The notes below the pieces were generated by a model. The model was not told where the DNA came from. It ran no database searches and saw only the letters and a program-made list of their open reading frames with translations. A stretch of DNA of 8,417 bases, taken from positions 1 through 8,417 of IMG/VR virus record IMGVR_UViG_2671180637_000014; one strand, written 5' to 3'. Positions 1-8,417 of this stretch are shown piece after piece; positions within the stretch are counted from its first letter, which is position 1; every line of letters begins with the position of its first letter. A program made the translations under genes and the position numbers. The DNA is from a virus (taxonomy: Duplodnaviria; Heunggongvirae; Uroviricota; Caudoviricetes).

Positions 1-1448
1 ACCTTATCAGTAAGGTGATGGGCAGTATTTCTAATCCTGAAATTCGCCGGATGGAGCTGATGAACACCATCGCCGGTATTGAGCGTTACGCCGCCGCAGA
101 GGGTGATGTGGGGATGTTTATCACGCTGACCGCGCCGTCAAAGTATCACCCGACACGTCAGGTCGGAAAAGGCGAAAGTAAAACCGTCCAGCTTAATCAC
201 GGCTGGAATGATGAGGCATTTAATCCAAAGGATGCGCAGCGATATCTCTGCCGTATCTGGAGCCTGATGCGCACGGCATTCAAGGATAATGATTTACAGG
301 TCTACGGTTTGCGAGTCGTCGAGCCACACCACGACGGAACGCCGCACTGGCATATGATGCTTTTTTGTAATCCACGCCAGCGTAACCAGATTATCGAAAT
401 CATGCGTCGCTATGCGCTCAAAGAGGATGGCGACGAAAGAGGAGCCGCGCGAAACCGTTTTCAGGCAAAACACCTTAACCGGGGCGGTGCTGCGGGGTAT
501 ATCGCGAAATACATCTCAAAAAATATCGACGGCTATGCACTGGATGGTCAGCTCGATAACGATACCGGCAGACCGCTGAAAGACACTGCCGCGGCTGTTA
601 CCGCATGGGCGTCAACGTGGCGCATTCCGCAATTTAAAACGGTTGGCCTGCCGACAATGGGGGCTTACCGTGAACTACGCAAATTGCCTCGCGGCGTCAG
701 CATTGCTGATGAGTTTGACGAACGCGTCGAGGCTGCACGCGCTGCCGCAGACAGTGGCGATTTTGCGCTGTATATCAGCGCGCAGGGTGGGGCAAATGTC
801 CCGCGCGATTGTCAGACTGTCAGGGTTGCCCGTAGCCCGTCGGATGACGTTAACGAGTATGAGGAAGAAGTCGGGAGAGTGGTCGGCATTTACGCGCCTC
901 ATCTCGGCGCGCGTCATATTCATATCACCAGAACGACGGACTGGCGCATTGTGCCGAAAGTGCCAGTCGTTGAGCCTTTGACTTTAAAAAGCGGCATCGC
1001 CGCGCCTCGGAGTCCTGTCAATAACTGTGGAAAGCTCACCGGTGGTGATACTTCGTTACCGGCTCCCACACCTTCTGAGCACGCCGCAGCAGTGCTAAAT
1101 CTGGTTGATGACGGTGTTATCGAATGGAATGACCCGGAGGTCGTGAGGACGCTCAGGGGTGCATTAAAACACGGCCTGAAAACACCAAATCGTCAGCAAA
1201 GAAACGGAAGCCCGTTAAAACCACATGAAATAGCACCGTCGGCCAGACTGACCCGGTCGGAACGATTGCAAATTACCCGTATCCGCGTTGATCTCGCTCA
1301 GAACGGTATCAGGCCGCAGCGATGGGAGCTTGAGGCGCTGGCGCGTGGCGCGACCGTAAATTATGACGGGAAACAATTCACGTATCCGGTTGCTGATGAG
1401 TGGCCGGGATTCTCCAACTTTATGGCGTTCAGTAGTGAACATTACTGA
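1..1448 (+). CDS. A: Replication initiation endonuclease (P2 gpA-like, rolling-circle HUH family); 5'-truncated by the window edge
   Basis: The reading frame is open from the window edge (no in-frame stop upstream of nt 15) to TGA at 1446-1448. It contains the HUH metal-binding motif HWHMMLF (nt 345-365) and the twin-tyrosine nicking motif GYIAKYISK (Tyr codons at 498-500 and 510-512), as in P2 gpA and phiX174-type initiators. GC-rich, enterobacterial-like codon usage. Confidence 0.88.
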   Translation, partial: LISKVMGSISNPEIRRMELMNTIAGIERYAAAEGDVGMFITLTAPSKYHPTRQVGKGESKTVQLNHGWNDEAFNPKDAQRYLCRIWSLMRTAFKDNDLQVYGLRVVEPHHDGTPHWHMMLFCNPRQRNQIIEIMRRYALKEDGDERGAARNRFQAKHLNRGGAAGYIAKYISKNIDGYALDGQLDNDTGRPLKDTAAAVTAWASTWRIPQFKTVGLPTMGAYRELRKLPRGVSIADEFDERVEAARAAADSGDFALYISAQGGANVPRDCQTVRVARSPSDDVNEYEEEVGRVVGIYAPHLGARHIHITRTTDWRIVPKVPVVEPLTLKSGIAAPRSPVNNCGKLTGGDTSLPAPTPSEHAAAVLNLVDDGVIEWNDPEVVRTLRGALKHGLKTPNRQQRNGSPLKPHEIAPSARLTRSERLQITRIRVDLAQNGIRPQRWELEALARGATVNYDGKQFTYPVADEWPGFSNFMAFSSEHY

Positions 1449-1520
1449 GAATCTTCGGTTTTTATTAGTTGTGAATAAGGGGAATAGCGTTCTGTACATA
1501 TGGGGCTATGTAATAAATAT

Positions 1521-1556
1521 AAACCGTCAGTTCATTCTGACGGTTTATATATTTTT
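1521..1556. terminator. Bidirectional intrinsic terminator between the convergent gene A and the SIR2-like gene
   Basis: Perfect 10-bp inverted repeat AAACCGTCAG (1521-1530) / CTGACGGTTT (1537-1546) with a 6-nt loop, flanked by T-rich sequence on the + strand (ATATATTTTTAT) and A/T-rich sequence on the - strand. It lies just downstream of both convergent stop codons. Confidence 0.6.
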
Positions 1557-1560
1557 ATGC

Positions 1561-3042
1561 TTAGTATGATAGAAAATCATACAGGCACAATAATTTACGG
1601 TAATGAGTATCTATTTTGTGTGATATAGAGATAAGATATTTTCTGAGTTGTGCTAAGGAAATGGTGTCATTAAGTACACAATACATGATTGTATTGGCTA
1701 CTTTATATTCTTTTGTTGTTTCTAATATCTCATCTATTGTTGTTGCATCACATCTGCACGCTTTAATTCTAGTGAGTTGATTTATTATCTTATCCAGTTG
1801 TCTGTCTTTGTATAGCTTAACGTTTTCTAATTCAGGGCATACAGAACTAAATGCGTAAATTGGAAAGTGCTCATGATTTGTGATAGTTTGTTTATTCAAA
1901 AGTGCAATGAGTTGTGCGTTAGCTTCATCGACAATTTTAAAGTAATTTTGAATCATTTCAGATTTTGTCTGGTATTCGTAGGTAACAGTTCTTTCTGAGC
2001 CTACAGCGATTACCATTTCTTCATTCCGTAATTCATCGAGGTTTTCCGTGATTTTTACCTTGATTTCACCGCCACTTTTTATTGTATTCCAGACTTTTTG
2101 TACTTTTCTTATATCCATTGCGGAAACAGGGAGAATTAAATTAGATATGGCATCGTAAACGGCTTTGTAATTGTCTGTTTTGATTTTGTTAATTCTTATA
2201 ATGGATAAACCTTCAATATTAATATCATGTTCAGAAATAGTTGTAGACATGTTCCCCTCATCATATTCAACAAGGAGAAAGTTGTCTTTTATTTTTTTTG
2301 CTAGTTCAGTATTTAGATCTACATATGAAAATATTGTCTGCAGGAGGTATTTAATATTCTTATCACTGATGCTATATCCTAAAAAAATAATGGGGTTGTG
2401 AATGAATATAGATAATAGTTGAGCACGTATTAACTCATATTTGTCATTAAAGTTATTATAATCATCAGATGTTATGATTATGTTGTTGGGGTCACTAACA
2501 CAACCGTGTATTTTATATACCGAGCCATATGGATTGCTTAGTAATATATTGTTGCCAATAAGCGGGGAGAAATCGAATAAATTTTCGATAAGTTGATCGT
2601 AATTGGTGGTAATAATTGAGCCAATATTCTTTCTTGTTTTTATTAAGCTATTAATCTCATCTCTTAAATCTTCTTTGAGAGGTGAGTCTTTTAATATTGA
2701 TGTTAGGTATATTTTGAACCGGCTAAGTTTTTTTCCATGACTCATGTTCTCGTAGAAAATATCATTGATGCTTTCAAACTTTCCGTTTCTGTCTTCGGCG
2801 AGTTTCTTATTGAAGATATTCTCTAATTTTGTTGCAAGAATGTCGTATCTGTATTCGTCACCTTCAATACTTTCCGATTTAAGATCATAATAAAATTCAG
2901 GATTGCCAGTTAAATCAACGGCAATTTTCATCAATAACCCATCCCAACTGAATGAGTTTTGCAGATATCTTAGACTAAAACCTGTACCTATAAAAAGAAC
3001 AGGGTGGTTTTTGTACTGGCTGACAAATTCTTTGATTTCCAT
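1561..3042 (-). CDS. SIR2-like (ThsA/DSR-type, SIR2_2-like) predicted NAD+-hydrolase with an uncharacterized C-terminal domain; candidate single-gene anti-phage defense protein (phage moron)
   Basis: 493-aa ORF, ATG at 3042-3040, TAA at 1563-1561, with no competing long ORF. The N-terminal half has the ordered SIR2 motif set: glycine-rich loop VLFIGTGFS (aa 15-23, nt 2974-3000), TTNYDQLIE with the predicted catalytic Asn147 (nt 2596-2610), YKIHGC with the predicted catalytic His179 (codon 2506-2508), and FLGYSISD (aa 220-227). Base composition is strongly AT-rich compared with the flanking phage genes. It sits at the gpA-cos position where P2 has tin/old. Confidence 0.8.
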   Translation of the reverse strand: MEIKEFVSQYKNHPVLFIGTGFSLRYLQNSFSWDGLLMKIAVDLTGNPEFYYDLKSESIEGDEYRYDILATKLENIFNKKLAEDRNGKFESINDIFYENMSHGKKLSRFKIYLTSILKDSPLKEDLRDEINSLIKTRKNIGSIITTNYDQLIENLFDFSPLIGNNILLSNPYGSVYKIHGCVSDPNNIIITSDDYNNFNDKYELIRAQLLSIFIHNPIIFLGYSISDKNIKYLLQTIFSYVDLNTELAKKIKDNFLLVEYDEGNMSTTISEHDINIEGLSIIRINKIKTDNYKAVYDAISNLILPVSAMDIRKVQKVWNTIKSGGEIKVKITENLDELRNEEMVIAVGSERTVTYEYQTKSEMIQNYFKIVDEANAQLIALLNKQTITNHEHFPIYAFSSVCPELENVKLYKDRQLDKIINQLTRIKACRCDATTIDEILETTKEYKVANTIMYCVLNDTISLAQLRKYLISISHKIDTHYRKLLCLYDFLSY

Positions 3043-3250
3043 ATTAATTCTCGAAGTTGATCATCGTTATCTCTATACAACCAAATAGCAGATAAAACTT
3101 CAAACAGACTTTCAAAAAGCGACATATGTTTTGGCAGAATAAGGATGAGCGCATCAGTGTCAAGAAGATTTGAGATCTTAATCTACTCAATAGGAACAAG
3201 ACGTCAGACTTAATTGTGTACTACCGGTGAAAACTGCCTGATAAAGTTGA
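3043..3250 (-). promoter_or_regulatory. Putative promoter/5' leader region of the SIR2-like gene
   Basis: AT-rich non-coding DNA immediately upstream of the ATG at 3042 on the - strand. There is a weak Shine-Dalgarno-like GAGA 7-10 nt upstream of the start, and a possible -35-like TTGAAG (plus coordinates 3098-3103), but no convincing -10 hexamer was identified by eye. Position and composition only; no transcription start site can be assigned. Confidence 0.3.
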
Positions 3251-3436
3251 ATCTACGGCATGATTCGTCGGTTTTTTATGCGATATTACCTTAGTTTCTG
3301 TTGTCCTTGGTAATACTGACGTTATTGCATTAAATTGCATGTGTTTTGATTTCATGCCCTTTGCCAACTACGTCAATACTGGTGCTGTTTCCACGTGTTT
3401 ATGCACTTGCATTAAAACCGCAACATGAAGCGGGCG

Positions 3437-3455
3437 GGCGAGGCGGGGAAAGCAC
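3437..3455. other. cos site: 19-nt cohesive-end sequence of P2-type phages
   Basis: The sequence GGCGAGGCGGGGAAAGCAC at 3437-3455 matches the P2 cohesive-end sequence as I recall it. It lies in a GC-rich block just outside the end of portal gene Q, the position expected for P2 cos. Confidence 0.75.
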
Positions 3456-3596
3456 TGCGCGCTGGCGGTGGTGCTGATTTTATTTTTTCAGCGTCTGAAC
3501 GCGCCGTGATGACGTTTAGATTGTTAGCCGGGGCGTTGGTGTGTCTGCGGGCTGTTTTGTGCGGTGGTGAGCGTGTGAGGGCGTGATGACGGGATG

Positions 3597-3619
3597 TAAA
3601 AAAGCCGCCCGCAGGCGGC
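3597..3619 (-). terminator. Intrinsic terminator downstream of portal gene Q (end of the P-Q operon)
   Basis: On the - strand: stem GCCGCC / GGCGGC (plus coordinates 3604-3609 and 3614-3619) with a 4-nt loop, followed by a run of six T's and an A (plus-strand A-run 3598-3603). It starts 5 nt after the Q stop codon. Confidence 0.65.
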
Positions 3620-3624
3620 GATGT

Positions 3625-4659
3625 TCAGCCGTTGTCAGTGTCCAGTGAGTAGTTTTTAAAGCGGATGACCTCCTGACCGAGCCAGCCGTTTATCTCGCGG
3701 ATCCTGTCCTGTAACGGGATAAGCTCATTGCGGACAAAGACCTTTGCCACTTTCTCAATATCGCCCAGCGACCCGACGTTCTCCGGCTTGCCGCCCATCA
3801 ACTGAAAGGGGATGCGGTGTGCGTCCAGCAGGTCAGCGGCGCTGGCTTTTTTGATATTAAAAAAATCGTCCTTCGTTGCCACTTCACTGAGGGGGATAAT
3901 TTTAATACCGTCGGCTTTCCCCTGTGGGGCATAGAGAAACAGATTTTTAAAGTTGTTGCGGCCTTTCGACTTGACCATGTTTTCGCGAAGCATTTCGATA
4001 TCGTTGCGATCCTGCACGGCATCGGTGACGTACATGATATATCCGGCATGAGCGCCGTTTTCGTAATACTTGCGGCGGAACAGCGTGGCCGACTCATTCA
4101 GCCAGGCAGAGTTAAGGGCGCTGAGATATTCCGGCAGGCCGTACAGCTCCTGATTAATATCCGGCTCCAGCAGGTGAAACACGGAGCCGGGCGCGAAGGC
4201 TGTCGGCTCGTTGAAGGACGGCACCCACCAGTAAACATCCTCCTCCACGCCACGGCGGGTATATTTTGCCGGTGAGGTTTCCAGTCTGATGACCTTACCG
4301 GTGGTGCTGTAACGCTTTTCCAGAAACGCATTACCGAACACCAGAAAATCCAGCACAAAGCGGCTGAAATCCTGCTGGGAAAGCCACGGATGCGGGATAA
4401 ACGTTGAAGCCAGAATATTACGTTTGACGTAAATCGGGGAGCTGTGATGCACGGCAGCACGCAGGCTTTTTGCCAGACCGGTAAAGCTGACCGGTGGCTC
4501 ATACCATCTGCCGTTACTGATGCATTCGACGTAATCCAGAATGTCACGGCGGTCGAGTACCGGCACCGGTTCGCCAAAGGTGAATGCCTCCATTTTCGGG
4601 GCGCTGGCGGTCATTTTTTTTGCCGCAGGTTGCGGTGTTTTCCCTTTTTTCTTGCTCAT
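3625..4659 (-). CDS. Q: Portal protein (P2 gpQ-like)
   Basis: 344-aa ORF, the same length as P2 gpQ. The lysine-rich N-terminus MSKKKGKTPQPAAKK and the overall sequence are recognisable as the P2-family portal. Its ATG (4659-4657) overlaps the stop codon of P by one nucleotide. High-GC phage-backbone composition. Confidence 0.93.
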   Translation of the reverse strand: MSKKKGKTPQPAAKKMTASAPKMEAFTFGEPVPVLDRRDILDYVECISNGRWYEPPVSFTGLAKSLRAAVHHSSPIYVKRNILASTFIPHPWLSQQDFSRFVLDFLVFGNAFLEKRYSTTGKVIRLETSPAKYTRRGVEEDVYWWVPSFNEPTAFAPGSVFHLLEPDINQELYGLPEYLSALNSAWLNESATLFRRKYYENGAHAGYIMYVTDAVQDRNDIEMLRENMVKSKGRNNFKNLFLYAPQGKADGIKIIPLSEVATKDDFFNIKKASAADLLDAHRIPFQLMGGKPENVGSLGDIEKVAKVFVRNELIPLQDRIREINGWLGQEVIRFKNYSLDTDNG

Positions 4660-6431
4660 CAGTAAAACTCCAGAATGGTGGATGTCAGCGGGGTGCTGAT
4701 ACCGGCGGTGAGTGGCTCATTTAACAGAGCGTGCATGGTCGCCCAGGCGAGGTCGGCGTGGCTGGCTTCCTCGCTGCGGCTGGCCTCATAGGTGGCGCTG
4801 CGTCCGCTGCTGGTCATGGTCTTGCGGATAGCCATAAACGAGCTGGTGATGTCGGTGGCGCTGACGTCATATTCCAGACAGCCACGGCGGATAACGTCTT
4901 TTGCCTTGAGCACCATTGCGGTTTTCATTTCCGGTGTGTAGCGGATGTCGCGCGCGGCGGGATAGAACGAGCGCACGAGCTGGAACACGCCGACACCGAG
5001 GCCGGTGGCATCAATACCGATGTATTCGACGTTATATTTTTCGGTGAGTTTGCGGATGGATTCCGCCTGGGTGGCAAAGTCCATGCCTTTCCACTGGTGA
5101 CGCTCAAGTATTCTGAATTTGCCACCGGCCACCACCGGCGGTGCCAGCACCACGCATCCGGCACTGTCGCCACGGTGTGACGGGTCGTAACCAATCCATA
5201 CCGGGCGGGAGCCGAACGGATTCGCGGCAAACGGCGCATAGTCTTCCCATTCTTCCAGCGTGTCGACCATGCAGCGTTGCAGCTCCTCGAACGGGAACAC
5301 CGACGCCTTGTCGTCAACAAATTCACACATGAACAGGTTTTTAAAATCGTCGGCGCTGTTTTCGCGTTTAAGCTGCTCAATGTCGAACAATGTGCAGCCG
5401 CCTTTCAGGGCGTCCTCAATGGTGACAATCTGCCGCCACTGGCCGTCCGCACAGAGAAGCCCACCGGCAAGGGCGTTATGACTGACGTCGATTTCCACGC
5501 GTTCGGCGGCGCTGGCGCGTCCCCGGTTGAACAGTTCCCCCGACCAGAACGGGTAGGCGTCGTGCGCCAGCGTGGACGGGGTGGAGAAATAGGTCGAGCG
5601 CAGGTGACTCTGTGAGGCCATACCTGATGCCACCTTACGCAGTACCTGAAAATTCGGGATCCAGAAAATCTCATCGACGTACAGGTCGCCGTTATGGCTC
5701 TGTGCGGTGTTGGAGTTGGTGCCGAGAAAAATCAGTTTTGCACCGTTATTGCCCAGGACAATCGGGTCACCGGTCAGGTCAACGTCAACCAGCCGGGCAA
5801 AGGCAATGATGTATTCGCGGAACACATACGCCTGCGTTTTACTGGCCGACAGAAAAATCTGGTTATGGCCGGTTTTCAGGGCGCGCAGCAGCGCCTCGCG
5901 GGAAAAATAAAACGTCGCGCCAATCTGGCGGGATTTCAGGATATCGCGGATGCGGTGCTCAAGCCCGGCACGATACCAGTGCAACTGATAGTCGAAAGAC
6001 TGCTCAAAGAAAATCTGCTCCAGCTTTTCGATAGCCTCGTCACTGAAAAAATTCTTTTTCGGTTTGCGCCGCCCGCCTTTGTTGCGGTTAGCGATGTTCG
6101 GATTAAGGTCTGCCTCGTTGCCGGTCTGGCTGTAGCGGTTGACCCGTGCCAGTCGTTCAATCTGGCGTCCGAGCAGGTCAATTTCCTTGAAGTCACCGCC
6201 GGTTTTCTGCGGTTTGATGATGAGCTGGGTCAGCCGCGCTTCCAGACTCATTTCGACACGGCTGATGGGGGCAACACTGTCCCAGCCGTCGCGCTGTTTC
6301 CAGCTCTGCACCGTCGGGCGTTTCATCTGCAACATGGCGGCAATCTGCGGCACGGAAAACCCCTGCCAGTACAGCAGCGCCGCCTGACGACGCGGGTCGT
6401 GTAAAAGAGTGGTGTCTGTGGTGATGGTCAT
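4659..6431 (-). CDS. P: Terminase large (ATPase/endonuclease) subunit (P2 gpP-like)
   Basis: Long - strand ORF. The start is assigned to the ATG at 6431-6429 (protein begins MTITTDTTLLHDP, 590 aa, the P2 gpP length) rather than the upstream ATG at 6461, because a GAGG Shine-Dalgarno lies 6-9 nt upstream of 6431. The TGA stop at 4661-4659 overlaps the Q start. The sequence is recognisable as the P2-family terminase ATPase subunit. Confidence 0.93.
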   Translation of the reverse strand: MTITTDTTLLHDPRRQAALLYWQGFSVPQIAAMLQMKRPTVQSWKQRDGWDSVAPISRVEMSLEARLTQLIIKPQKTGGDFKEIDLLGRQIERLARVNRYSQTGNEADLNPNIANRNKGGRRKPKKNFFSDEAIEKLEQIFFEQSFDYQLHWYRAGLEHRIRDILKSRQIGATFYFSREALLRALKTGHNQIFLSASKTQAYVFREYIIAFARLVDVDLTGDPIVLGNNGAKLIFLGTNSNTAQSHNGDLYVDEIFWIPNFQVLRKVASGMASQSHLRSTYFSTPSTLAHDAYPFWSGELFNRGRASAAERVEIDVSHNALAGGLLCADGQWRQIVTIEDALKGGCTLFDIEQLKRENSADDFKNLFMCEFVDDKASVFPFEELQRCMVDTLEEWEDYAPFAANPFGSRPVWIGYDPSHRGDSAGCVVLAPPVVAGGKFRILERHQWKGMDFATQAESIRKLTEKYNVEYIGIDATGLGVGVFQLVRSFYPAARDIRYTPEMKTAMVLKAKDVIRRGCLEYDVSATDITSSFMAIRKTMTSSGRSATYEASRSEEASHADLAWATMHALLNEPLTAGISTPLTSTILEFY

Positions 6432-6604
6432 GAATACCTCGCCGTGATGAATACACGGCAAGGCTACTGAGTCGCGCCCCGCGATTCGCTAAGGTGCTGT
6501 TGTGTCAGTGATAAGCCATCCGGGACTGATGGCGGAGGATGCGCATCGTCGGGAAACTGATGCCGACATGTGACTCCTCTAATCACTATTCAGGACTCCT
6601 GACA
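6432..6604. promoter_or_regulatory. Divergent intergenic region between P and O; expected site of the divergent late promoters of P2-like phages
   Basis: A 173-bp non-coding gap between the divergently transcribed P (-) and O (+) genes. In P2 this gap holds the Ogr-activated late promoters PP and PO. I could not find an exact TGT-N12-ACA activator element by eye, so the call rests on gene arrangement alone. Confidence 0.45.
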
Positions 6605-7459
6605 ATGGCAAAAAAAGCATCAAAATTCTTTCGTATCGGCGTTGAGGGTGACACCTGTGACGGGCGTGTCATCAGTGCGCAGGATATTCAGGAAATGGCC
6701 GAAACCTTTGACCCGCGAGTCTATGGTTGCCGCATTAACCTGGAACATCTGCGCGGCATCCTGCCTGACGGTATTTTTAAGCGTTATGGCGATGTGGTCG
6801 AACTGAAGGCCGAAAAGATTGACGATGATTCGGCGCTGAAAGGCAAATGGGCGCTGTTTGCGAAAATCACACCGACCGATGACCTTATCGCGATGAACAA
6901 GGCCGCGCAGAAGGTCTACACCTCAATGGAAATTCAGCCGAACTTTGCCAATACAGGCAAATGTTATCTGGTGGGTCTGGCCGTCACCGATGACCCGGCA
7001 AGCCTCGGCACGGAATACCTGGAATTCTGCCGCACGGCAAAACATAACCCTCTGAACCGCTTCAAATTAAGCCCTGAAAACCTGATTTCAGTGGCAACGC
7101 CTGTTGAGCTGGAATTTGAAGACCTGCCTGAAACCGTGTTCACCGCCCTGACCGAAAAGGTGAAATCCATTTTTGGCCGCAAACAGGCGAGCGATGACGC
7201 CCGTCTGAATGACGTGCATGAAGCGGTGACCGCTGTCGCTGAACATGTGCAGGAAAAACTGAGCGCCACTGAGCAGCGCCTCGCTGAGATGGAAACCGCC
7301 TTTTCCGCACTTAAGCAGGATGTGACTGACAGGGCGGATGAAACCAGCCAGGCATTCACCCGCCTGAAAAACAGCCTCGACCACACCGAAAGTCTGACCC
7401 AGCAGCGCCGCAGCAAGGCCACCGGCGGTGGCGGTGACGCCCTGATGACGAACTGCTGA
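6605..7459 (+). CDS. O: Capsid scaffolding protein (P2 gpO-like)
   Basis: The start is assigned to the ATG at 6605 (MAKKASKFFRIGVEGDTCDGRV...), giving 284 aa, the P2 gpO length. An AGGA Shine-Dalgarno lies at 6592-6595. The ORF-track start at 6539 is an in-frame upstream extension with no ribosome-binding site. TGA stop at 7457-7459. Confidence 0.92.
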   Translation: MAKKASKFFRIGVEGDTCDGRVISAQDIQEMAETFDPRVYGCRINLEHLRGILPDGIFKRYGDVVELKAEKIDDDSALKGKWALFAKITPTDDLIAMNKAAQKVYTSMEIQPNFANTGKCYLVGLAVTDDPASLGTEYLEFCRTAKHNPLNRFKLSPENLISVATPVELEFEDLPETVFTALTEKVKSIFGRKQASDDARLNDVHEAVTAVAEHVQEKLSATEQRLAEMETAFSALKQDVTDRADETSQAFTRLKNSLDHTESLTQQRRSKATGGGGDALMTNC

Positions 7460-7517
7460 CCGGCGTCAGTCAGTCCGGGAAAACCTTCACGATTAACCCT
7501 TAATTTCAGGAAAAACT

Positions 7518-8417
7518 ATGCGCCAGGAAACCCGCTTTAAATTTAATGCCTACCTGTCCCGTGTTGCCGAACTGAACGGCATCGACGCCGGTGATGTGTC
7601 GAAAAAATTCACCGTTGAACCGTCGGTCACCCAGACCCTGATGAACACCATGCAGGAGTCCTCTGATTTTCTGACCCGCATCAACATTGTGCCGGTCAGC
7701 GAAATGAAAGGGGAAAAAATTGGTATTGGTGTCACCGGCTCCATCGCCAGCACCACCGACACCGCCGGTGGCACCGAGCGTCAGCCGAAGGACTTCTCGA
7801 AGCTGGCGTCAAACAAGTACGAATGCGACCAGATTAACTTCGATTTTTATATCCGCTACAAAACGCTGGACCTGTGGGCGCGTTATCAGGATTTCCAGCT
7901 CCGTATCCGTAACGCCATTATCAAACGCCAGTCCCTTGATTTCATCATGGCCGGTTTTAACGGCGTGAAGCGTGCCGAAACCTCTGACCGCAGCAGCAAT
8001 CCGATGCTGCAGGATGTGGCGGTCGGCTGGCTGCAGAAATACCGCAATGAAGCCCCGGCGCGCGTGATGAGCAAGGTCACTGACGAGGAAGGTCACACGA
8101 CCTCTGAGGTCATCCGCGTGGGTAAGGGCGGTGATTATGCCAGCCTCGATGCACTGGTGATGGATGCGACCAACAACCTGATTGAGCCGTGGTATCAGGA
8201 AGACCCTGACCTTGTGGTGATTGTGGGGCGTCAGCTACTGGCGGACAAGTATTTCCCCATCGTCAACAAGGAGCAGGACAACAGCGAGATGCTGGCCGCT
8301 GACGTCATCATCAGCCAGAAACGCATCGGCAACCTGCCAGCGGTACGCGTCCCGTACTTCCCGGCGGATGCGATGCTCATCACGAAGCTGGAAAACCTGT
8401 CCATCTACTACATGGAT
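7518..8417 (+). CDS. N: Major capsid protein (P2 gpN-like); 3'-truncated by the window edge
   Basis: ATG at 7518 preceded by AGGA (7507-7510). The frame is open for 300 codons to the end of the window. The translation MRQETRFKFNAYLSRVAELNGIDAGD... is recognisable as the P2-family major capsid protein and follows O in the conserved O-N order. Confidence 0.92.
   Translation, partial: MRQETRFKFNAYLSRVAELNGIDAGDVSKKFTVEPSVTQTLMNTMQESSDFLTRINIVPVSEMKGEKIGIGVTGSIASTTDTAGGTERQPKDFSKLASNKYECDQINFDFYIRYKTLDLWARYQDFQLRIRNAIIKRQSLDFIMAGFNGVKRAETSDRSSNPMLQDVAVGWLQKYRNEAPARVMSKVTDEEGHTTSEVIRVGKGGDYASLDALVMDATNNLIEPWYQEDPDLVVIVGRQLLADKYFPIVNKEQDNSEMLAADVIISQKRIGNLPAVRVPYFPADAMLITKLENLSIYYMD

Follow-up and report, generated by a model that had tools for sequence, protein, structure and literature searches.

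Odegrip et al. 2006 are said to be the source for the 'TO region' of phage P2, which lies between gpA and cos/gpQ. The literature documents this gpA-cos/gpQ locus as a hotspot at which anti-phage systems are found (Rousset et al. 2022, PMC9122126; Vassallo et al. 2022, PMC9519451; also PMC6823313), and more than 1,650 arrangements are on record for it (PMC9122126). The cassette analyzed here shows no essential difference from this TO region, or P2 defence hotspot #1: the locus, its flanking genes, the adjacency to cos, the AT-rich variable cargo and the shortness of the systems all agree. Even the pairing of slot and gene is already known, being on the list of Rousset et al. 2022 (PMC9122126): WP_021514374, the accession annotated for a 98.9%-identical copy in E. 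coli Br_54, appears in their Table S5A as a lone 'SIR2_2' cargo of the P2 hotspot. Our finding mainly confirms textbook P2-like behaviour – an AT-rich interchangeable accessory cassette beside cos – and adds base-level junctions in the gpA tail, a near-identical cassette tract and a low GC content that is family-wide.

The window, by which we mean the whole stretch of 8,417 nucleotides analyzed (positions 1 to 8,417 of IMG/VR record IMGVR_UViG_2671180637_000014), is by its gene content a segment of a P2-like phage: the 3′ end of gpA, a cargo, cos, and genes Q, P and O. The cargo has replication gene A on one side and cos and portal gene Q on the other. The backbone features that frame it are:

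15..1448, plus strand: gpA, the replication gene A of P2 type, of which the 3′ part is present (Pfam Phage_GPA, 1.8e-74; the C-terminal 477 aa lie in the window)
3401..3455, plus strand: core cos region, made up of ATGCA/TGCAT (3401-3412), a conserved block and the 19-nt cohesive end GGCGAGGCGGGGAAAGCAC (3437-3455)
3604..3619, minus strand: terminator downstream of Q, equivalent to P2 tQ (GC-rich hairpin, then a T run)
3625..4659, minus strand: portal gene Q, with which the right-hand backbone continues (Pfam Phage_portal)

The cos 19-mer agrees at every base with the cosL/cosR annotated in P2 (NC_001895), tQ is annotated in P2 at the matching relative place, and the per-column information content of P2-like and P4-like cos contexts is high between -36 and +25. 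On the left, gpA is 96–97% identical at the nucleotide level to nine P2-like phages from position 1 to 1403/1414; the conserved backbone thus runs to ∼1414, and the stop codon of gpA is at 1446-1448. On the right, identity to P2-like phages is 97–98% from 3395-3409 onwards.

Between these flanks base composition changes abruptly. GC content in 200-bp windows is 49–59% up to ∼1400, falls to 28.5–39% from ∼1400 to ∼3400 and returns to 47–65% afterwards; the corresponding segments average 54.5% (1-1414), 32.9% (1415-3407) and 55.4% (3408-8417). A two-change-point maximum-likelihood fit places the transitions after bases 1408 and 3417 (support intervals 1405-1459 and 3346-3431, respectively); its log-likelihood ratio is 157, whereas the highest value among 100 shuffles was 13.8. 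The SIR2-like gene within the block has a GC content of 31.8%, and its GC3 is 30.6% as against 55–71% in gpA, Q, P and O. The bias reaches the protein: FYMINK residues make up 40.6% of it (22–30% in the phage proteins) and GARP residues 12% (26–34%). The sharp AT-rich discontinuity that an earlier note had seen by eye around this gene is therefore borne out by sliding-window GC, GC3 and likelihood change points alike.

Alignment with other P2-like prophages, suggested in the earlier note as a check, recovered alternative cargos in the gpA-cos slot and located the breakpoints. Homology to the nine phages ends at 1403-1414, within the gpA coding sequence, and restarts at 3395-3409 (3323 in one phage); these junctions coincide with the GC change points. 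The gpA proteins share the ending ...DEWPGFS and then diverge into tails of 3–11 aa, different with each cargo. On the alignments and the base composition, the segment from 1415 to ∼3400 is very probably an interchangeable cargo cassette of the P2-like gpA-cos hotspot. It contains its own gpA ending (11 codons), a bidirectional terminator, one minus-strand gene and the upstream region of that gene. The features of the cassette and of the adjoining packaging flank are:

1415..1448, plus strand: cargo-specific gpA tail, the last 11 codons plus stop (left recombination junction at 1414/1415)
1517..1550, both strands: bidirectional intrinsic terminator where gpA and the SIR2 gene converge (14-bp stem, T-rich tails on both strands)
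1561..3042, minus strand: single cargo gene for a 493-aa SIR2_2-domain protein, PADLOC candidate PDC-S25 and PHROG 2695 (Pfam, PADLOC and PHROG profiles)
3043..3120, minus strand: 5′ leader that moves with the SIR2 gene between phage types (nucleotide homology)
3136..3163, minus strand: putative sigma-70-like promoter, TTGACA-16-TATTCT (best match upstream of the SIR2 gene, 10/12 consensus)
3326..3340, plus strand: TGCAT-N5-TGCAT, conserved distal element in the extended flank of cos (at -111 and -101 relative to cos)

The boundaries differ somewhat from those first proposed. The earlier note had put the left edge at the terminator (about 1521-1556), but the homology break lies ∼100–140 bp to the left of it, at the 1414/1415 junction in the last 11 codons of gpA. 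The hairpin itself is real: its predicted stability is -22.5 and -19 kcal/mol on the two strands (z ∼ -7 on both), and 0/200 shuffles were as stable. Because it lies inside the non-homologous block, the terminator is, on the alignments, part of the cassette and not its edge. On the right, where the limit had been set at a GC-rich cos block from ∼3420, conserved motifs of the packaging flank begin already at ∼3326.

Those motifs are the TGCAT repeats. They occur at exactly offsets -111 and -101 in 47/83 and 52/83, respectively, of the distinct P2-like and P4-like cos contexts, with 11 further contexts each in which they are shifted by 1 bp; the sequence around the repeats (3326-3340) shows no conservation across the contexts. 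The cassette abuts an extended packaging flank, with repeats from 3326 and cos at 3437.

The flanks of this cassette are 96–98% identical to those of over 90 P2-like phages whose cargo in the same gap is unrelated, and nine phages with flanks of that identity hold nine different cargos. The alternatives include Fic/VbhT, Dcm+paraMORC3, DUF4209, retron Ec48, DUF4238, cytolethal distending toxin (CDT) and tin/old. The SIR2 cargo itself is rare: among 5426 complete E. coli genomes it was found in 5, against 2154 with a P2-like Q/cos (∼0.2% of P2-like loci), and it occurred in 0/120 IMG/VR cos loci. Wherever the exact SIR2 protein is found, it is in the arrangement gpA|SIR2|Q. P2's own tin and old, together with orf91, gave no tblastn match in the window better than E=0.3. 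The earlier note was right that tin and old are absent, but its wording that the cargo replaced them takes as ancestral what is one of the more than 1,650 arrangements (PMC9122126).

Comparison of contigs with identical cargo is informative about how such cassettes may spread. The tract 1161-3498 is near-identical among them, with 1–2 differences, while the flanking backbones differ by 1.0–3.2%; ∼113 differences in 4.7 kb of backbone outside the tract lead to an expectation of ∼56 within it. A near-identical tract in diverged backbones points to cassette exchange via recombination in the flanks: related P2-like genomes would exchange cassettes through homologous recombination, on one side in the conserved 3′ end of gpA and on the other in the cos/Q region. 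The same pattern could equally come from backbones recombining around a fixed cassette, so the direction of exchange is ambiguous. The cassette flanks show no sign of integrase- or transposase-type ends, and the only pair of flanking repeats found (1449-1463 and 3262-3276, 13/15 identical) is consistent with chance.

Modular cargo exchange at a phage hotspot, as originally proposed, is therefore upheld: near-identical flanks enclose different genes and an identical cassette sits in diverged backbones. These observations, with the presence of the cargo in so few P2-like loci, also refute the view that the AT-rich block is ancestral to the phage lineage and conserved in it, with a composition that reflects local selection rather than horizontal exchange. 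That view can draw on the slot being AT-rich in all P2-like phages and on no other point, and we give it next to no chance.

A separate question is why the exchanged material is AT-rich. The earlier note invoked a donor of much lower GC content, a proposal that the wider comparison does not support. All nine cargos examined in the slot have 33–42% GC (35.1% for P2's own tin/old), and the 1.5 kb upstream of cos, taken over 36 P2-like contigs, has a mean GC content of 36.9±3.7% versus 54.7±0.2% downstream. Homologues of the SIR2 gene, sampled in E. coli, Klebsiella, Cronobacter, Nitrosospira and Firmicutes with flanks of 37–57% GC, have 32–35% GC down to 54% amino-acid identity. A recent import from an organism of much lower genomic GC would account for the size of the contrast (32% vs 55% GC) and its extension to amino-acid composition, and low-GC Firmicutes and their phages do have distant homologues. 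However, the closest relatives of the protein are all enterobacterial, those of 70–99% identity being confined to Enterobacterales with genomes of 50–57% GC, and even in Firmicutes the gene remains below its 37–41% GC flanks. Such an import is in our judgment quite improbable. Since every slot cargo examined is AT-rich, and since the homologues have 32–35% GC whatever the host, a low-GC donor cannot be deduced: AT-richness is a standing property of the mobile accessory gene pool, not the fingerprint of a particular donor. The case counsels caution more generally, in that low GC in phage accessory genes is not evidence of a low-GC donor.

Homology of the leader to the prophage copies in E. coli O21, Klebsiella and Cronobacter ends at 3085-3120. 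Of the signals that an autonomous transcription unit would need, the terminator is strong; promoter-like sites are not enriched in the region (9 vs 8.7 in shuffles), and as a consensus match the putative promoter at 3136-3163 does no better than chance. A further candidate promoter, in the conserved leader, was dropped on account of its 20-nt spacer. The small ORFs of the 3043-3440 spacer match no family, being of little length, beginning with TTG or lacking support in other ways, and no second credible gene was found in the slot. An Rfam scan of 1300-3700 (E≤1) returned only chance-level matches, to plant-virus and snoRNA models.

The cargo protein belongs to a recognizable family. Its sole Pfam match is SIR2_2 (3.2e-22; 79.6 bits against a gathering cut-off of 24.5). 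Matches over the full length come from the PADLOC profile PDC-S25 (PDLC04968; 8e-157, aa 2-493 on profile positions 13-514 of 517) and from phrog_2695 (2.6e-155; PHROG label 'unknown function'). The PADLOC model of the ThsA SIR2 domain also matches (7.7e-20), covering only aa 127-301, and the same domain is the best PDB sequence match (6lhx, 1.3e-8). There was no meaningful match in NCBIfam, and among GenBank phages no close homologue (best 28% identity). Residues N147, D149 and H179 are invariant in 30 homologues, N147 and H179 aligning to the catalytic N112 and H152 of ThsA: the predicted active site is, by alignment, intact. The segment 306-356 is conserved too. An AlphaFold2 model consists of a SIR2 domain and a helical C-terminal domain; its best PDB folds are DSR2, KomC, ThsA, SIR2-HerA and AVAST5, with 15–21% identity between the SIR2 domain and the solved defence SIR2 proteins, and the helical domain matched no known fold.

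From the homology of the SIR2 domain we infer NADase activity, a trigger and a defence phenotype. The reading towards which we lean is that the 493-aa protein may be a stand-alone, prophage-encoded, phage-triggered abortive-infection NADase. Its N-terminal SIR2 domain, with a ThsA/DSR2-like active site (N147, H179), would be held inactive before infection; the conserved 306-356 segment, the helical C-terminal domain or both would sense a phage component; sensing would lead to depletion of NAD+ and thereby block the superinfecting phage, protecting both the lysogen population and the prophage. We found no experimental validation of PDC-S25 or similar single-gene SIR2 systems in the literature; the one paper to name PDC-S25 includes it in a list. 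The SIR2 protein that Rousset and colleagues tested from a P4 hotspot (pFR88) differs in sequence and so has no bearing on the PDC-S25 family.

It is also conceivable, if unlikely, that the protein is a deacylase or ADP-ribosyltransferase that serves the prophage otherwise, in lysogeny, host metabolism or counter-defence. The only labels for the family are 'unknown function' in PHROG and 'candidate' in PADLOC; about a quarter of P2 hotspot cargos are non-defence, for example partition systems and CDT toxin (PMC9122126), and CDT occupies the slot of one P2-like phage in our own comparison. In other phage types, moreover, the gene adjoins replication genes. Against this, the domain is of the SIR2_2 type, and traits of a canonical sirtuin deacylase (CobB/Sir2) are missing: the protein has no match to Pfam SIR2 (PF02146) and no CxxC...CxxC Cys4 zinc module. 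The best sequence and fold matches, listed above, are all defence NADases, and a Firmicute homologue adjoins reverse-transcriptase, ATPase and recombinase genes.

The genomic settings of the homologues bear on whether the protein would act alone. They occur as solo inserts in three unrelated types of temperate phage (P2-like; Enc34-like, as ssb|SIR2|polA; lambdoid, as P|SIR2|ninB) and also next to IS elements or in defence islands; in each of the six contexts examined the gene is solo. DNA homology among the copies does not extend beyond the ORF and a leader of 78 nt or less. In E. coli O21, the second gene downstream of the homologue encodes a TIR domain. That gene, together with the PADLOC and PDB matches to ThsA, could suggest an effector of the Thoeris or SIR2-HerA kind, dependent on a partner (a TIR signal generator or HerA) encoded elsewhere. 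But the Klebsiella locus, otherwise collinear, lacks the TIR gene, the slot and the six contexts offer the one gene on its own, and the C-terminal domain is all-helical and not SLOG/STALD, the match to ThsA being limited to aa 127-301. A partner-dependent effector thus seems very improbable to us, and a stand-alone NADase remains the reading that we favor.

More tentatively, and with a confidence somewhat short of even for the two parts jointly, we propose that the PDC-S25 type may be a new, minimal and self-contained class of phage-sensing SIR2 NADase, its sensor formed by the invariant 306-356 segment and a small helical domain and its trigger unlike that of DSR2 or Thoeris, which would hop as a bare ORF among accessory slots in three or more unrelated families of temperate phage; and, separately, that the packaging signal may have an undescribed part in the phased TGCAT repeats that P2-like phages and P4-like satellites share 100–125 bp from cos. 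If true, the latter would fix the right-hand edge of the hotspot. There are practical aspects too. A compact stand-alone candidate defence gene with a predicted SIR2 active site is an easy cloning target, and the base-level boundaries of the cassette (the gpA tail junction and the tract 1161-3498) indicate how such cargos are exchanged and can guide P2 vector engineering.

Among described SIR2 systems, several have points in common with the cargo protein. SIR2-HerA (Gao_19/Nezha) has a partner gene for a HerA-type ATPase, in contrast to the single-gene cassette seen here; the PADLOC model of its SIR2 component gives a weak, partial match (6.8e-5, aa 125-157). Thoeris ThsA has in common with the cargo protein the SIR2 domain and the catalytic N and H. 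However, its C-terminal SLOG/STALD domain, which binds a TIR-made signal, has no counterpart in the cargo protein, and where Thoeris has an adjacent thsB (TIR) gene the cargo slot has no second gene. Lactococcal AbiH, shorter than the cargo protein, has no Pfam or PADLOC match to it at E≤0.1; what is shared is the concept of one SIR2-like protein giving abortive infection (PMC13064643). PDC-S25 and PHROG 2695 match over the full length, and both are bioinformatic bins of candidate function. DSR2 (defence-associated sirtuin 2) of Bacillus subtilis has a similar layout, a single protein in which an N-terminal SIR2 NADase is followed by a C-terminal sensing region that is all helical, and is the top Foldseek match in the PDB (E 1e-6; query-normalised TM ∼0.3), separate SIR2-domain chains of DSR2 giving 19–21% identity. 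The DSR family models of PADLOC give no match at E≤0.1, and at ∼1000 aa, with a long helical-repeat C-terminal domain, DSR2 differs from the cargo protein, which has the same general layout in 493 aa.

Sequence comparison places the 8.4-kb window within a P2-like (Peduovirus) genome, with the following layout.

15-1448, + strand: replication gene A, 3′ two-thirds (Pfam Phage_GPA, 1.8e-74)
Between gene A and cos: AT-rich gap
1561-3042, - strand: cargo gene, 493 aa, the one credible gene in the slot
3437-3455: 19-nt cohesive-end sequence GGCGAGGCGGGGAAAGCAC
3625-4659, - strand: portal gene Q
4659-6431, - strand: terminase gene P
Beyond gene P: scaffold gene O, then the start of N

More than 90 P2-like phages match the window flanks at 95-99% identity, and cosL, cosR, tQ and Q are annotated at corresponding positions in the P2 reference; in the same search no phage in the GenBank collection covered the AT-rich gap. 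A 53-aa GC-rich open reading frame (3425-3586, + strand) overlaps cos and is labelled ‘hypothetical protein’ in some P2-like records (L002 and L011 among the comparison loci); no protein family backs it, and it is unlikely to be a real gene.

The sharp compositional discontinuity described in an earlier note on this DNA is real and large. GC content is 54.5% at 1-1414, 32.9% at 1415-3407 and 55.4% at 3408-8417; GC3 is 30.6% for the cargo gene versus 55-71% for the phage genes, and the share of FYMINK residues is 40.6% in the cargo protein, compared with 22-30% in the phage proteins. A two-change-point likelihood fit places the steps after 1408 (1405-1459) and after 3417 (3346-3431), with a log-likelihood ratio of 157 (shuffles ≤13.8).

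Junctions were mapped by comparing the window with nine P2-like phages, each carrying a different cargo. Homology ends at 1403-1414 and restarts at 3395-3409 (3323 in Yersinia phage YpM_50); the left junction therefore lies inside gene A. The gpA proteins share the sequence ...DEWPGFS and then diverge into cargo-specific tails of 3-11 residues: the cassette thus supplies the last 11 codons of gpA, its stop codon and the terminator. That the C-terminus of an essential replication protein (window 1415-1448) is part of the cargo cassette, and differs with each cargo, means that this tail must be functionally tolerant. The bidirectional terminator that had been taken as the left boundary does exist – a hairpin at 1517-1550 has T-rich tails on both strands and, on either one, greatly exceeds its shuffled controls in stability (z ∼-7) – but as a boundary it lies ∼100-140 bp too far to the right. 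Neither cassette end carries integrase- or transposon-type repeats.

On the right, the GC step falls after 3417, but the conserved architecture begins earlier, at about 3326. A survey of 83 distinct cos contexts, drawn from contigs of both P2-like and P4-like type (loci L021-L140), revealed TGCAT-N5-TGCAT at offsets -111/-101 from cos (window 3326-3340), often a third TGCAT at -124/-121, and ATGCA/TGCAT at -36/-29 (window 3401-3412); the spacer between elements is not conserved, despite their fixed distances upstream of cos. With the phased repeats, conserved architecture reaches ∼125 bp from cos into the cargo side, beyond the ‘55-bp’ quoted for the shared cos site, longer flanks of which raise cosmid transduction >1000-fold (PMC9594776). 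The repeats probably serve as an array of binding sites, either for terminase or for a host factor.

Comparison of the locus across P2-like phages shows unrelated genes in the slot between near-identical flanks: DUF3850 with a hypothetical gene; Dcm with paraMORC3; Fic/VbhT; DUF4209; an exoribonuclease with an unknown gene; an RT gene with a retron Ec48-type RT and effector; DUF4238; cytolethal distending toxin; and tin/old. P2 tin and old are absent from the window, as the earlier note had observed, and orf91 is missing too. Only five of 5426 complete E. coli genomes carry the SIR2 cargo, against 2154 with a P2-like Q/cos (3088 places); it is absent from all of 120 IMG/VR cos-bearing contigs. 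The exact cargo protein is found on many assemblies, every time in the arrangement gpA|SIR2|Q. The SIR2 gene is variable cargo, and its reading as a horizontally exchanged hotspot cargo is supported.

In contigs encoding the identical cargo protein, the tract 1161-3498, which takes in ∼250 bp of the gpA 3′-end plus cos, differs at only 1-2 positions. Divergence in the two flanks is 1.0-3.2% (∼113 differences in 4.7 kb); at that level the tract should hold ∼56. Such a pattern is predicted if homologous recombination in the conserved flanks moves a cassette between diverged P2-like backbones; recombination of the backbones around a fixed cassette would account for it equally well.

The proposal of a donor with much lower GC content fails. 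All cargos examined in the slot are AT-rich (33-42% GC; P2 tin/old block 35.1%), and in 36 P2-like contigs mean GC is 36.9±3.7% over the 1.5 kb upstream of cos and 54.7±0.2% downstream. Homologues of the cargo gene, spanning 83% to 54% amino-acid identity, have 32-35% GC in every host, with flanks of 49-55% in E. coli O21 and Klebsiella prophages, 48-50% in Cronobacter lambdoid prophages, 52-57% in Nitrosospira and 37-41% in Firmicutes; its nearest relatives are without exception enterobacterial. The mobile gene pool therefore has persistently low GC, which is no datable donor signature. Mobile accessory genes are AT-biased and subject to xenogeneic silencing, and persistent low GC fits both.

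Family members occur singly, as inserts in temperate phages of three unrelated types and in IS or defence-island surroundings; DNA-level sharing is limited to the ORF and a leader of ≤78 nt. Homologues at 70-83% identity stand alone beside replication genes (L012 6001-7482, L013 6001-7506, L146 5001-6488): those of E. coli O21 and Klebsiella between genes for an Enc34-type ssDNA-binding protein and DNA polymerase A, that of Cronobacter between lambda-P-like and ninB genes. A replication gene neighbours the SIR2 homologue in all phage contexts. Two genes downstream of the E. coli O21 homologue is a TIR-domain gene (CAP12-PCTIR_TIR; L012 9691-10449), missing from the collinear Klebsiella prophage and probably an independent accessory gene. 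In Firmicute metagenome contigs (L018/L019 1-4126) a 56%-identical homologue adjoins a large reverse-transcriptase gene, an HATPase_c_4 gene and recombinase fragments, in what looks like a defence-island setting.

The gpA-cos locus is known in P2-like phages as the ‘TO region’ (PMC6823313); it is also the gpA-gpQ defence hotspot with 1,650 arrangements in 18,150 loci (Rousset et al. 2022, PMC9122126) and, in Vassallo et al. 2022 (PMC9519451), hotspot #1. WP_021514374, the accession annotated for a 98.9%-identical copy in E. coli Br_54, is the lone ‘SIR2_2’ cargo of the slot in Table S5A of Rousset et al. (PMC9122126). Both the AT-rich hotspot-cargo phenomenon and the SIR2 slot-gene pair are thus previously recorded, and novelty is low; the original observation and the exchanged cargo stand, with the left boundary and the donor corrected. 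The Br_54 prophage, which has the same cargo, also carries an AAA ATPase + DUF4435 pair between tail-fibre assembly and tail-sheath genes (L003 38077-40179), and so bears two accessory loads; Rousset et al. (PMC9122126) name this domain pair PARIS, and it lies at the second P2 hotspot of Vassallo et al. (PMC9519451).

The cargo protein matches Pfam SIR2_2 (3.2e-22), PADLOC candidate PDC-S25 (full-length match, 8e-157), the ThsA SIR2 domain (7.7e-20) and PHROG 2695 (‘unknown function’; 2.6e-155); its family comprises 256 clusters at 50% identity (E<1e-30), mostly of 500-540 aa. N147, D149 and H179 align with catalytic N112/H152 of ThsA; like the N-terminal GxGxS nucleotide-binding motif, they do not vary among 30 homologues. 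An AlphaFold model (pLDDT 75) comprises a SIR2 domain and an all-helical domain, 360-493, which modelled on its own reaches pLDDT 86.5. Residues 306-356 (window 1975-2127) are highly conserved, yet modelled at pLDDT <50; invariant residues in and around this segment include P305, S307-D310, R312, Q315, G324, G325, N340, G348 and Y355, and the segment could form an interface at which the protein oligomerises, binds a ligand or senses its trigger. Foldseek matches to the whole model are the defence NADases DSR2, KomC, ThsA, SIR2-HerA and AVAST5.

Domain identity, a conserved active site, a solo gene and its location in a documented anti-phage hotspot are established. We lean slightly towards the cargo protein being a stand-alone, phage-triggered abortive-infection NADase that the prophage expresses: a phage component, sensed through the C-terminal half outside the catalytic domain, would turn on NAD+ hydrolysis, which would block the superinfecting phage. 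A literature search found no experimental test of the PDC-S25-type family. Several known systems were rejected for the cargo: Thoeris ThsA (it has neither a SLOG domain nor a TIR partner), SIR2-HerA (no partner gene), DSR2 (half the size, no match to the family model) and a canonical sirtuin (PF02146 match and zinc module both absent). NADase activity, trigger and phenotype, inferred from the precedent of DSR2, ThsA and further SIR2 defence proteins, are together given a little better than even chances.

Follow-up and report, generated by a model that had tools for sequence, protein, structure and literature searches.

The window analysed here, a stretch of 8,417 nucleotides of viral DNA, is by its list of open reading frames (ORFs) the replication-to-head segment of a P2-like prophage, and between its replication gene A and the cos site it carries one foreign gene, encoding a 493-residue protein with an N-terminal SIR2_2 domain. 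We consider it reasonably probable (roughly 60%) that this gene, the sole cargo of the gpA-cos/gpQ hotspot, encodes an anti-phage system of the SIR2_2 type that is complete in one protein and would act as an abortive-infection NADase. Analysis of the locus, of the protein and of its homologs showed that the gene travels alone, that it resides in the hotspot, that its C-terminal module is private to its own architecture and that it is under purifying selection; we infer, in addition, that its product probably depletes NAD+ and serves in defence.

A single foreign gene at the P2 hotspot

The gene layout of the window is the same as that annotated by RefSeq in a 98.6%-identical E. coli locus, and in NZ_CP182365 a 'replication endonuclease' is annotated at the position that matches gene A. 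A preliminary description of this DNA had placed the SIR2 gene between gene A and cos, convergent to A, and had called it compositionally foreign to the phage backbone. Its position was borne out by the two flanking genes and by an exact copy of the P2 cohesive-end sequence, which the hotspot fragments of P2 and P4 cloned in Rousset et al. contain as well. Its foreign character was borne out by composition, GC being 0.318 in the SIR2 coding sequence and 0.328 in the island as against 0.541 and 0.554 in the flanks, and by megablast of positions 1300-3700 against sequenced P2-like phages, which covered both ends only, homology stopping with gene A and restarting at ~3395-3401. Homology was confined to the backbone for 2,149 genomes of E. 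coli and 76 phage records; the cargo itself was found in five of 5,426 complete E. coli genomes and in none of the phage records. The SIR2 gene therefore has the position (A to cos/Q), the exchangeability and the distinct composition of hotspot cargo, at a site known to carry old, tin and several validated defence systems.

An ORF scan detected no second credible ORF in the island, and the 365-bp leader (3043-3408), searched for a further small or hidden gene, yielded short, unsupported ORFs only and has no RefSeq annotation. The hairpin lying between the convergent A and SIR2 genes is likely to be a bidirectional intrinsic terminator. As a candidate for the SIR2 gene's own promoter we identified, from its similarity to the consensus, the best sigma-70-like site upstream of the ATG, in a region where the count of such sites is not above that expected from shuffled sequences.

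Table 1. Positions in the window of the cargo island, its flanking genes and the segments of the SIR2 gene.
Feature	Position	Strand	Evidence or remark
Replication endonuclease gene A, 3' part, P2-type	15-1448	+	ORF; left conserved hotspot flank; GC 0.541
Cargo island, foreign, ~1.95 kb, single gene	1450-3395	.	GC profile; megablast
Hairpin, 14-bp stem, between convergent A and SIR2 genes	1517-1550	.	Terminator-like site; A/T runs on both sides
SIR2-family protein gene, 493 aa, ATG start	1561-3042	-	ORF; Pfam, PADLOC PDC-S25 and PHROG 2695 matches
Residues 401-480, fastest-evolving part, in confidently modelled helical domain	1603-1842	-	Column identity 0.41-0.57
Residues 301-400, strongly conserved family-specific segment, LPVSAMDIRKVQ...SGGEIKV...AVGS and three short helices	1843-2142	-	Mean column identity ~0.68-0.83
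SIR2_2 NADase-type domain, residues 1-300 (Rossmann and helical insertion)	2143-3042	-	Includes GxGxS loop at 2974-2994
His179 codon	2506-2508	-	Aligned to catalytic ThsA His152
Asn147 codon	2602-2604	-	Aligned to catalytic ThsA Asn112
Best sigma-70-like promoter match, TTGACA-16-TATTCT, 10/12	3136-3163	-	~94 bp upstream of ATG; consensus match only
P2 cos cohesive-end sequence GGCGAGGCGGGGAAAGCAC	3437-3455	+	Exact match, 0 expected by chance
Terminator hairpin of Q	3604-3619		Terminator-like site
Portal gene Q, right conserved hotspot flank	3625-4659	-	ORF; RefSeq annotation of related locus
Terminase P	4659-6461	-	ORF list
Scaffold O	6539-7459	+	ORF list; start of capsid gene also in window

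More than 1,700 homologs were recovered, and loci encoding proteins with 49-83% full-length identity occur in Enterobacterales, Moraxellaceae, Campylobacterota, Clostridia, Bacteroidota and Patescibacteria. Their settings are diverse. In Nitrosospira the site is flanked by a transposase, and in Aeromonas the gene is inserted alone, next to a Y1 transposase and with housekeeping genes on either side. The Salmonella homolog occupies an integrase island that also has Peptidase_M78 and Beta_protein genes, the Firmicutes homolog a recombinase/RT/KilA-N island; in Klebsiella the gene lies in another prophage, co-oriented inside the replication module. Scanning of the 108 neighbouring ORFs at 18 loci gave matches to ZorD/DpdE-like, REase_I, MTase_II, mad2/3, LmuB, PtuA, AriA, AbiLi and PDC-S26 proteins; no partner gene recurred at these loci, where no defence family accounted for more than four of the 108 neighbour proteins, nor did the island or any homolog locus examined have a TIR-domain neighbour. 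The SIR2 gene is, then, a self-mobile single-gene unit, often lodged among defence genes.

The SIR2_2 domain and its family

The four ordered SIR2 motifs of the 493-residue ORF were found where the preliminary description had put them, with FIGTGFS at residues 17-23, TTNYD containing Asn147, KIHG containing His179 and FLGYSISD at residues 220-227. That description had also equated Asn147 and His179 with the catalytic pair of ThsA. Consistent with this, HMMER alignment to ThsA (6lhx) sets N147 on N112 and H179 on H152 (the 8bto chain is the ThsA N112A mutant, so that TTNYD there reads TTAYD), and across 32 homologs with identity down to 54% neither residue varies, nor do G19, G21, S23, D149, G222, Y223 and D227; ~130 columns of the alignment are invariant. 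The computational checks named in advance all turned out as expected. Among them, the Pfam SIR2_2 model (PF13289) scored 79.6 bits against a cut-off of 24.5 bits (E 3.2e-22; residues 142-239), and PADLOC gave a full-length match, as described below. Among PDB sequences the closest is ThsA (E 1e-8, core only aligned), and the family profile matches DSR2, ThsA and KomC with alignments again confined to the core. The protein has the Rossmann fold of sirtuins, with a small subdomain of helices but no zinc module, and its catalytic loop (residues 161-192) is poorly modelled in the predicted structure. Residues 1-300 thus share their fold and the Asn147/His179 pair with the defence NADases ThsA, DSR2, KomC and Avs5, and by the residues retained it is a catalytic domain of the sirtuin NADase type whose active site is intact.

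Whether the protein fits a named family had been left open in the preliminary description, and the PADLOC search supplies an answer. The HMM PDLC04968 of the candidate single-gene family PDC-S25 aligns residues 2-493 with positions 13-514 of its 517 (E 8e-157) and a second PDC-S25 model, PDLC04967, gives E 1.3e-59, on which profile evidence we assign the protein to PDC-S25. The match is end to end, the single-gene organisation of the family is that of the island and of the homolog loci, and we see no structural difference between family and protein. PDC systems are the 145 candidates of Payne et al., nominated by their embedding in BREX, DISARM or type I R-M loci. No published phenotype for any PDC-S25 member was found in the searchable literature, which we queried by family name, by accessions, by PF13289 with phage and by standalone SIR2. 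PHROG 2695, which the protein also matches, is annotated as function unknown.

Nor is the case new, as a near-identical protein has already been tabulated at the P2 hotspot. WP_021514374 ('SIR2 family protein' at NCBI) is 99% identical in BLASTP, differing at two residues, and is encoded in five complete E. coli genomes between a 'replication endonuclease' and a 'phage portal protein'; Rousset et al. (2022; Table S5A) list it as a single-gene 'SIR2_2' arrangement in the P2 gpA-gpQ hotspot, and it is absent from the eight P2 systems that they cloned. Since the family is already listed by PADLOC as candidate PDC-S25, the gene makes a sound but unsurprising lead, and the only element of the protein that is new ground is its C-terminal module.

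The label 'ThsA/DSR-type' attached to the gene in the preliminary description proved too loose, in that the SIR2 core is indeed common to these proteins but the SLOG domain, the TIR partner, the size of the DSR proteins and their alpha-solenoid are all absent. ThsA (SIR2-SLOG; 6LHX, 7UXT, 8BTO) shares the SIR2 core with our protein, which has neither a SLOG nor a Macro domain: the PADLOC ThsA models match residues 127-301 only, and neither sequence nor structure gave a SLOG-like match to the C-terminal module. In Thoeris, moreover, the TIR gene ThsB is adjacent to ThsA, a partner that the SIR2 gene does not have. DSR1 and DSR2 are likewise single proteins in which an N-terminal SIR2 effector precedes a non-catalytic C-terminal region, but they are 1,000-1,200 residues long with MID and alpha-solenoid (HEAT-like) C-terminal parts, of which the 493-residue protein has neither; the match of the DSR2 SIR2 core to the family profile (E 6e-11) spans ~100 core residues only, and no PADLOC Dsr1/Dsr2 match was obtained at E up to 1. 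SIR2-HerA (Nezha) has an adjacent HerA (DUF87) ATPase gene, for which there is no counterpart in the window, and the table of Rousset et al. keeps 'SIR2_2 + DUF87' as an arrangement separate from the single 'SIR2_2' of WP_021514374. Because SLOG, Macro, TIR and HerA are lacking, the ThsA models match in part and the Dsr models do not match, we rejected membership in Thoeris, DSR and Nezha on domain and partner tests. The C-terminal module also sets the protein apart from KomC (Kongming), which needs KomA, KomB and dITP, from the Avs5 SIR2 protein, which carries a STAND NTPase and a sensor, and from the vertebrate protein FAM118B of humans, all of which lack it.

Two small single-gene systems come nearer. 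The protein encoded by pFR88, from the P4 satellite hotspot of E. coli M605 (Rousset et al., 2022), is likewise the product of a lone, cos-proximal hotspot cargo gene and of the same SIR2 subtype. In residues 2-300 the two proteins are 31% identical (E 3e-30), and the PDC-S25 HMM also matches the pFR88 protein (E 4e-85); past residue ~300 no significant alignment was seen in the 399 pFR88 residues compared, which do not fully cover its C-terminus. It was cloned with its native promoter, is listed among the 'additional tested systems' only and is not among the systems reported to protect against the 8-phage panel or P2-like phages (Rousset et al., 2022). The other is sole-Sir2 (~440 residues, CRISPR-supervised; bioRxiv 10.1101/2024.12.27.630466), also a small, single-protein Sir2, which converts NAD+ to ADPR in vitro and has a close homolog that protects against T2 and T4. 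By its description it stands apart in having the opposite order, with a C-terminal Sir2 domain behind a distinct N-terminal region; it is the best functional precedent for a stand-alone SIR2 defence protein of ~450-500 residues.

A private C-terminal module under uneven constraint

Residues 301-493 fall into two parts that evolve differently. Conservation in residues 301-400, which include LPVSAMDIRKVQ and an invariant GG and among whose invariant positions are S307, D310, R312 and G324/G325, nearly matches that of the catalytic core, although pLDDT is below 50 for residues 306-356 in the predicted structure; the C-terminal helical domain is modelled with a pLDDT of 93.6. The Brenneria homolog L019 is 83% identical to the window protein overall and 56% identical in residues 401-480. 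In the comparison of the two genes, dN was 0.35 for residues 401-480 as against 0.086 for the SIR2 domain and 0.036 for residues 301-400, and dN in residues 401-480 is 4 to 10 times that of the remaining protein. With an E. coli copy (L001) the window gene shows 15 synonymous and two non-synonymous differences (dN/dS 0.03), both amino-acid differences lying in residues 401-480 and the SIR2 domain accounting for 13 synonymous and no non-synonymous changes. The SIR2 gene is thus under strong purifying selection. No dN/dS above 1 could be demonstrated, because dS is saturated beyond the closest pairs, and the selection result is accordingly a higher dN in residues 401-480 than elsewhere and no more. 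The same data bear on the possibility that the gene is a decaying or inactive remnant which has kept its SIR2 motifs by chance or recent descent. Nothing specific speaks for a remnant beyond the rarity of the cargo among E. coli genomes, whereas the ORF is intact, replacements are nearly absent relative to the E. coli copy, and conservation extends over the full length across phyla, with its ~130 invariant columns; we regard this explanation as highly improbable and as effectively refuted by the conservation and selection data.

A profile of residues 300-493, run against 1.84 billion representative proteins, recovered 176 clusters, in which the complete matches are all proteins of ~500 residues that have the module at ~300-500 and the same architecture, the rest being fragments. 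The module is therefore confined to this architecture, and the idea that it is shared with other effectors by domain shuffling was ruled out by this search. Compared by sequence with Pfam and the PDB, the C-terminal half gave noise only (Leptin, DB_JBP1 and RhoGDI at E >= 0.05), and structure comparison found no relative of the C-terminal domain. A death-fold (DD/CARD/bDLD) adaptor at the C-terminus, to which matches of the full-length model had at first pointed, was rejected, as structure comparison recognised no six-helix death-fold bundle there.

We propose that residues 401-480 constitute a specificity or sensor surface; the trigger, the part played by the module and any oligomerisation are assigned purely by inference. 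In a bolder and tentative version, which we think possible but rather doubtful, residues 301-493 would be a new kind of phage-sensing or regulatory domain and the 493-residue protein a complete sensor-plus-NADase immune receptor, spread horizontally over at least six phyla, with the invariant segment 304-356 serving as a new allosteric switch, either a site for a ligand or an interface for filaments, and residues 401-480 setting phage specificity.

Proposed mechanism and competing explanations

As an abortive-infection NADase, the SIR2 protein would be made constitutively in the lysogen from its own putative promoter (3163-3136), with transcription terminating at the 1517-1550 hairpin, and would be kept inactive. 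The C-terminal module, in which residues 401-480 may form a rapidly diversifying specificity surface, would then recognise a product of an infecting phage. Recognition would activate the SIR2 domain, probably by altering the oligomeric state, a step suggested by the filaments in which several of the structurally nearest SIR2 enzymes work. NAD+ would be hydrolysed to ADP-ribose and nicotinamide, and the cell would cease to support phage replication. Abortive infection of this kind would protect the clonal lysogen population, and hence the prophage. The best precedents for such a mechanism are DSR2, whose C-terminal sensor binds a phage protein (tail tube), and sole-Sir2. Caution is called for, because PDC-S25 has no phenotype in the literature and pFR88 figures solely as an 'additional tested system'.

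Were the protein protective, PDC-S25 would move from the catalogued candidates to the validated defence systems, adding to them a self-contained SIR2 immune protein that is among the smallest, and would offer a tractable model for how a domain of ~190 residues gates a sirtuin NADase on infection, together with a further example of how P2-like prophages equip their hosts. How infection is recognised and the enzyme gated is a question common to ThsA, DSR2, Avs5 and the human FAM118 proteins. No current concept would change, as defence by SIR2 NADases, sensor-effectors consisting of a single protein and the P2 hotspot are established already.

Other functions can be envisaged for the same gene. 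It might serve in defence by a different chemistry, the SIR2 domain using NAD+ to modify, by ADP-ribosylation or in another way, a protein or nucleic acid of the phage or the host, or to synthesise a nucleotide that is toxic or acts as a signal, which we consider unlikely. It might also be an orphan effector, switched on by a small-molecule signal from another host or phage system, as ThsA is by the TIR product and KomC by dITP, with residues 301-400 as the ligand site. That the two closest relatives in sequence and structure, ThsA and KomC, are both signal-activated is in keeping with this, and core-like conservation of residues 301-400, with the invariant GG, fits a ligand site better than a fast-evolving protein sensor; but the protein has no known ligand domain and no recurrent partner, and dependence on such a signal appears decidedly improbable to us.

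A final alternative, in our view quite unlikely, is that the gene is a moron without anti-phage function, acting for instance in stabilising the prophage or addicting the host to it, in controlling NAD metabolism in the host or the physiology of the lysogen, or in the phage's own replication. The P2 hotspot does hold non-defence cargo (partition systems and cytolethal distending toxin), the related pFR88 has no reported protection, PHROG 2695 carries no functional annotation, and the co-oriented Klebsiella homolog, inside its replication module, could point to a phage-side function. Against this, PDC-S25 owes its nomination to its occurrence within BREX, DISARM and R-M loci, and non-phage copies stand among defence genes or alone in the chromosomes of many phyla, a distribution that speaks against a role specific to P2 or in replication. 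Moreover, the characterised bacterial SIR2_2 proteins among the matches listed are all defence effectors.

Conserved and variable parts of the C-terminal module

In the 493-aa SIR2 protein (PADLOC candidate family PDC-S25), residues 304–356, C-terminal to the SIR2_2 domain, are as conserved as the active site and include 15 invariant residues. This segment, modelled at pLDDT <50 in the predicted structure, has no match in Pfam or the PDB, and a ligand site, a switch or an oligomer interface are candidate roles. The single-gene SIR2 protein of the P4 hotspot in E. coli M605 (pFR88; Rousset et al., 2022, Table S2B) has in common with the 493-aa protein a PDC-S25-type SIR2 domain (31% identity to that encoded by window 2143–3042), whereas beyond residue ~300 no significant alignment to pFR88, compared as its stored 399-aa partial sequence, was obtained. 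Since the SIR2 domain is common to both and alignment is lost after it, sequence comparison suggests one effector subtype with differing C-terminal modules.

Features of the SIR2 gene and of loci with its homologs (L-numbers)
Feature	Position	Strand	Remarks
Hairpin, 14-bp stem	window 1517–1550		Between convergent A (replication endonuclease) and SIR2 genes; A/T runs on both sides
Conserved segment, residues 304–356	window 1975–2133	minus	LPVSAMDIRKVQ...SGGEIKV...AVGS
AT-rich leader, 365 bp	window 3043–3408		From cargo boundary near cos to ATG
Firmicutes homolog loci	L004–L007:1–5707		Flanked by serine-recombinase fragments
Klebsiella prophage homolog	L008–L011:6001–7506		Co-oriented with replication module
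Salmonella island with homolog	L012–L014:3025–5413		Integrase-bounded
Bacillota MAG copy	L020:192–1670		On 3-kb contig

Flanks of the SIR2 gene

The hairpin downstream of the SIR2 gene probably terminates transcription in both directions, which would shield the cargo from transcription of A. On the other side, a Shine-Dalgarno-like but weak GAGAA precedes the start codon, and the leader, in which no supported ORF was found, may contain regulatory elements.

Homologs in other mobile elements

A homolog 70% identical to the SIR2 protein, present in hundreds of Klebsiella assemblies, lies inside a prophage replication module between genes for an Enc34-like ssDNA-binding protein and a family-A DNA polymerase; both the phage type and the kind of insertion site differ from those of the P2 hotspot. 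Besides the homolog, the Salmonella island carries a gene for a Peptidase_M78 protein and, after it, one for a PF14350 'Beta_protein', whose domain is that of the beta gene in the P4 gop-beta-cII defence system. In Firmicutes, the homolog is immediately 3' of genes encoding an RVT_1 reverse transcriptase (>993 aa) and one HATPase_c_4 and one KilA-N protein, and these loci may represent a small mobile defence island with a DRT-like system. The copy on a contig binned as a Bacillota MAG is 82% identical to the enterobacterial gene, compared to ~51–56% for the remaining Firmicutes copies, and is therefore either mis-binned or the product of very recent cross-phylum transfer.

Follow-up and report, generated by a model that had tools for sequence, protein, structure and literature searches.

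Bacterial immune systems repeatedly use SIR2 NADases as effectors; these enzymes have human relatives in FAM118A and FAM118B, and the systems built on them differ in the module deciding when the effector fires. The DNA analyzed here, a window of 8,417 nucleotides from a Caudoviricetes record, carries a stand-alone gene of this family, and the question raised by the locus is which module occupies the C-terminal part of the protein, and to what it may respond. A first-pass annotation, made from the letters of the sequence, had proposed an uncharacterized sensor or regulatory domain at positions 1564-2295, which correspond exactly to residues 250-493 of the SIR2 ORF. The features of the locus, with the corrected extent of this domain, are reported in Table 1.

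Table 1. Features of the SIR2 locus, in positions of the window
Feature	Positions	Strand	Remarks
P2 gene A (replication endonuclease), 3' part	15..1448	+	left border of the hotspot
14-bp palindromic hairpin	1517..1550		separates gpA from the SIR2 gene, which converge here; terminator-like, both strands
SIR2-family protein, stand-alone	1561..3042	-	complete ORF, 493 aa and stop; PADLOC PDC-S25 / PHROG 2695
Family-specific C-terminal domain, aa 301-493 (~190 residues)	1564..2142	-	corrected extent
Helical bundle, aa 359-493	1564..1968	-	modelled, high confidence, pLDDT 80-95
Fastest-evolving stretch, aa 405-478	1609..1830	-	contains the non-conserved CRC 429-431
Proximal segment, aa 301-358	1969..2142	-	highly conserved: LPxSAMDxRKVQ, G324-G325, N340, G348, Y355
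ThsA-type SIR2 NADase domain (predicted), aa 1-300	2143..3042	-	Pfam, PADLOC, PDB sequence and Foldseek matches
H179 codon, in YKIHG	2506..2508	-	aligned with ThsA H152; invariant in 64 homologues
N147 codon, in TTNYD	2602..2604	-	aligned with ThsA N112; invariant in 64 homologues
Promoter-like TTGACA-16 nt-TATTCT	3136..3163	-	~95 nt 5' of the ATG; consensus match alone, 10/12
P2 cos 19-mer	3437..3455	+	identical to P2 cosL; marks the right border of the cargo
gpQ portal gene	3625..4659	-	right flank of the hotspot

Genomic position and composition of the SIR2 gene

The gene is cargo of a P2-like prophage, in which it is flanked by gpA and by cos/gpQ. The gpA-gpQ locus of P2 is a hotspot of anti-phage systems (Rousset et al. 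2022), and the arrangement observed here is the one by which that hotspot is recognized, with variable cargo bordered by gene A (replication) and by cos and gene Q (portal). Table S5A of Rousset et al. includes, as a 'SIR2_2' cargo made up of one gene, a protein 99% identical to the present one; its accession, WP_021514374, was taken from the annotation of DNA matching at 99% identity. The same DNA is found, 99.0% identical, in 5 complete E. coli genomes, where the gene is annotated as 'SIR2 family protein'. The SIR2 gene cloned by Rousset et al. (pFR88) apparently encodes another protein, carried by a P4 satellite, as judged by eye from its differing N-terminal sequence.

The whole family, tail included, is already catalogued as a defence candidate. 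The PADLOC model PDLC04968 of the single-gene entry PDC-S25, one of 145 'guilt-by-embedding' defence candidates, is matched full-length over residues 2-493 (E 8e-157), PHROG 2695 is also matched over its full length (E 2.6e-155), and the third listing is that of Rousset et al. for the P2 hotspot. The literature searched contained no functional study, phenotype, trigger, structure or tail annotation for the family.

The GC content of the gene is 31%, versus 52-58% in the flanks. The gene is real and constrained: full-length homologues are found in hundreds, and dN/dS against a 91%-identical relative is 0.03-0.07, with synonymous sites saturated. The AT bias extends across the whole gene and accounts for the Lys/Ile richness that had been noticed in the C-terminal half; the tail is indeed rich (K 8.8%, I 10.9%), but so is the SIR2 part (K 8.3%, I 13.0%), and this composition was rejected as a trait of the tail. 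Promoter-like sites, such as the one upstream of the ATG, are not more numerous across the region than expected by chance.

The SIR2 domain and the extent of the tail

Within the N-terminal part of the protein, Pfam SIR2_2 is matched over residues 142-239 (E 3e-22), and the PADLOC ThsA1 model over residues 127-301. By sequence, ThsA proteins are the nearest relatives with a solved structure (E 1e-8), 6lhx being aligned over residues 116-299. By Foldseek, the domain matches DSR2, ThsA, KomC, Avs5, SPARSA and SIR2/HerA, all of them defence NADases. The residues aligned with N112 and H152 of B. cereus ThsA, which from published work we take to be catalytic, are N147 and H179; in the alignment the catalytic Asn and His are intact, and the domain is a putative NADase. 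The active-site loop (aa 159-181) and residues 304-356 of the tail are the lowest-confidence parts of the structure model.

Since the similarity to the SIR2 domain of ThsA runs to residues 299-301, and the modelled SIR2 strands and helix to residue 300, the domain border was set at about residue 300. A distinct domain fused to SIR2, as claimed in the first-pass annotation, is thus confirmed, but its start at residue 250 was about 50 residues early, the true one being close to residue 301. The proximal segment of the tail (aa 301-358) was modelled, with low confidence, as one helix and short strands, and is followed by the helical bundle.

Searches of Pfam, NCBIfam and the PDB, the last by sequence and by fold, detected no relatives of the tail, the fold comparison covering solved structures. 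The tail taken by itself is matched by the PADLOC family HMM (PDLC04968, E 4e-54). The weak matches to Big_3, DCX and DB_JBP1 in Pfam (E 0.04 to 0.25), and to UvrA and SRB7 among PDB sequences, are sub-threshold and inconsistent across family members, and were discarded. The motif scan of the 493-aa protein found no Walker A, no LOG/SLOG-type PGGxGTxxE or GGxGT and no CxxC, and for the tail neither a nucleotide-binding motif nor a Rossmann-like fold is predicted. The full-length model finds its best Foldseek matches in DSR2 (E 1e-6); including the DSR2 repeat region, however, lengthens the alignment but hardly raises the TM-score (0.31 to 0.33), and the tail alone retrieves no DSR2 structure. 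These results support the view that the tail is neither a SLOG, TIR or P-loop domain nor a DSR2-type repeat domain. The earlier statement that Walker A, SLOG glycine-rich and TIR features are missing agrees with the motif scan and with the Pfam, NCBIfam and PDB searches, and structure prediction, fold search and HMM search alike failed to assign the tail to SLOG or another characterized sensor domain. As to its newness, no known family and no solved fold was matched by the domain, but the full-length family to which it belongs was already in PADLOC, PHROG and the Rousset table.

A highly divergent SLOG/STALD, and with it an orphan ThsA, might be suspected from the total length (493 vs 476 aa), from the SIR2 subtype and from a conserved GG followed by short strands at residues 324-348. 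Rejected on PADLOC, on PDB sequence and fold comparisons and on the predicted structure, it is largely refuted and extremely unlikely.

The protein contains six scattered cysteines, the sole pair being C429-R-C431. This pair, reported in the first-pass annotation as ACRCD, is present, but is not a family feature: C429 is found in 53 of the 91 aligned sequences, and C431 is replaced mostly by N, S or G, so that a Zn or redox role was rejected. Across the family, the net charge of the tail is close to zero or weakly negative (median -2.5), which makes nucleic-acid binding unlikely.

Conservation of the tail

In the core family, D310, R312, Q315, N340, E373, N375, Q415 and D489 are the polar tail residues invariant across phyla. 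In divergent subfamilies most of the invariant tail residues of the core family change, and only Y367/F368, P394, Q415 and Y488-D489, all within the helical bundle, persist family-wide. dN/dS is 0.03 for the SIR2 domain and 0.03 for the proximal tail, taken as residues 301-404. The lowest column identity of the protein (0.38-0.46) is found at residues 421-480, and for residues 405-478 dN is 2.4-10x that of the proximal segment, with dN/dS still 0.07-0.24. Positive selection in this stretch is unsupported at region level, saturated synonymous sites making for a weak test, and values well below 1 give no positive evidence of an arms race. By these comparisons, the tail is under strong purifying selection, constrained like the SIR2 domain. 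As it is also never found apart from SIR2 (see below), the C-terminus does not look dispensable.

The same data bear on the reading of the tail as an oligomerization or auto-inhibition module, with another part of the protein sensing the trigger, such as the variable helical insertion in SIR2 (residues 41-135). Higher-order assembly acts as the switch in related SIR2 effectors (filaments of ThsA, KomBC and Avs5 and tetramers of DSR2 are among the Foldseek matches), the proximal tail is conserved like the catalytic core, as would suit an intramolecular or inter-subunit interface, and SIR2 residues 41-80 are themselves relatively variable (column identity 0.56-0.59). However, the fastest-evolving segment of the protein (aa 421-480) sits in the tail, and a purely structural task would not require about 190 residues that recur across phyla and are absent from other proteins; we regard this reading as rather unlikely.

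Family distribution, neighbours and related systems

Searching 1.84 billion representative proteins with a profile of the tail gave 185 matches. Each full-length one measures about 500 aa and has the domain at roughly residues 290-500, and SIR2_2 was found in all of the 10 most divergent ones. Stand-alone 'tail-only' proteins turned out to be artefacts, due to split or truncated gene calls, and a second iteration, its profile built from the most divergent tails, produced only 5 matches, all from the same family. Among the sequences retrieved, the tail occurs only as an obligate fusion to SIR2. The family is spread over Pseudomonadota, Bacteroidota, Bacillota and other phyla, in a patchy way driven by horizontal transfer, and close homologues are cargo of other prophage types too.

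No conserved partner gene was found in 80 loci, no neighbour family being present in more than 6 of them. Type I R-M subunits, recombinases and integrases are encoded nearby most often, and in other genomes the SIR2 gene is embedded in, or adjoins, type I R-M systems. Neither TIR/ThsB nor HerA recurs across the 80 loci; no hidden Thoeris was found, and a TIR gene located two genes downstream in an E. coli O21 prophage is a one-off. To judge from gene neighbourhoods, the system would consist of a single gene, without a conserved partner.

A role outside defence has to be weighed against this distribution. The protein could be a prophage enzyme, an ADP-ribosyltransferase or deacylase, altering a host or phage target on behalf of the prophage, with the tail picking the substrate. 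SIR2 domains are able to transfer ADP-ribose to macromolecules, other roles have been proposed for phage sirtuins, and the literature searched reports no anti-phage phenotype for the family. This is quite improbable, however, for a gene that lies in a documented defence hotspot, is found in or beside type I R-M systems in other genomes, matches a defence-candidate model and is spread patchily across phyla by horizontal transfer. Moreover, its nearest relatives are all defence NADases, and the Zn-binding Cys4 module (CxxC...CxxC) of canonical sirtuin deacylases is missing from a protein with no CxxC anywhere in its 493 residues.

Among known systems, ThsA of type I Thoeris (SIR2-SLOG; 6lhx, 8bto, 7uxt) shares with the present protein the SIR2 subtype, the catalytic Asn and His, the arrangement of effector and regulator in two domains and a similar length. 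It differs in its C-terminal SLOG/STALD, which binds gcADPR and has no counterpart in the tail studied here, and in the adjoining thsB (TIR) gene, absent from the window and not recurring in at least 80 related loci; presumably, gcADPR signalling is not used by the 493-aa protein. The tail might still be a small-molecule receptor, similar to SLOG in function and structurally unrelated to it, firing on a nucleotide-derived signal made by a system located elsewhere or by a phage enzyme. The SIR2 domain is nearest by sequence to a ligand-gated protein, its structural neighbours include the SIR2 of KomBC, a complex gated by dITP, and the polar residues kept by the core-family tail are what a pocket would show. 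On the other hand, no gene for a signal-producing partner is kept in the 80 loci, TIR genes do not recur, most of those residues change in the divergent subfamilies, and the predictions offer neither a nucleotide-binding motif nor a Rossmann-like fold; a receptor of this kind is therefore considered unlikely.

DSR2 (8wkn and others) is likewise encoded by a single gene, its SIR2 being N-terminal and the rest alpha-helical, and provides the best functional analogy, in that one polypeptide directly senses a phage protein. It is, however, a protein of about 1000 aa with long HEAT-like repeats, about twice the size of the one described here with its short tail, and the PADLOC DSR models do not match the latter. 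The lactococcal AbiH, of sirtuin-like fold, is comparable as a one-protein, SIR2-like abortive-infection gene on a mobile element, but no AbiH match was obtained (Pfam, E up to 1; PADLOC). SIR2-HerA, KomBC, Avs5 and SPARSA share the SIR2 NADase fold, as structural neighbours, but rely for sensing on a second protein or on a STAND/pAgo module, and the present system contains no such partner or domain; the HerA-like ATPase gene that adjoins SIR2 in SIR2-HerA is absent from both the window and the related loci.

Proposed mechanism and significance

The reading that we prefer, and to which we assign about an even chance, is that of a prophage-borne, single-polypeptide abortive-infection candidate, in which a ThsA-type SIR2 NADase is permanently fused to a family-specific and predominantly alpha-helical C-terminal domain. 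While the domain make-up, the intact catalytic residues, the lack of a known sensor fold, the obligate fusion, the missing partner gene, the purifying selection and the position in a defence hotspot are observed, we infer the anti-phage function, the NADase activity, the sensor role of the tail and the nature of the trigger. That the tail acts as the infection sensor is plausible by analogy with the domain logic of ThsA and DSR2: residues 301-493 would take the place of the ThsA SLOG or of the DSR2 repeat domain. In the lysogen, the protein would be made from its own promoter and held inactive. Upon infection, the C-terminal domain would recognize a product of the incoming phage, most likely a protein, by means of the helical bundle, where the surface of residues 405-478 evolves fastest. 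Binding would be relayed to SIR2 through the conserved proximal segment (LPxSAMDxRKVQ ... GG), probably by a change of oligomeric state; NAD+ would then be hydrolysed, and phage replication would stall.

More tentatively, residues 301-493 might constitute a new phage-sensing module, of a fold absent among solved structures, and define PDC-S25 as a widespread, self-contained SIR2 defence family, with trigger and activation unlike those of Thoeris (a signal molecule) or DSR2 (the tail tube, sensed through HEAT-like repeats); we hold this possible, though somewhat doubtful.

No new principle is involved, both the layout of a SIR2 effector with a variable C-terminal regulator and the hotspot being known. 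The trigger of the tail, once identified, would add to the short list of SIR2 gating mechanisms, and the same identification would turn the catalogue entry PDC-S25 into a characterized system. If the proposed reading is true, the protein, being compact and single-chain, would be an unusually tractable model of a minimal sensor gating a SIR2 NADase.

The SIR2 gene and its prophage setting

The window spans the late-gene/replication junction of a P2-like prophage and holds, besides the features collected in the table, terminase gene P, scaffold gene O and the first part of the capsid gene. The GC content is 30-35% between gene A and cos and 52-58% in the flanks, and this cargo stretch is the only part of the window unmatched in other P2-like phages (76-77% coverage, in two pieces). 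Given the cosL copy, the SIR2 cargo lies directly beside cos, at what would become the right end once the genome is packaged as a linear molecule. The promoter-like site and the hairpin past the SIR2 stop codon would suit a gene that is transcribed as its own unit.

Features of the SIR2 cargo locus (window positions)
Feature	Position	Strand	Remarks
Gene A, 3' part	15-1448	+	replication gene of the P2-like prophage
14-bp hairpin	1517-1550		directly past the SIR2 stop codon; consensus match only
SIR2 gene, 493 aa	1561-3042	-	sole long ORF of the gene A-cos stretch
C-terminal domain (tail), aa 301-493	1564-2142
Proximal-tail loop, aa 306-356	1975-2127
SIR2 active-site loop, aa 159-181	2500-2568
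Candidate 45-aa ORF	2988-3125	-	other frame; overlaps the SIR2 gene start and 5' leader
Promoter-like site	3163-3136	-	TTGACA-16 nt-TATTCT; consensus match only
P2 cohesive-end sequence (cosL)	3437-3455	+	19 nt, exact copy, GGCGAGGCGGGGAAAGCAC
tQ terminator	3604-3619	-	hairpin and T-run directly 3' of the gene Q stop; annotated as tQ in P2
Portal gene Q	3625-4659	-

The same SIR2 gene is found at the same P2-like prophage site, with 99.0% DNA identity, in 5 complete E. coli genomes, where it is annotated merely as 'SIR2 family protein'. Rousset et al. 2022 (PMC9122126) described the gpA-gpQ locus beside cos as the hotspot at which P2 carries anti-phage systems, and a 99%-identical protein, WP_021514374, is reported in Table S5A of that study as a one-gene 'SIR2_2' arrangement, outside the set of systems assayed there. 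The SIR2 gene cloned by the same authors (pFR88) is of P4 satellite origin, and its N-terminal sequence, compared by eye, differs.

SIR2 domain, boundary and fold of the tail

The SIR2 domain is matched by Pfam SIR2_2 (aa 142-239, E 3e-22) and by the PADLOC ThsA1 model (aa 127-301). The nearest solved proteins by sequence are Thoeris ThsA structures (6lhx, E 1.3e-8, query 116-299 versus ThsA 83-273; also 7uxt and 8bto). In the 6lhx alignment, N147 (TTN147YD) and H179 (YKIH179G) correspond to N112 and H152, the catalytic residues of ThsA; both query residues, together with an N-terminal GxGxS motif, are invariant in 64 homologues. In the full-length AlphaFold model (pLDDT 75) SIR2 strands and a helix continue as far as residue 300 which, with ThsA similarity reaching aa 299-301, sets the end of the SIR2 domain near residue 300. 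The boundary had been placed at aa 250 in the first-pass annotation, whose interval, 1564-2295, is exactly residues 250-493; it is thus moved to about 300, and the distinct C-terminal domain, here called the tail, is aa 301-493.

Foldseek neighbours of the full-length model are defence NADases (DSR2, ThsA, KomC, Avs5, SPARSA and SIR2/HerA); that the protein is a non-defence prophage enzyme appears improbable. The best matches are DSR2 chains, with long alignments, to which the tail adds almost nothing, since the TM-score rises only from 0.31 for the DSR2 SIR2 domain alone to 0.33 for whole DSR2. The likeness to ThsA and DSR2 is one of layout, a SIR2 effector followed by a C-terminal regulator. 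The SLOG domain and thsB partner of ThsA, as well as the size and repeat domain of DSR2, were sought and are all absent here, and the protein is neither a ThsA nor a DSR2.

Neither the tail by itself nor 27 tails from the family gave more than sub-threshold and mutually inconsistent matches in Pfam, and NCBIfam gave none. The tail profile found nothing significant among 177,635 distinct PDB sequences (best E 0.18), ThsA being absent from the results even at E 10, and a motif scan detected no Walker A, LOG/SLOG glycine motif or CxxC. A tail-only AlphaFold model, built on a 100-sequence alignment (pLDDT 80; 80-95 over aa 359-493), folds as a bundle of about nine helices; ahead of it lie a less confident helix and two short strands. 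Structure prediction followed by Foldseek, the check proposed in the first-pass annotation, yielded a best E of 2.9 among 350,542 PDB chains (solved structures only) and a helical bundle, not a SLOG fold. The original description of the tail as uncharacterised, and neither SLOG, TIR nor P-loop, holds in the profile, motif and PDB fold comparisons; a divergent SLOG is very improbable.

Family, conservation and genomic neighbours

When 1.84 billion representative proteins were searched by HMMER with the tail profile (E ≤ 0.001), 185 proteins were matched, and the tail was found only behind SIR2. All full-length matches are about 500 aa long with the domain at about 290-500, and SIR2_2 is at the N-terminus in each of the 10 most divergent. 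Stand-alone 'tail-only' proteins were rejected, being either the latter halves of genes called in two pieces or truncated calls, with a SIR2 fragment directly upstream. Two-ORF calls, a SIR2_2 fragment and then a 'tail-only' protein, occur at L096 (931-2424, a Mycoplasmatales MAG; L numbers denote homologue loci from other genomes) and L098 (2223-3750), and calls of this kind make stand-alone tails look more numerous in protein databases than they are; the L096 split probably arises because UGA is read as Trp, provided that genetic code 4 applies in this organism. Searching again with a profile made from the most divergent tails brought back the same family only.

The family is not an undiscovered one. 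PADLOC PDC-S25 matches the protein over its full length, tail and all (E 8e-157), and the tail by itself scores 4e-54. PHROG 2695, annotated 'unknown function', likewise spans it, and the protein belongs to this catalogued, uncharacterised family and to the P2-hotspot cargo genes. PDC systems are 145 candidates (Payne et al. preprint), put forward because their members sit within BREX, DISARM or type I R-M loci. The one other mention of PDC-S25 in the literature searched is a bare PADLOC prediction for a single strain.

Across the core family, conservation of the proximal tail equals that of the catalytic core (L304-P-x-S-A-M-D-x-R-K-V-Q315, G324-G325, V329, N340, G348, Y355), and distal conserved residues are Y367-F368, E373, N375, F393-P394, K412, Q415, K418, L470, T479, Y481-R482, C486 and Y488-D489. 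The most divergent subfamilies keep only Y296, Y367/F368, P394, Q415 and Y488-D489. Conservation over the whole protein is lowest at aa 421-480 (column identity 0.38-0.46). Codon comparisons were made between the window gene and five relatives. Against the 91%-identical protein of L092, where synonymous sites are already saturated, dN/dS is 0.027 for SIR2 (aa 1-300), 0.031 for the proximal tail (aa 301-404) and 0.067 for aa 405-478; for the last segment, more distant relatives gave the only further estimates, 0.15 and 0.24. These low ratios indicate strong constraint, and hence a clearly functional tail. With a dN 2.4-10 times that of the proximal tail, aa 405-478 evolves faster, as judged from these codon comparisons, but without demonstrated positive selection.

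Two features ascribed to the tail at first reading were dropped: the Cys pair is not conserved, C429 being kept in 53 of 91 sequences with mostly N, S or G at position 431, and Lys/Ile richness is common to the SIR2 half too. Family-wide the tail is near neutral (median net charge -2.5), which makes nucleic-acid binding unlikely. The active-site and proximal-tail loops listed in the table are the two most conserved loops and also the two segments modelled least confidently, with pLDDT below 50; one may speculate that they become ordered only in an oligomer or bound state. A tail serving purely as an oligomerisation or auto-inhibition module is an unlikely reading, though the least unlikely of those weighed against a sensor.

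Relatives occur in 133 stretches among genomes of 185,579 species, a sparse and patchy distribution covering Enterobacterales, Aeromonas, Vibrio, Neisseria, Pseudomonas, Bacteroidota, Bacillota, Desulfobacterota, Campylobacterota and others. ORFs were called in 80 loci and all neighbours clustered: no partner gene is conserved, any neighbour family reaching 6 of the 80 loci at most, and neither a TIR, nor HerA, nor any other signalling partner is seen repeatedly. A small-molecule receptor is, for the tail, a somewhat less probable role than the purely structural one. The neighbours met most often are HsdM, HsdR and HsdS of type I R-M systems, along with serine recombinases, a relaxase, an integrase and a YgjP-like peptidase. 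Type I R-M operons (HsdR, HsdM, HsdS) adjoin or enclose homologues at L097 (96-3872), L035, L048 and L066, which agrees with 'guilt-by-embedding' as the way the PDC-S25 model originated.

At least three further kinds of mobile element carry the SIR2-plus-tail gene as cargo: between the ssDNA-binding and DNA polymerase A genes of Klebsiella (L008-L011) and E. coli O21 (L093) prophages, which also carry a SNF2 gene; between gene P and the nin region (RusA/Q) of a lambdoid Cronobacter prophage (L095); and in a Bacillota mobile island (L004-L007), beside the gene of a 993-aa reverse transcriptase and together with a HATPase_c_4 protein and recombinases. Full-length homologues of 28% identity, both 'hypothetical protein', are present in Bacillus phage phBC6A51 and Mycolicibacterium phage J1. 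At L093 (6691-7449; GCA_012227225.1), the gene of a 252-aa CAP12-PCTIR_TIR protein follows an 83%-identical SIR2 homologue, two genes further downstream and past the DNA polymerase A gene; this protein has no relatives in the other ~100 loci and so looks like independent cargo, not a partner.

Proposed mode of action

From these data we infer a defence function, NADase activity, a sensor role of the tail and a trigger for it, the sensor role being reasonable but unproven. The protein would be a single-chain abortive-infection NADase, in which a ThsA-type SIR2 effector would be kept inactive in the lysogen and turned on via the family-specific helical tail. The trigger would most likely be a protein of the phage, for which aa 405-478 is the candidate recognition surface; coupling of the tail to the SIR2 domain would run through the invariant proximal segment and the YD motif at the C-terminus, probably by a change in oligomeric state, as in ThsA, DSR2, KomBC and Avs5. 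The PDC-S25 SIR2-plus-tail protein is not a surprise; it is a good, compact experimental target.
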